IMG/VR virus record: IMGVR_UViG_2687453376_000003
Source: an uncultured virus (IMG/VR IMGVR_UViG_2687453376_000003)
Taxonomy: Duplodnaviria > Heunggongvirae > Uroviricota > Caudoviricetes
Length of the DNA: 64,000 bases
Reading direction: 5' to 3' (one strand)
Shown: positions 1-64,000 of the stretch, one piece after another
How positions within the stretch are numbered: the first letter of the stretch is position 1
Layout: every line of letters starts with the position of its first letter
Position numbers and translations under genes: made by a program
Notes under the pieces: model-generated
What the model was told of the DNA's origin: nothing
The model's input: the letters and a program-made list of their open reading frames with translations, nothing else
Databases searched by the model: none

Positions 1-153
1 ATGGAGCCACAAAAACCAGTGCTCATTGCGCTAATCGTTATCAGTATCACGCTATTAGGCGTACTGCTGCTGACAAAGCAAAATCTCTGCGACGTTAGCT
101 TCCGAAGCGGCAAAGTGGAGATAGTGGCTCACATGGCCTACGGATCCGAGTAA
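1..153 (+). CDS. hok: Hok/Gef family type I toxin (50 aa)
   Basis: Not in ORF track; translates MEPQKPVLIALIVISITLLGVLLLTKQNLCDVSFRSGKVEIVAHMAYGSE*: N-terminal TM helix plus LC...E..A.MAY.S tail typical of Hok/Gef. Upstream mok/sok region lies outside the window. Confidence 0.9.
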   Translation: MEPQKPVLIALIVISITLLGVLLLTKQNLCDVSFRSGKVEIVAHMAYGSE

Positions 154-231
154 GTGAGCGACAGGGGCGGTTCGCCGCCCCGATCGCATTGTCGAACGCA
201 TGGCCCCAAGGCACCCAAACCTCAGTAATAC

Positions 232-262
232 AAAAAGCCCGCAGGGAAACCCGCGGGCTTTT
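232..262. terminator. Bidirectional intrinsic terminator
   Basis: AAAAAGCCCGC-agggaaaccc-GCGGGCTTTT GC-rich hairpin with A/T tracts on both sides. Confidence 0.75.
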
Positions 263-328
263 CTGTTTATACATAGCATGGCACGTCACCACCCTATCGC
301 CATTTCATCGCCACTGGACAAATTTAAG

Positions 329-453
329 ACACAAAAAAACCACCTTGCGGTGGCTTAATAACAAAACATATCGTTTTGATTTTTATACCATTTTGTCATG
401 GTGCCCGGAGCGGGACTTGAACCCGCACAGCGCGAACGCCGAGGGATTTTAAA
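329..453. repeat. att site, left copy of a 125-bp perfect direct repeat (other copy 45512-45636)
   Basis: ACACAAAAAAACCACC...GAGGGATTTTAAA is identical at both positions; contains the tRNA-Leu 3' half plus ~70 bp of its downstream flank. Confidence 0.95.
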
Positions 454-455
454 TC
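399..455 (-). pseudogene. leuZ: 3' half of tRNA-Leu(UAA), displaced att fragment
   Basis: Reverse complement reads GATTTAAAATCCCTCGGCGTTCGCGCTGTGCGGGTTCAAGTCCCGCTCCGGGCACCA, matching leuZ from the anticodon arm to CCA; D-arm and acceptor 5' strand absent. Confidence 0.9.
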
Positions 456-792
456 GTGCGTTATTCCTTTTATTATCAATGAAATAACGTATTTTTTTCA
501 TAATAACATGATAAAAAATAATTTTATCTTTCATGCAGTTAGAACCCTTTACATCCAGTAGTTATGAAGGAGGCACCTTTAGTAGAAGACATATTACCCC
601 ATCTGAAAAAATAAGGCTGGCCTATATACCGCGATATCAGAATAAACACAGCGCATTCATTGCGCTATGTTTATATGTTTTGTTTAAATTCACATCAATT
701 ATTAACAGATGATTTTCCAGTGGAAAGCACTTGTGTATTTATATATAATAAAAAAACAATTTTATTGTTTTATGCGTTTAATTAGGACGAGT

Positions 793-1872
793 ATGATGGT
801 AGAAAACAATGATAAGAAATTAACATCACTACAAGTTGTTCGCGGAATAGCTGCTTTGTTAGTGGTGTTTTTTCATTATCGTTTTTTCTTGAAAGACAAT
901 GGGGCTATGACGCCTGATTTTTGGGAGCAATTACTATCCCCTGGCATTATAGGTGTTAATATATTTTTTGTTCTCAGTGGGTTTATTATAGCTTGCTCTA
1001 CGAGCAAGTACCAAAAAGGTGTTGAATCATTTAAGCTATTCGCTAAAAACAGAATACTCCGCATTGTCCCATTGTATTATTTTGGTTTACTCGTTGCTTT
1101 TTTGCTTGGTGGGGCAATGAGCACCTTTCACTATTCACAAAAAATTGAAAACTTAATTAGCGCATTAACATTTACTGTGTATGATAATAATGTATCACCG
1201 CATTATATAGATGATAGCGGGATGTATAATGTACGATGGACACTAAATTACGAAATATATTTTTATTTTGTTTTTGCAGTGTGCATGTTATTCAGGTCTC
1301 GCCTGACTTTTTTATTGGTGTGGTTTATATCACTGACGCAAATTATACCCGCTTTGCTTGGCTTTACGCCAACACTAAGCGTATCTGGTTATCATTTTGA
1401 TTATGCGAGCTATGGATTTTTTACAAACCCGATAGCTCTTGAATTTGTTGTCGGTGTAATATTTGGGTTATTATATCTCAAAATTCAAAATAACATACGC
1501 GAGCATAACTATTTAAAATATAGTTTTTTGCCAGCAGCAATTTTCCTTGTCATCTTGGTATATATTAGGATTATTTCCCCCTTTGATATATTAGCAAGCG
1601 TAATTATTGGCCTCATAATATTATCATTGGCTTTGTATAAGAAAGCGACATCAAGATTTACAATTGCTTTCGTATATCTTGGCGATATTTCGTATTCACT
1701 TTATTTATTACACAATCCAATTGGTAGTGCCATATTTAAAAGGGTTGATGGAGCAAATCACCCCTATTTTTGGTTTATGATTGCTGTATTATCATCAATT
1801 GCGATATCACACTTCACTTATAGATATATAGAAGTGTCATTAACAAATTTCCTGAAGTCAAAATTGCCATAG
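793..1872 (+). CDS. Acyltransferase_3 (Oac/OafA-like) membrane O-acyltransferase; probable surface/O-antigen conversion moron
   Basis: Motifs LQVVRGIAALLVVFFH, GVNIFFVLSGFII, RILRIVPLY, WTLNYEIYFY, YLGDISYSLYLLH, YRYIE; multiple TM segments; AT-rich; start set at ATG 793 after AGGA. Confidence 0.9.
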   Translation: MMVENNDKKLTSLQVVRGIAALLVVFFHYRFFLKDNGAMTPDFWEQLLSPGIIGVNIFFVLSGFIIACSTSKYQKGVESFKLFAKNRILRIVPLYYFGLLVAFLLGGAMSTFHYSQKIENLISALTFTVYDNNVSPHYIDDSGMYNVRWTLNYEIYFYFVFAVCMLFRSRLTFLLVWFISLTQIIPALLGFTPTLSVSGYHFDYASYGFFTNPIALEFVVGVIFGLLYLKIQNNIREHNYLKYSFLPAAIFLVILVYIRIISPFDILASVIIGLIILSLALYKKATSRFTIAFVYLGDISYSLYLLHNPIGSAIFKRVDGANHPYFWFMIAVLSSIAISHFTYRYIEVSLTNFLKSKLP

Positions 1873-1880
1873 CATAAAAT

Positions 1881-1909
1881 AAAAGCCCACATTATTGTGG
1901 GCGTTCTTT
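1881..1909. terminator. Terminator between convergent acyltransferase and tail genes
   Basis: AAAAGCCCACA-ttat-TGTGGGC-GTTCTTTT. Confidence 0.7.
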
Positions 1910-2437
1910 TCATTCTGGTATGAGTGGGAAAACCACAGGCAATTTCGTTGAGTCTACCCGGTTAACGTTTACTCTGAATTTTTTCCAGATCTTCAATTTC
2001 ACATCTTCCTCGGGTGTCGCTTCGCCAATATCGACTGCATCCTGTAACGGGGCAATGGCTTTCGCGGCTTCGGCCAGCAGGCCTTGCTTCTTCTGCTTGG
2101 CCTGTGCTATCAGTTCGGCCAGAGTATATATCCGAGGGACAATACTCCCGTCAATAAACTGCCAGCCACCATGGGTATCGACACCATCCGGTAATGACGC
2201 CATTTCTATGACACTGCCACCCTCGGGGCAAATAGCACTTGCGTCTTTATCAATAGCGCAAATGACTCCATTGGGAAGGTATTTCACTTTAAAGGTATCA
2301 GGCCGACACTGTGTAATTGCTTGATACCAGTCGTCCCCCGACTCATCCTGCCAAAAAATAGCATGGTACTGTTCGGCTATTTCTTTTTGTTTATCGGCCA
2401 CTGGCGTGTATTGGGTTAAGTTTTTTAGATGCAGCAT
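1910..2437 (-). CDS. Tail fibre assembly chaperone (Tfa-like)
   Basis: DESGDDWY N-terminus and IAPLQDAVDIGEATPEE...WKKFRVNVNRVD C-terminus; follows the tail fibre gene. Confidence 0.88.
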   Translation of the reverse strand: MLHLKNLTQYTPVADKQKEIAEQYHAIFWQDESGDDWYQAITQCRPDTFKVKYLPNGVICAIDKDASAICPEGGSVIEMASLPDGVDTHGGWQFIDGSIVPRIYTLAELIAQAKQKKQGLLAEAAKAIAPLQDAVDIGEATPEEDVKLKIWKKFRVNVNRVDSTKLPVVFPLIPE

Positions 2438-2439
2438 TA

Positions 2440-3363
2440 TTATAGCCCCCCTACGTTATACCATGTTCCATTAATAAGCTTTTGTAGTGCTCGACGGTAG
2501 ACTTGATCGGGGAAGTCATCGCGGTTACCATTTTCAACCCCCGTAATTACATAAGGTGGCTGATCACTATATCCTATCCCACGCCATATTTGGGAACCCT
2601 CACGAGCTGAGAATCGAATATCTTGAACTGTTTTTGTGGCTGGCATTAGTTCAACCCAATCATGTTCAAAACCATAACCATCACGCGCAGAGCGGTAATA
2701 AATCCCTCTATTTCCATGATTCACTTTAAACTGTACAGCAGGGCAACTGCCCACCCCCATATTGAAATGAAGAATAAGGCACGATGCGCCAGGGAGAGTT
2801 GCTTCATAAACCCCGCTTGACGCATTCCAAGGCACTGCATCCTCGCTAGCTACTCTCCCCCCTGTTTGCCCCAGAGCAAATGCTGAAACATCATCCGCCG
2901 TTAAAGTAAGGTCTGATTCCAGTGAATAACGATTCACGGTTCTTGTTTTTGGGATGGCGTTAGCTGCCTGACTTATCGTTTCCAGTAAACCAAGGTATTG
3001 TAGAACCGCATCAGTGCTGGCTTTACCGATGATGTCCCGCCCGACCTGAGTGAGATCAGTCTGACCGGCGGTGTCTGTCCCGGTAAAGTACGGGAGTTTA
3101 TTAGCGCCTGTCGCTAGGCCTGCTAACGCCGTTAAGGTGGCGTCACTGGCTTGAAACTGTTTATTTAATGCTGTAAGAACCTGATTCGAATCATCAGGAG
3201 AGAGGGATATTCCAGCTGACTCTACGATGTTAGCCAACTCCTCTTGTATGGCATTAAAAGCAGCGGCACGCAGTCGTGTTGCAGCGATGCCACCAGCAAC
3301 ATTGCCATCCGTATACTGGCCACCTGGTGTTGCTGTAGATTCAACCTGCCCGATTCTGAGCAT
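2440..3363 (-). CDS. Tail fibre protein (short, 307 aa)
   Basis: FNAIQEELANIVE N-terminus, LTALAGLATGANKLPYFTG repeat, RALQKLINGTWYNV C-terminus; last structural position in the tail operon. Confidence 0.85.
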   Translation of the reverse strand: MLRIGQVESTATPGGQYTDGNVAGGIAATRLRAAAFNAIQEELANIVESAGISLSPDDSNQVLTALNKQFQASDATLTALAGLATGANKLPYFTGTDTAGQTDLTQVGRDIIGKASTDAVLQYLGLLETISQAANAIPKTRTVNRYSLESDLTLTADDVSAFALGQTGGRVASEDAVPWNASSGVYEATLPGASCLILHFNMGVGSCPAVQFKVNHGNRGIYYRSARDGYGFEHDWVELMPATKTVQDIRFSAREGSQIWRGIGYSDQPPYVITGVENGNRDDFPDQVYRRALQKLINGTWYNVGGL

Positions 3364-3419
3364 AAGTCATCCTCACTATATTAAGCGATAAAATACAAAA
3401 TATTCATTATTACAATCGG

Positions 3420-4013
3420 TTATACGTAACTAAAAATAAGATGCAGATGAGAGGGGGCAATTTTAGTGAGCGCACACTCTAATTGCTTATTTCCCCATGA
3501 AGCTAGGGGATCACCACAATATGAGGCTCCAGACCGCGCATATTTAATGGTGGTTTCCGGCGCATTGATCCGCCAGACAAAAGGCCACTCATCACCGTTC
3601 AGGGCATCACCACACGCAGACATACCGCACATCGAGGGGCGAAACTGAGTGATGGTAATGATATACCCCAGCGTTGCGGCAATATGGATATAGTAATCCC
3701 GGTTCAGGCCGCCGGTACTGATTAGCTTTGCCACCACCATGCGCTGGCGATCGCTGACACCATCGATCTCACCGATGGAGCAGTCATCCGGAAGACCAAG
3801 CGTAGCCTCCCACTCAGGAAGCATGCTGGTCGCAGTGGGCGGGAATGCCCCGGAGATGAGATTTACCGCATCGTCATCCGAACGCTGGAATGCCCTTCCC
3901 AGAGCGCGCAAAACCGCCGACTGAACTGTTTTTGACGCCCTAGGCCACGCCCTGCCGGTAGGCAGTAGCGCCCCCAGTGCACCGGCGTAATCATCTTTCG
4001 AAAAGAGGCTCAT
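3420..4013 (-). CDS. YmfQ/DUF2313 (Mu gp48-like) baseplate protein
   Basis: LLPTGRAWP, LPEWEATLGLPD, LECALTKIAPSH; follows baseplate J. Confidence 0.85.
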   Translation of the reverse strand: MSLFSKDDYAGALGALLPTGRAWPRASKTVQSAVLRALGRAFQRSDDDAVNLISGAFPPTATSMLPEWEATLGLPDDCSIGEIDGVSDRQRMVVAKLISTGGLNRDYYIHIAATLGYIITITQFRPSMCGMSACGDALNGDEWPFVWRINAPETTIKYARSGASYCGDPLASWGNKQLECALTKIAPSHLHLIFSYV

Positions 4014-5152
4014 ACAAAGCGCACCTCACCCAACACCGGAATTTCGCCAACTGCAAACGCAATATTGGCAGTCGGAGAATTCAGGATATAACCCGTCGTT
4101 CCGTTAACATCTCCAATGCTCTTGTTGATATCCGAGAGATAGACCTTACCGGAGCCATCAGGATTGGCCTCTTCAAAAAACAACGCGGCGAGCGCATCCC
4201 TGATGCCCTGTACAGTGGCGCTGTCAGCATTCTTGAGCCCTGCAATTTCGACGTCGATAATTTTCGGGATCGGAGAGCACACAAAAACGATCGCTGTGTC
4301 AGTCTGCTGAGGGTAGATGTGATCGGCGACAGCCAACTGGTCCCCGGTGGCTCTGACAGCCCCCCAGTCCTCCAATTGTGATATCCCGTCGGAGCCGACT
4401 GGAAACCCGCCGCTGGCATTCCGATTACACATGATATACACCCCAACGGTCCCTCCCCCATTCAGGCGCCGTTTTACCCACGCACGGGTCACGTTAGGCA
4501 CTTCAAGCGCCCATTTTTTATAATCGGTATCGCTGCCGCCCTGTGGCGGATTCTGCCACGCCAGCAGGCCACGGCGGCGGAATTCGTCTTCGCCTTCAAT
4601 ATCCGCCCCACCAGTTGCAGCAGACAATAACGTTACCTGCGGATCCACGCCGGCAATATTGGCGTCTAGGGTCAGCATGGTCCCTGCATCAGCGTTGCCG
4701 CGCGCCCCTCCGCCTGTTACATCGTTGGTAATGTCAGGCAGTATGGCAGTCACTGGTACAACACCAGATCCATCTGCCTGGGTTTTTAGCTCTGAGTCTG
4801 TGCGGTACTGGTAACCGTCGCCACGGTTCAGGATCGTGCCAGCCGGAATAATGCTGCCAGCGGCACCGGTGGCCTGTGCCGATTGTGACTTCGCGGCCAT
4901 GGCTGGTTTACGGAAAACCTGCTTCATAGCCATCCACCCCGCCAGAAACTCATCGGTAGAAGTGAACGGGGTAGTCTGCAGGGCAATATAGTCTAAGTAG
5001 GCATAGTGCAGATGCCCCATCCCGGCATCCATGTCGGCGAGCACTTTCAAGTTAGCGAAGCGCAGTAGCGCGCCAACATCCTCCAATTCCGCCTGCATAA
5101 ACTTCCGATTTCCGTCACGCAGTTCGCTGAGTGTCGGTCGTTTAAACGGCAT
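4010..5152 (-). CDS. Baseplate J / Mu gp47 family
   Basis: MPFKRPTLSEL, GGADIEGEDEFRRR, PPQGGSDTDYKKWALEVPNVTRAWV. Confidence 0.92.
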   Translation of the reverse strand: MPFKRPTLSELRDGNRKFMQAELEDVGALLRFANLKVLADMDAGMGHLHYAYLDYIALQTTPFTSTDEFLAGWMAMKQVFRKPAMAAKSQSAQATGAAGSIIPAGTILNRGDGYQYRTDSELKTQADGSGVVPVTAILPDITNDVTGGGARGNADAGTMLTLDANIAGVDPQVTLLSAATGGADIEGEDEFRRRGLLAWQNPPQGGSDTDYKKWALEVPNVTRAWVKRRLNGGGTVGVYIMCNRNASGGFPVGSDGISQLEDWGAVRATGDQLAVADHIYPQQTDTAIVFVCSPIPKIIDVEIAGLKNADSATVQGIRDALAALFFEEANPDGSGKVYLSDINKSIGDVNGTTGYILNSPTANIAFAVGEIPVLGEVRFV

Positions 5153-5153
5153 A

Positions 5154-5591
5154 TTATCGTTGCTCCCATATCCAGTAAAACCTGAATTCTTGCCAGTCTT
5201 TGCCCGGTGCCAGATACCGGATAGTGAGGTTCAGGCGGTTCGGCATGACGATCTGCGCAGTAGGGATAACATCGCTGACCACGCCATCATCCTTAAGCCA
5301 GGCAAGGGCCTCGCGCGCATATTCCTCCGCTCTTTTCGCCACGTCAGTCGTCAGTTTCTGCCTTCGGAGTAACCACAGCCGGGATCCGAGCTGCGATTCA
5401 TCGCCTGAATCCCCCCACCAGCCACGGCGATCGTTGTCTTCATAATCATCATCCGCGCGCGCCAGCCGGTCGGTAAACAAGCTATCCAATATCGCGGTCT
5501 GTAAATCGTACCCTGTAGTGAGCGCTCCAGGGCCTGCCCTCCAGTCGGCAACCATCTCATCCACACTCCAGAAAGAGGCAATGTCACTCAT
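5154..5591 (-). CDS. Mu gp46 family baseplate protein
   Basis: LQTAILDSLFTDRLA, RRGWWGD, GSRLWLLRRQK, AREALAWL. Confidence 0.92.
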   Translation of the reverse strand: MSDIASFWSVDEMVADWRAGPGALTTGYDLQTAILDSLFTDRLARADDDYEDNDRRGWWGDSGDESQLGSRLWLLRRQKLTTDVAKRAEEYAREALAWLKDDGVVSDVIPTAQIVMPNRLNLTIRYLAPGKDWQEFRFYWIWEQR

Positions 5592-6172
5592 GTCACCACC
5601 TCATCGGTTTTTTCACTGTAGATATTGTCATTGCCTCTCTGGGTATTTTTAACCAGGTGATTGTGGTCATTGTGTGCCTCCCGCAGGTCTTTCAGCGTTC
5701 TGCTGTTGGTTTCGCAATTGTCCACAATATCGCCAGTGCATCTCAGAAGTGGGGTGTTTGCCAGAATCCCCTCGCTGGCATTAATGGTCACGTTTGTGGC
5801 GTTGTTGACTTCTACATCCTTGCCATTCGCGTCGACAAATACCCCATCTTTGGTCAACAGCACCTCCTGCCCCCACTGGCTGTAGATAACGGTTTCGCCA
5901 TTTTTCAGCCCAGTACGCCGGAATCCCTGGTGATTCGTGGCAATGACCACCGGACTTGAGCGGTCACCTCCAATAAAGGCCAGAACCACATCGGTGCCTT
6001 TCGGCAGCCCGGAGGAAAAGCCAAACTCGGCAAGCCGCGGCGCGCTGGCAACTTCAAGCGGCGTCTGGTACTGAAGGGTCTGCACAACACCGCCGTCCTT
6101 CTGCACGGTTACCCGGCCAATGCCCAGCATGCCGGAGATCCGGGCGGCCGTTCGCCTGAATAGCTGATTCAT
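5588..6172 (-). CDS. Mu gp45-like baseplate spike
   Basis: EFGFSSGLP, GETVIYS, C-terminal HNDHNH metal-tip motif. Confidence 0.87.
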   Translation of the reverse strand: MNQLFRRTAARISGMLGIGRVTVQKDGGVVQTLQYQTPLEVASAPRLAEFGFSSGLPKGTDVVLAFIGGDRSSPVVIATNHQGFRRTGLKNGETVIYSQWGQEVLLTKDGVFVDANGKDVEVNNATNVTINASEGILANTPLLRCTGDIVDNCETNSRTLKDLREAHNDHNHLVKNTQRGNDNIYSEKTDEVVT

Positions 6173-7254
6173 GTATTAAACCCCGCAAGCTGCTGGTAGA
6201 AGGCGTATGGCTGAACAGCGAACGCTTCCGGCGGCATCAGTGTCATGCGCGCATGCGTCCCGTTGTCATCTCGCATGTAAGTGACATCGGCCAGCAACAA
6301 CTCGGTATCCAGTAGGTGGAATGTCGGTATATTCACCGGGATAAGGGTATTAGGTTCCCACAACTTACCGCCCTCATCCCGCCAGGAATCGATCGTCACG
6401 GTTAGCAACTTTGAGCGGCCATACCGGCGATTCATTTCCCATTCGATAGCGCGCTGTGCCTGTTGTGATGCCATCATCGTACTTTCAATAATGGAAATGT
6501 GCTTCCGGTAGCGCATGCGGGCAGCTTCCGGATCCCCAGCTGTCGCCAGGGTCACAGAGTCATACGCCATATCTGGCGAATATCCGGCTACCGGGGCAAT
6601 GCCCATCGATACGCCAACGTAGTCAGAGAACCTGTCAGCCATCGATTTGCGGTAATATGCCAGCTCAACGTTCACACCCTCGGCAATACCGCTGGCGGCA
6701 CGATACGTACCGACGCGGGTCAACAGCAGGTTACCATCAGGTTGATCGTAATAAAGCAGGGCTGACCAACGCGCTACCCGCTCGATAATCTCCTGTGGTG
6801 ATTCCCCCCAGTTAAGCGTGAACTGCGGAACCTTAATCAAGTCACTCACATCCGCCGAGACACTGATGCCGTAATACGACGCCAGCCGCATGGCGATTTC
6901 CAGCGCATTACCGCCATTGATGACGTTATTGGGCCACTCGGCGGAACAATCCACCAGATCCTGGCATTTGCTTCTCCCTGTCGCGCGCACCTCGTGGCGA
7001 GAGCGCGATATTGACGACTCCCAGTCATCCACATATCCCGTCAGTGTCAGATCATTCCCGATACGGACGGAACATGGCATCCCCTCTTCCACAAGCTGAC
7101 GCTTATCGTTACCGGGGAAGTAATCCATCAGGCCGAGATCGAAATCTGAGGGAAACCGTTCGATACCGCGAGTCACCCGGACAGAATCCCAACCCTCAAT
7201 GATTTTCCCGCCGATCGTCAGCGAGACGACGTCCTGATCGCTGTCTGCACTCAT
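6169..7254 (-). CDS. Mu gp44/P-like baseplate hub
   Basis: GWDSVRVTRGIE, GRSKCQDLVDCS, LWEPNTLI. Confidence 0.87.
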   Translation of the reverse strand: MSADSDQDVVSLTIGGKIIEGWDSVRVTRGIERFPSDFDLGLMDYFPGNDKRQLVEEGMPCSVRIGNDLTLTGYVDDWESSISRSRHEVRATGRSKCQDLVDCSAEWPNNVINGGNALEIAMRLASYYGISVSADVSDLIKVPQFTLNWGESPQEIIERVARWSALLYYDQPDGNLLLTRVGTYRAASGIAEGVNVELAYYRKSMADRFSDYVGVSMGIAPVAGYSPDMAYDSVTLATAGDPEAARMRYRKHISIIESTMMASQQAQRAIEWEMNRRYGRSKLLTVTIDSWRDEGGKLWEPNTLIPVNIPTFHLLDTELLLADVTYMRDDNGTHARMTLMPPEAFAVQPYAFYQQLAGFNT

Positions 7255-8651
7255 TGCCTTAATACCTTCATAGTTGTTGGCATAAATGCCGGATGCGGAA
7301 CGCGGACCTCCTGCACAAGTTCATCCGCACGGATGGCATCCTGATACAGTCGGTTAGCCAGCGTCAGCGCAGGAAGAGGCTGAGCCATCGTGACCTGAAT
7401 CAGCTCGCTCAGTCCAGATGCGCGGTCACTCATCGTAGCCAAGAAGGAAGATCTGACGGCAAACAGGCCCCCATACATACCATCTTCAGCACGGTCTCCA
7501 GTCAGTATCAGCGCCGTATCAAGTTGAACGGAGACCCGCTGCGTTATCGCTTCAGCCTCATCGCGGCTGGTCGGGCTGGCATCGGCAGCCACGCGGGTCA
7601 TGGCCCCCGAGCACAACACAACGATCAGTGTGTTTATAGTGGATGATATCGCCTTGCTGCTGTCGGATTGCTGGTATTCCGTACTAATGGCATTGGCCAG
7701 TTTCTCCAGCGCTGAAATCCGGTCATTCATACTGCCGGCACTGACAATGATGGCATTCACGACATCGGCGATCCCCTGCACAAAGTCATCCGGGGCCGAG
7801 GCGTTGTTGAGGTGTTCCACCGTATCAGTGATGTTTTTCCGGTCCATCACTGATTGCGCGATCACCTGATTCGCGAGAGCATGATCGTCCCCTACATCCC
7901 TGGTTGACGCATTACCGGAAACAGCAGAAGCGCTGCCGCCGACCGCGCCCTTGTTGTAACGACCATATCGGGTATTACCAAAGGTGGAATTCAGGACGTT
8001 GCTGAGATTTGTAACTTCACTGATGGTGCTGTCCACCATGCTAGCCCAGAACGTGACGGTACCTTTAATAATGTTAATCGCCTGCGTAACACCGCGGATT
8101 TCTCCCTTTATCCTAGTGAGCGTACTGGCGAGCGTCGAGCTAACCAGCTTCAGGTAGTTAGTATTTACCGTATCACCTGCCGTGGTACTGTCCGTGATAG
8201 CGAATACTTTAAGTCCTGACTCAATAGCTATTAGGGTGAACTCAAATACTCTTCCGTTTTCTTGTGAGCCAGAAATACGTAAACCATTCTCTGGAATGGA
8301 AACGGTTAATTCACCGAGCGTCGGATGAACCAATGTGCCGCTTCCCTTTGTTTCACAGGCAGCAATCAATGACTGGCGCTGAGTGATAACATCCCCGCCA
8401 CCATAGATCTGACTGTTCTGGATAATAAATCCACGGAGAACAAAACGGCGGACTCCACGGCCAATGTCCTCAATCCAGGCGGAATTACGATAAGGATACT
8501 CATGCACGGCCTGACGACGTCCATGGCTACCCTCCTCCATAACGACGGCAAACGGAACTCCGCGAAACGAACTGGCGCGCAGTTTACTCTGCCAGTCATC
8601 ACTGACACCGCCCCCCATTAGGGAGGTAATTACATCCTGAATAATTGGCAT
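7251..8651 (-). CDS. DNA circularisation protein (Mu gp43/N-like)
   Basis: LRASSFRGVPF, HEYPYR, GTLVHPTLG; C-terminal PALTLANRLYQD...HPAFMP. Confidence 0.9.
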   Translation of the reverse strand: MPIIQDVITSLMGGGVSDDWQSKLRASSFRGVPFAVVMEEGSHGRRQAVHEYPYRNSAWIEDIGRGVRRFVLRGFIIQNSQIYGGGDVITQRQSLIAACETKGSGTLVHPTLGELTVSIPENGLRISGSQENGRVFEFTLIAIESGLKVFAITDSTTAGDTVNTNYLKLVSSTLASTLTRIKGEIRGVTQAINIIKGTVTFWASMVDSTISEVTNLSNVLNSTFGNTRYGRYNKGAVGGSASAVSGNASTRDVGDDHALANQVIAQSVMDRKNITDTVEHLNNASAPDDFVQGIADVVNAIIVSAGSMNDRISALEKLANAISTEYQQSDSSKAISSTINTLIVVLCSGAMTRVAADASPTSRDEAEAITQRVSVQLDTALILTGDRAEDGMYGGLFAVRSSFLATMSDRASGLSELIQVTMAQPLPALTLANRLYQDAIRADELVQEVRVPHPAFMPTTMKVLRQ

Positions 8652-8830
8652 ATTCTCCCCACAAACAAAAAAGCTGCCAGATTGACAGCTTTTACATTCA
8701 ATTAACTAATAAAATCATTCACGCACTGAAAACCTATCTTGAGATTTAGAAATAATTAACGTGCGGCCATCTATCGTTTTTATCACAACCAAGCTATAGT
8801 CAATATTTATTACATCAGAAACGGCCATCA

Positions 8831-10636
8831 CTAATAGTTCATCGCCGTTGTTATTCGGCCATTATTTTCAACGTTATAAGTTTTGCGTTTTCCCTTATCG
8901 CTTACCATCGTGATTTCAAGCTTCACCTTTTGCTCCTCCATGGCACTCTTGAATGAACGAGTAATGTTATCTACAAACACTTGCCTATCGCCTCCTTCTG
9001 GCAAAGCTGGTTGTATAATACCACCTTCCCTTTTTCGTCCATCGGCGCCCCCCTCTGATTGAGCGTCACTTTGATTGGATTCCCTTCCTATGATCCGCTG
9101 ATAATGACCAAGTACAGTTACTGGGTACGCTTGATTTTGCTGTCCCCACCTTCGAGTATCATACCCACCATTATAGTAACGCAGTGCAAGTGGAACGTCC
9201 CCGCCAGATTTTTTCAGATTTTCAGACAGAATCTGTGCGCCAGCCATTATGTTCTGCCGCGGATCTCTCCAATCTGTGACTCCTGTAGCCCTGAAGTTTG
9301 ATGGCATTATCTGCATAAGCCCTTGGGCACCAGCACTACTTACAGCATTAGGGTTACCACGTGATTCTTGGGTCATAATGGCTTTTAGCAGGCGGGGATC
9401 AACGCCATATTTTTTGCCAGCCTCATCAAGAATACTGTCATACTTCCCCCCCTGATTATATGGTGAGTAATCTCCCCTAGAAACCGGTTGGCGGCTAATA
9501 GCACCTATATCCCCCTGCAACTGTTGAGCAAGATCTGTTGCGCGATAGTGTGAATCATATTGTTTTCTGACGCCATCAGTCATAAGGCCTGCATTAACCA
9601 TCGCCCGATCACTCCAAGGAAGGCTATTATAAAACCCTTTATCTCCTTGTATTTTACGTATTTTATTTGTATTTTCAGTACTAACAAAACCAGCTGCATG
9701 CGATAATCCGGTTAGATCACCGTTGGTTAAAAGATCGGTAACCCCCTCCAGACCATCTTTCACTGACCCATCAGAGAGTAACGCTTTCAGCGCCTTATTC
9801 TTTGAACGCTGCCACAAACCATCCCATGAGGCGCTGAGTTCATTCATCGTGCCATTAATGTCACCGAGCTCTTTATTGAGCTCAGGATCGATGGTCAGCC
9901 CAATCTCATCAGATTTAGCCAGGAGCGTTTTCATGCGCTCACCTTCGCGCATTAACGCCAACATTTCTGGTGTGAGCCCAAGGGCATCAGCAACTGACTT
10001 CTGCTGCTCAGGCCGTAATGTAGGAAACACTTGAGCGATATCCTGTAACGTTTTCAGCGTATCAACAGAGCCATCATTATTTTTCTGTATCTGGACCCCG
10101 ATCTGCACAAGAGCGCCAAGAACTTGACCATTAGCGCCACTGGCAGCCTCTTTCAGCGTCTTCGCCACCCCGTCAATGGATGTATTGGCACTTTCACTAT
10201 CGGCACCTAAGACTCGCATCGCACCAGCCAGACGGGAAAAATCCTCAACACGCATACCCGCATTTTTCGCGGAAACGTCCAGGTTATATGCCTCTCTGGA
10301 CGCCTCACGAAAGCCATAAGCAACCTTTTTAAGCCCGTACCCGACAGCGCCAACAATCCCCAGTGTTCCCAACTTGCCAGATAACTCCCCTACCATTTTC
10401 AAGGGAGGAACCATATCCCCAATAAGCTGCACATTATCTCTGGCCGCTTTAGACAGATTTTCAAAACGCGAGATAAAGCCATTCAACCCATCAACTGTCT
10501 CCTGCCCACCTAACTGAAGCCCTTCTCTCGTTTTATCGAGCTTAGGCTCAAGAGCACGAATGGCCTCGTTAATGCGGTCAATAGCATCACTGACCTGATC
10601 ATTGGCCACTACCTCAAAATCAAAGACATTACTCAT
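8831..10636 (-). CDS. Tape measure protein with C-terminal lytic transglycosylase (SLT) domain
   Basis: Lies between the chaperone and DNA-circularisation genes; helical Ala/Gly-rich N-part; SLT motifs KAIMTQES, GAQGLMQIMP, ALRYYNGG. Confidence 0.82.
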   Translation of the reverse strand: MSNVFDFEVVANDQVSDAIDRINEAIRALEPKLDKTREGLQLGGQETVDGLNGFISRFENLSKAARDNVQLIGDMVPPLKMVGELSGKLGTLGIVGAVGYGLKKVAYGFREASREAYNLDVSAKNAGMRVEDFSRLAGAMRVLGADSESANTSIDGVAKTLKEAASGANGQVLGALVQIGVQIQKNNDGSVDTLKTLQDIAQVFPTLRPEQQKSVADALGLTPEMLALMREGERMKTLLAKSDEIGLTIDPELNKELGDINGTMNELSASWDGLWQRSKNKALKALLSDGSVKDGLEGVTDLLTNGDLTGLSHAAGFVSTENTNKIRKIQGDKGFYNSLPWSDRAMVNAGLMTDGVRKQYDSHYRATDLAQQLQGDIGAISRQPVSRGDYSPYNQGGKYDSILDEAGKKYGVDPRLLKAIMTQESRGNPNAVSSAGAQGLMQIMPSNFRATGVTDWRDPRQNIMAGAQILSENLKKSGGDVPLALRYYNGGYDTRRWGQQNQAYPVTVLGHYQRIIGRESNQSDAQSEGGADGRKREGGIIQPALPEGGDRQVFVDNITRSFKSAMEEQKVKLEITMVSDKGKRKTYNVENNGRITTAMNY

Positions 10637-10799
10637 CGTCTTCAGGTTTCCTGAGTTTGTTGATACGGGATGCCTGGGCTACCCACCATTTCAATCGGGC
10701 GTGAGTCATCCCCCACGCCCTATCCTCTGTCCAGCGAAAGTAAAACGTGACGTCAGCTGCATCCTCCTGCCAGGCTGTCAGGGCTTCCAGGTCAAAAAA
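10629..10799 (-). CDS. -1 frameshift extension of the tail chaperone (P2 E+E'-like)
   Basis: TTTTTTG at 10799-10793; the -1 frame reads FDLEALTAWQEDAADVTFYFRWTEDRAWGMTHARLKWWVAQASRINKLRKPEDDE*, with its stop overlapping the tape measure start region. Confidence 0.78.
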   Translation of the reverse strand, partial: FFDLEALTAWQEDAADVTFYFRWTEDRAWGMTHARLKWWVAQASRINKLRKPEDDE

Positions 10800-11056
10800 C
10801 TGAGCAGGTACTCCTCACACTTGCGAAAATCAATGAAGTCCATCGGCTGCAGCACGCTTTCACGTGTACCAGACACCAGCGAGATAAGCAGACGCATGGC
10901 CGCCAATGAGGTAGAGGCAGCCTGTTTTTCGTAAAACTGCTCTGCCTGGCTGAGCGTCGGGGCTTTCAGCTCCAGTTGCTCATAGCGGGTTTTCTGCACC
11001 ACATCTTCAAGCGGAACCGATAGCGTAATAGTTTTGACTCGTTCAATTTCTGCCAT
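10778..11056 (-). CDS. Tail assembly chaperone (gpG / P2 E / Mu gp41-like)
   Basis: Lies between tube and tape measure; ends with slippery TTTTTTG. Confidence 0.82.
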   Translation of the reverse strand: MAEIERVKTITLSVPLEDVVQKTRYEQLELKAPTLSQAEQFYEKQAASTSLAAMRLLISLVSGTRESVLQPMDFIDFRKCEEYLLSFLTWKP

Positions 11057-11057
11057 C

Positions 11058-11429
11058 TTAGTTCTCCGTTACTTCCCGGCCTTCCCAGCGAACATCAAAC
11101 ACCGCATCTTCGCTCTCCACTTCCTGAACGTTTACCGTCCAGAGCCCTTCACCAATAATCGTTTTACCATTTGCCAGCTCAGCAACGATGTTGACGTTGG
11201 TTTGCTCGTTAAAGCCAAGAACGTTAGTCCCACCGCTATCGCGCAGCCGTGCGGAAATGTACGGCGCCACAGGTTTTTCTTTGTACCCGTGCACACCATC
11301 CATCCCCGTCAGAGTGGTGCGGTTAACTTTGGATGGCTGATACTTAAACGAGCCCTCCACCATCACCGTCACCCCGTTCACCGTTACGTACGCGGTTCCG
11401 GCCAGGCGGTTAGTCGTATTACCTGCCAT
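11058..11429 (-). CDS. Tail tube protein (Mu-like)
   Basis: RLAGTAYVTVNG, GVHGYKEKP, AELANGK; follows the sheath gene. Confidence 0.9.
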   Translation of the reverse strand: MAGNTTNRLAGTAYVTVNGVTVMVEGSFKYQPSKVNRTTLTGMDGVHGYKEKPVAPYISARLRDSGGTNVLGFNEQTNVNIVAELANGKTIIGEGLWTVNVQEVESEDAVFDVRWEGREVTEN

Positions 11430-11432
11430 CGC

Positions 11433-12935
11433 TTATGCTCCTGTTGATTCAGCCCGCGTACGGAACTGGTTGAGCAGCGCAAAAATACGCAGCTGGTTTA
11501 TGAGGGTTCCCGGCCACAGAACATCGACGCGGTTCGGGTTTTTGGCGTTCTGCTCAACAATGATATTTTTGGCAAACGCCGCCTTGTCCTGTGCATACCC
11601 GTTCCACACCAGGTTGCCATACTCCGCAATCTGGTCAGCCTTGATGATATTCGGCGTGACGATCGCAGCACCGGGGGCAAAGCGGGTACCATTGGCCGCC
11701 AGCTTCATGCGACCAAATTTGCTAGTTACCGCCGTGCGCAGGTAGCGGGTAACAAACATCAGGCTGAAGAGCGTTTCGACCTCAAGGTAGCTATCATCCG
11801 TATCACCGTAGCTGTTCTTCTGGTAGGTCGTGATCAGGTTTTCAATGCGCACCGTGCCATCATCATCAACCGTGAACGTCGAAATACCGCTGTACAGCAG
11901 GTTATTGCGCTCGGTGATCTCAAAGCGATCCTGTAGTGCCGGAGCCAGAACCCCCTGGATAGACAGTGACTGCACAGGGCGCCCCGGATCATTACGTAAG
12001 CTGACCGCCGCAGCGCCGGTGTACCCGGCAGACCATACCCAAGGGGGCGACGGCGACTTATTGACCCCCATCAGCGTTTCATGCTGGTTATTTCGTACCT
12101 CGCCTTTCGTTCCGAGCTGTGCGTACGTTCCGGTAGTTGTGCCAAATGAATGGCCATACAACTGCTTATCCCATGCCCAGCGACCGCCAACGTCTGAAAG
12201 GAACGCCTTTATCGCATCCAGTGACGTGGTGTCGTCATAAGGGTTAACGATGAAGTCGAACGTCCGATCCTGCAGGTTGGCCAGCGCACCGGTGATATCC
12301 GGTGCACTGGCGCCACCCTTCATAGCCGTAATGGTCAGCTCCATACCAGTAGGCGTGGACTCCCCACCAGGAAAACCGAGATAGTTCAGACGAATATCAA
12401 TATTGTTGCCGATAAAACCAAAGTTTTTTGCCGTCAGGGTGACAGTATCGGCAGCTGCGCTGGCAGTTACCGGAAGCGTGGTTTTTGCGTTAATCACCGC
12501 GGTCAGAGCGGTGGCGATCGCAGCAGCCGTATCCGTCGCCACCACAGTCAGTTGAATGCGCTCGCCGGCAATGTACAGCGAAATGACCCCGGTTGCCGTT
12601 GGCGCACTGGTCACTTTGACGGTACCTGTTGCAACAACCATGGAATCAGGGTCTTCTACCAGGGGAAGGATCCAGATTTCGGCGGCGGTATCATTTTTCT
12701 GATACGCCGTCATCATGCTCTGCAGGATGCCTCCCTTCCCAGTCATCTCGCCGACCGCGTCATCAGAAGATACACGCTCAGGAATACCGGCGGTTGCCGT
12801 ACCAGTAGCGAGCATCCCACCGATCAGCAGAGTACGCTGCGTGGCTGTGGCGTTATTCGCCATCGAGTTATCAAACTCGACATAGAAAAGCGGCACGCGC
12901 AGACTATCAGGCACTCGAGCGAATGGAACCGTCAT
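11433..12935 (-). CDS. Contractile tail sheath protein (Mu gpL-like)
   Basis: RVPLFYVEFDNS, ERNNLLYSGIST, ITTYQKNSYG, NPNRVDVL. Confidence 0.95.
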   Translation of the reverse strand: MTVPFARVPDSLRVPLFYVEFDNSMANNATATQRTLLIGGMLATGTATAGIPERVSSDDAVGEMTGKGGILQSMMTAYQKNDTAAEIWILPLVEDPDSMVVATGTVKVTSAPTATGVISLYIAGERIQLTVVATDTAAAIATALTAVINAKTTLPVTASAAADTVTLTAKNFGFIGNNIDIRLNYLGFPGGESTPTGMELTITAMKGGASAPDITGALANLQDRTFDFIVNPYDDTTSLDAIKAFLSDVGGRWAWDKQLYGHSFGTTTGTYAQLGTKGEVRNNQHETLMGVNKSPSPPWVWSAGYTGAAAVSLRNDPGRPVQSLSIQGVLAPALQDRFEITERNNLLYSGISTFTVDDDGTVRIENLITTYQKNSYGDTDDSYLEVETLFSLMFVTRYLRTAVTSKFGRMKLAANGTRFAPGAAIVTPNIIKADQIAEYGNLVWNGYAQDKAAFAKNIIVEQNAKNPNRVDVLWPGTLINQLRIFALLNQFRTRAESTGA

Positions 12936-13123
12936 TCAGCACCTCCCGGTTTTTTATTCGCATCCGTTTTTGCAGTTGCTTTCGACTTCACGACAACCAC
13001 ATCGCCATCACTTAAGCGACGTCGCCAGAAGGTATTATCCGGGACCTCTGCGCCATCTTTCGGCAAAAGGGATCCCTTAATGGGACAGCGAACGCTGAGC
13101 CCATTATTCGGTTTTACAAACAT
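12932..13123 (-). CDS. DUF2635 (Mu gp38-like) small protein
   Basis: MFVKP...VPDNTFWRRRLSDGDV immediately upstream of the sheath gene. Confidence 0.82.
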   Translation of the reverse strand: MFVKPNNGLSVRCPIKGSLLPKDGAEVPDNTFWRRRLSDGDVVVVKSKATAKTDANKKPGGAE

Positions 13124-13126
13124 GAT

Positions 13127-13672
13127 TTACTCCTGAAGGTTGATACTAACCCCAGTCTGCGGGGCACCATCCGGCATTACGATCGTGATATCTATCCCCT
13201 CCAGAGGAGCCGTTTCAACCGGATAGAAATCTTCCGGCCCCTGGTAATGTTCGATATCAATCTCATACAGCAGTTGCCCCATATGAGCCTCGCCATCGGC
13301 ATCAACGTTGATCGTTGAGCGAACTTCGGCGTACTTTTGTATTTTCCGGGTCAATTCATAACTGTTGATAACAGCTCGCTCTACCTGTTCACGCAGATCC
13401 TCCAGAGCGACCTCTGCGCGCATAGCGCCATCATCATCCGTTTCACCGTCATACTCCTGAACCCGGCCAGTAATACGGACGGTCGTTACAGTGGTAAACG
13501 ACGGCGTGCTCCGCCCCATCGCCTTTTTATGGTCGAAAGGAGTCTGAATCAGTAAAGCGGGATAAACTACCGATGACGTTGGCCAGTCACGCGGGGAAAA
13601 GACACGATCCTCCGCATCAGTAGTGCCAGTAAGCGCTACGACTACCATCTTTCGAATATCTGAAGCATTCAT
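13127..13672 (-). CDS. Phage neck / tail-terminator-like protein
   Basis: Coupled ORF in the neck region; function inferred from position. Confidence 0.55.
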   Translation of the reverse strand: MNASDIRKMVVVALTGTTDAEDRVFSPRDWPTSSVVYPALLIQTPFDHKKAMGRSTPSFTTVTTVRITGRVQEYDGETDDDGAMRAEVALEDLREQVERAVINSYELTRKIQKYAEVRSTINVDADGEAHMGQLLYEIDIEHYQGPEDFYPVETAPLEGIDITIVMPDGAPQTGVSINLQE

Positions 13673-14028
13673 CGCTGTTTCACTACGTTAAGTACAAGTT
13701 TTGATCCGCCATGGCTGTCCGGTTCAACGTTGGTCACAACGAACAGCTGATTTATCGGTTTTCCGCCTACGGTTCTGACGAACACACGATCGGACACCGC
13801 GGGGAGCTGCCTGCTGGAGTCGATAAACTCCGCATCTCGCACCCCCAGCACCGGGCTCGTGGTATTGATCGCTGAATCACCGTCCAGGTTCTCGGTTACC
13901 TGGGCGTAACCACGGTCGAAAATGCCGTGAATCAGAAAGGGAGCGCCGTTTCTGGGGCGGTACTCCTGCTCATCGCCAAAGATGCCATGCAGCGGGCTCA
14001 GGAGGTGTAAATCCCAGTCCACGCCCAT
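13669..14028 (-). CDS. Head-tail joining (closure) protein
   Basis: Start reset to MGVDWD; GIFD and V..VEPDSHGGSKLVL motifs typical of FII-like proteins. Confidence 0.65.
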   Translation of the reverse strand: MGVDWDLHLLSPLHGIFGDEQEYRPRNGAPFLIHGIFDRGYAQVTENLDGDSAINTTSPVLGVRDAEFIDSSRQLPAVSDRVFVRTVGGKPINQLFVVTNVEPDSHGGSKLVLNVVKQR

Positions 14029-14032
14029 GACA

Positions 14033-14371
14033 TTACCCCGCCGTGACAGTGACCGATGACTGAGAAGCCAGCGCGCGCTGGCGCAGTTCGCGAACGTCGG
14101 CAATAATTCCCGCCTGCAGCAGGCGTTCTGCGTCTTGGCCAGCGACCGGAATGGTGCTATTTTCCCGGTAGACCTCGCCATTGTGACGGATGCTGTTGCC
14201 CTTCAGTACGACGAACTCCGGCTCATCATCCATGATGACATCAACATCATCACGCTCTCCGGCGCCCACTGAAGCATTCAGCTTATCAGCAGATGCGCCC
14301 ATTTCTGGGACAATACCTTCGGCATTCAAATCATCGGAGACAGGTACCGGATTGTTTATTTTTTTTGCCAT
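14033..14371 (-). CDS. Hypothetical head-associated protein
   Basis: Start reset to MAKKINN right after the capsid stop; IRHNGEVY...AERLLQAGII motif. Confidence 0.6.
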   Translation of the reverse strand: MAKKINNPVPVSDDLNAEGIVPEMGASADKLNASVGAGERDDVDVIMDDEPEFVVLKGNSIRHNGEVYRENSTIPVAGQDAERLLQAGIIADVRELRQRALASQSSVTVTAG

Positions 14372-14372
14372 A

Positions 14373-15422
14373 TCACACCACCGTTGCGCAGAGGGATGCA
14401 TTTACCCGGCTCGGGATGACCAGCGGTGATGATTGCATCAAAATGAGACGCTGGGCCGGATCTTCTTTCACCCAGGATTTTGGCGCATAGGCCAATGGAC
14501 CGTAGTTGAATGCCGGGTCCAGGATAACGCCAAAGGCGCGGGTACCCATCAGATCGGCACCACTCATAATGACAGCGCCATCGGGGATCATGGGTTTCTC
14601 GACGTTGTCCAGCGGGTCAATAAACCAGTCGTTATATAACCAGAGATCAAAGTTGCCCCAACGCCCTTTGTAGATAGCGCCCTTCGTCGCCTGTGGGCCG
14701 GCGTTGATCTGGTTACCAAACGGGCTCAATGCCGGGAACGTGATGGCATTATCCTTGATGGTGGTATCCAGTCGGAATGCACGCCATGCCTTATTCGTGA
14801 ATACCAGATCCGTGGCGACAGAGCCGGACTCTTTCAGGAAAGTAGTCTGCCAAATTTCAATATCGTCCGAAGGCTGGGTGTTGGTAGTACCCGCGGCCAC
14901 GGTCAGCGGCCATTTATCCGATCCGCTCAGGGTGATGGTCAGATCAGGAGAACGCCCGAAATTAACCACTTTAGTTTCATAGCCCTCCCCGGCTACGGTA
15001 ACGGTGCCGGATACCAGCGCACTGGCAGCCATCCACTCCAGGCGACGGTTGATCATGTCAATCTGGTCAGTCATTTCAAACTGAAGGTTCAGCATTTCGC
15101 GCTCGGCGGCGGTATATTCCCCACCAATACGCTCACCAATCTGGCGGCGGATAGGCTTACGCAGATCCGGCGCGCGCTTATCTTTGATGTAAGCCGGTTT
15201 GAAGGTGTTGGTCTGGTATTTACGGGATTCGACCAGTTTACCCTCCACCAGTGGGGATACGAACGGCGCCATACGACGCAGGCCAACATCAACATCGATC
15301 GCCACTTCTTCAGTCTCGTAAGTCACGACATTCGGGAAGAAGCGATCGAGCAACCAGTTCTGACTGGTTTTCAGGTTAGGAACGACCTGCACCAGCACAC
15401 TGGTATCATAAATATTTTGCAT
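14373..15422 (-). CDS. Major capsid protein (lambda gpE family)
   Basis: FLDRFFP-like WLLDRFFP, MAPFVSP, FKPAYIK, RRLEWMAA, QSSPL; start reset to MQNIYD. Confidence 0.95.
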   Translation of the reverse strand: MQNIYDTSVLVQVVPNLKTSQNWLLDRFFPNVVTYETEEVAIDVDVGLRRMAPFVSPLVEGKLVESRKYQTNTFKPAYIKDKRAPDLRKPIRRQIGERIGGEYTAAEREMLNLQFEMTDQIDMINRRLEWMAASALVSGTVTVAGEGYETKVVNFGRSPDLTITLSGSDKWPLTVAAGTTNTQPSDDIEIWQTTFLKESGSVATDLVFTNKAWRAFRLDTTIKDNAITFPALSPFGNQINAGPQATKGAIYKGRWGNFDLWLYNDWFIDPLDNVEKPMIPDGAVIMSGADLMGTRAFGVILDPAFNYGPLAYAPKSWVKEDPAQRLILMQSSPLVIPSRVNASLCATVV

Positions 15423-15552
15423 ATTCAGTCTCTTGATAGTGCCAGCCAAGCGCTGGCAAAAATTTAGATGATCAAATCCCTGCCGGTTAAAGCATTCGTC
15501 AGGAGAGATATGAGGGAAATCAGGGCATGCCCCACACCTGTGGGGGTGTTTC

Positions 15553-15957
15553 TCAGGAGGTGGTTACAGGTGCCTGGCCACTGTCCTTCAGGAAGATAGC
15601 CAGCGGGCGGAGCGATTTTTTCAGATCGGCAACTGTCCAAGAGTTATCAAAAATCACTCGATGCTGGTTAAACTCACCCATCAGATACAGGCCACCGTTC
15701 TGATCAGACGATGAGGCATCAACATTATCAGCCAGAATAGCCACAGGTGCCTGGCTGCCATCTTCAGCTGTTTTCACACATTGCGTATATTTGCCACTGG
15801 CGGTCACCAACCCCAGCACAGTGCCACGCTTAAACGCGCCCCCAGTAATGACCCCGGTGTCAGTTACCAGCTGGAGTGTGCCAGCTACGAGCTGATCCGG
15901 TACAAACAATGCGCTCTTCATGCCGGGCGCAAATGCATTCTGACCAAACTGATCCAT
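15553..15957 (-). CDS. Head decoration protein (lambda gpD-like)
   Basis: RGTVLG, DGSQAPVAILA, YLMGEFN; upstream of the capsid gene. Confidence 0.9.
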   Translation of the reverse strand: MDQFGQNAFAPGMKSALFVPDQLVAGTLQLVTDTGVITGGAFKRGTVLGLVTASGKYTQCVKTAEDGSQAPVAILADNVDASSSDQNGGLYLMGEFNQHRVIFDNSWTVADLKKSLRPLAIFLKDSGQAPVTTS

Positions 15958-16538
15958 TATTTTTCCCCCCGAGTGGAGTTGTAGAGACTGGTCATTTTAC
16001 TTACCAGCGCAGACTTACCGCTCTCTTTCTGTCCGCCATCCGGATTAAGTCTGACCTGGTGACTTTCCTGCATCCGCTGGTCGAGCGAACGCTTACGCGA
16101 CATAGCTGGTTGTGATGCCGGCACGGTAGAGTCCAGAATATTAATCGCAGCTGCAGAGCTCATCCCTGTGTTGAATGCCAGAGACGCAGCTAGTGACGGA
16201 TTCGCTGCTGCATGCTGACTACCAAAGATACGAGAGCAGCGTTTACGCTCGGCGACGCGGGCAGTTTTCGCGGCTTTGCTTTCTTTGCGATCGTCGCCGT
16301 CGTCTTCGGCATCATCGTCTTCAGATGCATCCGGATCATCACCGTCATCTTCAGCATCATCGTCGCGTTCGTCGTCTTCGGCGTCCTCATCACGCTCGTC
16401 GTCCTCGGCGTCTTCATCACGCTCGTCTTCTTCTGCCTTACGAGCCTTCGCTTTTTTGGATTTTTTGTCCTCATCTTTCTCCGAGGCTGACTTTCCAAAC
16501 CCCATTAGGTGAGCGAAATTAAAAGTTTTCTTCGCCAT
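15957..16538 (-). CDS. Acidic low-complexity scaffold-like protein
   Basis: Lies between protease and decoration genes; EDDERDEDA tandem repeats; AERKRCSRIF...LAFNTGMS resembles Nu3-like scaffolds. Confidence 0.6.
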   Translation of the reverse strand: MAKKTFNFAHLMGFGKSASEKDEDKKSKKAKARKAEEDERDEDAEDDERDEDAEDDERDDDAEDDGDDPDASEDDDAEDDGDDRKESKAAKTARVAERKRCSRIFGSQHAAANPSLAASLAFNTGMSSAAAINILDSTVPASQPAMSRKRSLDQRMQESHQVRLNPDGGQKESGKSALVSKMTSLYNSTRGEK

Positions 16539-16539
16539 C

Positions 16540-17409
16540 TCAATCTCCTGTTACTTGAAGTAAATGTCTGAACGCAGCATCAGGAGGGCATACCTCATCC
16601 GCCAGTCCAAGCTCCACACCATCGACAGCCATAAAACAGGCGGCCTGCGTGTTTTTGATGATCTTTGCACTGATCCCGCGGTTGCGAGCAACGGTATTAA
16701 CGAACAGTTCCCCCATGGTGTTGATATCATGCTGAATAGCCGCTAACGCATCTTCTGACAGCTCACGATATGGAGAGCCCTCCGCTTTCCGGCTACCGAA
16801 AGTAACGATAGTGACCTTCAGGCCGTCATCTTTAATACGCTGCGTCCAGTCAAGGTGCATGGTGATTACGCCCACCGACCCCACGCCGCCAGTGCGGGGA
16901 ACCGAAATCCGGTCAGCGGCACTGGCAATCGCGTACGCTGCTGAATAGGCATTCTCTGTCAGAATGGCATGAATCGGCTTTTTACCGCGGGCATTGTAGA
17001 TTTCGTCCACCAGGTCGAAACACCCTGCCACCTCTCCCCCAGGTGAGTCGATATCCAGGCAGATACCCTTCACATCCGGGTCGGCGAGTGCGGACAAAAA
17101 CGCCTGGCGAATACCATCGTAACCCGTCATGCCACTGTATGGCCGCAGGCTGCCGAGCTTTTGGACCAGGGTTCCGCAGATGGAAATCACCGCAATGCCG
17201 GCTACATTGTCATAACCTAGGTCGCTCCGGGTTTCCCGCCCTCGGGTGTCGTCGTAGCCGTACCCATCGTCATCCTCCATCACCAGCGAGGTTTCGATCC
17301 GAGTGATTCCGAAGCGATCCATAACGGCCGCCATAATGACATCGGCTTTATTCGGGTGAAGGGCTAACGGCGTGTTAAACAACCGCTGGGCAAGATGAGG
17401 TAGATTCAC
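16540..17409 (-). CDS. S49 family head maturation protease (lambda gpC-like)
   Basis: LDIDSPGGEV, AYSAAYAIASAAD, GSVGV. Confidence 0.92.
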   Translation of the reverse strand: MNLPHLAQRLFNTPLALHPNKADVIMAAVMDRFGITRIETSLVMEDDDGYGYDDTRGRETRSDLGYDNVAGIAVISICGTLVQKLGSLRPYSGMTGYDGIRQAFLSALADPDVKGICLDIDSPGGEVAGCFDLVDEIYNARGKKPIHAILTENAYSAAYAIASAADRISVPRTGGVGSVGVITMHLDWTQRIKDDGLKVTIVTFGSRKAEGSPYRELSEDALAAIQHDINTMGELFVNTVARNRGISAKIIKNTQAACFMAVDGVELGLADEVCPPDAAFRHLLQVTGD

Positions 17410-19043
17410 TTTTCCTCCGGATCTTTAATCGTTTCAGGCGCAAATACATCAGCCTGCGCCCAACTTGGTAACGGCAGGCCGCGTTTCTTGCAGGCATCAA
17501 TTTCACGCTGGCGCTGATCGAGCACCTCTTCCCAGTCCTCACCTACGTTCTCACCCACCTCAATTTCGAGGGTGGAAAGTCCGGCATCTAGACCCAGAAT
17601 GGCGCCTTTCTTCTCTGCAACCGGATCCACCCAGCCGCGGCCTGGTCCCATCCAGCGAGCACGGGAATAAGCAGCTCTGGCGTCGACAAAATCCGGTGCA
17701 CCGGCAGGCAGAGGTAAATCCTCATTGTCATGTACCTCTTCAGCAAAAGCGGTCACCACGGGTTGTGCGGTTCCCATGGCAAAGTCATCGCGCCGCCGGG
17801 TCAGTGTCTTCCAGGCCTCCAGCAGCGAAGATCGCGCGGAGCTGTAGTTAACATCAGACCAATCCTGCGTGACCTGCTGTGGCGATAAGCCGGTGCCAGA
17901 GGAGAAATTACGCAGCACGGCAGATTCAAACACCTCAAAGTTGCTGTAGGGCCGCGCCGCATTGACCGTAGTGATCTTTTCACCGGGGTATAAAATGGGC
18001 ATGCGGGCGCCATTTTGTAGCGTCAGACGCCGGTCACTGTGAAATTCGACACGCCCATCCTGATAAACCCCCAGCTCAGACTCATCGTAGGTTTCACCCA
18101 TCGCCGACTGCACCATCGCCGGGTCATAGGGCGATTCGATATAGGCTGCAAAAATAGCGTTGAGAATGGCAGCCTCGAGCTCGCTCTGATCGTACTTAAC
18201 CAGCATTTTCAGACGCTGAATAACGGGTGTCAGGATGCCGTTACCACGATGCTGAGCACCACGTTCATGATCAAAATCATGAACTACGTGCGGGCGCCCC
18301 CATTCAGTCTCACGCGGGATGCGCCGCCAAGTCATGGTTTTAGCACCGCTCCACCAGTCACCGATATGTGCTTCACGAATGTGGTAGGCCACCGGCGCAC
18401 CGTCAGCGTCAATCTCTACGCCGCCTCGAATATTCGGCATATCGAAATTCTGCTGCGGGTTACTAAGACGATCAGGATCAACAACCTGCACCGTGGTGGC
18501 ATAGCGCCCACGACCGCGCCCTAATCGATCCGTCCGGTACTGAAGTACCAGCAACGCATCGCCATCGATTAACTTATGGCGGAATGCCAGCCGCAGCACC
18601 TGAGGCACCGTCAGCTTTCGCTCGGCATCACAGTAGCGCCCAGGGTCATATGCCCACGTTCGCCAGTGTGCCTCCATCGCCTTACCATATTCCTCAGCCC
18701 ACGTAGCATCGAATGAAGCGTTGCCGGTCATCATTCTGAGCACCCGGTGATCCGGTTTCATGACAGGGCGAAAATTTGCGCCGACAGCATTATCCAGCAG
18801 CCGGGTCACCGCACCGTTAGCCCAGCCATCGTTACGAACCAGATCCCGCGCACGGGAAACAATCCGATCCCGGTAGATGTTGATTTCGTTATCCGGCGAC
18901 CAAAGCGCTGGCTGCCAGTTCGCCAACTGGTCACTGAACGAGTCCGCCGCGTCATAAGGTACGCGGCTGCTACCTACCAGCATAGATGGGCGCGCGGGGC
19001 GTACAGGCTGACCGTCTGGCCCCAGTATCTGTACTTTGTTCAT
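17406..19043 (-). CDS. Portal protein (lambda family)
   Basis: RARDLVRNDGWA, DWSDVNYSSARSSL, GRGWVDPVAE. Confidence 0.95.
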   Translation of the reverse strand: MNKVQILGPDGQPVRPARPSMLVGSSRVPYDAADSFSDQLANWQPALWSPDNEINIYRDRIVSRARDLVRNDGWANGAVTRLLDNAVGANFRPVMKPDHRVLRMMTGNASFDATWAEEYGKAMEAHWRTWAYDPGRYCDAERKLTVPQVLRLAFRHKLIDGDALLVLQYRTDRLGRGRGRYATTVQVVDPDRLSNPQQNFDMPNIRGGVEIDADGAPVAYHIREAHIGDWWSGAKTMTWRRIPRETEWGRPHVVHDFDHERGAQHRGNGILTPVIQRLKMLVKYDQSELEAAILNAIFAAYIESPYDPAMVQSAMGETYDESELGVYQDGRVEFHSDRRLTLQNGARMPILYPGEKITTVNAARPYSNFEVFESAVLRNFSSGTGLSPQQVTQDWSDVNYSSARSSLLEAWKTLTRRRDDFAMGTAQPVVTAFAEEVHDNEDLPLPAGAPDFVDARAAYSRARWMGPGRGWVDPVAEKKGAILGLDAGLSTLEIEVGENVGEDWEEVLDQRQREIDACKKRGLPLPSWAQADVFAPETIKDPEEK

Positions 19044-19306
19044 CAGAATCGAAACCTCGCTGGTTTACGCGGGCGCGAGATAATGCCCAGCTGAGCCTGT
19101 AGTAGCTGGATCAGCGCCAGCAGGTCAGCCAAGGTACTTTGCTGGTAGGACACGGATCGCGTTCCATCTCCCTGGGAATAGGAGAATGAAACACCGTGAC
19201 TCCCGGTCGCTAAATCGATGTAGGCTTGCTGGGCTTTGGCGAGCGCAGCCCTGAGCTGCTCATCAGTCATCGCGCCAGCAAGCAGACTGGTGTTCCGGTT
19301 AAACAT
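19043..19306 (-). CDS. gpW-like head completion protein
   Basis: AYIDLATG...RSVSY...L.AQLG...R between terminase and portal genes. Confidence 0.7.
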   Translation of the reverse strand: MFNRNTSLLAGAMTDEQLRAALAKAQQAYIDLATGSHGVSFSYSQGDGTRSVSYQQSTLADLLALIQLLQAQLGIISRPRKPARFRF

Positions 19307-19314
19307 AGTTGTCC

Positions 19315-21450
19315 TTATTGCGGCAGGAGTTTTGATAATCGCTTACGCTTGGTTGGAGTGTGATCCTCAATAACAGCAACAGCTCCCGGCAATTCGTAGC
19401 TGATACTTTCTTCCGGTACGGTAGATGCCGGTAGGAACTTATCTGGATTAGCTTCAAGGTTTGCTGCGCGCACGTTAAGTTTGAGACCCATGTGCATCAG
19501 CCCGCAAAGAGCTGCATAACCATATACCCGACAGTCAAGAGCTTCGTTTGCCCGACCGGGTATAGGATCCCACACGCTGAATCGCTGGCCTGCAACCACC
19601 TTATATACAAGCCTTTCCGCCAGCAGTTGGTTGAAATAACCAATATCTCTATCGTCTGGGAAATGCATATACCCAGGAGCGGGCATGCCCGGTGCAGGTG
19701 GTTCGATATGCAGCCGCCCGCGGATCACATCCTTGGCGGCGTTCACCCCCAGAATTATTGGCCTGAACTGAGCTTTGCTCTTCGATGATGGCCGCTTAGT
19801 GGGCCATACAGGGTTACGCTTCCCTCCTTGGGCTGACTCTCCCTTGATGGCCCAGATACGGCGCAGGAGGCGTTCTTTCGCAAACTCATAAACCTTCTGG
19901 GTATGGTGTCCACCGGAGTCGTGGCAAGCCGCCATAATAGTCAGCCCCCTACCATCATTCCGGCGCCATACCTGCTTCAGATACGCATCAAGTCGTCGCC
20001 ATGGCTCATCGGTTTCCAGATCGCCATAAATGGCATCATGGGAAATGGACCAGGATTCCTCATTTTTCCCCCAGCCAATGACCTCAATTTCAAAGCGGTC
20101 GTCCTGGGTGTCAATGCCAGCAGTGAGCAGGGCCACCCCATCTGGTACTTTCGCCGGGAAAACCTCCCGGCGGGCAAGCAGGATATCCACCGGCAACTGC
20201 TTGCCGTGGTTTGGCCTATGCGGCAGCCCCATCTGGGTGTTCCACCAAGCCTGCTCTTTATCTGGATCTCCCTTTGCTTTGAGATATTTCTCAGCAATAT
20301 CAGATGGCTTATCTTTCTGCCATGGGCTGAAGAGCTTGGATGCCTGATACCCGGCATGATGGTTATCGACAGAGTCTCGACCGCAGTCCGGGCAGATCGC
20401 GCGATATACTGCATGGCGTTCGGATTCCGACCATATCCATACTTTTTCAATGCTGCCCTCATCCTCCTTCCGCCAGGCCTGGTCATACTCCATCAACGGG
20501 GAGTGCCGCTCACCACAGCACTCAAACGGTCGAGTCTGATGCCAGCGGATGGTTTGTAATGCCCTTAACCGTTCCCCTTCCGACCAACCAGCCCCACAGC
20601 ACTCACAGTACAGCATGGTTGATTTAGTCAGATGCTTATCCCCATCTTTGGGCCAGTGGACATGCTTGAAAAAGTCGGGAAACTGACGATGGCCGCAGTG
20701 CGGGCATACCACCGAGGCCCGGCGCTGATCGGAATCGTTGTAACTATCCGCAATCCGGCTTTCATCTTCCACCGTCGGCGAGCAGGCGCGAACCGACAGC
20801 CAGGTAAGACCAAAGGTTGCCGTTCGCTCTTCCGCCAGTGCGATGGGATCGCCTTCACGGGTGATCGGATACTTGTCCACTTCATCCGCCAGCAGAACGC
20901 GAATAGGACGGCGCGCAAGGTTATCAGGGCTACCGGCACCCGCCAGCGCCAGAAAGCCACCAGTGAACGCCTTATAGAGAATGGTTTCTTTTGAGCTCTT
21001 CTGCTTTGAGTCGCCGATGATTCTACGCAGCGCTGGCGTCACCCTCACCAGTGGGCTGATACGCTCCTTCGAGAACTGCTCAGCAGCCTCCTCTTTCGGC
21101 TGCAGCAGCAGTATCGGACAGGGGTCGAGATGTGCAAAATAACCGAACAGATTTTCCAGAAGCGCCGTTTTCATCAGCTGCGTACAGCACATCACCGTAA
21201 TTATGTGGACACCCGATTCTGTCGCTGCCAGCATCGGGCCTCGGGCGATCTCAACAGTAGAGGTTTCCCAATTCCCCGACGTGCTTCCAGCCTCTTTCGC
21301 CAGTTTGCGATAATCATCAGCCCACTGAGGAACGCTAATCCTCGGCGGCGGTGTCCAACCTTTTCGGGCGCTCAGCTCAAGACGCTCAATTTTCTGCCGG
21401 GTTAAACTCTGGCTCTCCGAGGACTGAGATATGTTTGTGGACATGTTCAA
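19315..21450 (-). CDS. Terminase large subunit (lambda gpA family)
   Basis: TQLMKT Walker A variant, LLADEVDKY, CSPT, GIDTQDDRFE, NEALDCRVY. Confidence 0.95.
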   Translation of the reverse strand: MNMSTNISQSSESQSLTRQKIERLELSARKGWTPPPRISVPQWADDYRKLAKEAGSTSGNWETSTVEIARGPMLAATESGVHIITVMCCTQLMKTALLENLFGYFAHLDPCPILLLQPKEEAAEQFSKERISPLVRVTPALRRIIGDSKQKSSKETILYKAFTGGFLALAGAGSPDNLARRPIRVLLADEVDKYPITREGDPIALAEERTATFGLTWLSVRACSPTVEDESRIADSYNDSDQRRASVVCPHCGHRQFPDFFKHVHWPKDGDKHLTKSTMLYCECCGAGWSEGERLRALQTIRWHQTRPFECCGERHSPLMEYDQAWRKEDEGSIEKVWIWSESERHAVYRAICPDCGRDSVDNHHAGYQASKLFSPWQKDKPSDIAEKYLKAKGDPDKEQAWWNTQMGLPHRPNHGKQLPVDILLARREVFPAKVPDGVALLTAGIDTQDDRFEIEVIGWGKNEESWSISHDAIYGDLETDEPWRRLDAYLKQVWRRNDGRGLTIMAACHDSGGHHTQKVYEFAKERLLRRIWAIKGESAQGGKRNPVWPTKRPSSKSKAQFRPIILGVNAAKDVIRGRLHIEPPAPGMPAPGYMHFPDDRDIGYFNQLLAERLVYKVVAGQRFSVWDPIPGRANEALDCRVYGYAALCGLMHMGLKLNVRAANLEANPDKFLPASTVPEESISYELPGAVAVIEDHTPTKRKRLSKLLPQ

Positions 21451-21967
21451 TCAGCACCTCTGTCATCCTGTCCGCCGGTACATCCAGATCAGCAGCCATC
21501 AGAGGCGCCACCCTGGATGGCCAGTTGAGCCAGGCGTCACGCTGTTGGCGAAAGGCGTTGAAAAGAACCTCCTCGGCGGCGGCCATCTCAATGAGCTGGC
21601 CGTCTTTTTGCTGAAACTCCAATTTTGTCAATAACGCCAGGTAGTTCTCCTTTACTCGGCGCGCTTCATCCAGCGATAACTCAGCACCGTTTTCGAAGAG
21701 GAATTCTCGCGCAAGCCCCTCCAATGACAGGTCACTTTCTTTCGGCGGCCCCCGCGCAGGTAACACCCGGTCAGCTTTCTTTTTTTCTGGCACAGACGTT
21801 TTCTGTTTATCGGGTCGGTTAACGCTCTTCCTATATTTTTCAAGTTGTGCATTTGAAGCGGCAACATCGATATCATCGCCGGACATGATCAGCCATCCCC
21901 GGCTTTTCCACATCGTGACGGTCTTGCGGCTAACGCCATGTAACCGAGCAAAATCTGACTGGTTCAT
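21386..21967 (-). CDS. Terminase small subunit (Nu1-like)
   Basis: N-terminal HTH (FARLHGVSRKTVTMW), coiled coil, adjacent to cos. Confidence 0.87.
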   Translation of the reverse strand: MNQSDFARLHGVSRKTVTMWKSRGWLIMSGDDIDVAASNAQLEKYRKSVNRPDKQKTSVPEKKKADRVLPARGPPKESDLSLEGLAREFLFENGAELSLDEARRVKENYLALLTKLEFQQKDGQLIEMAAAEEVLFNAFRQQRDAWLNWPSRVAPLMAADLDVPADRMTEVLIEHVHKHISVLGEPEFNPAEN

Positions 21968-22194
21968 TGTTACCTCACTTGTAACCTAATCTGTTACCTG
22001 ACACTGTTACTCAACCAGAAGAGGTAACAGCATGGGTAACAACCAGCTGATGGGAATATTTTTTGTAATCAAGGACAAAACTCAACATGTAACAAAATGC
22101 AACTGTTACCTGTTACCTAAATTTGAAAACTTGTAGCTAAGAAAACAACGCGGCGCGCAATGCCCGTGCTTTACAAAAGTCACAGGAAGGACCC
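21968..22194 (-). other. cos packaging site: cosQ 22194-22188, predicted cosN 22164-22153, cosB repeats 21968-22117
   Basis: Minus strand reads GGGTCCT + 23 nt ending ACG + GGCATTGCGCGC + CGCG, the same geometry as lambda cos; several TGTTAC(C) repeats in both orientations toward terS. Confidence 0.78.
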
Positions 22195-22209
22195 AAAAAA
22201 TATTGGGGG

Positions 22210-22848
22210 CTATTTTGCTGTTCGAATTGCTTCAGCAATGGCTGCGCTTATCGCGCCCGGCAGCAAACCCGACGCCATTGCTCGCGAGCGTTCCATATAG
22301 CCCAGCACAGGGGTCACCGGTAGCGCATCGCCAAACCGAATCAGAAGCTTCGGAGAGCGCTGTTTACGCTTAGGTCTTCGGGTCCCATTGGCGGAGCGCT
22401 TGGCCCGTTTCTTCTTGGCCTTCATCGGCTTCCTGCGCTGCCAGACGGCATTGACACCGCCTACGTCACCGACAAATACATTTTCCTTTGCTTTCAGCTG
22501 AGGGAGCTTGTTGCGCGGCATGTTACCGTACTTGTTTAGCTTGACGTTCTTAGGGTTCAAAAGAGCTTGGCTATTGAGTTTATGGTCTCCACCAAACTCG
22601 AATGGCTCGAGGTAACCAGCGGCGGTATCACGAACAAACACTTTTGCACGCAAATTACTTTTTCTGGCACCGACAGATCCGACTGACTTCACAGTAAATG
22701 GTGTAGGGTTTTCAAGATAGCGATCGAAAGCCGTTCTCTGCGCCGATTCGATTTGACGGACAACCTTCGTCATCGCCTGAGCCATCGCAAACGGTATCTG
22801 TTTCTGTAGCGCATTAAGCTGCCCAGATAAATCCTTTAATGTTGCCAT
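22210..22848 (-). CDS. Conserved basic phage protein adjacent to cos
   Basis: 212-aa ORF in late-operon orientation; KQIPFAMAQA, PTPFTVKS motifs; function unknown. Confidence 0.7.
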   Translation of the reverse strand: MATLKDLSGQLNALQKQIPFAMAQAMTKVVRQIESAQRTAFDRYLENPTPFTVKSVGSVGARKSNLRAKVFVRDTAAGYLEPFEFGGDHKLNSQALLNPKNVKLNKYGNMPRNKLPQLKAKENVFVGDVGGVNAVWQRRKPMKAKKKRAKRSANGTRRPKRKQRSPKLLIRFGDALPVTPVLGYMERSRAMASGLLPGAISAAIAEAIRTAK

Positions 22849-22850
22849 GA

Positions 22851-23045
22851 CTATGGACCTTTGGTTTCCGCGGCGGTATTACCACGCACCTCCATTTCTT
22901 TTTTCTGCCGCAACATCGCAGCACGCTGCTCAATACGAACCATGCCAGCGTGCGTCTTCGGGCAGAATTGAACGATGTGCGTTCTAGAGCCGCAATAGCT
23001 GCAGCGGCGCCCTCGCGTGAATTGAAACGGTGACGGCTTCTTCAT
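22851..23045 (-). CDS. Small CCHC zinc-knuckle protein
   Basis: GGAGG RBS; CSYCGSRTHIVQFC = CX2CX4HX4C. Confidence 0.6.
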   Translation of the reverse strand: MKKPSPFQFTRGRRCSYCGSRTHIVQFCPKTHAGMVRIEQRAAMLRQKKEMEVRGNTAAETKGP

Positions 23046-23706
23046 ACATACCTCCAGAAAAAAAGGCCGCACATGGCGACCCTGTTGCATTATCGCAGGC
23101 CCTCATCGAAGACCTGCTGTAATGCTTATACGTTTTATCCCATGCGGGGGATAAAATTCACTTATCCGTTATAGGGTATAAACGACCCTGCTCCATTTGC
23201 TGGATGCCGGCCTTATCCACATTGCATTGCACCAACAAAGACAGCAGACTCACGTTAAGATCCAGGCTGCTGTTACCAACGCTGGCAATGGCGTCGGGAT
23301 GTATACCGTCCGCGTACGTGTATATACATTAGCATTATTTCCATCCCAACTAGTTGACAGGAACAATAAAAAAAGCCGCAAATGCGGCGATCGGGTGTTT
23401 ATCAGATTTTACGCTCAAGATGCACCGCTTGATGCAATGCACCCTTTTCGTTAAGCTTCAATCCCCACACGGATGAGATAACTGACTGGGGACTCAATAT
23501 TTCAAGATGCCATTTTTCCAGAACTGCGCCGTATTTTTATGGCTGTTAAACCGATAGTTTTCCATTAACACCACCCACATTAATCCAGGTGCCTACCGTA
23601 GTATCCATAAGTAATAACTCTGATATGCAGCCCACAAAGATGATCTCAACCTGTTAATACCATTGATCTATGATGGGCTAAAAAAGCCGCCCGGAGGCGG
23701 CCTATT

Positions 23707-23907
23707 TTACTTTTTGAACTCAACTGCTTTTTTAATTTCAGTTAAAGCGTTATTTACATGAGGGTGCTCTACAATTCGATAAGTGGAATTGTCAATCAAC
23801 AGCGACTCGGCCCGCTGAACGATACGATCAAAATCATCACTACTCTCACGAACGGCACCAATAACAGCGATCAGTGCTTGATTAAGAGCTATCTCTCTGT
23901 CAGTCAT
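23707..23907 (-). CDS. Hypothetical protein (66 aa) downstream of the spanins
   Basis: AAGGA RBS; followed by a terminator hairpin at ~23680-23706. Confidence 0.6.
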   Translation of the reverse strand: MTDREIALNQALIAVIGAVRESSDDFDRIVQRAESLLIDNSTYRIVEHPHVNNALTEIKKAVEFKK

Positions 23908-23943
23908 TCTGCTTCCTTTTTAATCCAAAAGTAGAATGATATC

Positions 23944-24429
23944 TCATTTCAAGCATTGAGTATTGATGTATTCCTGCAATGTTCTCAGGGCTGTTTGATC
24001 GCTGACAATGCCGGATCGGATACCGAGAACATTTCGTCCAGCAGTGTCAGAGAGTTCGACGGTGGTTGCATCGCCCACGCGGGTGGTGCTGGAGGATTCG
24101 GTCGAGGCTGGCACTGAACACCTTGCTTTGACGAGCACCCGGCCACCATTATCAAGCTTGCGCTGAAGAGCATCGTTCTGAGCTTTGGCATCTGCCAGCT
24201 CCTTTTGGTATTTGATATCGAGAGCCGCCACATCGCGCTGGCGCGCCTGCAAATCGGTGATAGTGGCATTTGCCAGGCTAAGCGCTTGCATTTTCTCGTC
24301 ACGCTGCTTCTTGTACTCGGTGGCGTTGTTACGGTAGTGGTTAGCCCTCCAGGCCAGTACACCAATCACCACAGCAATTAGCACTGGCAGCCAGATCTTT
24401 TTGAGCAGAGACAAAGCGACTTCGATCAT
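23944..24429 (-). CDS. Rz: Rz i-spanin
   Basis: N-terminal TM, coiled coil, [29 protein letters not shown]. Confidence 0.93.
23985..24191 (-). CDS. Rz1: Rz1 o-spanin lipoprotein embedded in Rz
   Basis: [28 protein letters not shown] lipobox; Pro-rich [14 protein letters not shown]. Confidence 0.9.
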
Positions 24430-24902
24430 GCTGCAGTCTCATTTAGTTTACCGCCTACCTCTTTGAACTTGGCGATCAGGCTCTCCGCCTTGTGCTCAAA
24501 CTGGCCATAACCGGCCCCAGGGAGTGAGGCCCAGATGTTACTGCAACGGTCGATAGCCTGCCGAATATTGCCATTATCGATTAACGGTAGCGCGCCACGC
24601 TCTTTGATCTGCTGAAGTGCGACGGCATCCTGACTGGCAGGCGAGAAATCCTTCAGGCCAAGCTGCGCGCGATAAGCATCCCACCATTTTGACAACAGCT
24701 GGTAACGGCCGGCGGCAGTGGATTTTAACGAGGGATTTAACGTGATGAGTTTGCGCGGGTGGTCAGAGTAATCAGTAAACAGGGAGCCACCGACAATAAC
24801 GTCGTACCCGTGGTCTTTTGTGGGCTGTCGGCCGTTATCCGTTTCCTCTGACCACGCCAACATATCGAGAAAGGCTCTACGCTGTGGATTAACGTTCTGC
24901 AT
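24426..24902 (-). CDS. R: Lambda R-type endolysin (lytic transglycosylase)
   Basis: [44 protein letters not shown] where lambda R has SEGT. Confidence 0.95.
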
Positions 24903-24905
24903 AAA

Positions 24906-25226
24906 TCACTCCTGCCGCTGGATGCCGGCGCGCTTGTCGGCGATCTGTCGGATGAAATCGACGCCAAGGAACCCGATAAAGACGCTGCCCAGTGACGCCC
25001 AGTTAGGGTCTAGACCGAGCAGAGTTAAGCCATCCTTGATGTAAAACGCGAATATCGCGCACATCCCAGCTTCGATAATCCGCCGCCACCACGGCTGCCG
25101 GCCGGTATATGCACCACGCAGCAACGTCATTAAACTGGCCAGCGATGCGTACCCGATTTCGCTACGATGCGCGGCAAACCACGCAAGGAGGGCTGCCCAT
25201 ACATCCGGGGTCTTGTCCATTTTCAT
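24906..25226 (-). CDS. S: Lambda S-family holin with Met-Lys-Met dual start
   Basis: Hydrophobic segments, SVFIGFLGVD, charged C-terminus; ATG AAA ATG at 25226/25220. Confidence 0.88.
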   Translation of the reverse strand: MKMDKTPDVWAALLAWFAAHRSEIGYASLASLMTLLRGAYTGRQPWWRRIIEAGMCAIFAFYIKDGLTLLGLDPNWASLGSVFIGFLGVDFIRQIADKRAGIQRQE

Positions 25227-25707
25227 AGTCTCCACCTCCCGATCGCGGGTGGCGTGAATAAGGGGCTCCAGCGCGGCGGAAGCCGTACTAAGGCCGGATT
25301 GGGTTATGAACCCGTGTTCTGCGGGTCAAAGGGTAGCCCCCTGCGCTTATCTCAGGACGTCGATCTCATCGCGTGTCAGCTCTACGACGGGCTAAAAAGA
25401 AAAAGCCCCGCACATGGCAAGGATTAGGGATAACTGTGGTAGTTGCTCAAAAATTGTAAGCAAACAACCATTGGTAGTGGGTGTTAAACAAGATATAACT
25501 CCAGCGTACCTCTTCGAAACCTATCGTTCTACCTACTAGGTTTTAGTAAAAACCATACAGAATCTGATTGATAGTCTCGAAGTAGTCATTGTTAACATGA
25601 TATAATGTTTCAAGCAAAGCACGGGTCTCTATATATAGTATGCAAAGAAACAAACAACCACTATATATTGATATGGAGGAAAATTTACATTCCTACTGTG
25701 CAAAAAC

Positions 25708-25738
25708 CATTGACATAAGAAATGTCAATGACTAAATT
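25708..25738 (+). promoter_or_regulatory. Sigma70 promoter for the NYN module with an overlapping 9-bp inverted repeat
   Basis: TTGACA (25710-15), 17 nt, TAAATT (25733-38); CATTGACAT-aagaa-ATGTCAATG palindrome. Confidence 0.75.
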
Positions 25739-25744
25739 TACGGA

Positions 25745-25806
25745 ACCAGCTCAGCACTGTTCGTAGATAATGTTTAGGGTCTACTCAACGGTTCTGAGCT
25801 TTTTTT
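25745..25806 (+). ncRNA. Putative ~60-nt structured leader/small RNA ending in an intrinsic terminator
   Basis: Three stacked helices AGCTCAG/CTGAGCT, ACTGTT/AACGGT, GTAGA/TCTAC followed by T7, lying between the promoter and the NYN ATG. Confidence 0.55.
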
Positions 25807-25819
25807 GTGGGCATTTTTA

Positions 25820-26683
25820 ATGAAGAAAACAGCAGTCTTAATTGATGGTGGCTACTTCATCCGCCGTATCGACTACTTTCTACGCAAGCATTTCCCCGAT
25901 CATGAGCTTGACAGTCAACAACTTGTAAAAATAATTTGGCGTATTGTCAGATTTCATGTTGAAGTTCCACATGGTGGTCATCCTGAACGAGAGGCTTTAG
26001 AGCTTTATCGAATTTATTATTATGACTGTCCCCCTCTTGATAAGCAGATAAAGTACCCTCTTCCTACAGATGGGAATAAAACTCCTGCGACAAAAAATTT
26101 TAAAACACATGCGCCAAATATTTTGAGGACAAAACTCCACGAAGAATTAAGAAAAACGCGAAAAACAGCTCTTCGCATGGGTGTTCTTTCTAATGTAGGT
26201 AATTGGCAGATTAAAGAACACATATTAAAAAAGCTGCTGCGAAATGAAGTACAATGGTCTGATCTAACCAATGATGATTTTTACTACGAATATAAACAAA
26301 AGGCCGTAGATATCAAACTTGGCATGGATATAACTATTCTTGCTCATGAAAAATTAGTCGATGTTATAGTATTAATAGCAGGAGATGCCGATTTTGTTCC
26401 AGCAGCTAAACATGCTCGAATAAAAGGCGTCGATTTCATACTTGACCCTATGCATCAACAAGTTCCAGCCTCACTAGCCGAACATGTTGATGGAGTTCAA
26501 TCGAGCAATATCATTGTTGCTATAGCAGACATTTGCCGAATCGTCCCATCAGTAAAGCCTGATTGGTGGGATGAGCACATAGATAGACGGAAAGAAAGAA
26601 AGCTCAATGGCGGTAAAAGAATTAAACCCACTAAGCGACATATACAAAGGAGCGCTAGCACCTCTGAAAATCCCCAGGAGTAA
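25820..26683 (+). CDS. NYN (LabA/DUF88, PIN-fold) ribonuclease-domain protein
   Basis: AVLIDGGYF, RIYYYDC, KQKAVDIKLGMDI, LIAGDADFVPAAKHARIKG; AT-rich moron opposite the late operon. Confidence 0.92.
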   Translation: MKKTAVLIDGGYFIRRIDYFLRKHFPDHELDSQQLVKIIWRIVRFHVEVPHGGHPEREALELYRIYYYDCPPLDKQIKYPLPTDGNKTPATKNFKTHAPNILRTKLHEELRKTRKTALRMGVLSNVGNWQIKEHILKKLLRNEVQWSDLTNDDFYYEYKQKAVDIKLGMDITILAHEKLVDVIVLIAGDADFVPAAKHARIKGVDFILDPMHQQVPASLAEHVDGVQSSNIIVAIADICRIVPSVKPDWWDEHIDRRKERKLNGGKRIKPTKRHIQRSASTSENPQE

Positions 26684-26779
26684 TCCGGGATTACCGATTT
26701 GTCAAACCATCTATCAACTAGTTCATTGTTTGACATACTCCCCCTGCTCTAAAAGAGCCAGGTTTACGGCACTACGAAC

Positions 26780-26804
26780 AAAAAACCCGCTCAATGGCGG
26801 GTTT
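26780..26804. terminator. Terminator between Q and the NYN gene
   Basis: AAAAAACCCGC-tcaatg-GCGGGTTT. Confidence 0.7.
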
Positions 26805-26919
26805 AATCAGTGTTGCAACGGCTTTGGGTGAAATATCCCATCGTTAGAGCCATGGTTCCACAAAAAACGCCAACATACAATATCATTGTGCTATCTTTTG
26901 TGAAATAGAGCACATATTC

Positions 26920-27690
26920 CTATCTGGTGATTTTTTTCAGTTGCTGGTCAGCAATCGTTTCTTGGCGATCACACTCCACAACCATCCTCTCATACAGAGG
27001 CTTATACGAATTACGCCATGACGTCTCTGGCAGGCCATTGATGTAGTGGCTAATGGCTTGATAGGCCTTTGCCACAGGAAGTCGCCTATACCCACGACCA
27101 CCACACCGTTTACATGAACACTGAACCGGAACCCCCTGACGCTCGGTCTCTTTCCGGTCGATAGCGACGCGACGCCCACGGCAATCATTACATACGGCGG
27201 AAACGACGCCCTTACCACCACACTTTCGGCACATGCGGCCAACTCGCTCTGTGACAACCTTTGCGGACGTGGATCCGTACCCAGGGTGTTTAACGACATC
27301 CTCCTGCCGATAAATCATGCCATGGCCATTACAGCAATCGCATAACTCTTGTCCTGCAGCTGAGCGGCAATAATCGCGGTATGCAAACGCCGCCAGGGTG
27401 GCGATCACTTTCGCCTTTACAGTAGGGGGGAGTTTGCGAATAGCCGCCACTTTGTCACACTGCTTCATGCCAAACTGCGTCAATAGCTGCACGGCACGAT
27501 CGCGATCTGCAACACTAACGCCGACCTTCCCCATAAACGCGGAGAATCCAAACTCTGCGCTACTCTGGCACATCCCCATAGCGGCCATAACATCAGTCCC
27601 CGTAAGGCTATCTGTTGCTGTTGCTCTCGGCGCATCGCTCAAGCTCGGGGTTTTTGGGGCAAAAAATTTCACAGCATTCTCTAAATTCAT
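26920..27690 (-). CDS. Q: Late antiterminator Q (zinc-finger type)
   Basis: MNLENAVKFFAPK, LTGTDVMAAMGM, DYCRSAA and four CxxCxGxG-like repeats; upstream of the lysis cassette. Confidence 0.92.
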   Translation of the reverse strand: MNLENAVKFFAPKTPSLSDAPRATATDSLTGTDVMAAMGMCQSSAEFGFSAFMGKVGVSVADRDRAVQLLTQFGMKQCDKVAAIRKLPPTVKAKVIATLAAFAYRDYCRSAAGQELCDCCNGHGMIYRQEDVVKHPGYGSTSAKVVTERVGRMCRKCGGKGVVSAVCNDCRGRRVAIDRKETERQGVPVQCSCKRCGGRGYRRLPVAKAYQAISHYINGLPETSWRNSYKPLYERMVVECDRQETIADQQLKKITR

Positions 27691-27709
27691 GTTCAGCGCT
27701 CTCCACACA

Positions 27710-28108
27710 TTACGCCTTCACTATGGCACCTATCCCCAGCACCCGATTCAGGAATTGCACCAACAACACCAACTGGCTGCCGTTCCTCTGCTCCCAACCA
27801 CTCATATCACGATGTAGTTCGTCATGGCACCGCCGGCACAGCGGTATCACAAACAAATCATGCGTTTTAGTTCCTATGCCACCCAATCCCAACCCCGAAT
27901 TGATGATGTGATGTGGGTCATCGGCAGGGTTTCCGCACCCGCAGCACGGCTGTGTCTTCACCCAGCGCGTGTATTTACCACTCTCCCAGCGCTGAAACTT
28001 AGGCCGCAGCATAAACCCCGCCGCCGGTGCCTCATCTGCCGCCAGCTTGATCACCGGCTGTGGGATAACGGCCTCTACGGCCGCCCCCCTGTTTGATTTA
28101 AGGCTCAC
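27710..28108 (-). CDS. DUF968 family protein, C-terminal (HNH-like) part only
   Basis: FMLRPK..RW...KYTRWVKTQPC, DDPHHII, GTKTHDLFVIPLCRRCHDELH; ~132 aa from a GTG overlapping the upstream gene, apparently N-truncated. Confidence 0.75.
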   Translation of the reverse strand: MSLKSNRGAAVEAVIPQPVIKLAADEAPAAGFMLRPKFQRWESGKYTRWVKTQPCCGCGNPADDPHHIINSGLGLGGIGTKTHDLFVIPLCRRCHDELHRDMSGWEQRNGSQLVLLVQFLNRVLGIGAIVKA

Positions 28109-28346
28109 AGGACTCCCCCACGCAGTTGTCGTAATCCATACGCGGATCACCACTGACACGCTGAGCACAACGCACGTGGCGCGATAGTTCGTTACGGCGC
28201 ACCACAACCCTGCTTATCTGCGCCGCATCGGCAAATTCCGCCGCCCTGGTCAGCTCAGTAAGCGCTCGGCGATACAGCCCGCGAGATACCAACTCTTCTG
28301 CCCGCCGGCAATGTGCATCGGCCATAGCCGAATTCTCTCTGCTCAT
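28098..28346 (-). CDS. PerC-like regulator
   Basis: AEELVSRGLYRRA motif; ATG overlaps the P gene stop. Confidence 0.7.
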   Translation of the reverse strand: MSRENSAMADAHCRRAEELVSRGLYRRALTELTRAAEFADAAQISRVVVRRNELSRHVRCAQRVSGDPRMDYDNCVGESCEP

Positions 28347-29077
28347 ACCGCTCCCTCCCCTGGATTCCCTCGCATTTTCTGGCGGATAGCTGCCAACGCA
28401 GCGACCCCGACCGATTGGTAATGCTCCGCGTTCCCTGCCAGCTCCGCCGCCGTCTTGGGCCTGCGGCAATCGGCAATTCGGACTACCGGCTGTGGGATCA
28501 CTTTTCCGGACGCTATGTCCTTGGCCCACTGCTTCATCTGCGCCTTGATCGCCCGCAGCACCTCGGCCTCGGTGTAGTTGTACCGGTACATCAGTTGGCG
28601 TACATCCAGCACCACCCAGTACATCACCGGGTGTGCCCAGTCGAACGCCTCCGGCGTGGCAAAACGGTGTTTATCGCGGGCATAGCGGTGGAACTCAGCC
28701 AGCACCTCATCGTCAGAGGGCAATCCACCCGCCCCCCGCGCTCCCTCACGGCACCACGCCATGAAGCGCCCGCAGGAAGGCCAGAAATCCCCGCCGTGTT
28801 GGCGGGCCATGCTGACACCGGCCCTCACCTGCTCCAGCGTCGTAATCCCCCCTTCGGCGAATGCTGTAATCCACTGGCGCTTCATCGCCGCCACCTCATC
28901 CGGCGCGCCAAACACCGTATTGCGCGCCGCCGGGAACAGCAGCAGCAGATTTTCAAACAGCACATCCACCAGCTTTTCAGCGTTGCCGTTCACCACTCGC
29001 GCCTGCAGGGGCTGACCAGCCATGCGGGACAGTGCGGCGGCATCCCGGCGCTGTACGGCAGAAACCAGATTTTTCAT
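28343..29077 (-). CDS. Replication protein P (helicase loader, lambda P family)
   Basis: KRQWITAFAEGGITTLEQVRAG, FWPSCGRFMAWC, HPVMYW; start reset to MKNLVS. Confidence 0.9.
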   Translation of the reverse strand: MKNLVSAVQRRDAAALSRMAGQPLQARVVNGNAEKLVDVLFENLLLLFPAARNTVFGAPDEVAAMKRQWITAFAEGGITTLEQVRAGVSMARQHGGDFWPSCGRFMAWCREGARGAGGLPSDDEVLAEFHRYARDKHRFATPEAFDWAHPVMYWVVLDVRQLMYRYNYTEAEVLRAIKAQMKQWAKDIASGKVIPQPVVRIADCRRPKTAAELAGNAEHYQSVGVAALAAIRQKMRGNPGEGAV

Positions 29078-30117
29078 AGCACGTCCTCCCATCCCTGCGC
29101 CGTGTTCCACTCCGCTCCCAGCAGGGTTTTCAGTGAGCGATCCTGAACACCCGCTTCCGGTGCCCCCAGGCGGATCACCAGCTCATCCCATTTCTCACGC
29201 AACTTCGCCGGGCTCAGGACATTGCGGCACCAGAACGGATCACGGTTTACTCGGCCAAACAGCTCGCAAATCTGCCGGTGAGTGCGCCCATCCAGCTCGC
29301 ACATCAGGCGCACCTCGTTAGCCCAAGCTATCCAATTGGGGGCCTTGGGCCTAACCATCTCCCCATCGTATTCAGCGGCTTGTTCGTGCAGTCGAAGGAT
29401 GCGCCCCCATATCCATTCGGCGCAGGTCAGATCCTCCTGCCTGCCCCACAGGCGCTTTTTGGCACTGAACACCACCGCCTCTGGATGACGAGACAAAAAA
29501 TCATGATCGCGGTCAGACTCGTCCGGTTGCGCAGCGTCCGGACAAGAAGATCTTTTTACTGACGGATCTGTTTTAACTGACGGATCGGGGTCAACCATTG
29601 ACCCCTTAACGGGGGTGTTTTTACCAATGGTTGACCCCTCAACGATTGGGGGGTCAATATTTGGGGGGTCAACCGTTAACCCCTCAACCGTTGGGGGGTC
29701 AATATTTGGGGGGTCAACCGTTAACCCCTCAACCGTTGGGGGGTCAATATTTGAGGGGTCAATCATTGGGGGGGTAACGCGCCCACCCCGCTTTTTGAAC
29801 TTGTTGGCCATGCGGGCCGCCGCTGCCGCCTCCTCCAGCTTATCGACATTGATCTGGTAAACATTGCTCAGATCACGCCCACCAGACTTACGAGCAGTCT
29901 TAGTCAGCCAGCCATCACGCGCCAGCTCATCTATCGCCGCTGAGACTGTAGTCTTGCTCCTGGCACCTATCTGACGCTGGATAGTCTCCACCGCCGGCCA
30001 CGACAGCCCCTCATCGTTGCTGTAATCCGCTAACCGAGCCATCACAGCCACGCGGGAAAGGATCAGACCAGCATGGGCACACCCTTCCCATACCAGACCA
30101 TGCAATTTGCTACTCAT
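29074..30117 (-). CDS. Replication initiator (O-like; N-terminal HTH)
   Basis: LADYSNDEGLSWPAVETI, central repeats, WANEVRLM..LDGRT, FWCRNVLSPAKLREKWD. Confidence 0.92.
   Translation of the reverse strand: MSSKLHGLVWEGCAHAGLILSRVAVMARLADYSNDEGLSWPAVETIQRQIGARSKTTVSAAIDELARDGWLTKTARKSGGRDLSNVYQINVDKLEEAAAAARMANKFKKRGGRVTPPMIDPSNIDPPTVEGLTVDPPNIDPPTVEGLTVDPPNIDPPIVEGSTIGKNTPVKGSMVDPDPSVKTDPSVKRSSCPDAAQPDESDRDHDFLSRHPEAVVFSAKKRLWGRQEDLTCAEWIWGRILRLHEQAAEYDGEMVRPKAPNWIAWANEVRLMCELDGRTHRQICELFGRVNRDPFWCRNVLSPAKLREKWDELVIRLGAPEAGVQDRSLKTLLGAEWNTAQGWEDVL
29588..29778. repeat. Replication origin iterons within the initiator gene (15-bp period, 45-bp super-repeat x~3)
   Basis: Units TTGGGGGGTCAATAT / TTGGGGGGTCAACCG / TTAACCCCTCAACCG in tandem. 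Confidence 0.85.
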
Positions 30118-30667
30118 CGCATACCTCCTTGTTGCTGTTCAGCGAACGATCGACAAGCGCTGAGGCGAAAAGACCATCGTTGATGTAGTCATGCAGGCGG
30201 TGAGCCAAGGGGGACTGGGAAGCCACCAGCATGGGGTACAGGTGAGCCATCCACACCCGGTGGATCTCTGTCATGTAGAGATATACAGCGTGCGCATTGT
30301 GTGCGGGGCCTGGTAGCGTTGGTACGTCGTTTAGGACCCTTTCCATCTGGTTAAAGGCGGTGATGTAGGCTTCTTTGAACCGGGCCGCCCGCTTGCCGGT
30401 AAAGCCCATAGCCAGGAACGCGAAACCATCGCGAGTGATTTGGTAGGCAGGGGTTCGGCGAACGGCGCCATTACCCACGGTCACATCGATAAACATCTCC
30501 GCAAAATTGCGGGCATGAAAACCGGGGGAACACTCGAGGGTGCGGATTTTCTTTAGAACGTCATCGTGACGCTTAAGGAAATAGTCAGCAATAGCGACAG
30601 AGGAAGTCACGACCTGACCGTTGATAACGGTGATTTCAGGGTGATCGAGGACGGGGATCGTAGCCAT
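30110..30667 (-). CDS. Rha family regulatory (antirepressor-like) protein
   Basis: VTSSVAIADYFLKRHDDVLKKI, YQITRDGFAFLAMGFTGKRAARFKEAYITAFNQME; start reset to MATIP. Confidence 0.92.
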   Translation of the reverse strand: MATIPVLDHPEITVINGQVVTSSVAIADYFLKRHDDVLKKIRTLECSPGFHARNFAEMFIDVTVGNGAVRRTPAYQITRDGFAFLAMGFTGKRAARFKEAYITAFNQMERVLNDVPTLPGPAHNAHAVYLYMTEIHRVWMAHLYPMLVASQSPLAHRLHDYINDGLFASALVDRSLNSNKEVCDE

Positions 30668-30720
30668 GATGGCAGCCTCTTGCGAAAGTGATATGTCACC
30701 ACCGCAGACGCCAATCTGAC

Positions 30721-30801
30721 TGGTGGTGAACCGAACAGGGTTGGCGTAACCGGTCGCAAGAGAACCCGGCGCATCTTTCGATGCCCCTGCCCGGCCCACC
30801 A
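30721..30801 (-). ncRNA. C4-type antisense RNA (P1 c4 / P4 CI-like)
   Basis: Closed stem TGGTGGGCCGGGCAGGG...CCCTGTTCGGTTCACCA with exposed CTCTTGCGA and ACGCCAA, complementary to target pairs at 30859-30882 and 30677-30714; overlaps an Ash-like reading frame. Confidence 0.85.
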
Positions 30802-30913
30802 TAATCTGGATGTAGCCGTGCATCGCACACAAAAAAACCGCTACAGCGCGGTTGTGCGCTCTTACGAATTCCGGGACGCCAATCCCGGCAACGGATTTTG
30901 CCGTTGCTTTTCC

Positions 30914-30973
30914 AGTGTAGCGCCCGCAATTTAAAGAATCAACATTTGACTTCCGATTTAATGTAACTACACT
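30914..30973. promoter_or_regulatory. Divergent promoters: leftward for C4/rha, rightward (probably leaderless) for brnTA
   Basis: Minus: TTGATT (30942-37), 17 nt, TACACT (30919-14). Plus: TTGACT (30946-51), 16 nt, TACACT (30968-73), with ATG at 30980. Confidence 0.6.
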
Positions 30974-30979
30974 AATTGT

Positions 30980-31252
30980 ATGAAAATTGAATATGACCAG
31001 AACAAGCGGGAGAAAACGCTGCTGGAACGCGGCATTGATTTTGCCAGAGCCAGTGAAATCTTCGCGGGGATGCACTTCACCGCCGAAGACTGCCGCCAGG
31101 ACTATGGGGAGATCAGAAAAATCACCGTAGGGAAACTGGATGCCAGAATTGTCGTCATGGTCTGGACGCCACGCGGTAACGGGCGGCGCATTATCTCTAT
31201 GAGGAAAGCCAATGAGCGAGAAATTAAAAGATTTGAAAAGTACCTGGGTTGA
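30980..31252 (+). CDS. brnT: BrnT type II toxin
   Basis: MKIEYDQNKREKTLLERGIDF, DYGEIR, VVMVWTPR, RIISMRKANERE. Confidence 0.93.
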   Translation: MKIEYDQNKREKTLLERGIDFARASEIFAGMHFTAEDCRQDYGEIRKITVGKLDARIVVMVWTPRGNGRRIISMRKANEREIKRFEKYLG

Positions 31253-31496
31253 TCCGGATGATGCGCCAGAGCTGGATGAGGCGTTCTTTGCCGGTGCAGA
31301 CCTGTATGACGGCAAAAAACGTGTTCGGCGCGGAAGACCATCGTCCGATAAACCAACCAAACAATCCGCCACTATCCGGTACTCCCCGGAGGTCATCGCC
31401 GCATTCCGCTCAACCGGACGTGGATGGCAAACTCGCATGGATGCCGCCCTCAAAGACTGGTTAACGCAGCACAACCCGGCGGATGTCAAAATCTGA
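31212..31496 (+). CDS. brnA: BrnA antitoxin
   Basis: DPDDAPELDEAFF, RGRP, TIRYSPEVIAAFRSTGRGWQTRMDAAL. Confidence 0.93.
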   Translation: MSEKLKDLKSTWVDPDDAPELDEAFFAGADLYDGKKRVRRGRPSSDKPTKQSATIRYSPEVIAAFRSTGRGWQTRMDAALKDWLTQHNPADVKI

Positions 31497-31542
31497 TCGT
31501 ACCTACCCACCCGCCTGTGGGCGATTAATCGTTGATCAATGC

Positions 31543-31722
31543 TCACGCTAGCCTCCTGAAATAGGCGTTGAACACAACCAAGGCCGCGTTAATCAGCCAG
31601 CCACAGCCCGGTTCAGTTCGCAGATAGGTAACCTGTTGCCTCTCTGCGCACGTCGCAACCACACGCACGGTATGCCCATACACGTCTTGGTACAGATGGC
31701 CGACTCGCGGATACTTAGCCAT
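31543..31722 (-). CDS. DUF4222-like small protein
   Basis: YQDVYGHTVRVV...VTYLR...F...F.R; start at MAKYP (in-frame upstream extension to 31926 possible). Confidence 0.7.
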   Translation of the reverse strand: MAKYPRVGHLYQDVYGHTVRVVATCAERQQVTYLRTEPGCGWLINAALVVFNAYFRRLA

Positions 31723-31913
31723 GATCCCCCTCCCGTAAAACGCCCCCCAGGCGATACCCACCGCCTCGCGGCTGACTACCAATCCCCGGCGCGGTTGGTT
31801 GTTGCCAGGTGTCCCCTGCCCCGCTACGATTTGCTCATAGCTCAGACGGCCACCGGCGATCCGGCACCGAAATTGCGCCCGAGGGCGGTTTGGGCTTAGA
31901 ATGTCCATGCGTC

Positions 31914-32441
31914 TTAATCTCCACACGAGTTATGCGCAGGCGCACTGGGACGGCATTCCCGGTGCGCCACCCACACCGCTGAGTCATCAGCAATTGCGGC
32001 ACCATTCAGGGCCATGAAGGCAAAAAACCCACACGCGTGATGGCGCATCTTCCGCCAGAACAGCGTCATTAACGCCTGCTGTTCAGCGCCACAAATCACA
32101 CCGTCTGCAGCAGCCTCCACTTTGGCTTTCGCCAGCTCACCATCGGCGACCAACTCCCGCATGCTTTGTTCGTACAGCTCCACGTTGTCGATCTGCTCCA
32201 GAACGGGGATATCAACCAGTAATTTCCCCCGGCGCGCGGCGTGGTATTCAGCCAGCAGTGACGTCCCGGAGACATCCTCCATCCGCTCTATCTCTGCCAA
32301 TGTGAAGAACCGGCTGGCGCACTTCTGATCAAGGTGGTTGCGGAACGCGTCATAGGTCATGCCAAGCTGTACGGCCATCGCCTTCTGCCCTCCCGGGTAC
32401 GTCCGACATATCGCTTTGATCGTCGTCTTGATGTCTACCAT
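31914..32441 (-). CDS. YmfL-like (cII-position) regulatory protein
   Basis: YPGGQKAMA..LGM..DAFRNHL..K..SRFF, AAADGVI; directly after cro. Confidence 0.8.
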   Translation of the reverse strand: MVDIKTTIKAICRTYPGGQKAMAVQLGMTYDAFRNHLDQKCASRFFTLAEIERMEDVSGTSLLAEYHAARRGKLLVDIPVLEQIDNVELYEQSMRELVADGELAKAKVEAAADGVICGAEQQALMTLFWRKMRHHACGFFAFMALNGAAIADDSAVWVAHRECRPSAPAHNSCGD

Positions 32442-32460
32442 CGTCTTTCCCTCTCGGTAG

Positions 32461-32667
32461 TTACTGGTGATTACAACCGGCTGTATTATTCTTCTGGTAC
32501 AAGGCCGCGTCGTACTTGATGCCGCCCTTGGTAACCTTCTCGACTAGCAGTGCATATTTCCAAGGAATCACCACATCCCATAGGCTGACTGTTGATTTGG
32601 AGATGCCTAGCGCTCTAGCGGTTTTTGTGCCATTGCCGAAGTAAGCAATGACGTCATTTTTATGCAT
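32461..32667 (-). CDS. cro: Cro repressor
   Basis: GAGGAGG RBS; MHKNDVIAYFG..TKTARALGISKSTVSLW..VIP; divergent from cI. Confidence 0.92.
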   Translation of the reverse strand: MHKNDVIAYFGNGTKTARALGISKSTVSLWDVVIPWKYALLVEKVTKGGIKYDAALYQKNNTAGCNHQ

Positions 32668-32694
32668 GTGACCCTCCTCGCTCAGATAGATGCA

Positions 32695-32757
32695 GTTTAA
32701 TCTTTCAAACAAAATAAGGTCAAGAAATTAAACTCATTTTGGTTTAAGTTTTTAAAC
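32695..32757. promoter_or_regulatory. OR operators (three 16-bp GTTTAA-N4-TTAAAC sites) with pR/pRM
   Basis: GTTTAATCTTTCAAAC 32695, GGTCAAGAAATTAAAC 32718, GTTTAAGTTTTTAAAC 32742; 23-24 bp period. Confidence 0.82.
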
Positions 32758-33408
32758 ATGAAGAAAGAGAGTATGAGTGACCGCATAAGCCTGCGAATGC
32801 GCACTCTAAAGCTGAAAAACAAAGATTTAACTGATGCAACAGGCGCATCAAAAGGTACTGTTAGCCAGTGGGTTAACGGTGGGACGGAACCATCTTCGAA
32901 GTACATGTCTCCGCTTGCCGGAGTTCTCGGAGTATCTGAGCGATGGCTCCTAGAAGGAGGCCACATTGAGGAAGTCAGTGGCAACGCAATACCTGGGCCA
33001 GATGTTTGCCGCCGGGTTCCCCTTCTGTCTCAAGTTCAAGCAGGTAACTGGAAAGAAATAGTAGAACATCACTTTGATGATTTAACGGAGTGGGTTGAAA
33101 CTACAGCAAAAGTATCACCTTACGCATTCTCTCTTCGCGTGGTCGGTGATTCAATGTCTAACCCTGGTTCCGGAGTGTCGTTACCAGAGGGATCTATTGT
33201 TATAGTTGACCCTGAAGCTGACCTGGTAAATGGGCGCATCGTCGTTGCTAGGCTGAAAAGCACAAATGAAGCGACAGTGAAAAAACTATCGATAGATGGG
33301 CCAAATATCTACTTAATGCCTCTTAATCCCAACTACAAACCAATCCAACTAGACAGCATGTGTGAGATCGTCGGTGTCTGCGTTAGAGTTGAGCAAAGCC
33401 TGATCTAA
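32758..33408 (+). CDS. cI: CI repressor (HTH + S24 autopeptidase)
   Basis: HTH GASKGTVSQW, VQAG cleavage site, GDSM catalytic Ser, ATVKKL catalytic Lys. Confidence 0.95.
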   Translation: MKKESMSDRISLRMRTLKLKNKDLTDATGASKGTVSQWVNGGTEPSSKYMSPLAGVLGVSERWLLEGGHIEEVSGNAIPGPDVCRRVPLLSQVQAGNWKEIVEHHFDDLTEWVETTAKVSPYAFSLRVVGDSMSNPGSGVSLPEGSIVIVDPEADLVNGRIVVARLKSTNEATVKKLSIDGPNIYLMPLNPNYKPIQLDSMCEIVGVCVRVEQSLI

Positions 33409-33440
33409 CCACACCCATCCATCCTCCATCCTCAAACATC

Positions 33441-33464
33441 AAACCGGCACATGCCGGTTTTTTT
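33441..33464 (+). terminator. Terminator after cI
   Basis: AAACCGGC-acat-GCCGGTTTTTTT. Confidence 0.8.
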
Positions 33465-33482
33465 CATATCCATAGAAAAAAT

Positions 33483-33533
33483 GTTTAAATATTTAAACAA
33501 AATCATTGACCATTTTGTTTTATTGTTTAAACT
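33483..33533 (+). promoter_or_regulatory. OL operators and pL
   Basis: GTTTAAATATTTAAAC 33483 and GTTTTATTGTTTAAAC 33517 flank TTGACC (33506); same consensus as OR. Confidence 0.8.
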
Positions 33534-33632
33534 CTCTTCATCAGCCATAGCACAAAGTTTCAAACCAATGTCATACCCGCAACATCGTAGGAAAACGTTC
33601 GCTTGCAGCAAAAAGCGCCCTATCGGACGCTC

Positions 33633-33645
33633 CGCTCTTTAACAA
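33633..33645 (+). promoter_or_regulatory. nut boxA
   Basis: CGCTCTTTAACAA ~100 nt downstream of pL. Confidence 0.85.
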
Positions 33646-34047
33646 TCAAAACAATGCACTCGGCGTTGAGCGAAGAGATTCGCATAACTCAGTTCCCAGG
33701 CATCCCCAGGCATCACGGTGCTATGGCATCCCTGGCCAGCAGCGGACAATGATGAGTGCAATCTGCCAGTAAACCTAGCCATGGATACTCAACTTTTATG
33801 TTAATAGCATCTATTTATTACTAAATCTAAAAATTGAGCCGTGGTAGGAAAGATCGTAAGTAATACGAATACACAAGGCAAACCAACTCATAGAGGATTA
33901 TTCTTGGTAATTTTTTACAGTTCAGCTCATTAAAAGTCATGGGATGAGCTTCAGATAGATCATCTGTGATCTACATAATGATATTTCAATGAAAAACTAA
34001 AAAACATGACGTATAATTGACAATTAACTAAAAAGATTAGGAAAATT

Positions 34048-37000
34048 ATGTTTGGCTTACTCATTAAGAGCCTCTCAGATAAAATCAAGGCTGATATCAA
34101 AAAAAACTTAAAAAACAACGCGATCTATAGAAAACATTGCTGGAATCTGCCTGAAAGAATACAGGTTTACTGCTCCACTCACTACTTAAAAGCAATGCTC
34201 ATTCTCTGGACTGCAGCAGGTTGCTCACTACTGATAGCTGAACTATTTCGCTCACAATTTCATTCAGTTGCCAGCACCCATCTGAAAGGGGTCACTACGT
34301 TGCCGACATGGATGTCTAGCCTCCTTGGTGGCCAGTTGACAATCATTGGTATCGTATTTCCGCTTGTTGTTGGCCTAATCAGTGTTCTTTTCCAGAAAAA
34401 ATCATCCAGGATACATATACAATCAGCCTACCAATTGCATTCAGGCTATATGTTTGCTGGGCTTAGCGGATTGTCATTAGCCGCATTTATACTAATTGGA
34501 GGGATGGTCTCGTCTATAGGGGACAAATATCTTGATGTAGCCTTTGCCATTACGGCATTAGTATGGATGCTTTTCAATATTTCACTGTCAATATGGTTCT
34601 TTATCACAAGCCTTAATATATTAGATGATAAAAAACGTGATCGCCTGATGCTTAAATATTTTCAGTCAGAGATTGTGAGTAATTATATCATCCGTTCACA
34701 GATAGATTCATCGATCAATTATCTTAGTATACATATCGACAAACAACATATCAAAGGAATAGAGATCGTTAACCGGTATGATTCTAACATGCATCTAATA
34801 CATCATAATCTTCATGAAGATAAAGAAATCAGAGATGTAAAACTATGGCTGGTAAATCTTTTATTTCGCAGATTAAAACCTGTCAAAGGGAAAACTGGTA
34901 AAATAATCATAACCTCCTCCTTAAAACATAACAAAAATAAAATTACGTTACTTGCATCTTCGGATGTAATCATTCCTAGATACTGGACTTTTCTATTCAA
35001 AATTTGTTTTATCAAGGGACCTAAAGAAAACCGAAAGGCGTATAGAAATATTACCCGTGACTTCTATGGTGAAGCGTATGATGCTTTGAGCGACAGGAAT
35101 ATTAGCACCTTCATCGCAGCAACCGACAGACTGATTGAAACCTATACAACGCTAAAGAAAAGTTTTCAGTGTAATAGCATGAACTATTTGGATAAATATA
35201 ATGATTCAGGATCACTTGTTACGTTTAGCCAATCTTTCCACCATGATTTTTACGCATTCAACCATGAAGCTGTAAAGTCACTAGAAACAACAGGAGAGTA
35301 TTTCCGAAAAATAATTGATGTTCCATTTTCTATTTATCGTGAATTGGATTGTGTTAAAATTAATGAATTTCAACAGTGTATTCAGTCTCTCTTCTATTTA
35401 TGGCATGCACTCATCAACTGGAGATCTGGTTATGGAGATAATCTATCAATAAGTCAAGAACAACGCTATAGGGAGCTTATTCGATGTTTAATCGGGGAAT
35501 GGGAAAGTTGGTACATGTGGCGACGTCCTAATGACAAGTCAGAAGATAGATTGGATGATTACTCGGAGCACCTCTTATATCATCTTAACCAGACTGCTCA
35601 GATAGCCATGACTGCTATAATGGCAGACGATCGCTTTGCCTCAGATCATAGCTCAGACATGCTGTTGCTTTGGTTCAGCCAGAATCGTTTTGAGCAGCAT
35701 TTTGAAGAGTATCGTTGGCACAGTTTTTTCCTAACACCGTCATATTTAACTATGACACCCGATAGTCAAGAATGGTTATCTATACTCAGGGGATACCCAT
35801 ATTCTTATGAGGCGGCGCAATCAATTATTTTTTCCAATGCTCTAGCAGACATACGACTACTGACAGCTGGATATATTATCTCTCATGTTAAGCAGAGGAA
35901 TAATATTCGTCTGAAAGAAGTAATAAAGCGATTACTTAAATCTGAACTTGTTTATCCGACAGGAGCAAATGATCAGATGACTGCCACATTTACTTCTGCC
36001 ACAGATATTATTGACAGTATTATCAGACTTGGATATCAACAGGATACTCATAAAGGTTATTGGTACGAAAAACTATCAGATTTAGTTGAAAAATTTTCTG
36101 CATACAATGAAACAAAGATGATATCTGGACGTATCCACATGGGAATCTATGAGGATGTAAGCAATATATACGAAGGTTATACAGATATCGCATTTTATCT
36201 ATCATCCAGCCCTCATCCAGTCAGTAGAAGAGTATTAAATGCACTGAATGATAATATCTTTTCGTACCATAGAAAGGAGCGAATCATCTTTCAACTAGAA
36301 CGAATGAAGCGCGATAAAGAAACATCTTCACGTGGATACTTAATGTCTAAAGAAGAGTTTAAAAATAAAATAAATTTCTTTAATGAAACTCTGGATGCGT
36401 ATATTCAGGCTTTTAATCAAAGTCTATATACAGATCTTCTCAACGCTGACATTGATACCGCACGTCTGAAAAAAACCGACCTCACTCTTACCCAAGAATT
36501 GCCTCAAACACTTACTCAGAATACTCTTCTTTCTCATTTTTCCTTCAGGACTTCTGAGGACAGTACCAAACAATGGGAAACTAAATGCATATGCACTGAA
36601 ATTCCTAAAAACATTATCTCCAGAGACATCAATAGCAATTTTTTCGAAGATCTAACATCGATTTCTAATGTAGAAAAACACATGCTTCACAACGTGTACC
36701 ATCGCCTGTTACACTTATCCTCTTCCCGCACAGAAATAGTCCACGATGTAGAGGAACTTCTAAAAAATTTACGGGAGATAACATCGGATGAAGACAATTA
36801 TACGTTGATCTTATTCGGAACCTACTTTGGACAGACACTACGTGAGCTAACTCATCACGAGAATAGACATTCTGAGCTAGGGATTACACTTAACACAATA
36901 TCAAACGTAAGAGACTTGATGCCGATCAGAGTCAATAATTGCGATATATATCAAGTCTGGAGGCAAAACGAAAATCATTCCCTACTTATCCGGAATAGTA

Positions 37001-37161
37001 TTTTCGGTGACATTTACTTCTTTAGCGATTCTGATAACACACTTTTCAATTCATCCTGGCAGAGTAGTGACGAAAATCCACTTGAAGGTATAGTAACTAC
37101 CTGCTGGAAACAGGAAATGGAAATAAAAGGTTCTGCGGTTGCTAGATTCGAACATCTCTGA
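34048..37161 (+). CDS. Large hypothetical protein (1037 aa) with ~4 N-terminal TM segments
   Basis: Long uninterrupted AT-rich ORF, AGGA RBS; hydrophobic segments in aa ~50-190; no catalytic motif recognised. Confidence 0.85.
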   Translation: MFGLLIKSLSDKIKADIKKNLKNNAIYRKHCWNLPERIQVYCSTHYLKAMLILWTAAGCSLLIAELFRSQFHSVASTHLKGVTTLPTWMSSLLGGQLTIIGIVFPLVVGLISVLFQKKSSRIHIQSAYQLHSGYMFAGLSGLSLAAFILIGGMVSSIGDKYLDVAFAITALVWMLFNISLSIWFFITSLNILDDKKRDRLMLKYFQSEIVSNYIIRSQIDSSINYLSIHIDKQHIKGIEIVNRYDSNMHLIHHNLHEDKEIRDVKLWLVNLLFRRLKPVKGKTGKIIITSSLKHNKNKITLLASSDVIIPRYWTFLFKICFIKGPKENRKAYRNITRDFYGEAYDALSDRNISTFIAATDRLIETYTTLKKSFQCNSMNYLDKYNDSGSLVTFSQSFHHDFYAFNHEAVKSLETTGEYFRKIIDVPFSIYRELDCVKINEFQQCIQSLFYLWHALINWRSGYGDNLSISQEQRYRELIRCLIGEWESWYMWRRPNDKSEDRLDDYSEHLLYHLNQTAQIAMTAIMADDRFASDHSSDMLLLWFSQNRFEQHFEEYRWHSFFLTPSYLTMTPDSQEWLSILRGYPYSYEAAQSIIFSNALADIRLLTAGYIISHVKQRNNIRLKEVIKRLLKSELVYPTGANDQMTATFTSATDIIDSIIRLGYQQDTHKGYWYEKLSDLVEKFSAYNETKMISGRIHMGIYEDVSNIYEGYTDIAFYLSSSPHPVSRRVLNALNDNIFSYHRKERIIFQLERMKRDKETSSRGYLMSKEEFKNKINFFNETLDAYIQAFNQSLYTDLLNADIDTARLKKTDLTLTQELPQTLTQNTLLSHFSFRTSEDSTKQWETKCICTEIPKNIISRDINSNFFEDLTSISNVEKHMLHNVYHRLLHLSSSRTEIVHDVEELLKNLREITSDEDNYTLILFGTYFGQTLRELTHHENRHSELGITLNTISNVRDLMPIRVNNCDIYQVWRQNENHSLLIRNSIFGDIYFFSDSDNTLFNSSWQSSDENPLEGIVTTCWKQEMEIKGSAVARFEHL

Positions 37162-37169
37162 TAATTATT

Positions 37170-37415
37170 GCTGAACGAGAGACCTGAGCCAGCTGCAGAG
37201 AAGAACCACTCAGCGAGCTGATCGAGTCGCGTATCGATCATGCGCTAGGTTTAAAATTAGCGCACCGCCCTGCCCTAAACCGGGCAGAAATCACCAGCAA
37301 GCGCGAGTCGCATCGAGTAGATGTGATCGTACTGCGCGCCGGCAAACGTCAACAACCACAACCCAGTTGGAATAACTGCTGTTTGGCTCAGGTGGCGCTG
37401 TATAGGGGAGCGTAG
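37170..37415 (+). pseudogene. N: Remnant of a P22/phi21-type N antiterminator (C-terminal part)
   Basis: Frame reads AERET*ASCREEPLSELIESRID...SHRVDVIVLRAGKRQ...NCCLAQVALYRGA*, resembling the RV..AI...R....(C)LP.VALY tail of P22-like N; no start codon or Arg-rich motif. Confidence 0.55.
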
Positions 37416-37539
37416 ATATCCACTAAGAGTGAGAGGAAAGGGGTTATAAAGAGAAATAAGCTCATAATAACAAAATAACTTAGAATATTATTCGAAGTTA
37501 TTTTAATATAAAATTTATGAATCGCAATTAGCTATATGC

Positions 37540-37566
37540 AAAAGAGGCCATAGAAAGGCCTCTTTT
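37540..37566. terminator. Bidirectional terminator
   Basis: AAAAGAGGCC-atagaaa-GGCCTCTTTT between convergent genes. Confidence 0.8.
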
Positions 37567-37641
37567 AATAAAACCATCAATATAGTTGATACACGCATTA
37601 TCTATTATTAGCGAGCAGTTATGGATAAAAGATCAATTACT

Positions 37642-39315
37642 CTAATAATCCCCCTCCAGCTCATCTTTATCTTTTACAAATCGAGTATCTGTATTCATTC
37701 TTATATCAAGTGCAGAGTGAAGCATCTTATGTATTTTCATACCGCTTGCACGCTTAATTTCATTCTTTGTGGCAGGGGTACTGTCTCTGGATGACCATTT
37801 ATATGGTGTAAGACTGCTGACTTTGAAACCAACTATACCAAGATTATAAAGACATAGAAGAAGTTCATTAATCACATCAGATTCTCTGCTTTCACCATTA
37901 AGCATTTTATTTGCAATGATAGCACAAGGATCTTTAGTTCCTTGTATTGACAATTCACTTATTACAGAATCTATGCTCGCTCTGGGAATAATTGCTCGTG
38001 AAAATTTATCAGGAAGATTCCTTAATAATTCAACTGATTCTTCAAATGATGGATAGATATCTCCCCACTCCTCTTTGAGAGATCGTAAACGTTTTAGAGA
38101 ATATACTGACTCAGCTTTTTGAATAGAATCCCAAGAAATACGCTCGCGATTAAGAGCTACGCTAAAGCATTCATTTACATACTGAAGTATATCTCTAGGC
38201 CTTAGTAGGGTTCGTTCAGTTATATACTCAATAGCAGTTAATCCTGATGGCCCTCCCTTAGGTTTCGGAAAAATATCATATATTTTTACATTATCGCGCG
38301 TGTACTGTTTTCTATAAACTTCACTAACTCTTTTTTGAACCAACTCCGTAAGCTGCTCCGATGTCCATTTTATATCGAGAATATATGATTCATACTTCTC
38401 CTCCTGAAAGCCTGAGCTACGAGTCAGATTAAATACCGAACGGAGTAGATCGAGCCTTAATGCAACTATAATCTTTATATTTTTTATTTTACGGAAGACC
38501 TTTATTTCTTCAATTAATGCTCTGATGAACTTATAACGCGTTTCATTCTCTGCCCAATTTTCATCCAATTGATCAATTATAATAACATATTTTTTCTGGG
38601 GATCGTCGAATGAGTACTCAGCTAAGAGAGATAGTATCTCATTAAGTTTTTGTATCTGAAGACTACTTACTACTTCGGTCGCTCGCTTTTTTACATCGAG
38701 TATTTGTTCTTCAGTTAACTTTTTTGCATATTCAGCATTGAGCGCTATACTACTATATTCAGCACCAATAGATGCTTTAGTATCACGCTCTAGTTTTAAT
38801 GTAATTTCTCTTAAATGAGCATCTGTATCGATCCAAAATTTATCACCCCATTCCATAAAATATTCAAGAGCCTTTCGTTTTATTTCATCTTTCTTTAGTC
38901 GATTCAATATCCCAGAAAAAAAATTATTTGTATCTGACTCACTTTTTATATCGTGCCGTAACTTAAGCAACTCCATAATAAGTATATGGCGCCACAACAC
39001 CTTATAGAACATATCGAGATTTACGTTTAACGCTTCAAAAAAAGCAATAATGTCAGACTGTTCCAAAAAACGTATGGAAATATCATTAGGATCAAGTTGC
39101 CTGCATTTGTATGCGCGATTCATAACCATATGCAGTAACGCACTTTTTCCTGCACCTGTTCGCCCTCTAACTATTGAAGAGTTATCAAAAGGATCAAGTA
39201 ACTTATTCAAATATCCACTATCAACAAAACAACTCTCCAATAAAAGAGTGTCAGATTCTGCATCCAACTCACCGATTTTAAGATTTTGTCTGATCGTAAT
39301 AGGATTATTAGCCAT
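37642..39315 (-). CDS. P-loop ATPase (Sll1717/FunZ-like)
   Basis: G.LDAESD N-terminus, Walker A GRTGAGKS, Walker B IIIDQLDENW, RPRDIL; AT-rich. Confidence 0.8.
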   Translation of the reverse strand: MANNPITIRQNLKIGELDAESDTLLLESCFVDSGYLNKLLDPFDNSSIVRGRTGAGKSALLHMVMNRAYKCRQLDPNDISIRFLEQSDIIAFFEALNVNLDMFYKVLWRHILIMELLKLRHDIKSESDTNNFFSGILNRLKKDEIKRKALEYFMEWGDKFWIDTDAHLREITLKLERDTKASIGAEYSSIALNAEYAKKLTEEQILDVKKRATEVVSSLQIQKLNEILSLLAEYSFDDPQKKYVIIIDQLDENWAENETRYKFIRALIEEIKVFRKIKNIKIIVALRLDLLRSVFNLTRSSGFQEEKYESYILDIKWTSEQLTELVQKRVSEVYRKQYTRDNVKIYDIFPKPKGGPSGLTAIEYITERTLLRPRDILQYVNECFSVALNRERISWDSIQKAESVYSLKRLRSLKEEWGDIYPSFEESVELLRNLPDKFSRAIIPRASIDSVISELSIQGTKDPCAIIANKMLNGESRESDVINELLLCLYNLGIVGFKVSSLTPYKWSSRDSTPATKNEIKRASGMKIHKMLHSALDIRMNTDTRFVKDKDELEGDY

Positions 39316-39819
39316 TTAGTGCCTTATGGATAGCCATGAATATTTTATCAAAATAATAAGATGACATATCTGCTGTTACTTTTTTGTGAGTTATGCCTTA
39401 GTTTTATGACCTCAGTCATCTCTACCTATGCAAAACTTCACCATTTACATAGCATTATTTAAGGTAAAAAGCTAATACGCATACTTTTGGCTCACTTTTA
39501 CAGACATGCTTAACAAACCAGCTATTTAATACAATGCCAAGTCTTTGGATAATTCCATCTCATACTGGTAAGAATTAATACGAATAACAATAAGGGAGGT
39601 TATTATTATTGATAAGAATAATAATCATACCCACCTGCGGTCTGCACTGTCATTACGGGCGTCATGGCGGTGAGCCACAGACCGCAGCTGGATATGTAGA
39701 GTGATGGAGAGTTCGATGAGTCGGCAACCATTGAAGAATTTGCAGTAGTTCGAAATAAGGAATTAAGTTCTATTCGCAGAACTATAAACCATTATATATG
39801 GATGGTAAACGGAGGATTT

Positions 39820-40107
39820 ATGAGTAATGATGAATTGATGCACGTTATCGCCCTTCTTCTTGAGGACGCTAAATACCTACAGAAAGTTGAACCCAATGCA
39901 GGTACGGAAGCCCGCATATACTTGGCGCAAAAAGCAGTTCAGCCAGTAAGTGCTGATGCTGAATACACCTCGAAAAAATCTGAAATCACCCCGCTGAAAT
40001 GCGACGGAATCAACAGAGTGTATCATGAGACGATGGTTAAAGCTCTACGAATGGAAATTAATAAATTACAGGATATTATCCATAATCACCAATTAACAAG
40101 CCCGTAA
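39820..40107 (+). CDS. Hypothetical phage protein
   Basis: GGAGG RBS; VIALLLEDAK...EPNAGTEARI motif. Confidence 0.6.
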   Translation: MSNDELMHVIALLLEDAKYLQKVEPNAGTEARIYLAQKAVQPVSADAEYTSKKSEITPLKCDGINRVYHETMVKALRMEINKLQDIIHNHQLTSP

Positions 40108-40376
40108 CCTGGAAGAAGTTCTGAAAAACGTTCGAACTCACAGGCAAAGATATGAGCATTGACACCTGCTGTATTAGCGATAGAAAAAGTTTGATCTACT
40201 ACCCCCTGACAGCTAAGACGTGATTTACCAATATAACCATTAGGTGGAAGTTGTAGTTTTTCATCTTTGTCTTGGATTGAGTCAACGAAACCAAAGCTCC
40301 TCATGATTTCTTTGAATTTAATGGCCTGCTCAGATGTCGCCTGGAAAAGTTGAACATGAACATAAATTTGCTTCAT
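40086..40376 (-). CDS. DUF2622/GhoS-like (Cas2-fold) small protein
   Basis: AAGGAAGG RBS; V.V.L..A.......F..IM...GF...I......QLP...Y pattern. Confidence 0.6.
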   Translation of the reverse strand: MKQIYVHVQLFQATSEQAIKFKEIMRSFGFVDSIQDKDEKLQLPPNGYIGKSRLSCQGVVDQTFSIANTAGVNAHIFACEFERFSELLPGYGLVNW

Positions 40377-40525
40377 ACGTTTTTCCTTCCTTGCTAGCTG
40401 TGTGAGAGCAACTAGCATACCACCGAGCCTGAAGTGGTGAAAAGACAGGCACACGCGTAGATAGTTTTTAGCAACAAAAAAGCGCCCTATCGGACGCTTT
40501 TCTCTTTAATCATCAACGTAGCAAA

Positions 40526-40996
40526 TCATTCATCTTTTGGAAGGTCACCTGAAAACCAGGCTGCGACCTTCTCTGACATATTCAGCTTAATAGCCGCAGA
40601 CTCTGATGAACGGCCAAGAGAGATAAGCGCCCTTTTATAAGCAGGGTCTCGTAACATCCCAAGCGTTGGGTTATCGCCCTCTTCCACTTTAACGTAAGCA
40701 GCATGAAGATCAGCGTCTGAGACGCTATCCGGCATCGTTATCAGCGCCTTCATTTGTTTCGCTTGAATCTCATGTAGCATAGCCGTTTTACCCGGTTGCC
40801 ATACAAAACTGGCGATAGATATCACGGCAATAACGGCACCAAAAAGAGGAGCGCTACCATAGGTGGCAAATATTGCTGACCCGAGCGTAATTTGAACAAA
40901 CGTTAGCAGGCGATCCAATCTGGCGTATAAGATCGCATGCATTTTTTCTATATAAAATGAATATCGAATACTAAAAAGCAATTCATCCCGGGTCAT
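40526..40996 (-). CDS. Two-TM SLATT-like membrane protein
   Basis: GAGG RBS; helix, two adjacent TM segments (LLTFVQITLGSAIF / LFGAVIAVISIASFVW), then QPGKTAMLH. Confidence 0.6.
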   Translation of the reverse strand: MTRDELLFSIRYSFYIEKMHAILYARLDRLLTFVQITLGSAIFATYGSAPLFGAVIAVISIASFVWQPGKTAMLHEIQAKQMKALITMPDSVSDADLHAAYVKVEEGDNPTLGMLRDPAYKRALISLGRSSESAAIKLNMSEKVAAWFSGDLPKDE

Positions 40997-41005
40997 TTGA
41001 CACCT

Positions 41006-41098
41006 CTATTTTTTCGGCTTTGGCGCAGGCGTCGGCCTGTACGGCACTTGTCCGTCAGGTCTTGGACGTTCTGTACCACCAAATTGATTAATACGCAT
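41006..41098 (-). CDS. 30-aa Pro/Arg/Lys-rich peptide
   Basis: Not in ORF track; GGAGG RBS; MRINQFGGTERPRPDGQVPYRPTPAPKPKK*; stop overlaps the next gene's RBS. Confidence 0.55.
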   Translation of the reverse strand: MRINQFGGTERPRPDGQVPYRPTPAPKPKK

Positions 41099-41242
41099 TT
41101 TACCCTCCATTGGGTGGAGTTAATGGAGAACCTCCATGTGGTGATGGAGTTCGTGCGCCGGACACGGGTAAGAATCCGGCTTAAATAAAATACTACCCCC
41201 GCTTATACGCAGCGAGCAATCAAGAAATAAAGGGAGTGTGAG

Positions 41243-41443
41243 ATGAAGGTATTAAGAATTAAATGGGCTGGATATTGCCCAGCCTGTGACAGCGATGAAC
41301 TTGACGTTACCACTGAACTCGGCACCAGTGACTTTCTGTATGCCGGCGATGGTGTCGTCTGCTCTGAGTGCGGTAAGAAAGGCGAAATTGATTGTGATGA
41401 TGACAGCGCATTCGCTGTATGGGATGAGGAGGCGTCAGCATGA
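41243..41443 (+). CDS. Small zinc-ribbon protein
   Basis: CPAC...CSEC; GGGAG RBS; overlaps the next start. Confidence 0.7.
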   Translation: MKVLRIKWAGYCPACDSDELDVTTELGTSDFLYAGDGVVCSECGKKGEIDCDDDSAFAVWDEEASA

Positions 41444-41829
41444 GCCAGGTAGACAAACAGGCGCTGCGCACATATGCAGAGAACGCAAACCAAGGTGAAT
41501 GGTGTTCAGATGACCACGATGGCGTCATTGCTGATGCTGGGTTGAATGGCAATTACTACATAGCGCATAGCTCAGGGCCAGATAATCAAGCCAATGCTCG
41601 TTATATCGCCGCAGCTAACCCCTCCGCCATTCTAGCGTTGCTGGATGAACTGGACGCCGCAGAGAAGCGCATCGCGGAGCTGGAGGCGCGGACTGTTACT
41701 TTGCCACCTGAGCGATTCCGCTACGGCGAGAGCGAGTACGATGACGGTTACGTGAACGGCTGGAATGCACACGGCATTGAAACAAAAGTAGCGCTACGCG
41801 CCGCCGGTATTGGCGTGAAGGAGGTTTGA
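41440..41829 (+). CDS. Ead/Ea22-like protein
   Basis: VDKQALR, ANARYIAAANPSAILALLDEL, RIAELEARTVTLP. Confidence 0.85.
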   Translation: MSQVDKQALRTYAENANQGEWCSDDHDGVIADAGLNGNYYIAHSSGPDNQANARYIAAANPSAILALLDELDAAEKRIAELEARTVTLPPERFRYGESEYDDGYVNGWNAHGIETKVALRAAGIGVKEV

Positions 41830-41889
41830 TGCGCGAAATCGGAGAACAAATTACGGCCAGCGCTGCTGGCGCCAGTAAGGGGGAGTGAG

Positions 41890-42078
41890 ATGAAAATTAG
41901 AGATCATATGGAAGCAGTAATGTCGGTCATCGAAGAAATAAATGGAGATAATACCGATATGAATCTGAAACTTCTGTCAATAATTATTGCTGAATACATG
42001 ATTAATGCCGAAGTCACTGGTTTTGAAGTTACTGCCTGGAAAATGAAAGTTTCAGTAGAAATAAGCTCGGAGGACTAA
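41890..42078 (+). CDS. Hypothetical protein (62 aa)
   Basis: GGGGAG RBS; in the early-left gene string. Confidence 0.55.
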   Translation: MKIRDHMEAVMSVIEEINGDNTDMNLKLLSIIIAEYMINAEVTGFEVTAWKMKVSVEISSED

Positions 42079-42081
42079 CCC

Positions 42082-42672
42082 ATGGCCACTATTACCAAAG
42101 AGCAGGCGCTGGCTGTTTCCGATTTGAAGGCAGGATACACGCTTGGTCATGCCGATGTAGCAATTATAAAAGATATGGCCCGCATCGCGCTGGCGTCTGC
42201 AGCAAGCGGCAATTCTATCCATGATTTGTTTTTGCGGGCAAAGGCGCTGATGTACCAATCAGGCGGTTCACCAATAGAAAACTCACTAAATCCTATTGAT
42301 GCATGGCTGTTTGAAGCAGAGCGCTCCGGGCTGCCGGTAGCGCCACTCTACATCGCCCCGCCAGTGCCAGCAGTTATAGATGAGCGAGCATTGTTCGACG
42401 CGTGGAATAACGAAGACAACCTTCCAATTGCAGGAGTTGGTGCGAAAAACGCTGCCTGGTTAGCATGGCAGGAACGAGCCAAGATGGGAAACCAGCCAGC
42501 ACCTGAACTGAAAATGGCGCACCTGATTAACAAATTTTATGAGCGCTATCCGCTGAACACCTTCAAAAGCGATTCAGAACGCAGCGAGGCATTGGGTTAT
42601 TTCATGGCTGGCGCTGAGTTGCAGTGTTTTGGTGAGTTTATTAATTATTCTGAATTGCTGGGTGATGAATAA
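42082..42672 (+). CDS. Eaa-like mosaic early protein
   Basis: MATITKE, MARIALAS, PLYIAPPVP modules. Confidence 0.75.
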   Translation: MATITKEQALAVSDLKAGYTLGHADVAIIKDMARIALASAASGNSIHDLFLRAKALMYQSGGSPIENSLNPIDAWLFEAERSGLPVAPLYIAPPVPAVIDERALFDAWNNEDNLPIAGVGAKNAAWLAWQERAKMGNQPAPELKMAHLINKFYERYPLNTFKSDSERSEALGYFMAGAELQCFGEFINYSELLGDE

Positions 42673-43043
42673 TGAAACTCACAAAAGAGCGCCTACAGGA
42701 GATTGTAGAAGATGGCTTCCTGAAGCACGGGGAAAGCAAAGATATGGCGCGCATCGCGCTGGCGTCACTGGAGGCTGAGCCGGTGGTTCCACCGGAACTG
42801 CATTGGGAGGATGTGTGCAGGATAAGCCCAGAGATTACGATCGGAGACGCCATAGTGTATGCGGGCGCCTGGAACGCCTGCCGCGCGGCAATGCTCCAGG
42901 CTGCCCCCCTCACTGGTGAGGATACCTCCGCCGAACTGCCAGAGCCGTGCCCGCGTTGTGGGTGTCGCAGTAGCCGTCCTAACGGTGAACACTACTGCCA
43001 CCCGTTGGCAGCACCACCACAGCAGGAGGCCAGCGATGACTGA
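42672..43043 (+). CDS. Eaa-like mosaic early protein
   Basis: LTKERLQEI, MARIALASLEAEPV, AWNACRAAML, AAPPQQE. Confidence 0.75.
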   Translation: MKLTKERLQEIVEDGFLKHGESKDMARIALASLEAEPVVPPELHWEDVCRISPEITIGDAIVYAGAWNACRAAMLQAAPLTGEDTSAELPEPCPRCGCRSSRPNGEHYCHPLAAPPQQEASDD

Positions 43044-43371
43044 GCGAGAGCTTGACCAAGATGCGGCATTGAGTTTCGAGCTTTTTGCCGGAGATTTCGG
43101 CGGTGCCGATGATGTATCTCTGTCTAATAAAATAGTTAAAGGTCGCGGCGTATATTCCTGCTTTATCTGCGCTGGAGAAATCGCTATTGGTGAGCGGCAT
43201 CGCTATGCCGTTCATAAATTTGACGGTGAGATCATGACATACCGCTGTTGTAACGCATGCTGTGTAGCTATGGCTGATAGCGTCAATTGTGATTATGAAG
43301 ATGAAGATCCAATTGACGCTCGTTATGAGCTTGCTTTTCAACGCAGAAAAAATAGCCAGGAGGTGCGTTAA
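43036..43371 (+). CDS. Hypothetical Cys-rich (Zn-binding) protein
   Basis: GGAGG RBS; CFIC..I..GE, CCNACC. Confidence 0.7.
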   Translation: MTERELDQDAALSFELFAGDFGGADDVSLSNKIVKGRGVYSCFICAGEIAIGERHRYAVHKFDGEIMTYRCCNACCVAMADSVNCDYEDEDPIDARYELAFQRRKNSQEVR

Positions 43372-44201
43372 TGGCTAACTCATTCAAGCAAATGATTAAA
43401 AATGGCACTATCAAGCGCCGCGACAGCGGGATGTTCATCAATATGGATGATATCCACGTTAAAGAGGGTTTTAACAGACGCATTGAGAATGAGCGCAAGC
43501 ACAAGGCAGACGAGAAACTATTTCAGTTCCTGATGGCAGGAGGAACTGTACCACCTCTCGAAGTATATCCGCGTGATGAGGGCGGCGTATGGGTCGTCGA
43601 GGGTCACCGCCGTATGAATGCTTACCTACGCATCCGTGACGCGGGAAAACCAATCAGCGTGATCGCCATCACCCCATTCATTGGAAATGACGTAAAACGG
43701 TCAGCGCGAATCATTAATAGCAACAATGGCTCTGGCCAGCTCAAACTGAATCAGTACGAGGAAAGCCTCGTAGTGAAAGATCTGGCCGCCTTAAATCTGA
43801 AGCCTGATGAGATCGCCGCCGAGATCAACAGAAGCCGAACTCATGTCGATAAGCTGCTGTTCCTATGCTCAGCAAATCGCGATGTGCAGACTCTGGTCGA
43901 GTCTGGAGAAGTAGCTATGGACGTAGCTATTGAGCGCATCAAAGAACACGGGGAACGCGCCGGGGATGTACTGCAGGAGGACGTGAAGCGGGCGAAAGCC
44001 CAGGGGAAAAAGAAGGTCACGCGCAGCGTCACCGGCAGTCTGTTTAGCGCGACAAAATCGCGCCAGCTGGTTGAGCTGCTCAGCGATGCAGAGATCGATG
44101 GAGATGGACGCACCCTGGTCCTACGAGAAGGTATCGGAGAGGAAGTAATGCGGATTATCAACGAATACTCGCACTCTCCAGATAAAGGAGGAGCAAAATG
44201 A
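43371..44201 (+). CDS. ParB/Srx-like domain DNA-binding protein
   Basis: IHVKEGFNRR, VPPLEV, VVEGHRR, downstream HTH. Confidence 0.82.
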   Translation: MANSFKQMIKNGTIKRRDSGMFINMDDIHVKEGFNRRIENERKHKADEKLFQFLMAGGTVPPLEVYPRDEGGVWVVEGHRRMNAYLRIRDAGKPISVIAITPFIGNDVKRSARIINSNNGSGQLKLNQYEESLVVKDLAALNLKPDEIAAEINRSRTHVDKLLFLCSANRDVQTLVESGEVAMDVAIERIKEHGERAGDVLQEDVKRAKAQGKKKVTRSVTGSLFSATKSRQLVELLSDAEIDGDGRTLVLREGIGEEVMRIINEYSHSPDKGGAK

Positions 44202-44455
44202 ATAACACTATTCAGACTAGTCAATACTCTTTGGATGAGGCCATCATCCCCGATAAGACAATAGAATTGCTGACCGGATATAAAATTCCATCCAAACAAT
44301 GCAAGACCCTACGTGAAGCTGGCATTTTCTTCATTATTCGGCGAGATGGCCGCCCACGAACTACCTGGGCGCACTTCAATAACCCACTGTCTCATCGTCA
44401 AAGAATGCAGGATACCAACCCAACTCCAGAGCCGGATTTTGGAGCGCTTGACTGA
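44198..44455 (+). CDS. DUF4224 putative excisionase
   Basis: LTGYK.PSKQC..L...GI.F..RRDGRP.TTW, EPDFGAL; coupled to the integrase gene. Confidence 0.85.
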   Translation: MNNTIQTSQYSLDEAIIPDKTIELLTGYKIPSKQCKTLREAGIFFIIRRDGRPRTTWAHFNNPLSHRQRMQDTNPTPEPDFGALD

Positions 44456-45465
44456 TGCCCAGGATAAGAAAAAACAAAGATGATGCCTGGATGCCGCCCC
44501 GGGTGTATATGGGGCGATCCGCCTATGAGTTTCATCCAATAAATGGTGGAAATATCCGCTTATGCGATAAAACGGCGACACAGGCCCAGGTATGGGCTGC
44601 ATGGGAAGCATTGATTAACGAGAGACCAGACACCACAACATTGGCCGGACTGGTTGATAGGTTTTTTAAATCTGGTGATTTCTTCGAACTGGCGGCAGAG
44701 ACCCAAAAAGACTACCGGAAATATTCACGTAAGGTTCTGGATGTCTTCGGCAAAATGCCCCCCGACAGCGTTAAACCCGAACATGTCCGCAAATACCTGG
44801 ATATGCGAGGGGTAAAGAGCCGGACGCAGGCAAACAGGGAGAAGGCATTCATGTCACGTGTTTATCGCTGGGCATACGAACGCGGCTATGCGAAGGGTAA
44901 CCCCACTAAGGGCGTCAAGCAGTTCAAGGAAACCGGGAGAGATCGCTATATCACCCACGAAGAGTACAACGCGCTATATAGCGTCGCTCCGGATGTTGTG
45001 CGTGTTGCGATGGAGCTGGCTTATCTCTGCTGCGCACGCCAGAACGACGTGCTGGAAATGAAAAAAAGCCAGCTTATTGCGGAAGGGATACTGATTAAGC
45101 AGAGCAAAACCGCCGTAGCGCAGATAAAAGCATGGTCCGAACGGCTCAATGCTGCCATTACGATGGCGAAGGCACTCCCCCTCAATGCCGGGATGAGCAG
45201 CCTCTACGTGATCCACCAGGCATCCGGGCATAAGTATACCCGCGACGGTTTTAACAGCCGCTGGAGAAAAGCGAAGGAAGAAGCAAAAGAGCGATACCCC
45301 AAGTTGGACTTTAACTTCACCTTTCACGATCTGAAGGCTAAGGGGATCTCTGACCTGAAGGGGAACATCTACGAGAAGCAGGCCATTTCTGGCCACAAGA
45401 ACGTGGAGCAAACCGCTCGTTATGACCGAAGGATCCCGATCGTTCCGACGGTGGATGGGCAGTGA
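44455..45465 (+). CDS. int: Tyrosine integrase of prophage 1
   Basis: CARQND (R), QSKT (K), FHDLKAK, SGH, ARY; ends next to att. Confidence 0.95.
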   Translation: MPRIRKNKDDAWMPPRVYMGRSAYEFHPINGGNIRLCDKTATQAQVWAAWEALINERPDTTTLAGLVDRFFKSGDFFELAAETQKDYRKYSRKVLDVFGKMPPDSVKPEHVRKYLDMRGVKSRTQANREKAFMSRVYRWAYERGYAKGNPTKGVKQFKETGRDRYITHEEYNALYSVAPDVVRVAMELAYLCCARQNDVLEMKKSQLIAEGILIKQSKTAVAQIKAWSERLNAAITMAKALPLNAGMSSLYVIHQASGHKYTRDGFNSRWRKAKEEAKERYPKLDFNFTFHDLKAKGISDLKGNIYEKQAISGHKNVEQTARYDRRIPIVPTVDGQ

Positions 45466-45511
45466 TGGGAAGGATAATATTATGAAAACATATTATGAAA
45501 GGGGGATGAAA

Positions 45512-45636
45512 ACACAAAAAAACCACCTTGCGGTGGCTTAATAACAAAACATATCGTTTTGATTTTTATACCATTTTGTCATGGTGCCCGGAGCGGGACT
45601 TGAACCCGCACAGCGCGAACGCCGAGGGATTTTAAA
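45512..45636. repeat. att site, right copy of the 125-bp repeat; junction with element 2
   Basis: Identical to 329-453. Confidence 0.95.
45582..45636 (-). pseudogene. leuZ: Second 3' half of tRNA-Leu(UAA), truncated at the anticodon loop
   Basis: Match to tRNA-Leu stops at TTTTAAA and continues AACTAAACC instead of TCCCTTGTG. Confidence 0.9.
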
Positions 45637-45719
45637 AACTAAACCAGCCTTTTAAAAATCATAATCATATGATTTTTAAAACCTTTAACTGACGCAAAAC
45701 AGTGTAAATCGATTCTTTA

Positions 45720-46757
45720 TTAAATTCTGCTGCCATTTCTACTACCGCTTTTTTTCAAACTTTTTAAGTTATCAAATGGGTTCAAAGCTAACGCCGCATC
45801 CAAGTGATCGGGAGCAAAGTGTGCATAGCGCATTGTCATCGTAATCGTGCTATGGCCCAATATCTGCTGCAGTACCAGAATATTGCCGCCCTGCATCATA
45901 AAATGGCTGGCAAAGGTGTGGCGCAATACGTGGGTACGCTGTCCTTTCGGCAGGTGAAGCCCTGCCCGCGCCAGTGCGGCTTTGAAAGCTTCATAGCAGG
46001 GGATAAACAACCTTCCTTGCTTTGTAGGCAGCAGGGCCTGCAATTGTTCGGAAATTGGTACAGTGCGATTCTTTTTGCTCTTGGTATGGGTAAAGGTCAA
46101 TCGTCCAGGTAACACCTGCGATTGGCGCAACGACTGCGCCTCGCTCCAGCGCGCTCCGGTAGCCAGACATACCCGCACGATAACCCCCAAATCAGTCTTA
46201 CTCGATACATCGCAGGCAGCCAGCAAGTGCGTAATCTCATCGGCATATAAAAAAGCCAGCTCTTGATCCCCTTCGCGAAACTGGCGAATGCCATCGAGAG
46301 GATTACCCCCCTCCCACTCACCGAGCCTGCGCAGTTCAGCAAATACCGCATGCAGATAAGCCTGTTCACGGTTAACCGTGGCCTCCTGCAGGCGCTTTTT
46401 CCCCTTGGGATTCCACTCTCCGTTCAGCCGCCGCTCCCGATAACGGGCAAACATACCCTTATCAAAATCACCGGCCAATGGATCGCCAAGCCGCCGACAA
46501 ATTGCATCCAATTTTCCCTTACGCCCAGCGCCTGATGACAGCATCCTTCCATGTAACTCATACCAACGCAGAATCAAATCCGATAGATGAGTAGCTGACT
46601 CACCCATATCTAAACTTACTCCTTGCGGATTCATCCTACGCTCAAAAGCAAGGGCCTCTCCCCTGGTCGTAAATTGCCGGCGGATACGCTGGCCATCCCG
46701 CCCATAAGGGAAACATTGGCAAAGCCATTTTCCTGACGCCAATCTGCGGATTGTCAT
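45720..46757 (-). CDS. int: P2/HP1/186-family tyrosine integrase
   Basis: MTIRRLASGKW, TGARWSEA, TKSKKNR, HVLRHTFASHFMM, LGH, MRYAH. Confidence 0.95.
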   Translation of the reverse strand: MTIRRLASGKWLCQCFPYGRDGQRIRRQFTTRGEALAFERRMNPQGVSLDMGESATHLSDLILRWYELHGRMLSSGAGRKGKLDAICRRLGDPLAGDFDKGMFARYRERRLNGEWNPKGKKRLQEATVNREQAYLHAVFAELRRLGEWEGGNPLDGIRQFREGDQELAFLYADEITHLLAACDVSSKTDLGVIVRVCLATGARWSEAQSLRQSQVLPGRLTFTHTKSKKNRTVPISEQLQALLPTKQGRLFIPCYEAFKAALARAGLHLPKGQRTHVLRHTFASHFMMQGGNILVLQQILGHSTITMTMRYAHFAPDHLDAALALNPFDNLKSLKKSGSRNGSRI

Positions 46758-46794
46758 ATGCCACCACGCTTCGAAAGTCCGTTTCTGAAAACCA

Positions 46795-47388
46795 TTACCA
46801 CCATAGCCCCAGCAGAACACCCACGATAAACAGCACGCTGCACAGCAACGAGGCTCGATAGCGCTGCCTGAAAGGCGACGCTAACGCAGGTATATCGTCA
46901 CCAGCTTCCTCCTCCAGCCAAGCCAGCGCCTGGCGCAACTGGCTGCGGTTAAGTTCATGCAGATAGCTCGAACCAAACTGAATATGGCAATAGCGTTGCA
47001 GCTGCCGGCGTCGGATCGGTGTTGTCGCCCTCATCTGCAATAATCGAATAAGTGCCTTATCTGCACTCTTATCTCTGGCTCGCTTCAGCAATATTTGCAA
47101 GTAACCCCGCGCTGCCGGGTAATGACTTACCGTCAGCTCATCCACCCCATTAACACCCAGCTCAGCATAAACTTTTTGCCAGACGGTCATCCCCATGTCA
47201 TAGCCACAGTCTGTAATCTGCTGCACCAGCTGGTTCAGGCGCATACGCTGAGCGGGTACCAGTGGACGCAGATCTGACTGTGGCGCAGACAGAGTAATGT
47301 TGACCCAATAACGGCCGATATAGACGCTGCGCTCATAAAAATCGCGCCCCCCCACCCGATTGCGCCGCCCTCTTGCCTCCGTGACCAT
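46795..47388 (-). CDS. Hypothetical protein with C-terminal membrane anchor and N-terminal GRD motif
   Basis: GGAG RBS; two similar helical modules (ELGVNGVDELT / QFGSSYLHELN); hydrophobic C-terminus LLCSVLFIVGVLLGLWW. Confidence 0.72.
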   Translation of the reverse strand: MVTEARGRRNRVGGRDFYERSVYIGRYWVNITLSAPQSDLRPLVPAQRMRLNQLVQQITDCGYDMGMTVWQKVYAELGVNGVDELTVSHYPAARGYLQILLKRARDKSADKALIRLLQMRATTPIRRRQLQRYCHIQFGSSYLHELNRSQLRQALAWLEEEAGDDIPALASPFRQRYRASLLCSVLFIVGVLLGLWW

Positions 47389-47889
47389 AGCGTTCTCCAG
47401 ACTTATTGCTCATTTACTAAAATCGGAATACACAACAGGAATACATGGCTACTGCAGCAGTGTCACAAATAAAAACATGACACAAGCAATAAAGTGACTC
47501 TTACACCATTTTTAGCATAATTAAGTAGAGTGCCATACTTTATGATGAATAATGCTCATCTAGCCACAGGCAATATAAATAAAGCATAAAAATGAAATCG
47601 ACATTTTATATATCCAATGAAAATACTATTAGGTGCGGAATCATGGATATCTGCATAGGGAAGCATAGCCCAACGAAAAGCAAACCAAAAACACTCCTAT
47701 CATTATTTGAATCATTAGACAAATCATTATTAAATCAATTGGTTATCCAATCTAATAATTTGCCATCAAAAATCTTCTTGAATAACAACGCAAATATCTT
47801 ATATAAAACACAAACTTCATTTATCATTATTCCATTACATAAACCATATATTTAAATAATTTGCATGAGATATAAACAAGGATGTAATT

Positions 47890-48963
47890 ATGACGACAGA
47901 AAGAAACTATACCAGCCTAAATTTGGACAGAAACCTGATAACATCTGTCATTGACCGTTTTGTAACGGAGAACACTCTGGCAATCAGAGAACAAGGCAAC
48001 CGCCCAGGAGGGGAAGGAACACGCATTGTCATAGGGCGCGTAGGCATAGAAGATGCAACCGTTGATATCTACTTTAATCGGGATGGGACATCAACATTAC
48101 AATGGAAAATGGGAAAGAATAGGGAGTTAGGACTTGCGCTATCAGATGCGTTGTATGACACAATAAATCCAGATGAGTTTCAGTCAGTGAATATGACCAT
48201 CATCGGTGTAGCGCGAAATGATATTCAATCCATCATTGAGCTTATCCCCACCGATGACAATTTGATCTTTGAGGTAGCTGAAGAACCCATAGCAGCCGGT
48301 ATCCGTTGGCGGATCCGTTGTCAAAACCACGGAGACACATTGACAGTCACCCATTACACTTCGCGAAAACTACAGATCCAGGGCCGGCCCTTATCCAGCT
48401 ACAGAAAACTGGTCTACCTGCTCACTGACATTCTCGATCTGGTTGGGCTAGAAATGGTATTAAGCCGACAAGACGAGAGTGTTACAGAGATCGTCCGACA
48501 AGATGTCGCCGCCGAATTCCTGAAAAAAATGCTGCCTAACTCCTACGGTAACCTGCCCGACATCACCCGGAAATTGCTGGTATCTGGTCAGTGTGTTAAA
48601 CTCGCTGGCCCTGCATTGCCAGAGTACTCTATGCTGTTGTTTCCAGAGTTGCGCTCTTTGGAAGGAGCACTGAAGGCAAAGCTGGCTGAATGCGGATTTG
48701 ATTCAAATCAACATGATTTTGGCTACTTCTTTGAGCGGCAAGCGGATAGAAGCTTCCAGTTAAAAGCCTCTTTTAACGGACATATCACGGAGATTCAGCT
48801 AAGATCAACGCTGAGCGACGCGTACACGTTCTTCCATAAGCACCGTCATGGCTTGTTCCACATGGATAGCTTTGCGGAGAGTAGCCGTAAAATCACAGGG
48901 TTACAACAGTTGCTCAGTCTCTCAGAGACAGCTTACGAACACATAGACAAGCTATATCAATAA
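47890..48963 (+). CDS. rnlA: RnlA/LsoA family HEPN endoribonuclease toxin
   Basis: KLQIQGRP, EYSMLLFPELRSLEG, HEPN motif RHGLFH. Confidence 0.92.
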   Translation: MTTERNYTSLNLDRNLITSVIDRFVTENTLAIREQGNRPGGEGTRIVIGRVGIEDATVDIYFNRDGTSTLQWKMGKNRELGLALSDALYDTINPDEFQSVNMTIIGVARNDIQSIIELIPTDDNLIFEVAEEPIAAGIRWRIRCQNHGDTLTVTHYTSRKLQIQGRPLSSYRKLVYLLTDILDLVGLEMVLSRQDESVTEIVRQDVAAEFLKKMLPNSYGNLPDITRKLLVSGQCVKLAGPALPEYSMLLFPELRSLEGALKAKLAECGFDSNQHDFGYFFERQADRSFQLKASFNGHITEIQLRSTLSDAYTFFHKHRHGLFHMDSFAESSRKITGLQQLLSLSETAYEHIDKLYQ

Positions 48964-48964
48964 A

Positions 48965-49321
48965 ATGTTTAAATTCAGAGCGGGATCTGACATGACCTAC
49001 CCCATGCTTGTCGTAGCAACCAGCTACGAGAGCCCTTTGTCATATCTGGGCTCCATTGCCCAACATCTCAGGGACGAAGCATTTGAAGGTAGCGTTCTGT
49101 TCGACTTGCTCTGTACCAACGGATTAGAGGACAACCGCTTCGTTGCCCTGTACTTTGATGGCATGGACTTTGTCCGCAAAACCTTCCGTCTGGTTGATAA
49201 AGCCGACTTATCACCCGATCTTCTGCATACGCAGGATAAATTCTTTGCCGAGCATCCAGCTATTCTGCAAATGTCAGTCCTGACCCAGAATGAAGTGCAG
49301 GCCTTTACCGCCAGACATTGA
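48965..49321 (+). CDS. rnlB: RnlB/LsoB family antitoxin
   Basis: ATSYESPL, VLFDLLCTNG..NRF; directly after the toxin gene. Confidence 0.9.
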   Translation: MFKFRAGSDMTYPMLVVATSYESPLSYLGSIAQHLRDEAFEGSVLFDLLCTNGLEDNRFVALYFDGMDFVRKTFRLVDKADLSPDLLHTQDKFFAEHPAILQMSVLTQNEVQAFTARH

Positions 49322-49361
49322 TCCCGGGAACCGGAGCCATCCGGTTCTTGCCCCGCTGTTT

Positions 49362-49775
49362 TCAGTCCTTATGCTCATGGTAGTCACGGCCTGCGATACG
49401 CTGATCGCTGCCCCCGCTCACGATGACTGAGCTGGCCGCTGCACTGCCAGCTGCCAGGGCAGCAAGAGCCGCCGCCTTTACCGCTGGCGGTGCCGCACGA
49501 TAAAGTTTGATGAACTCCAATTCATCGGTACTAACATCTCCTATATCCGGCGTTCTACGTCCGGTTAAAACATACAAAATATCTATTCCATGCTTAGAAA
49601 GAATTGATAGATATAGCCCCCCAGGCATGTTATCGCCACGTTCATACCCTGCTTGGCCACTGCGCGAATGACCTGCCAATTTTGCAAACTCAGTCTGACT
49701 CAAGCCAAAGCGCTCTCGCTCTTCACGTAATCTAGCTCCCACAATGGCAAAAAAATGATCATTTTCATTTGACAT
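49362..49775 (-). CDS. XRE-family immunity repressor of element 2 (no peptidase domain)
   Basis: GARLREERERFGLSQ.EFA, YERG...P, GIDILYVLTG; divergent from cox. Confidence 0.88.
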   Translation of the reverse strand: MSNENDHFFAIVGARLREERERFGLSQTEFAKLAGHSRSGQAGYERGDNMPGGLYLSILSKHGIDILYVLTGRRTPDIGDVSTDELEFIKLYRAAPPAVKAAALAALAAGSAAASSVIVSGGSDQRIAGRDYHEHKD

Positions 49776-49835
49776 GATTAGTATACCGATCAAGGATAAC
49801 ATCCAAAGACATCCAACTAGGGACACTATACCACT

Positions 49836-50027
49836 ATGGAACAGACCAACCAGCCACCCCGCTCACGGCAGCAAAAGGGCATTGGATCCGGTGGACGTAT
49901 TGCCATGTACCTCAGCGACGCAGAACGCCGCCACTTAAACCAGCTGGCAGAGCAGGAGTGCCGCTCAGCCGCCAGTATGGCAAGGCTGATCTACCTACGG
50001 GGGCTACAGGCCGTTACCGAAAGCTAA
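49836..50027 (+). CDS. Small ribbon-helix-helix-like regulator
   Basis: RIAMYLS..E...L..LA..E.RS.ASMARLIY..GL. Confidence 0.7.
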   Translation: MEQTNQPPRSRQQKGIGSGGRIAMYLSDAERRHLNQLAEQECRSAASMARLIYLRGLQAVTES

Positions 50028-50039
50028 AGGAGCACAACG

Positions 50040-50249
50040 ATGGGGAACATCACTATTCACGTCACCGTCAATGCGCCATACGTCTCGATCAATGAATATG
50101 CGCGCCTTTCCGGTATTCCTGTTGCCACCTGCCGAGGCATGGTGGCCGATGGCCGTATCATCATTCGCCCCAAGAACGTGGCGCAGGAAAAAATCGAGGT
50201 CAATATGATTGCGATGCTGAAAGACGCCATCGCTAATAGCGGCCCGTAG
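50040..50249 (+). CDS. Cox/Apl-like regulator and excisionase
   Basis: AGGAG RBS; PYVSINEYARLSGIP..T.R.MV..GR.IIRPK...EVNM. Confidence 0.85.
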   Translation: MGNITIHVTVNAPYVSINEYARLSGIPVATCRGMVADGRIIIRPKNVAQEKIEVNMIAMLKDAIANSGP

Positions 50250-50318
50250 GCAATCAACCACTACAGTCAACAAATAACCCAGCCACCACCATTACTCACC
50301 ACTGCGGAGCCGTAATAA

Positions 50319-50426
50319 ATGAACATAATCAGAGCTGCCGCCGTCTTGGTGTTTGGCGTGCTGCTGCTGATCTCAGCATGCGCCAGTATTTTCTTTTTAT
50401 TGCTCTGTATCAGCAGCATGCAATAG
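50319..50426 (+). CDS. 35-aa hydrophobic peptide
   Basis: Not in ORF track; GGAG upstream; MNIIRAAAVLVFGVLLLISACASIFFLLLCISSMQ*. Confidence 0.4.
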   Translation: MNIIRAAAVLVFGVLLLISACASIFFLLLCISSMQ

Positions 50427-50481
50427 GCATATTGCAGCGCCATTTTCCCTATCAGCAACGACCCTTGGAGGAAACACCGGC

Positions 50482-50724
50482 ATGCAGTTGATAATTCCAC
50501 CTCTGTATCGCGGCGGTGAACTAGAACGCCAGGCTCGGGCAGCATTCAATCGAGTATTAACCGGCGATGACAGCCACATTCGCCGCCTTGAAGTATTACC
50601 CCGGGCCAGGGTGATTAATATCACCGACCGTTATCGGCTGTTCAGCCTAGATGAAGGAAATACATGGAAGCTGCTTAAACACCAACAATACACCAGGAAT
50701 ATACGCAAATGGCGCACACATTAA
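50482..50724 (+). CDS. Small ParE/RelE-like fold protein
   Basis: GGAGG RBS; VINITDRYRLFS.D.G.TW.LLKHQQY pattern. Confidence 0.55.
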   Translation: MQLIIPPLYRGGELERQARAAFNRVLTGDDSHIRRLEVLPRARVINITDRYRLFSLDEGNTWKLLKHQQYTRNIRKWRTH

Positions 50725-51245
50725 TTTTCAGTGAGGTACTAAAAAACGCCATTCTTGATGGCTGCAAAACCGTGACACGTCGCCCGATAAAATCTGCCTG
50801 TACCCGATCTGTCATTAAATCAGATCAGTGGTACTGGGAGACGGCCTTTAAGACCATGACCACCCTTCCTCTGCCGGAGAGTGACTGTGAGTTGGTTATC
50901 GCCGCCAACACCCCCGTTCTCATTAAAGCCTCGCGGGCGTTTATGATTTCACAGTGCCCTCATGGGAACGCAGGCGATCTCATTGAGCTGGCGACACGCC
51001 ACGCCGACCAATCCGTGACCCCATTCGCCCGTGCTGAACTAAAAACCATCGCCATCGAACTTCTCCATGACATCACCGACCAAGCCGCCATCGCCGAGGG
51101 TATGCCTCCGGACACTCCCCGGGAACATTTCCGCTGTATCTGGGATGGTTTCTACCATTACACCCCCTACAGCTGGCGCTGGAACCCGGCAGTTTGGGTA
51201 TTGCAGTTTGCACCGACCGAAATCTTAGCGGAGGCACACCGATGA
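50709..51245 (+). CDS. ASCH-like phage protein
   Basis: AILDG.KTVTRRPIK, LHDITDQAAIAEG, W..NPAVWVLQF. Confidence 0.8.
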   Translation: MAHTLIFSEVLKNAILDGCKTVTRRPIKSACTRSVIKSDQWYWETAFKTMTTLPLPESDCELVIAANTPVLIKASRAFMISQCPHGNAGDLIELATRHADQSVTPFARAELKTIAIELLHDITDQAAIAEGMPPDTPREHFRCIWDGFYHYTPYSWRWNPAVWVLQFAPTEILAEAHR

Positions 51246-51547
51246 AACGCCTATGGACAAAACAGGAGGAGCGACAGCTGGAGCAGGGGATCGCCGATGG
51301 CCAGAGCCTCAAAGCGATCGCCGAACAGCTGGGCCGCACCTATGCCTCCGTGAGCCAAAAGACCTACGTCATGGGGTTGCCACGCCGCGCCTTTTATATC
51401 GACCAATGGGATATCAATATGGCCCATGCCCTACGCGCCGAGGGGCTGACTCATCCAGCCATCGCCGAAAAGCTCGAGCTCAGGACTCGCACGATTGATT
51501 ACATCATCTACCACAAAAAACCAGATACCAACCATGCAGCCATGTAA
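51242..51547 (+). CDS. Double-HTH DNA-binding protein
   Basis: WTKQEE..L......G.S...IA..LGRT..SV; second HTH at the C-terminus. Confidence 0.7.
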   Translation: MKRLWTKQEERQLEQGIADGQSLKAIAEQLGRTYASVSQKTYVMGLPRRAFYIDQWDINMAHALRAEGLTHPAIAEKLELRTRTIDYIIYHKKPDTNHAAM

Positions 51548-51561
51548 CGCATCAACCCGCG

Positions 51562-54354
51562 GTGCCCCGTCGGCGCCCGCGGGTTTTATCGTTTATCCGC
51601 ACCGACGGAGGACTTTCTGTGCCTGAAAAACGTCACTTTGGCCGCTACTCCCCCAGTCCGCCACCGCCCTTCCCCGGCCGGCCAGCGGACACTCGCCGCT
51701 ACACCTGGGAGTGGCAGAAGCCTCGCCCCGCCATTTCCCCGCCCGAAGACTCCTTCACTGACGCCGCCGAGCAAGACGACAAGCGTCAGCGAGAGAGTTT
51801 TTGGCAGCAGTCCGAAGATGCCCTCGCCGCCGTACCGCAGTTTCTGCGCATGCGCATGATGCGGGCGCTCAAAACGACCACGTTCACCAAGGGCATCCCC
51901 ATGGCCCAGCTTAAGCTCAATGACCGTTTGCGCCGCGATGTACCCATTGTCAGCGCAGTGAATACCCAACACGCGCTCAACGCGCAGGGCCTGTTGCCGC
52001 TATCGACTAACGACGATCCCATTCATTGGGCGGATATGCAGTCACTGTCCGAGCGTTACAACACTCTGCCCAGCATGGCCGATGAAGAGATCGAGCTATT
52101 GGCGCAGGATATCGCTATTTACCTCCATGGCCAGTTGGCCGATCTCAGTGAGGCCGCCGACGCCCTGGATACTGACCATCAGGCGCAGCTGCTTTATGCC
52201 GAGACGGCCGCCATCGTGAAGCACTTTAAGCAGCAGCCCGTTACACGACAGTCCGACTTGGTGGAGACGGTCGTCGCCATCAACCGTATGCGCGATATCA
52301 AGTGGTGGCACACCCGGCTGCGCAAGGTGGCCCGCCGCTGGCGCGAGCACCTGCAGATAGCCTACGGCGACGTCTCCCGCAATCAGTCGCTGTTTTGCAG
52401 CGCACACTGGGTTTCCGCCTGGGAGAACCGGCGCCAGCGCACCCGCGCCATTCTTGAGCGGTTGGAGTTGGAAGATCAGGATACCGGCGAGCGTATTTCC
52501 CTGATGGAGCAGATCAATAAAAGCGTCTCTAACCCGGAGTTACGCCGTACGGAGCTGATGACGCGCATCGGCGGCTTTGAGCGTATAGCTAAAGACGCGG
52601 GCTACGTTGGGATGTTCTTCACCCTGACCGCCCCTTCCAAATATCACGCCCGCAACCACCAAGGCCACCGTAACCCAAAATGGTTGCGCGGTGGCCAGCC
52701 AACGCCGGCGCAAACCCAGAAATATTTCACCCGTCTGTGGTCACAGATCCGAACGGCGCTGAGCAGGGAAGAAATCCGCTACTTTGGCGTACGCGTGGTC
52801 GAGCCACACCACGACGGCACGCCGCACTGGCATGGCCTGCTCTTCGTCACCCCAGGGCAGGCCGATGCGTTGAGCGACATCATGCGCCAGTATGCCGTGC
52901 GCGAGGATGCCGACGAGCTGCAGACCAGGCACGGCGAACACCCGCGATTTTCAATGAAACCCATCGAGTCGGAATACGGCACGGCGACGGGCTATATCGT
53001 CAAATATATCTCTAAAAATATCGACGGCTATGCACTGGACGGTGAAGTTAGCGATGAGGGCAATAAGCCCTGCAAGCTGACCGCCCGGCACGCCACCGCC
53101 TGGGCCTCGCTGTGGGGTATCAAACAGTTTCAGTTTCTCGGCGGGGCGCCTGTGTCCGTCTGGCGTGAGCTACGCCGCCTGCACAATCAGGCGCTGGCCG
53201 ACGGCATCAGTCCCATCATGGGTGAGCTGCACAAGGCTGCCGATACCGGCGACTGGCAACAGTACGTCATACTGCAGGGCGGGCCCTTCGCCGCCCGCCG
53301 TGATCTCAAGCTACGCATCTACTACCAGGAGAAGAGCGAGCCGAACCAGTACGGCGAATACGCAAACGTCATCAAGGGGGTCTATCTCCAGCAGGCATTC
53401 AACATCTCGCCGGTCGAGACGCGCACGCGCAGCTGGTGCATCGTCAGGAGGAAGACACCTGAGCGGGCCGGCGCCAATCAGGGGGTTGACGTGGGTTTTG
53501 ACCTTACGGGCGCGTCCGCGCCCGCTAGGACTCGTGTCAATAACTGTACTCTGCACCAAAATATGGCAACGGCGTGTGGGAAAATACCGCCATCCGGCAT
53601 CCCCGAGCAGCTGACCATCGAGCACACGGCGTACCATTACCCCACCCTGGCGCAGCTGCGCCAGATGCCACCCCCTACCCCCGCTAACGGCACCGAGCTT
53701 GGTCTGCGTCTTTTCGACCTGGCCGATCTTATCGGACGTGGCGATCTACCCTCGCCGGCCAACGGCGTGCGCCGGGCAGATGAAACCCAGGAACAGGCCG
53801 ATGCCCGAGAAACACAACGCTTCATTGAGGCTCTGACCGAATCTGCCAGCCGTCGGCTCCGCACAGAAATGCTATGGCGCGAGAGCACCCCCTCTCGCCG
53901 GATGCCTGCGATCCCTGCCGACGGCGGCAACGTCGCCGAGCGGCGGGCCCGTATCCAGCAACGTATTCCGGCGGCGCAGCTGGAGATCACTCCGGAGGAG
54001 ATCGACTTACTAGCGCGCGGATGCGTGGTCCGCCTGGAGGATGGCCGCACCTACCGCGCCAGCCGCATCACGGGCGAACTGCTGCCGGTGACACACCCGC
54101 CACCGCTCAAGCGTATACCGGGGCGTATCAGAGAACAGCGCTGGCGCGCCAACCGCCGGGATCCCCGCACGCTGGCTCAGCAGTGCATCGAGCAATGGAA
54201 AGTCAAGCAGGCAGAACTGCAGAAAAAATCCACTATTGCGCCTTGCGAGTTGAACAATGAAGGAGGCGATGCAGCCAACAGTAAGAACTGCGATCAAGTG
54301 ACGTCATTCGTCTCCAGATTGAAAAAAGCGGCGCAAAGAAATGAGAGTGCGTGA
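51562..54354 (+). CDS. P2 gpA-family rolling-circle replication endonuclease
   Basis: TLTAPSKYH, EPHHDGTPHWH (HUH), YIVKYISKN, QFQFLGGAPVSVWRELRR; alternative start GTG 51619 after GGAGG. Confidence 0.95.
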   Translation: MPRRRPRVLSFIRTDGGLSVPEKRHFGRYSPSPPPPFPGRPADTRRYTWEWQKPRPAISPPEDSFTDAAEQDDKRQRESFWQQSEDALAAVPQFLRMRMMRALKTTTFTKGIPMAQLKLNDRLRRDVPIVSAVNTQHALNAQGLLPLSTNDDPIHWADMQSLSERYNTLPSMADEEIELLAQDIAIYLHGQLADLSEAADALDTDHQAQLLYAETAAIVKHFKQQPVTRQSDLVETVVAINRMRDIKWWHTRLRKVARRWREHLQIAYGDVSRNQSLFCSAHWVSAWENRRQRTRAILERLELEDQDTGERISLMEQINKSVSNPELRRTELMTRIGGFERIAKDAGYVGMFFTLTAPSKYHARNHQGHRNPKWLRGGQPTPAQTQKYFTRLWSQIRTALSREEIRYFGVRVVEPHHDGTPHWHGLLFVTPGQADALSDIMRQYAVREDADELQTRHGEHPRFSMKPIESEYGTATGYIVKYISKNIDGYALDGEVSDEGNKPCKLTARHATAWASLWGIKQFQFLGGAPVSVWRELRRLHNQALADGISPIMGELHKAADTGDWQQYVILQGGPFAARRDLKLRIYYQEKSEPNQYGEYANVIKGVYLQQAFNISPVETRTRSWCIVRRKTPERAGANQGVDVGFDLTGASAPARTRVNNCTLHQNMATACGKIPPSGIPEQLTIEHTAYHYPTLAQLRQMPPPTPANGTELGLRLFDLADLIGRGDLPSPANGVRRADETQEQADARETQRFIEALTESASRRLRTEMLWRESTPSRRMPAIPADGGNVAERRARIQQRIPAAQLEITPEEIDLLARGCVVRLEDGRTYRASRITGELLPVTHPPPLKRIPGRIREQRWRANRRDPRTLAQQCIEQWKVKQAELQKKSTIAPCELNNEGGDAANSKNCDQVTSFVSRLKKAAQRNESA
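53518..53549 (+). other. Probable P2-type rolling-circle origin inside gene A
   Basis: GCGCCCGCTAGGACTCGTGTCAATAACTGTAC resembles the P2 ori (GCGCCTCGGAGTCCTGTCAATAACTG) at the equivalent VNNC position. Confidence 0.65.
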
Positions 54355-54759
54355 TAACAGCACAGGCAACAGGAGAGAGACTATGTTAATCATCATCCCT
54401 AACCCAGCGTGTCAAGTGCCTGGCTGACACTCTCAAAGGGAACCAAGGTAAGCTGTAGCTAGATCGTGATGCTTGCTTATATGTGACGTAGCCCGATGCT
54501 GAAATGATGGGAGGTCATGGGGAGGCAAGTGAAACCACGCCAGTACGCCAAGGAAAAAAGCAATCAAAAAGTGTATTAGCTCAGATTTTAACTGACACAA
54601 TTCTAGCACAGAGCCAGACCTAATCTGACTGTCCGCTCTGTGCCAAAAGCAGACGTTTGTAATGCCACACAGCATCAATTAGAAGGGAGCAGCCCACCTA
54701 AACAGCCATGTCAGATATGAACCACTACTTGTAGCACCACTACAAATTAGCTAAGCTCC

Positions 54760-56799
54760 TCAAGTTTGCCAATCATCAGCTATCGCTTGCCAATTAACTT
54801 CACGAGGCTCTTCTGTAGTGTTAGACCACACGCTCCAAAAATCAGGATCGTCAGACTGAGGTCTTTGTTTTTCAGCAAGCTCTTTCATTCTAACTAAAAC
54901 TGGAAGTTCAGAAGCCCATCCTAGTAAAATAGCATGCCGAGATGGTAGTGATGGCAACTCCCTCAATAACCCCCTCATATTATCGGGAACAAGTCTATGG
55001 ACTTGCTCTTGATCTTTATCATTACTAATCCTATGCAACAAAAAAGTATTACATTGAGATAACACAGTCGGAGATAGCTCTGAGGGTCTTTGGGAAGAAA
55101 CCACAAGACCTAACCCAAATTTTCTCCCTTCACGAGCAATCTTCTCAAACACTTTACAGCATATGTCAGAGACTGACTGCCCCTCACCATCTTCTTTGTA
55201 GCGTTTGATAAATGTATGAGCCTCCTCTGCAACCATAACTGTTGGTAGTGGTTTTCCATTTATCCTTCGATAACGTTGTAGTGCTTCAAAAGTCACTCTG
55301 GAAATTACAGCAGTTACCAAATGTATTATTTCATTTGGAACTAGTGATAAGTCGATAACGGTTATAGAGCTTTGTCCATTTTTACCGAGAAAAGTGTCTA
55401 ACCAATCAGTTAAAGTAATAGGATCTTTCGAGTCATCTGTTACTGCACTTATACGAGTATCACCTAGCATTGTTCGAATTCGAGTCAAAAGAAATTCCAC
55501 GAATTGCTCTGTACCTGTTTCTTGAGCCAGAGCTTCAAGGTATGCGATAAAATCATCACCTTTAAAACGAATAGGAGCATCTTCACTTTTTGGAAGAAGC
55601 TCTTGTTCATCACCCCCAAACGCTGCATATGCAACTTTTAATTTATCAATTAGCTGATCAGTTTCGGAAATTTGAGGTTTTGCAGGCCACGTCGCTCCTG
55701 AGCGAGTAGAGAGATACATACTTATCGTACTTATTAGGTCATCGAGATGACTATTGCCAATTTTTTCTCTTAATGTGGAGAGGCTATTATTCCAAGATGT
55801 TAATGTATCAAAAAAACCTTTGGCATGGCCTCCATTTACATATATATCGCCTTGGCTTGCCAAGCCCCTTATGGATATGAGAAGAATGCCACAGAAGTGT
55901 TTCACTTGGATTGTCACGTCATCTTCTGACAAAATTTCATTTCTCATCGCCCTCAAAGTTCGACGTAGTAAAGGAAGTTGAACTTTTGAACTTGCTTGAG
56001 TGAAAGCAGCCCACTCAGAACTATTCCATAACCATGATGGCACTTTAAGATCTATCTCTCCGTTACTAGTATGAGCTTCTACACGTAATAGCTTACCCTT
56101 GTATTTTGATTCTGGCCCGAATGCTCTACTGTACTCCCCATTTGGATCAAGTATTATGAATCGAGCATTTGGAGTTTTTTCCTGTTGTAAAACAGCATCT
56201 AAAGACCATTGAATTAAACCCGCCACCGAGCATGATTTACCACTGCCTGTATTGCCTAAAACAGCGATATGTCGTCCAAAAAGTCTATCAGGATCCACTT
56301 TTATCTCCGCATTGTTAGCCAGGGGACTATCCCCTATTTTCACTCTCCTATTGTCACCTGATTCGATTATTGATCGTAATTGCCGGTCAGTAGGTAGGAG
56401 CACAGAGTCACCAACTGATGGAAAAACATCTGTCCCTCTTGTGAACTTGAAACCTTCTTTTTTTCTATCGACTCTCAATGTACCAATGGGATTGATACTG
56501 AGTTTTTTAAGTGGAAAAGGAAGATCTATCAAGCCAAAATCTTGCAAGCCTCTTCTTTTAGGGTATGGAGAGTTCTCTACAGCAATCCATTCAACCTGTC
56601 CGACGAGAAAGCCATCATCACTACTGATCAGTACATAGCTATTTATTCTGGGGAAATTACGAGGTGAGCCACCTTGAAGTGATACTGAATCAGGGGAGTC
56701 AGTCTCTAAAGAAACTCTAATTTCATTAGGTGATACAAATGCAACGGTTCCAATTCTTAATTGTTCTAATATTTCTATTGGTAAATAACTCATTGTCAT
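54760..56799 (-). CDS. herA: HerA/FtsK-family ATPase (partner of Sir2)
   Basis: N-terminal HAS-barrel-like region, HIAVLGNTGSGKS, VAEEAH, IAREGRKFG, SQRPSEL. Confidence 0.93.
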   Translation of the reverse strand: MTMSYLPIEILEQLRIGTVAFVSPNEIRVSLETDSPDSVSLQGGSPRNFPRINSYVLISSDDGFLVGQVEWIAVENSPYPKRRGLQDFGLIDLPFPLKKLSINPIGTLRVDRKKEGFKFTRGTDVFPSVGDSVLLPTDRQLRSIIESGDNRRVKIGDSPLANNAEIKVDPDRLFGRHIAVLGNTGSGKSCSVAGLIQWSLDAVLQQEKTPNARFIILDPNGEYSRAFGPESKYKGKLLRVEAHTSNGEIDLKVPSWLWNSSEWAAFTQASSKVQLPLLRRTLRAMRNEILSEDDVTIQVKHFCGILLISIRGLASQGDIYVNGGHAKGFFDTLTSWNNSLSTLREKIGNSHLDDLISTISMYLSTRSGATWPAKPQISETDQLIDKLKVAYAAFGGDEQELLPKSEDAPIRFKGDDFIAYLEALAQETGTEQFVEFLLTRIRTMLGDTRISAVTDDSKDPITLTDWLDTFLGKNGQSSITVIDLSLVPNEIIHLVTAVISRVTFEALQRYRRINGKPLPTVMVAEEAHTFIKRYKEDGEGQSVSDICCKVFEKIAREGRKFGLGLVVSSQRPSELSPTVLSQCNTFLLHRISNDKDQEQVHRLVPDNMRGLLRELPSLPSRHAILLGWASELPVLVRMKELAEKQRPQSDDPDFWSVWSNTTEEPREVNWQAIADDWQT

Positions 56800-58217
56800 G
56801 CCTCGGTTCCTGTTGAACTACCTAATTCCTTAGACTGGATAAATCCTCTTTGCTTGAGCAATTCAGCCATCTTTATTGATGCTTTATCAATGGCTGGTTT
56901 AGGCAAATAGTTATCAACTAAAATTTTTAGGTCTCCTAAATGATCTCCCATTAGCAAAGTAATCTGTGCTTTTCTTCCACTCTTACTAATGAAACTCATA
57001 ATTCTTTGAAGTGGATCTCCGAAGGCAATTATGACTATATGAGTCGAAGGTACTGTAAGCATGTCTTCAATTACCCTGTTGATATGCTCATCACCAAAGC
57101 TATAGCCATAGGTAACTAATGTGCTGTTTGGACGACTAGTTGCTGCTGCTAGATCTCGAAATAGCTCAACATAAGGGTACTCGGCAGTTTCTCTGTCTTT
57201 TACTGAATTAGGGTAAATCATCAGTTTTTCATAGCTATTGCTTTGATGACCTTCGGCTTCTAGAAACGGCTCAACAGAGCGTGCTCCAAAAGGTAAACCA
57301 AAGCGCCTAATCGCATTATTCTGTTCATGCCAATCAAGGGAACCATGGAGCTTAGTAAAACGTGCCACTCCCTCTAAATATCTTGGTTCGCCACGGATTC
57401 CTGGAGGATTATAATGATAATCAACTTCTAATCTTGAAGATCGAAACACTGGAGCAATACTTCCCACAAAGCGATCTATAAGTCTCAAACCAGCAAGCTC
57501 AGCACCTACTTCGATAATACGGTCATAGTTTGTTGTGAAAATATGTAACCTATCACGAGTAGCGGTTCTACTAGCAAAACTCATCAAGAAACTCACTAGA
57601 TAATTGAAAGTTTCCTCTTTTCGCATTGGATCAGCAGTTTTAATCAAATACTCTCCGTTACTTACAGATTTTGAAAACTCACCCAAGCATCTAGAAAGCT
57701 CCCCTTTGAGTATATCCAACTCAGCTTTTAGATCTCTATAAGCAACATAAGGAGATGGAGGATTTGCAGGCAGAGGGGTATTCAACACTGTCAGAATTTC
57801 GAATCCTTTAATAAGTTCATTAATAGTTCTAATTTGATCTTCTATATTTCCTTTGCTGCGACCTGCAGCAAAGGCTGCCTGGGTAGAAAATGTGTCTATT
57901 TCTTTCTGACATACTGCTAGATCACTAATCCATCCCATTCCAGCGGGAGTTGAATCTGTAGCCGACATTTGAATAGATGTGCTTAACCCCGCACCAATCA
58001 ATAAATTTAAATGTTCAGATTGAAAGAGAGCTGTTAGCCAAGGTTCGATGTTTTGGCGCAATTTCTCAACTGATATTTCTGTGTTTTGTTCTCCCCATGC
58101 ACAGTTCGCCGATAGGATAAAAGGATTGGAACCAGCCTGCTCGCTAGAGTTAGGCAATAGCTCAATAATTTCGGATACATTGCCAACCTTGATGCACTGA
58201 ATAGTCATATAATACAC
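56796..58217 (-). CDS. SIR2-like NADase of a Sir2-HerA antiphage system
   Basis: LLIGAGLS, FTTNYD, KLHGSLDW, IYP, GYSFGDEHIN; 4-bp overlap with herA; ATG start at 58208 possible. Confidence 0.92.
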   Translation of the reverse strand: MYYMTIQCIKVGNVSEIIELLPNSSEQAGSNPFILSANCAWGEQNTEISVEKLRQNIEPWLTALFQSEHLNLLIGAGLSTSIQMSATDSTPAGMGWISDLAVCQKEIDTFSTQAAFAAGRSKGNIEDQIRTINELIKGFEILTVLNTPLPANPPSPYVAYRDLKAELDILKGELSRCLGEFSKSVSNGEYLIKTADPMRKEETFNYLVSFLMSFASRTATRDRLHIFTTNYDRIIEVGAELAGLRLIDRFVGSIAPVFRSSRLEVDYHYNPPGIRGEPRYLEGVARFTKLHGSLDWHEQNNAIRRFGLPFGARSVEPFLEAEGHQSNSYEKLMIYPNSVKDRETAEYPYVELFRDLAAATSRPNSTLVTYGYSFGDEHINRVIEDMLTVPSTHIVIIAFGDPLQRIMSFISKSGRKAQITLLMGDHLGDLKILVDNYLPKPAIDKASIKMAELLKQRGFIQSKELGSSTGTEA

Positions 58218-58548
58218 TTCTTTTATTTGTATGAGGAAAAATAGTGTTGTAGACGCAAACTAGAGTCACTAGTGTGATAACTTAATTTATTGAATTTCAA
58301 CCTTACGCCTCATAAACGCCAAAAACTCTCTGGGCATCATCAATAAAACTCCGATGTAATTAACCTGCTTTCTAAATTAGCATGGCAGAATAGAAATTAG
58401 ATAGCACATATTTTTTTTGATTTCAAGATAGGGAGATGAGATAAGTGAGGCAGTCCAAATGTCATATGGATTACTTTACAAATTAATATAATTAAACTAA
58501 TTTATAATACTGATGCACAATTAAAATTAATGGCTTTATGAAAATATT

Positions 58549-58830
58549 CTACCCCCTCTGCAGCAGCTCCAGCGCCATCTGCTTTTCCTCTGGCCCTAGC
58601 CGCTCGAACAGCAGCTTTAGGACACCGCTTTGCAGCCCGCTCGGCACCAGGGTATGGGAATAGGTCAGGTTCATCACCTAGGTATGGCCACACTCCAGGC
58701 GCGTACAGCGGTAGTAGGCATCGGCAAAATCATAGTTGTCGGTCTTCCAGACCGTCTTTTGGATAATCGCCGGCGCCCCGCAGCAGCGACATTTGATTTT
58801 TGTCTGCGCATCTCCATCCCCGCACACCAT
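58549..58830 (-). pseudogene. ogr: ogr/delta-like zinc-finger late activator, interrupted
   Basis: KIKCRCCGAPAII...DAYYRCTRLECGHT*VMNLTYSHTLVPSG...; in-frame TAG at 58680-78; the GGAG-adjacent ATG at 58811 is out of frame. Confidence 0.82.
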
Positions 58831-58876
58831 GGCTATTACGGTGAAATTTCACCCGTTTTTTTAACCAGGTCGCGAT

Positions 58877-59045
58877 TCACTGTGCTATCTGGGCATCATC
58901 ATCAAACGTCAGGCTGAACGTCACCCGCCCAAGCCCCCCGATATCGGGATCGGCATTGACCCCCTCCATAATCAGGCGGTGCAGCGGGATCACCTCATCA
59001 CGGTAGTACGCCTCGCGCGCCTTCAGTGGGTCACCCAGTCCGCCG
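58877..59045 (-). pseudogene. C-terminal fragment of a PBSX/P2-Q family portal gene
   Basis: GGLGDPLKAREAYYRDEVIPLHRLIMEGVNADPDI; upstream of ogr as in HP1/K139-type phages. Confidence 0.75.
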
Positions 59046-59172
59046 GTATAAGTGAGATCGTTGATGCTACCCTGCACGATAACCGTCTTGCGATCGGCAG
59101 TGCGGCGCAGATAGAGAGAGGGTAAATAGAGAGAGGGTAAAACGTGCAGCCGGTTAATATGCCCCAGATAGC

Positions 59173-59358
59173 TCGACCTGTTGGCGCGCGGCTACGTGGT
59201 CCGCCTGGAGGATGGCCGCACCTACCGCGCCAGCCGCATCACGGGCGAACTGCTGGCGGTGACACACCTACCGCCGCTCAAGCATGCACCGGGACGTTTC
59301 AGAGAGCAGCGCTAGCGCGCCAACCACTGGGGTCCCCGTACGCTGGCCCAGCAGTGCA
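59173..59358 (+). repeat. Diverged 186-bp duplicate of the 3' part of gene A (54002-54187)
   Basis: Ungapped alignment at offset 5171 with scattered substitutions, including a TGG->TAG change. Confidence 0.9.
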
Positions 59359-59433
59359 AGATCCGAAACCCCGGAGCCTGCCGGGCACGAGGCTGCCATC
59401 ACCGAGCGGGCGGCATCACTTATTGAAAGGATG

Positions 59434-59460
59434 AAAAGGGCTACATCACAGTAGCCCTAT
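59434..59460. terminator. Terminator downstream of the adhesin gene
   Basis: AAAAGGGCTAC-atcaca-GTAGCCCT; T-tract on the minus strand. Confidence 0.7.
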
Positions 59461-59464
59461 GGTT

Positions 59465-62400
59465 TTATTTAAAGCTATAGCTTGCACCGGCCCCAACGAC
59501 GGCATATTTACCTGTTAAGGAAACACCGCCTTTAATCGCAACGCCAGACTCAAAGTATTTAGATGCTCCAACCGCAAATGCATTTTGGTTATCATAATAA
59601 CCGTATCCGATACCAAGAGCGAAACCACCATCCATAGGCGTAGGAATATTAGTCATCGCGGCTACACCAGCAATACCTCTAGATGATACCTTTCTATTTT
59701 CTGTCGTCGCTCTCTCTAAGTCGTTAATACGATTATTCGCCATACCTTGCCATTCTTGCAAATAATCAATCTTACTATCGGAAGTGTTAACACGCGCATT
59801 TAACTCATCCAGCTTCCGACGGTTCGCTTCCAGCGTCACGCCGGCTAACTGATCGAACTGCTGCTGACCGTCAAGACGCCCCTTGACTGTTGCGATGTCT
59901 GTATTTGCCGCCGTAAGCCCATCATGGTTCTGCTTAATGGCAGTCCCGGCCACTGCCAAATGGGTATTGGCCGTTGCAATACCCGCTTGATGGGCTGCCA
60001 GCTGCTGACGGTTCGCCTCCAGTGTTACGCCGGTGACCTGATCAAACTGCTGTTGCCGATCAAGACGCCCTTTTACTGATGCGACTTCTGCCGCGGCGGC
60101 TGTGATGCCATCATGATTTTGCTGGATGGCGGCCCCAGCCAAGCCTAGGTTAGTATTAGCCGCGACAATATCGGCTTGATGGGCGGCCAACTGCTGGCGG
60201 TTTGCCTCCAGCGTCACACCGGTGACCTGATCAAACTGCTGTTGCCGATCAAGACGCCCTTTTACTGATGCGACTTCTGCCGCGGCGGCTGTGATGCCAT
60301 CATGATTTTGCTGGATGGCGGCACCGGCTAAGCCTAGGTTAGTATTAGCCGCGACAATATCGGCTTGATGGGCGACCAGCTGCTGACGGTTCGCCTCCAG
60401 TGTTACGCCGGTAACCTGATCAAACTGCTGTTGCCGATCAAGACGCCCTTGTACTGATGCGACTGCTGCCGCGGCGGCTGTGATGCCATCATGATTTTGC
60501 TGGATGGCGGCACCGGCTAAGCCTAGGTTAGTATTAGCCGCGACAATATCGGCTTGATGGGCTGCCAGCTGCTGGCGGTTCGCTTCCAGCGTTACGCCGG
60601 TGACCTGATCAAACTGCTGCTGACCATCAAGACGCCCTTGTACTGATGCGACTTCTGCCGCGGCGGCTGTGATGCCATCATGATTTTTCTGGATGGCGGC
60701 CCCGGCTAAGCCTAGGTTAGTATTGACCGCGCCGATCTCAGCTTGATGGGCGGCCAACTGCTGACGGTTCGCCTCCAGTGTTACGCCGGTGACCTGATCA
60801 AACTGCTGTTGCCGATCAAGACGCCCTTTTACTGATGCGACTTCTGCCGCGGTGGCTGTGATGCCATCATGATTTTGCTGGATGGCGGCACCGGCTAAGC
60901 CTAGGTTAGTATTAGCCGCGCCAATCTCAGCTTGATGGGCTGCCAGCTGCTGACGGTTCGCCTCCAGTGTTACGCCGGTGACCTGATCAAACTGCTGTTG
61001 CCGATCAAGACGCCCTTTTACTGATGCGACTTCTGCCGCGGCGGCTGTGATGCCATCATGATTTTGCTGGATGGCGGCCCCAGCCAAGCCTAGGTTAGTA
61101 TTAGCCGCGACAATATCGGCTTGATGGGCGGCCAACTGCTGGCGGTTTGCCTCCAGCGTCACACCGGTGACCTGATCAAACTGCTGTTGCCGATCAAGAC
61201 GCCCTTTTACTGATGCGACTTCTGCCGCGGCGGCTGTGATGCCATCATGATTTTGCTGGATGGCGGCACCGGCTAAGCCTAGGTTAGTATTAGCCGCGAC
61301 AATATCGGCTTGATGGGCGACCAGCTGCTGACGGTTCGCCTCCAGTGTTACGCCGGTAACCTGATCAAACTGCTGTTGCCGATCAAGACGCCCTTGTACT
61401 GATGCGACTGCTGCCGCGGCGGCTGTGATGCCATCATGATTTTGCTGGATGGCGGCACCGGCTAAGCCTAGGTTAGTATTAGCCGCGACAATATCGGCTT
61501 GATGGGCTGCCAGCTGCTGGCGGTTCGCTTCCAGCGTTACGCCGGTGACCTGATCAAACTGCTGCTGACCATCAAGACGCCCTTGTACTGATGCGACTTC
61601 TGCCGCGGCGGCTGTGATGCCATCATGATTTTTCTGGATGGCGGCCCCGGCTAAGCCTAGGTTAGTATTGACCGCGCCGATCTCAGCTTGATGGGCGGCC
61701 AACTGCTGACGGTTCGCCTCCAGTGTTACGCCGGTGACCTGATCAAACTGCTGTTGCCGATCAAGACGCCCTTTTACTGATGCGACTTCTGCCGCGGTGG
61801 CTGTGATGCCATCATGATTTTGCTGGATGGCGGCACCGGCTAAGCCTAGGTTAGTATTAGCCGCGCCAATCTCAGCTTGATGGGCTGCCAGCTGCTGACG
61901 GTTCGCCTCCAGTGTTACGCCGGTGACCTGATCAAACTGCTGTTGCCGATCAAGACGCCCTTTTACTGATGCGACTTCTGCCGCGGCGGCTGTGATGCCA
62001 TCATGATTTTGCTGGATGGCGGCCCCAGCCAAGCCTAGGTTAGTATTAGCCGCGACAATATCGGCTTGATGGGCGGCCAACTGCTGGCGGTTTGCCTCCA
62101 GCGTCACACCGGTGACCTGATCAAACTGCTGTTGCCGATCAAGACGCCCTTTTACTGATGCGACTTCTGCCGCGGCGGCTGTGATGCCATCATGATTTTG
62201 CTGGATGGCGGCACCGGCTAAGCCTAGGTTAGTATTAGCCGCGACAATATCGGCTTGATGGGCGACCAGCTGCTGACGGTTCGCCTCCAGTGTTACGCCG
62301 GTAACCTGATCAAACTGCTGTTGCCGATCAAGACGCCCTTGTACTGATGCGACTGCTGCCGCGGCGGCTGTGATGCCATCATGATTTTGCTGGATGGCGG

Positions 62401-64000
62401 CACCGGCTAAGCCTAGGTTAGTATTAGCCGCGACAATATCGGCTTGATGGGCTGCCAGCTGCTGGCGGTTCGCTTCCAGCGTTACGCCGGTGACCTGATC
62501 AAACTGCTGCTGACCATCAAGACGCCCTTGTACTGATGCGACTTCTGCCGCGGCGGCTGTGATGCCATCATGATTTTTCTGGATGGCGGCCCCGGCTAAG
62601 CCTAGGTTAGTATTGACCGCGCCGATCTCAGCTTGATGGGCGGCCAACTGCTGACGGTTCGCCTCCAGTGTTACGCCGGTGACCTGATCAAACTGCTGTT
62701 GCCGATCAAGACGCCCTTTTACTGATGCGACTTCTGCCGCGGTGGCTGTGATGCCATCATGATTTTGCTGGATGGCGGCACCGGCTAAGCCTAGGTTAGT
62801 ATTAGCCGCGCCAATCTCAGCTTGATGGGCTGCCAGCTGCTGGCTGTTCGCTTCCAGCGTTACGCCGGTTAACTGATCGAACTGCTGTTGCCGATCAAGA
62901 CGCCCTTGTACTGATGCGACTGCTGCCGCGGCGGCTGTGATGCCATCATGATTTTGCTGGATGGCGGCACCGGCTAAGCCTAGGTTAGTATTAGCCGCGA
63001 CAATATCGGCTTGATGGGCTGCCAGCTGCTGGCGGTTCGCCTCCAGCGTCACGCCGGTGACCTGATCAAACTGCTGTTGTCGATCAAGACGCCCTTTTAC
63101 TGATGCGACTTCTGCCGCGGTGGCTGTGATGCCATCATGATTTTGCTGGATGGCGGCACCGGCTAAGCCTAGGTTAGTATTGACCGCGCCGATCTCAGCT
63201 TGATGGGCGGCCAACTGCTGACGGTTCGCCTCCAGTGTTACGCCGGTGACCTGATCAAACTGCTGTTGCCGATCAAGACGCCCTTTTACTGATGCGACTT
63301 CTGCCGCGGTGGCTGTGATGCCATCATGATTTTGCTGGATGGCGGCACCGGCTAAGCCTAGGTTAGTATTAGCCGCGCCAATCTCAGCTTGATGGGCTGC
63401 CAGCTGCTGGCTGTTCGCTTCCAGCGTTACGCCGGTTAACTGATCGAACTGCTGTTGCCGATCAAGACGCCCTTGTACTGATGCGACTGCTGCCGCGGCG
63501 GCTGTGATACCATCATGATTTTGCTGGATGGCGGCACCGGCTAAGCCTAGGTTAGTATTAGCCGCGACAATATCGGCTTGATGGGCTGCCAGCTGCTGGC
63601 GGTTCGCCTCCAGCGTCACGCCGGTGACCTGATCAAACTGCTGTTGTCGATCAAGACGCCCTTTTACTGATGCGACTTCTGCCGCGGTGGCTGTGATGCC
63701 ATCATGATTTTGCTGGATGGCGGCACCGGCTAAGCCTAGGTTAGTATTAGTCGCGACAATATCGGCTTGATGGGCTGCCAGCTGCTGGCGGTTCGCTTCC
63801 AGCGTTACGCCGGTTAACTGATCGAACTGCTGCTGACCATCAAGACGTCCCTTGATCGTTACGATTTCTGTATTTGCCGCCGTAAGCCTATTATGGTTCC
63901 GTTTAATGGCAGCACCAGCCGCCACCAAATTTATATCGATAGAGCGAATAACATTATTAGCAACATCTTTAATAGCGCTAGCTATTAATGTAGGTTCTGT
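59465..64000 (-). CDS. Giant trimeric autotransporter adhesin (YadA-type anchor); 5' end outside the window
   Basis: C-terminal RGIAGVAAMTNIP...GIGYGYY..QNAFAVG...VGAGASYSFK anchor; heptad-repeat stalk; frame stays open to position 64000. Confidence 0.93.
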   Translation of the reverse strand, partial: TEPTLIASAIKDVANNVIRSIDINLVAAGAAIKRNHNRLTAANTEIVTIKGRLDGQQQFDQLTGVTLEANRQQLAAHQADIVATNTNLGLAGAAIQQNHDGITATAAEVASVKGRLDRQQQFDQVTGVTLEANRQQLAAHQADIVAANTNLGLAGAAIQQNHDGITAAAAAVASVQGRLDRQQQFDQLTGVTLEANSQQLAAHQAEIGAANTNLGLAGAAIQQNHDGITATAAEVASVKGRLDRQQQFDQVTGVTLEANRQQLAAHQAEIGAVNTNLGLAGAAIQQNHDGITATAAEVASVKGRLDRQQQFDQVTGVTLEANRQQLAAHQADIVAANTNLGLAGAAIQQNHDGITAAAAAVASVQGRLDRQQQFDQLTGVTLEANSQQLAAHQAEIGAANTNLGLAGAAIQQNHDGITATAAEVASVKGRLDRQQQFDQVTGVTLEANRQQLAAHQAEIGAVNTNLGLAGAAIQKNHDGITAAAAEVASVQGRLDGQQQFDQVTGVTLEANRQQLAAHQADIVAANTNLGLAGAAIQQNHDGITAAAAAVASVQGRLDRQQQFDQVTGVTLEANRQQLVAHQADIVAANTNLGLAGAAIQQNHDGITAAAAEVASVKGRLDRQQQFDQVTGVTLEANRQQLAAHQADIVAANTNLGLAGAAIQQNHDGITAAAAEVASVKGRLDRQQQFDQVTGVTLEANRQQLAAHQAEIGAANTNLGLAGAAIQQNHDGITATAAEVASVKGRLDRQQQFDQVTGVTLEANRQQLAAHQAEIGAVNTNLGLAGAAIQKNHDGITAAAAEVASVQGRLDGQQQFDQVTGVTLEANRQQLAAHQADIVAANTNLGLAGAAIQQNHDGITAAAAAVASVQGRLDRQQQFDQVTGVTLEANRQQLVAHQADIVAANTNLGLAGAAIQQNHDGITAAAAEVASVKGRLDRQQQFDQVTGVTLEANRQQLAAHQADIVAANTNLGLAGAAIQQNHDGITAAAAEVASVKGRLDRQQQFDQVTGVTLEANRQQLAAHQAEIGAANTNLGLAGAAIQQNHDGITATAAEVASVKGRLDRQQQFDQVTGVTLEANRQQLAAHQAEIGAVNTNLGLAGAAIQKNHDGITAAAAEVASVQGRLDGQQQFDQVTGVTLEANRQQLAAHQADIVAANTNLGLAGAAIQQNHDGITAAAAAVASVQGRLDRQQQFDQVTGVTLEANRQQLVAHQADIVAANTNLGLAGAAIQQNHDGITAAAAEVASVKGRLDRQQQFDQVTGVTLEANRQQLAAHQADIVAANTNLGLAGAAIQQNHDGITAAAAEVASVKGRLDRQQQFDQVTGVTLEANRQQLAAHQAGIATANTHLAVAGTAIKQNHDGLTAANTDIATVKGRLDGQQQFDQLAGVTLEANRRKLDELNARVNTSDSKIDYLQEWQGMANNRINDLERATTENRKVSSRGIAGVAAMTNIPTPMDGGFALGIGYGYYDNQNAFAVGASKYFESGVAIKGGVSLTGKYAVVGAGASYSFK
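59849..63835 (-). repeat. 189-bp (63-aa, 9-heptad) tandem repeat, 21 full periods
   Basis: QQQFDQ motif recurs 22 times; first-to-last distance 3969 bp = 21 x 189. Confidence 0.95.

Follow-up and report, generated by a model that had tools for sequence, protein, structure and literature searches.

What does a short hairpin RNA, apparently made from its own promoter, do immediately upstream of a predicted nuclease gene in a lambdoid prophage? The question arises in the window analysed here, a 64-kb stretch of DNA from an uncultured caudoviricete virus (IMG/VR record IMGVR_UViG_2687453376_000003), where an NYN-domain gene lies between Q and the holin gene on the strand opposite to both. A sequence-only reading of this stretch had described a near-consensus promoter overlapped by a perfect 9-bp palindrome, a three-helix hairpin with a T7 tail ending 13 nt before an ATG, and an intact NYN open reading frame without a protein antitoxin, and had proposed that the RNA restrains the nuclease. 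The DNA elements were all recovered at the places given for them (Table 1), and the points on which the proposal rests were then compared across homologous loci.

Table 1. The NYN cassette and its surroundings in the window
Feature	Coordinates	Strand	Remarks
Inverted repeat upstream of the hairpin	CATTGACAT 25708-25716, N5, ATGTCAATG 25722-25730	.	Overlaps -35 box
Sigma-70-type promoter, TTGACA (25710-25715)-17-TAAATT (25733-25738)	25710-25738	+	10/12 consensus matches
Class I NYN leader RNA, three-helix hairpin, 53 nt	25748-25800	+	Fold and covariation
Hairpin P1	25748-25754/25794-25800		
Hairpin P2	25756-25761/25787-25792		
Hairpin P3	25763-25767/25780-25784		Loop 25768-25779
T7 run directly 3' of P1	25800-25806	+	With the hairpin, predicted intrinsic terminator
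NYN-domain gene, 287 aa, intact	25820-26683	+	ATG at 25820; Pfam PF01936, phrog_5783
Inverted repeat	TGTCAAAC 26700-26707 / GTTTGACA 26728-26735 (26700-26735)	.	Just 3' of NYN stop
G+C-rich hairpin with T6 on the minus strand	26783-26804		Terminator scan
pR'-like promoter	26904-26877	-	
Q gene	26920-27708	-	

Transcription in the window copy would start at ~25745-25747, 1-3 nt upstream of the hairpin, and the predicted short RNA would run from ~25746 to 25803-25806, a length of roughly 58-62 nt. The segment 25740-25822 folds with -26.2 kcal/mol (z = -3.78), a stability attained by none of 200 shuffled sequences, and the helices of the hairpin comprise 7, 6 and 5-6 bp. A terminator scan flagged the hairpin together with the T7 run. 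No Shine-Dalgarno sequence is visible in the 13 nt (25807-25819) that separate the U-run from the ATG. The lack of a clear ribosome-binding site, part of the sequence-only reading, thus holds for the window copy but not for the family, since many homologues have a clear Shine-Dalgarno sequence between the U-run and the start codon.

The product of the gene is a predicted NYN-fold ribonuclease, as indicated jointly by profile, PIN-like fold and conserved acidic residues. It matches the Pfam NYN family (PF01936) with an E-value of 2.6e-9 and 38.1 bits (cut-off, 24.2), and its residues 1-258 align with positions 1-245 of the 246-position profile of phrog_5783 (E = 7e-108), a family listed as of 'unknown function'. 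The AlphaFold model (pLDDT 89.1) has the NYN fold; the best folds retrieved with Foldseek, at a probability of 1.00, were 2qip (E = 1.4e-6) and the NYN domain of MARF1 (5yaa and 6fdl, E = 3.3e-4). Residues D9, D69, D164, D170, D189, E221 and D224 are invariant across 23 homologues (alignment A2), in keeping with the putative catalytic Asp motifs of the sequence-only reading. These LabA-like NYN proteins, the closest in structure, share the conserved acidic residues but only 11-14% identity with the window protein, which in addition carries an inserted subdomain of ~90 residues (approximately residues 70-160). When PDB sequences were compared with a profile of the protein's own family no match was obtained at E-values up to 0.01, and PADLOC-DB 2.0 returned no significant full-length defence match, the only two hits, both weak and partial, being to an NYN model (E = 1.6e-4, 19.2 bits) and to HEC-09 (E = 4.8e-4). 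The gene is present in a single copy in the 4.34-Mb genome. The basic C-terminal tail that had been pointed out is real in the window copy (approximately residues 258-287); it is not a feature of the family, since homologues from Pseudomonas, actinomycetes and elsewhere either have no such tail or have an acidic one.

Conservation, covariation and strand specificity all mark the hairpin as an RNA of the NYN gene. A covariance model of the window type of RNA, referred to below as class I (model R1), found it 5' of the gene in 58 of 58 close homologue loci (E < 1e-13), always on the gene's strand, with 67-85 bits on the plus strand versus 20-31 bits on the minus strand; the window hairpin itself scores 78.7 and 25.3 bits, respectively. 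The distance from RNA to start codon in homologue leaders is 13-40 nt. Twelve of the 18 class I pairs are changed on both sides, and 94.4% of the cells are paired, compared with only 26-44% in slid controls; the covariation score was reached in none of 500 shuffles. Upstream structure, for which the sequence-only reading had suggested a covariation check, is therefore conserved. Five loop bases (A26, U27, U30, U31 and A32) are conserved though unpaired, which, together with the conserved unpaired bases of the distant copies described below, argues for specific recognition and not merely for termination.

The association of this RNA with the NYN gene is exclusive. Model R1 has one match in the 64 kb of the window, and over 151 genomes of the order it gave a strong match in the window's own genome alone (G000). 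Five other places, scoring 30-35 bits in three genomes of the order, turned out to be short generic terminators, and no NYN gene was found near those in the four loci tested (L135, L136, L137 and L139). Among class I loci no case of NYN without the RNA was found. Copies with an intact RNA and a broken NYN do exist, in L023 (frameshifted), L162, L167 and L194. In viral contigs with the RNA pattern, NYN begins 23-28 nt further on in 55 of 57, and one of the two remaining contigs retains the first NYN codons; contig L186 has the hairpin on its own, within a phage late region and ahead of a tRNA gene. No Rfam family matches the window hairpin, and class I is not represented in Rfam. Matches to Trp_leader, Histone3, sbrA and GlmZ in the window were discarded as chance-level, far below gathering scores, the weak Trp_leader match corresponding only to the tR'-like terminator at 26783-26804. 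Tandem Repeats Finder (score of at least 30) detected no tandem repeats in 25400-26900, and each locus has one hairpin.

The promoter is conserved along with the RNA. Of 25 distinct upstream regions of class I, 24 show a TTGAC-type -35, a spacer of 16-18 nt and a -10, where a promoter had to match 8 or more of the 12 consensus bases and its -10 had to have A as the second and T as the sixth base; in 22 of the 25 the end of the -10 lies 8-12 nt from stem P1. With the promoter-to-stem spacing so fixed, there is no room for an alternative anti-terminator fold. An internal promoter within the hairpin that would bypass the terminator was considered and dropped, the -10-like words there being unconserved and wrongly spaced. 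The 9-bp arm of the inverted repeat over the -35 (5-nt spacer) was equalled in only three of 200 shuffled versions of the upstream 75 nt. By reading, a TTGAC...GTCAA repeat crosses the -35 in ~13 of the 25 distinct class I upstream regions, and also in loci L120 and L124. The repeat is a possible operator; it was rejected as a universal one, since no more than roughly half of the class I copies and few of the class II copies carry it, most arms being no longer than those in shuffles. The repeat formed by TGTCAAAC and GTTTGACA shares the half-site TTGACA/TGTCAA with the promoter repeat. It is specific to the window copy: no repeat of this sort follows the stop codon in the other 22 class I loci compared.

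Nearly all homologues have a U-run after the hairpin. Several distant copies have no good U-run, and termination is thus not universal. Judged by eye, 14 of the 23 copies of class I have an ordinary intrinsic terminator behind the NYN gene, so the terminator in the leader is not the sole terminator of the cassette. In the window, the G+C-rich hairpin located 3' of the pR'-like promoter and Q is probably the tR' terminator of the late operon of the prophage, and on the plus strand NYN transcripts may end there as well. Three runs of raw RNA-seq reads gave 0 reads over the locus, from which we conclude that the prophage is absent from those strains. In another public run a single 4,864-nt contig spans the whole stretch of the cassette and shows no starts, ends or levels.

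The searches turned up the phrog_5783 protein in 404 or more viral-contig stretches and in at least 167 plasmid records, 129 of the 167 plasmids being conjugative. Carriers of the class I RNA are enterobacterial and Pseudomonas phages, including 48 records of Stx2a-converting phages, and no near-identical match was found in E. coli complete genomes. The cassette is located between Q and holin, after cI, beside integrase, on plasmids or alone in chromosomes. Across 28 loci the neighbours are very different (Q, cI-type repressor, integrase, plasmid genes and housekeeping genes), and no conserved protein partner was found among them, which agrees with the claim that a protein antitoxin is lacking. 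These data support an autonomous module, located where temperate phages, plasmids and islands carry accessory genes; the sequence-only reading had called the Q-to-holin interval a moron hotspot. The window cassette has its own promoter and terminator, lies between conserved phage genes and belongs to a type whose location varies. On this basis we regard it as a self-contained accessory 'moron' of a lambdoid prophage, made up of a promoter, a hairpin RNA of ~55 nt and a gene for an NYN-fold nuclease. In Escherichia phage ev099, Proteus phage Brookers and other repressor-upstream loci the cassette is found between a cI-type repressor and N or integrase, which is the position of rexAB in lambda and a place where exclusion genes of prophages are found. 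The likeness to rexAB is one of prophage position only, with no relation in sequence or fold, and the window copy lies elsewhere.

Distant NYN homologues (35-46% identity) occur in Bacillota, Actinomycetes, Treponema, marine gammaproteobacteria and on plasmids. A related hairpin, class II, is located 5' of the gene in 37 of 42 such loci; the class II model (R2) found no match at E < 0.001 in the other five (L034, L042, L045, L050 and L051), and a Campylobacter plasmid copy has a different hairpin. The succession of promoter, hairpin, U-run and open reading frame is far beyond chance and recurs 5' of homologues in many phyla. Covariation in class II extends to 12 of 12 pairs (score 0.551 versus 0.249 when shuffled). 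The AU of the loop is invariant, the 3' strand reads G[CA]CGA in 21 of 29, and the 5' strand [AU]GUA or GUUGA in 21 of 29. No single covariance model serves for both classes: R1 matches class II copies weakly, yet at the right place (L119, 17.4 bits; L118, 15.8; L032, 14.3), and R2 found no class I copies. Their kinship follows from position, size, the AGCCC.../...GGGCU outer stem, the loop AU and protein homology, not from model scores. The two differ in the internal loop, in place of which class I has a mostly paired P2.

Part of this RNA family is already catalogued. Class II corresponds in part to TEG147 (Rfam RF03535), an orphan small RNA of S. aureus. RF03535 matches hairpins 5' of distant NYN homologues at 54.0 (L023), 43.2 (L039) and 30.8 bits (L031), and over 150 sampled genomes of the phylum of G151 it gave three hits, in three further genomes at 37-42 bits, with NYN following in all three; the matches in L023, L031, L039 and L198-L200 are all just 5' of NYN homologues, and all matches found (30.8-54.0 bits) lie below the gathering score of 56.1 bits. 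TEG147 and the window RNA are alike in layout (promoter, hairpin of ~50 nt, U-run). The latter stays below threshold, RF03535 having no match in 25690-25840 at E-values up to 10, and its mostly paired P2 stands where TEG147 has the internal loop. The study that describes Teg147 in S. aureus (PMC5826253, with its Table 1) judges it a stand-alone RNA of ~60 nt with its own promoter and terminator; Liu et al. dropped premature-termination products from their list and retained Teg147 as stand-alone. In the portions of the Teg147 literature available to us, no function is given and the NYN gene is not mentioned. A table row (JAR3D) in PMC13085918 assigns the TEG147 class an internal loop of the sarcin-ricin type. 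Mimicry of the 23S sarcin-ricin loop was set aside, as the window RNA is without that loop and the idea cannot explain this locus.

Promoter, antitoxin RNA, intrinsic terminator and RNase gene follow one another in the same order in the type III toxin-antitoxin systems ToxIN, CptIN and TenpIN, a parallel that the sequence-only reading had rightly drawn. The window cassette shares with these systems a single promoter and a terminator between RNA and nuclease gene. There is no protein antitoxin in either, the carriers are phages, plasmids and islands, and by analogy the logic of RNA excess over nuclease may be the same. The nuclease has an NYN/PIN-like fold instead of that of ToxN/AbiQ, and the RNA is a single hairpin of ~53 nt as opposed to tandem repeats of ~36 nt. 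In the absence of repeats and with a different toxin fold, the cassette is not a member of the ToxIN family. Literature searches combining NYN with type III toxin-antitoxin, rexAB, RNA motif and anti-phage retrieved nothing relevant, in keeping with the statement that such a system was not known to have been described for NYN proteins.

A type III-like RNA antitoxin is the leading explanation of these findings, and we put it forward tentatively. Most transcripts would end at the U-run, giving a stable short hairpin RNA, and a minority would read through to become NYN mRNA. In the window this mRNA would also be poorly translated, having no Shine-Dalgarno sequence, and the two effects together would place the RNA in large excess over the protein. 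The specific ligand of NYN would be the hairpin, in which bases of the loop and the internal loop are conserved; by inhibiting the protein to which it is bound, or by serving as a decoy substrate, it would keep the nuclease inactive, like a type III RNA antitoxin. An infecting phage that halts or redirects host transcription would prevent replenishment of the hairpin RNA; free NYN would then cut RNA and the infection would be aborted. Since the cassette would be antisense within the Q-dependent late transcript, the prophage's own lytic growth would be expected to silence it. The proposal builds on the anatomy, conservation, covariation and exclusive RNA-gene association reported above, and it presumes efficient termination, binding of the RNA by the protein, toxicity and defence. 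Several points speak against it: the single hairpin without tandem repeats, which is unlike the known type III antitoxins, the five distant loci with no class II match, the different hairpin of the Campylobacter plasmid copy, the distant copies with no good U-run, and the weakness of the PADLOC hits. In addition, an antitoxin is expected to be labile, and a hairpin of -20 to -26 kcal/mol that starts at the very 5' end should, to judge from its predicted fold, be long-lived.

All the data fit equally well with a leader acting only in cis, a strong rival that we consider somewhat less likely. The hairpin would then act at the 5' end of the NYN mRNA as an attenuator, an autoregulatory site or both, with the terminator holding expression low and NYN binding or cutting the hairpin on read-through mRNA in a negative feedback, the terminated short RNA being a by-product with no role in trans. 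The constant place of the RNA in the 5' leader on the gene's strand is as this would predict, the conserved loop bases point to recognition by NYN, the sole constant protein, and TEG147 is typed in Rfam as Cis-reg. There are also precedents: hairpins in the 5' leader allow RNase E, RNase III and PNPase to regulate their own messages, and Regnase-1, a eukaryotic NYN/PIN RNase, cleaves a stem-loop in its own mRNA. By analogy with the rne and rnc leaders and Regnase-1, the NYN gene would be a ribonuclease gene whose own mRNA contains a conserved stem-loop open to recognition by the enzyme. Such autoregulatory leaders, however, are not known to have an intrinsic terminator built in between hairpin and open reading frame or to yield a separate small RNA. 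The decision of Liu et al. on Teg147 also runs counter to a mere premature-termination product. Moreover, the stem adjoins the U-run in most copies and begins at the transcription start, which leaves no alternative fold for regulated read-through.

Other roles of the RNA, as a cofactor or scaffold of an NYN ribonucleoprotein, as a leader that senses a small molecule or else a factor from phage or host, or as a small RNA with other targets, appear unlikely. Sequence-conserved loops and, in the TEG147 class, the sarcin-ricin-type internal loop listed in PMC13085918 are typical binding platforms, and the inverted repeat that many copies have across the -35 is a hint of an additional regulator. 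Against this, the RNA folds into one rod-like hairpin that lacks any junction or pocket, it starts 1-4 nt before the stem and hence has no 5' single-stranded seed, and no second conserved gene accompanies it; the internal loops of classes I and II differ, making one common small ligand improbable across them. Least probable by far is that the hairpin is only a terminator or insulator at the edge of the cassette, next to an incidental promoter match. It does score as a terminator, and L186 keeps it alone before a tRNA gene. However, 22-24 of the 25 distinct class I upstream regions retain the promoter and its spacing to the stem, loop conservation and covariation of P2 and P3 far exceed what a terminator needs, and the motif is not found elsewhere in the window or, as a strong match, in the other genomes of the order.

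Taken at its broadest, the RNA-antitoxin explanation would define a new multi-phylum class of RNA-protein toxin-antitoxin or abortive-infection systems. In it, a single-hairpin small RNA of ~55 nt, kept in excess by a built-in terminator, would neutralise an NYN-fold RNase, Teg147 would be one of the antitoxins, and the form present in enterobacteria and Pseudomonas would represent a second RNA class, so far uncatalogued, which has co-evolved with its nuclease. We regard this wider claim as possible, if somewhat doubtful. Whichever role the RNA has, an orphan Rfam family and the S. aureus small RNA TEG147 gain a genomic partner and hence a testable function, a second RNA class outside Rfam is added in enterobacterial and Pseudomonas phages, and phrog_5783 receives a concrete hypothesis. 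If the hairpin is an autoregulatory leader, it would represent a compact and portable device that limits the expression of a nuclease on mobile elements. If it is an antitoxin, the principle of RNA antitoxins would no longer be confined to the ToxN fold but would also cover PIN/NYN nucleases and antitoxins made of a single hairpin.

The cassette consists of a promoter, an inverted repeat, a hairpin with a U-run and the NYN gene. All of these elements were located, and the sequence-only reading had described them accurately. Folding of 25740-25822 gives -26.2 kcal/mol (z = -3.78), a value matched by 0 of 200 shuffles, and no tandem repeats are present at the cassette. Past the NYN stop codon, at 26700-26735, lies a further 8-bp inverted repeat, TGTCAAAC...GTTTGACA, which has the TTGACA/TGTCAA half-site in common with the repeat that overlaps the promoter; only the window copy shows it, so that two repeats bracket the cassette there. 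Inside the NYN ORF, a near-consensus promoter-like site (plus strand, 25908-25935, TTGACA-16-AATAAT, 11/12) probably reflects chance in A+T-rich coding DNA.

Features of the NYN cassette and of the prophage genes around it
Feature	Position	Strand	Details
Promoter	25710-25738	plus	TTGACA-17-TAAATT, 10/12 matches
Inverted repeat, 9 bp, over -35 box	25708-25730		arm this long in 3/200 shuffles
Hairpin, 53 nt, three helices	25748-25800	plus	T7 directly after
Gap from hairpin/T7 to ORF			13 nt, without Shine-Dalgarno
NYN ORF, 287 aa	25820-26683	plus	Pfam NYN, E 2.6e-9
DUF968/HNH-like gene	27710-28207	minus	
Antiterminator Q	26920-27708	minus	Pfam Antiterm, E 1.7e-38
pR'-like promoter	26904-26877	minus	TTCACA-16-TATTGT, TG upstream; directly downstream of Q
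tR'-like terminator, strong	26804-26783	minus	then T6
Holin	24906-25235	minus	E 9.8e-23
Probable endolysin and spanin-like gene		minus	further on, in late-gene run beyond Q

The surrounding DNA is a lambdoid prophage with late genes on the minus strand. By gene order, the plus-strand cassette between Q and holin lies inside the late transcript and antisense to it. On the minus strand, 26777-26904 resembles a late-operon leader (pR'/tR', 6S-RNA-type unit), and a terminator-like hairpin followed by CTTTTTCTTT is found at 25406-25422, between the cassette and the holin gene and within the late transcription unit. Window positions 1-60111 are on contig C23 (60112-64000 are N or off the contig), and the NYN gene is single-copy in the 4.34-Mb, 102-contig genome.

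When phage records were searched by blastn, similar DNA turned up in Proteus phage Brookers, Escherichia phage ev099 and 48 Stx2a-converting phage records. These matches start at window 25744-25748, where the hairpin begins, ~75 nt before the ATG. A four-way alignment contains compensatory changes (GCUCAG/CUGAGC versus GCCCAG/CUGGGC; GUAGA/UCUAC versus GCAGA/UCUGC). We collected 20 loci from viral contigs, 30 from genomes (Ewingella, Pseudomonas, Treponema, Actinomyces, Corynebacterium, Helicobacter, marine gammaproteobacteria and others) and, by protein profile, 79 further viral-contig loci. The profile also showed that at least 404 stretches encode an NYN relative, among at least 576 pattern-matched viral-contig stretches. 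Reading of the upstream regions revealed a hairpin with a U-run before almost every NYN copy. The earlier observation is confirmed and extends to many homologue loci.

The ORF matches phrog_5783 (annotated as function unknown) over its full length (E 7e-108), while PADLOC gave weak partial matches at most. Its predicted fold (pLDDT 89) has an NYN/PIN-like domain, with 2qip and the MARF1 NYN domain as best PDB matches. Invariant in the protein alignment of 23 sequences are D9, the LYRIYYYDC motif with D69, Q160-K161, D164, D170, D189 (GDxDF), E221 and D224. Two traits pointed out in the sequence-only reading hold for the window copy but do not extend to the family: the basic C-terminal tail is kept in the near clade only, with an acidic tail in Pseudomonas and actinomycete members and none in many further homologues, and the missing ribosome-binding site is local to the window, since many homologues have AGGAG-like sequences between U-run and start.

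Class I, the RNA type of the window, is carried by enterobacterial and Pseudomonas phages and islands whose proteins are at least ~50% identical to that of the window. In a gap-free alignment of 16 distinct sequences, 94.4% of cells are paired on the three-helix structure. Both partners vary in 12 of the 18 pairs, and the covariation score is reached by 0 of 500 shuffles; sliding the partner by 1-3 columns lowers pairing to 26-44%. The unpaired loop bases A26, U27, U30, U31 and A32 (alignment numbering) are conserved. The class I covariance model matches all 58 class I loci (E < 1e-13), with one copy per locus immediately upstream of NYN. Covarying structure upstream of homologues, the object of a check proposed beforehand, is present. 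Bit scores of 67-85 on the NYN strand contrast with 20-31 on the opposite one, so we read the element as a sense-orientation RNA and not a DNA palindrome. Among 25 distinct upstream regions, 24 have a TTGAC-type -35, a 16-18-nt spacer and a -10, and in 22 the distance from the end of the -10 to the stem is 8-12 nt. This spacing would place the transcript start 1-4 nt before the hairpin, too close for an alternative anti-terminator fold to form. By eye, an ordinary terminator is also present past the stop codon in 14 of 23 class I copies. The cassette is a complete autonomous unit.

More distant homologues (35-46% identity) are preceded by a related hairpin of equal size and position, class II, with an 8-bp outer stem, an internal loop and a short C-rich inner stem. 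As in class I, the outer stem often starts with AGCCC and ends with GGGCU. The terminal-loop AU is invariant; the 5' strand has [AU]GUA in 13/29 and GUUGA in 8/29 sequences, and the 3' strand G[CA]CGA in 21/29. The class II model matches 37 of 42 non-class-I loci, its 29 seeds by construction, and gave no match at the other five (L034, L042, L045, L050, L051). It also matches non-seed copies (L053, L117, Xanthomonas and Aeromonas plasmid copies, L198-L200). In its alignment, which is model-fitted and leans towards the model's structure, 12 of 12 pairs change on both sides (covariation score 0.551 versus 0.249 shuffled). In L053, an Alteromonadaceae MAG, the RNA (1623-1682) precedes the matching NYN part (3001-3384, from residue 106) by ~1.3 kb, which suggests an insertion inside the NYN gene. 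On a Campylobacter jejuni conjugative plasmid, the NYN gene follows a different hairpin, GAACCGC-N19-GCGGTTC (L201:1930-1975), which matches neither model and may represent a third RNA class.

Rfam RF03535 (TEG147, a Staphylococcus aureus small RNA, type Cis-reg) matches class II hairpins L023 (54.0 bits), L039 (43.2) and L031 (30.8), all below its gathering score of 56.1. The window RNA matched neither RF03535 nor other Rfam families; it is a relative of TEG147 and not a member by score. Teg147 was reportedly first described by Beaume et al. in 2010. In strain HG003 (386294-386353, plus strand) it is classed as a 'bona fide' sRNA, with no entry for experimental validation; by the definition used, such an sRNA has its own promoter and terminator and is not a product of premature termination (PMC5826253). 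Its expression from a genomic island is on record (PMC3053349), the Rfam family originated in a course (PMC7779021), and a table row assigns the Teg147 internal loop to the sarcin-ricin motif by JAR3D score (PMC13085918). The passages on Teg147 in these four sources mention neither an NYN gene nor a function.

A search with a degenerate pattern for the class I core picked out 57 viral contigs, and in 55 of them an NYN homologue begins 23-28 nt past the pattern. Four of the 55 match NYN residues 1-118 or 1-127 only: L164 and L183 run to the contig end, and the ORFs of L167 and L194 are 129 aa. As to the two exceptions, L162 retains the first NYN codons, and L186 (1000-1250) carries a class I hairpin with neither promoter nor NYN gene. 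Immediately past the L186 hairpin comes a tRNA-like sequence, with holin and lysozyme genes after it (late region); this hairpin was probably left behind by recombination and reused as a terminator. Intact RNA next to a broken NYN gene occurs in L023 (frameshifted), L162, L167 and L194, and no NYN without RNA was seen among class I loci. An RF03535 search of 150 sampled genomes from the phylum of genome G151 gave 3 matches (37-42 bits), each followed by an NYN homologue; among 151 genomes of the window's order, the class I model matched strongly in the window's own genome only. RNA and NYN gene each lead to the other, in an essentially exclusive association.

Pfam scans of 100 flanking ORFs at 28 loci revealed no recurring neighbour, in agreement with the earlier claim that a protein antitoxin is absent. 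The cassette occupies accessory or exclusion-gene sites on mobile elements. It is convergent with Q in the window, L006 and L016; between a cI/S24-type repressor, which it directly follows, and N or integrase in ev099, Brookers, L102, L103 and L125, the slot of rexAB in lambda; and near integrases in L118 and L131. It also stands alone among housekeeping genes (L025, phosphorylase/glpD-like; L041, metG/mrp-like). NYN homologues occur on 167 plasmid records (134 from Campylobacter; 129 typed conjugative). In a Treponema MAG (L033:1431-2708), the gene before the cassette encodes a RelA/SpoT domain fused to TPR repeats, an HTH gene is found on the other side, and the neighbourhood looks like a defence island.

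Recognition of the RNA by the NYN protein would be the key step in two readings that differ in whether the RNA works in trans. Our leading reading, held tentatively, is a type III-like arrangement: RNA made in excess would inhibit or decoy NYN, and phage-induced loss of host transcription would release it. Against this speak the lack of repeats, the very stable hairpin, the five of 42 distant loci without the motif and the weak U-runs of some distant copies. The main rival, a purely cis-acting attenuator or autoregulatory leader, is a rather doubtful but serious contender; cis-acting, autoregulatory precedents are the leaders of RNase E, RNase III and PNPase and the Regnase-1 stem-loop. The autonomous unit, conserved RNA and exclusive pairing support part of the RNA-antitoxin claim of the sequence-only reading. 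In its proposed logic the module would work like type III toxin-antitoxin systems, but it lacks a ToxN fold and a repeat array, both of which define such systems, and is not a type III family member. Outside subscription journals we found no link in print between NYN proteins and such an RNA or a type III-like system, as the earlier reading had supposed.

The hairpin would terminate most transcripts, so that a stable ~60-nt RNA accumulates and little NYN is made; the protein would read the conserved bases and be restrained by the RNA. Under the antitoxin reading, loss of host transcription on phage infection would then set the nuclease free. In this prophage, a Q-dependent late transcript running antisense through the cassette could, judging by gene order, silence it during the phage's own lytic growth.

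Follow-up and report, generated by a model that had tools for sequence, protein, structure and literature searches.

A short motif shared by a prophage repressor's C-terminal tail and the N-terminal head of a neighboring membrane protein suggests a physical connection of lysogeny control with the membrane

In P2-like and Mu-like temperate phages of Proteobacteria, the C-terminal tail of a small repressor and the N-terminal head of a membrane protein encoded next to it carry copies of the same short motif, and comparison of the available loci indicates that this two-part module is widespread. The pairing suggests that the control of lysogeny is physically connected to the cell membrane in a way not described before. 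The favored reading, with a probability of roughly 0.6, is a direct contact in which beta strands of tail and head pair like with like, and through which the membrane partner would tether or titrate the repressor. The DNA analyzed here (the window) is a stretch of 64,000 nucleotides from an uncultured virus (IMG/VR record IMGVR_UViG_2687453376_000003), in which an insertion has split the pair. A literature search found no published description of a pairing between a repressor tail and a partner head. The terms repressor, HTH and phage are absent from the preprint on bacterial amyloid signaling (BASS) motifs by Dyrka et al. and from PMC12261475, and the paper on KS5 has the repressor and a "membrane protein" as neighboring entries on which it makes no remark.

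The window contains the immunity end of a P2-like prophage. As in other Peduoviridae, the repressor gene is divergent from Arc- and Cox-type genes, the integrase gene is terminal, and a gpA replication gene lies past the early genes; the gene order at the repressor/Arc/Cox locus matches that of Escherichia phage 520873 (Peduoviridae, Xuanwuvirus). The repressor (P0001) is an XRE/HTH immunity-type protein of 137 residues, encoded on the minus strand at 49362..49775, where the ATG at 49775 is taken as its start; with the GTG at 49826, farther upstream, the protein would be 17 residues longer. The divergent early genes on the plus strand encode an Arc-like repressor (49836-50027; PHROG 3431, 8e-19) and a Cox-like excisionase/repressor (50040-50249; PHROG 575, 4e-24), and together with the repressor gene they make up the switch. 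Further along the leftward lysogeny row comes the gene for the partner protein (P0002, 197 residues; 46795..47388, minus strand), which overlaps the start of the prophage integrase gene, the final gene of the row (45720..46820, minus strand; Pfam Int_N and Phage_integrase). The insert that separates repressor and partner genes (47389..49361, supported by Pfam matches and composition) consists of an AT-rich leader (47389-47889, G+C 0.24-0.33), rnlA (47890-48963, plus strand; Pfam RnlA N, core, DBD and HEPN domains) and rnlB (48965-49321, plus strand; Pfam RnlB antitoxin).

The repressor consists of an HTH domain (residues 1-71), two helices (83-94 and 97-111) and a disordered tail (112-137). 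Its Pfam matches are HTH domains only (HTH_3, 1.4e-07) and its PHROG matches are families of transcriptional regulators or repressors. An S24 peptidase domain, the hallmark of SOS-cleavable repressors of the LexA/CI type, is absent from the Pfam results, as an earlier note on this DNA had claimed. The AF2 monomer model has a mean pLDDT of 83 and a value of about 50 in the tail, and this disorder fits what would be expected of a docking peptide. The protein ends in ...VSGGSDQRIAGRDYHEHKD, with the translation terminating at ...SSVIVSGGSDQRIAGRDYHEHKD and the stop. The tail motif itself, VIVSGGSDQRIAGRDYHE, spans residues 117-134 (49374..49427, minus strand) and is followed by HKD and the stop codon. 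Its consensus, [IV]x[VI][ST]GxGN[RQ][IV]AGRD[YF]xE, is C-terminal in 18 of the 150 best repressor homologs, or in 23 of the 150 when AGRD[LMI] variants are included.

The partner begins with MVTEARGRRNRVGGRDFYE (also given as MVTEARGRRNRVGGRDFYERS), and its head motif, VTEARGRRNRVGGRDFYE, occupies residues 2-19 (47332..47385, minus strand). There follow a helical domain (residues 41-163; 46900..47268, minus strand), which its NCBIfam match shows to be a relative of the flagellar regulator Flk over the N-terminal part of that protein, and a C-terminal hydrophobic stretch of the tail-anchor type (residues 172-197; 46798..46875, minus strand). In the AF2 model, pLDDT exceeds 90 across the helical domain, and the C-terminal hydrophobic helix that the earlier note had described is found at residues 172-196. 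Such an anchor would leave the remainder of the protein in the cytoplasm. Residues 1-194 match a family of unknown function, PHROG 5825 (1.6e-50), and the homologs form 185 clusters of 171-239 residues, none of them fused. Fused HTH-partner forms were likewise absent from the 185 clusters in the range of 108-406 residues and, as weaker evidence, from proteins of 407-2000 residues. Among 120 family members, 105 have a hydrophobic 17-mer within the last 40 residues and 90 have a GRD-type motif within the first 40. In two alignments (A1 and A3), G14, R15 and D16 of the head motif are invariant, and the head in the window reads RVGGRD instead of RVAGRD, the sole such copy among the 120.

The partner is the only protein of this genome to match the NCBIfam Flk model (NF007987), with residues 36-160 aligned to model positions 24-148 of 339 (7.4e-17), and its score of 61.6 bits falls far below the curated cut-off of 353. 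Partners of this module routinely go under the names "hypothetical" or "membrane protein", and a third label that relatives carry in their source records, "flagella biosynthesis regulator", is probably an over-annotation. No family match was found in a local copy of Pfam and no sequence relative in the PDB, and a Foldseek search with the helical domain returned nothing at an E value of 0.001 or better. The candidates offered by VIA-align for that domain (NinB, Z 7.5; the C-terminal part of Sak, 7.4; the Red-beta C-terminal domain, 7.1) were set aside, as none of them rises above the noise that the tool itself states for models of this helical kind.

The tail copy GSDQRIAGRDYHE (49412-49374) and the head copy GRRNRVGGRDFYE (47370-47332) lie where the earlier note had placed them, and over 13 aligned residues they share 6 identical and 4 conservative positions. 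The note had also remarked that the codons differ, and indeed only 20 of the 39 nucleotides agree and the same codon is used at 1 of the 6 identical residues, so the likeness is one of proteins. The sharing that it reported over 13 residues is real, and the motif proves to be longer, about 17-18 residues here and about 25 in a sister class. When the last 20 residues of the repressor were compared with the first 30 of 18,287 six-frame ORFs of at least 60 residues from the 4.34-Mb genome, the partner ranked second with a score of 38 (median 13, 99.9th percentile 31); the one better hit was an ORF in another part of contig C6. The pattern [AGS]GRD[FYW].[EDNQ], scanned for in six frames, matched 7 ORFs in the genome, and only the repressor and the partner have the extended motif at a terminus. 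On the evidence of this genome alone, the likeness is suggestive, being unusual and not decisive. With a second rank among 18,287 ORF starts and 6 of 13 residues identical, a functionless origin, by chance or as what remains of a duplication or of a single gene into which rnlAB inserted, would have some purchase if nothing else were at hand. The likeness can nevertheless be taken as beyond chance because comparative data across phages show the same pairing.

Paired copies, C-terminal in one protein and N-terminal in the other, are conserved in homologous P2-like and Mu-like immunity regions, and the idea put forward in the earlier note therefore survives the comparison that could have refuted it. 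For instance, the repressor of Escherichia phage 520873 ends in ...ISGGNNRIAGRDYNETKGR and the next ORF starts with MAVNSNGSNNRVAGRDFHE; in the Mu-like Pseudomonas phage B3, ORF18 ends in ...VTGDGNRTAGRDFHERKE and ORF20 starts with MNIEVTGSNNIVAGRDFIE. A codon-pattern scan of viral contigs for N-R-[IV]-A-G-R-D-[YF] yielded 108 stretches, of which 80 were examined. The motif is at a protein terminus in 78 of these, and in 74 of the 78 an ORF with the tail at its end precedes, by at most about 150 nt, one that starts with the head (a manual count, which includes by eye one locus, L067, whose AGHD tail is outside the regular expression). Deduplication left 39 AGRD-type tails, and for 36 of them a cognate head is found no farther than 330 nt downstream; in the other three, the window included, cargo lies between the tail gene and the head gene. 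All 39 tails come from loci in which a head is present as well. The two genes are usually spaced by 3-22 nt. Ungapped BLOSUM62 scores of cognate tails and heads range from 43 to 79, compared to a background row median of about 21. There are exceptions: in L025, a head-bearing protein that has no membrane segment adjoins an HTH gene that has no tail, and in L295 and L296 the motif is internal and a tail is absent.

As a control, the pattern was run against 596 Gb of bacterial genomes and the first 120 matches were taken. Most of these were internal or in short ORFs; of the 24 N-terminal matches, 7 had an upstream tail, all 7 with the extended motif, and no such tail preceded any of the remaining 17. 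Chance matches to the core motif in this control come with no paired neighbor. In many phages the pairing recurs in adjacent, separately translated genes with different codons. Two trivial origins were considered and rejected. One gene split by an insertion is ruled out by copies in adjacent genes with separate starts, and direct repeats that would serve in-frame deletion are ruled out by the differing codons and by spacings of 87, 86 and 211 nt. Since this spacing is not always in frame, the copies are not fusion or deletion repeats. Between them, the pairing scan, the deduplicated counts, the control and the class counts described below already contradict a functionless origin, which is left as highly improbable.

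The partners belong to unrelated families that have only the head and a membrane anchor in common. They include the Flk-like tail-anchored proteins, proteins of 118-146 residues that mostly have CxxC..CxxC ahead of a hydrophobic segment (some lack it), B3 ORF20, whose C-terminal half contains a long hydrophobic region, and the L215 kind. In the phage collection, the repressor and partner of the B3 type were found only in B3 and Ps59. The motif also comes in several classes. Besides the AGRD class of 17-18 residues there is a GQ class of about 25, and further tail classes mirrored in the heads were seen in phiE202, Ralstonia YO009_3, L118, L123 and L130. Among 68 distinct pairs with a Flk-like partner, 38 were AGRD/AGRD and 23 GQ/GQ, 6 had neither motif in either protein, 1 had a frameshifted partner, and none were mixed; overlaps of the regular expressions were resolved by eye, labels on the partner tree agree, and the GQ loci were retrieved through the partner body and not through the tail. 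The partner tree itself supplies just two independent contrasts, both in the same direction (sign test, p = 0.5). Pair-level co-variation inside the AGRD class was looked for and not seen, with the cognate head ranking between 2 and 34 of 70, so the co-variation is by class and not by pair. One locus, L215, has a suggestively matched pair, VQINFG.. and VQINLG...

This class-level matching also bears on the possibility that tail and head never touch and that both are read by a third party, such as a protease or its adaptor, a chaperone or another phage protein. Degrons are typically terminal, disordered peptides, and the protease FtsH, itself in the membrane, is a site where a membrane-bound copy could compete. 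Phage lambda offers a precedent for such a decoy, in that CIII protects CII from FtsH. The CII protein of phage 186 is described as being degraded by FtsH and RseP (PMC7708051). Yet no third gene is common to the P2-like and Mu-like loci, and a single host reader would leave unexplained why several motif classes occur in prophages attributed to one host species. Indeed, the AGRD and GQ classes are both found in proteins whose sources name Pseudomonas aeruginosa, which argues against a single host factor that reads the motif. Like binding like is the simplest account of copies that co-vary, and the third-party reading seems quite improbable.

The earlier note had supposed that the two genes were adjacent before rnlAB inserted. 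This holds up, since the genes normally adjoin (as in the 36 of 39 distinct AGRD-tail loci above) and the compositionally distinct insert is lower in G+C. The insert is shared by the relatives L003-L005, with L004 and L005 retaining only rnlB. Both the repressor and the partner genes are intact despite the insertion, and dN/dS values for the split pair are 0.20 and 0.25, the former for the partner in comparison with a 90%-identical relative. What the window contributes is a pair that has been split yet remains under purifying selection. In two RNA-seq runs from one study, assembled contigs covered the repressor gene at a depth of 120-165 and none covered the partner gene, so that the partner may be poorly expressed here, although a missing contig proves little. 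Raw reads of one run (X18) contained none on this stretch. In another data set (X1), the whole stretch is present in one 8.4-kb contig, which might reflect DNA carry-over or the source sample and is uninformative on expression.

The preferred reading, direct binding of tail and head, can be set out as follows. The small XRE-HTH repressor carries its G/N/V-rich motif of about 18 residues on a flexible C-terminal tail, and the partner would sit in the inner membrane with its head motif facing the cytoplasm. Pairing of tail and head by beta strands, like with like, would allow the membrane partner to tether, titrate or release a fraction of the repressor, and the availability of repressor would thereby be coupled to the state of that partner. 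The AGRD, GQ and other classes could then act as address codes that prevent cross-talk among co-resident prophages. The analysis shows the module itself, its conservation, the co-variation by class and a disordered tail; that tail and head touch, how the partner is oriented in the membrane, which way control runs and what physiological signal it answers to are inferences. Simple sequestration would counter repression unless it were regulated, because both proteins come from the lysogeny row.

A stricter version of the assembly idea is amyloid or prion-like signaling, in which clustering of the membrane partner would gather heads that template a self-propagating cross-beta polymer of repressor tails and the repressor would be inactivated, giving SOS-independent induction. 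The earlier note had likened the pair to bacterial amyloid signaling motifs, and the resemblance stands for terminal layout and in part for composition, which is G/N/V-rich and P/L-poor. The layout, with a C-terminal copy in one protein and an N-terminal copy in the product of the adjacent gene, is that described for fungal HRAM and bacterial BASS pairs; it was found here for 36 of the 39 AGRD tails and is mirrored in the other classes. According to the Dyrka et al. preprint, BASS motifs are about 25 residues long and beta-prone, with Q, N, G, V and I over-represented and K, P and L under-represented; the GQ class has this typical length. In the motifs here, G is enriched 2.4-2.6-fold, N 1.7-2-fold and V 1.5-2-fold, P amounts to at most 0.7% vs 4.2% in the background and L to 1-4% vs 9%. 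These G/N/V and P/L biases are seen in both classes, with Q enriched only in GQ, K depleted only in AGRD, and I not enriched. The repressor tail is disordered in the monomer model, and Bab/Agp amyloid signaling is described as operating in E. coli. On the other hand, the AGRD motif is short, its charged R and D are invariant, and neither tail pseudo-repeats nor all-in-one fusions were found. The partners (118-247 residues across loci, with a helical or Zn-ribbon-like domain and a membrane segment) showed no NTPase or repeat domain, and thus neither an NLR/STAND sensor nor a TPR sensor as in Agp; with no NOD or repeat sensor, nothing known would drive their oligomerization. Moreover, lysogens produce the two proteins at once, a setting in which conversion that propagates itself would be hazardous. 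Strict amyloid signaling is accordingly judged unlikely. A further form of this proposal, in which a membrane sensor converts the prophage repressor through a prion-like self-templating peptide and so gives P2-like and Mu-like phages, whose repressors are not SOS-cleavable, an envelope-linked induction or exclusion switch with motif classes as orthogonal codes for several prophages per cell, is regarded as doubtful.

Control could also run the other way. The partner would then be the effector, for example in superinfection exclusion or abortive infection, with its head capped by the repressor tail and the protein thereby held inactive; loss or titration of the repressor would free the heads to associate with each other and act on the membrane. 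Exclusion factors are frequent among the membrane proteins of lysogeny operons beside repressor genes, and the diverse partners examined all carry a hydrophobic segment, L025 excepted. In published work on phage Fc02, RepC is a verified beetrevirus repressor, the downstream gene e4 is co-transcribed with it in the lysogen, and exclusion genes sit in the repressor transcript; in amyloid signaling as described, the member that becomes activated is the membrane-acting one. Against this stand the absence of any match of the partner to the PADLOC defense models, the poor prospects of a lone tail-anchor helix as a pore former, and a large conserved cytoplasmic helical domain, which suggests binding or sensing over membrane damage. 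Such reverse control is considered decidedly unlikely.

A long-standing gap concerns the way in which P2-like and Mu-like prophages, with repressors that lack a self-cleavage domain, detect that it is time to exit. A conserved membrane protein bearing a copy of the repressor tail is one concrete candidate for this missing input; alternatively, it could provide a new layer of immunity or exclusion. If direct binding proves true, paired terminal motifs of neighboring genes would extend from cell-death immunity to gene regulation, and small, swappable peptide tags would become available for tethering transcription factors to the membrane. If the prion-like reading were true, this would be the first amyloid-type signaling device to control a transcription factor and the lysis-lysogeny decision.

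Several known systems resemble the proposed module in part. In Bacillus subtilis, SinI copies the C-terminal interaction (oligomerization) segment of SinR, the neighboring XRE-type repressor, and can pair with it. The likeness lies in a small protein that is encoded beside an XRE-type repressor and carries a copy of its C-terminal segment; the proteins are not homologous, and the SinI segment is helical and SinI soluble, whereas the module here has a disordered, beta-prone terminal peptide and a membrane-anchored partner. RstC of CTXphi is an antirepressor that inactivates RstR by sequestration or aggregation. Qtip of vibriophage VP882 is described as an antirepressor that acts in a similar manner (10.1101/2019.12.16.877910). 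As proposed for the module, in these cases a repressor is disabled by relocation or assembly instead of cleavage, independently of SOS, but Qtip and RstC are soluble proteins, produced only upon induction, that are not known to have a motif in common with the repressor, while the partner here is membrane-bound and encoded in the lysogeny row. Flk, to which the partner aligns, is a tail-anchored, cytoplasm-facing membrane protein of enterobacteria that regulates the flagellar export switch; the partner has 197 residues vs the 339 positions of the Flk model, and its gene lies in a prophage. The closest parallels in layout are HET-S/NWD2 (HRAM), BASS1-10 (a Bell-domain protein with an NLR) and BASS11 (Bab/Agp of E. 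coli), which also have short paired terminal motifs of partly similar, G/N-rich and P/L-poor composition, several classes matched within pairs, and one member that acts at the membrane. In the module here, the main motif is shorter, with an invariant G-R-D. The C-terminal copy is on a DNA-binding phage repressor of the XRE-HTH type and not on a death effector (HeLo, Bell, TIR, CHAT and the like), the N-terminal copy is on a small membrane protein and not on an NLR/STAND or TPR sensor, and the context is a lysogeny switch and not immunity. Since its partner is no NLR-type oligomerizing sensor and its repressor no death effector, the module falls outside the described BASS systems.

The XRE-HTH repressor of the P2-like prophage in the window (49362-49775, minus strand; 137 aa) ends ...VIVSGGSDQRIAGRDYHEHKD, and a 197-aa partner protein encoded on the same strand (46795-47388) begins MVTEARGRRNRVGGRDFYE. 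The earlier note, which proposed an amyloid-like switch between the repressor and a membrane protein, had reported this shared motif, and translation bore the observation out, placing both copies exactly where they had been described. Tail and head are identical at 6 of 13 aligned residues, with four more conservative; 20 of the 39 nucleotides agree, and the same codon is used at one of the six identical residues. In a comparison of the repressor tail with the start of every one of the genome's 18,287 ORFs, the partner ranked second, and a whole-genome motif scan found the extended motif at a terminus only in the repressor and partner ORFs. A 217-codon ORF on another contig of the genome (C39) ends ...GHMGSGRDFRNIA; its C-terminal GRDF is not part of an extended motif and probably arose by chance. 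Taken alone, the likeness of tail and head in this genome would be a curiosity.

The pairing recurs in other phages. The repressor of Escherichia phage 520873 has the C-terminus ...ISGGNNRIAGRDYNETKGR, and an ORF beginning MAVNSNGSNNRVAGRDFHE starts 16 nt further on. Pseudomonas phage B3, which is Mu-like, has an ORF18 with the C-terminus ...VTGDGNRTAGRDFHERKE, followed after 5 nt by ORF20, which begins MNIEVTGSNNIVAGRDFIE. Paired C- and N-terminal copies, which the earlier note had suggested seeking in P2-like and Mu-like loci, thus proved to be conserved, both in these two phages and in a codon-pattern scan of viral contigs. The scan, for N-R-[IV]-A-G-R-D-[YF], gave 108 stretches, and 80 loci were retrieved. 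Of these, 78 carry the motif at the N- or C-terminus of a protein (the two others, L015 and L065, look like chance), and by manual count the head ORF is directly downstream of the tail ORF in 74 of these 78. Many of the loci are near-copies, and removal of duplicates left 39 distinct AGRD-type tails. For 36 of these the cognate head lies no more than 330 nt away, with scores of 43-79, where the background median is near 21; the remaining three are the window and loci L044 and L049, in all of which other genes stand between the pair. As a control, the same pattern was sought in 596 Gb of bacterial genomes, an amount of sequence in which we estimate that over 100 matches would arise by chance. 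Most of the first 120 matches listed are internal or fall in frames with short ORFs, and among the 24 N-terminal ones an upstream tail was present in 7, all with the extended motif, and in none of the other 17.

Repressor homologues carry G-rich tails of several kinds, and every kind examined is mirrored downstream, as in phiE202 gp21/gp22 and Ralstonia YO009_3. The tail is likewise mirrored in three genomes picked by HTH profile alone (L118, L123 and L130), and no mirrored neighbor was found among the homologues examined that have helical tails. Within the Flk-like partner family, named for the flagellar regulator Flk, heads fall into two classes, AGRD and a GQ class of about 25 residues (FHGxVGQxxAGxxxNxxGxxxN). 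GQ loci were fetched through the body of the GQ-class partners, and in every one the upstream repressor has a GQ tail. The 68 distinct Flk-like pairs, with regex overlaps settled by eye, comprise 38 AGRD/AGRD, 23 GQ/GQ, 6 with neither motif and 1 with a frameshifted partner, and none is mixed. Both classes occur in proteins assigned by their sources to P. aeruginosa. Among AGRD pairs the cognate head does not score best, so tail and head match by class. The partner tree provides only two independent contrasts, both of which agree, in a test that is not significant; independent support for the pairing comes mainly from unrelated partner families.

These families are small proteins with hydrophobic segments, outside the Flk-like group, that also bear the head: proteins of 118-146 aa (the majority, though not all, with CxxC..CxxC motifs), B3 ORF20, and a protein encoded on a Herbaspirillum plasmid. 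The Flk-like family itself comprises 185 clusters (171-239 aa), which come from Yersinia, Pectobacterium, Dickeya, Erwinia, Serratia and Pseudomonas; no cluster shows fusion to an HTH domain, and a hydrophobic C-terminal segment is present in 105 of the 120 members listed. What is constant across partner families is the head and the membrane anchor, and the middle is exchangeable. Some partners fall outside the simple tail-head model, namely those with composite heads (P0241; L268, L270), in which a second, IKIQGNGGNINFG-type motif follows the AGRD motif, and one subgroup (L295, L296) in which an N-terminal helical extension precedes an internal motif and the upstream protein is tail-less. At another locus (L025, 1336-2495) a head-bearing relative without a membrane segment adjoins a tail-less HTH gene.

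In the structural model of the repressor, an HTH domain (1-71) is followed by two helices within 83-111 and then by the tail (112-137), which is disordered (pLDDT about 50). The partner model begins with a head resembling a beta-hairpin (1-40; low confidence), continues with a confidently predicted helical domain (41-163) and a linker, and ends in a hydrophobic helix. By sequence, the helical domain is a distant relative of the N-terminal portion of Flk, with a score far under the family cut-off, and no other Flk match was found in the source genome. Its first three helices (model residues 38-109) superpose weakly on C-terminal domains of phage recombination proteins, with Z values (NinB 7.5, Sak 7.4, Red-beta 7.1) that are within noise for helical folds.

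The simplest reading of these sequence patterns is that tail and head would bind, like to like, via beta strands, and that the membrane protein would hold, titrate or release the repressor and so control its availability. Control could also run in reverse, with the repressor governing a membrane effector, which we consider improbable, and it is more doubtful still that both motifs are read by a shared third party such as a membrane protease. The motifs resemble those of bacterial amyloid signaling in composition (rich in G, N and V, poor in P and L) and layout, so templated assembly is possible; strict prion-like signaling through tail and head, for which this analogy speaks, is nevertheless unlikely, as the partner has no oligomerizing sensor and its main motif class is both short and charged.

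The pair in the window lies in the immunity and early end of the prophage (45720-54354), with the integrase gene (45720-46820) also on the minus strand. The divergent plus-strand row holds Arc-like and Cox-like genes, a ParE-like ORF and the gpA replication gene, and the gene order is that of phage 520873 (Xuanwuvirus, Peduoviridae). The ParE-like ORF (50482-50724; 80 aa) has a toxin domain (Pfam 2.7e-09), and no obvious antitoxin was called. Beside the integrase end, a DUF4224 gene and a ParB-HTH-like gene precede a second tyrosine integrase (44455-45465, plus strand); this segment (43371-45465) may represent a further integrative element, lying in tandem with the prophage.

A cargo of lower G+C, about 2 kb long (47389-49361), separates the repressor and partner genes; it consists of an AT-rich leader followed by the toxin-antitoxin genes rnlA and rnlB on the opposite strand. 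Close relatives have the same insert, and two that are 90% identical (L004, L005) retain only rnlB, an orphan antitoxin in an 866-nt gap (2135-3000). The junction is a recurrent cargo site: L044 has two small ORFs of no stated function there, and L049 has one ORF, of 135 aa, whose N-terminus is hydrophobic. Against a 90%-identical relative, dN/dS is 0.20 for the partner and 0.25 for the repressor, and head and tail are identical. Compared with its L004 counterpart (1745-2134), the repressor differs strongly in the HTH half (1-70) and is almost identical in the C-terminal half and tail, a mosaic pattern suggesting that only the DNA-binding module was exchanged. Gly for Ala in RVAGRD is confined to the window head among the 120 family members listed. 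No consensus promoter was found ahead of the partner gene. RNA-seq contigs from two runs of one study cover the repressor gene and continue across rnlB at a depth of 120-165; the partner gene lies under no contig, and such contigs reveal neither the strand of a transcript nor its absence. They run unbroken (48609-49834) from the 3' end of rnlA through rnlB and the repressor gene, implying that one transcription unit runs antisense through the other.

No description of tail-head pairing was found in the literature searched, and genome papers list repressor and partner genes adjacently without comment. The nearest analogues include the BASS/HRAM pairs, among them Bab/Agp (BASS11) of E. coli, for which inheritance of GFP foci has been tracked, and sequestering antirepressors such as Qtip. 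Mimicry of the SinI/SinR type is another near analogue.
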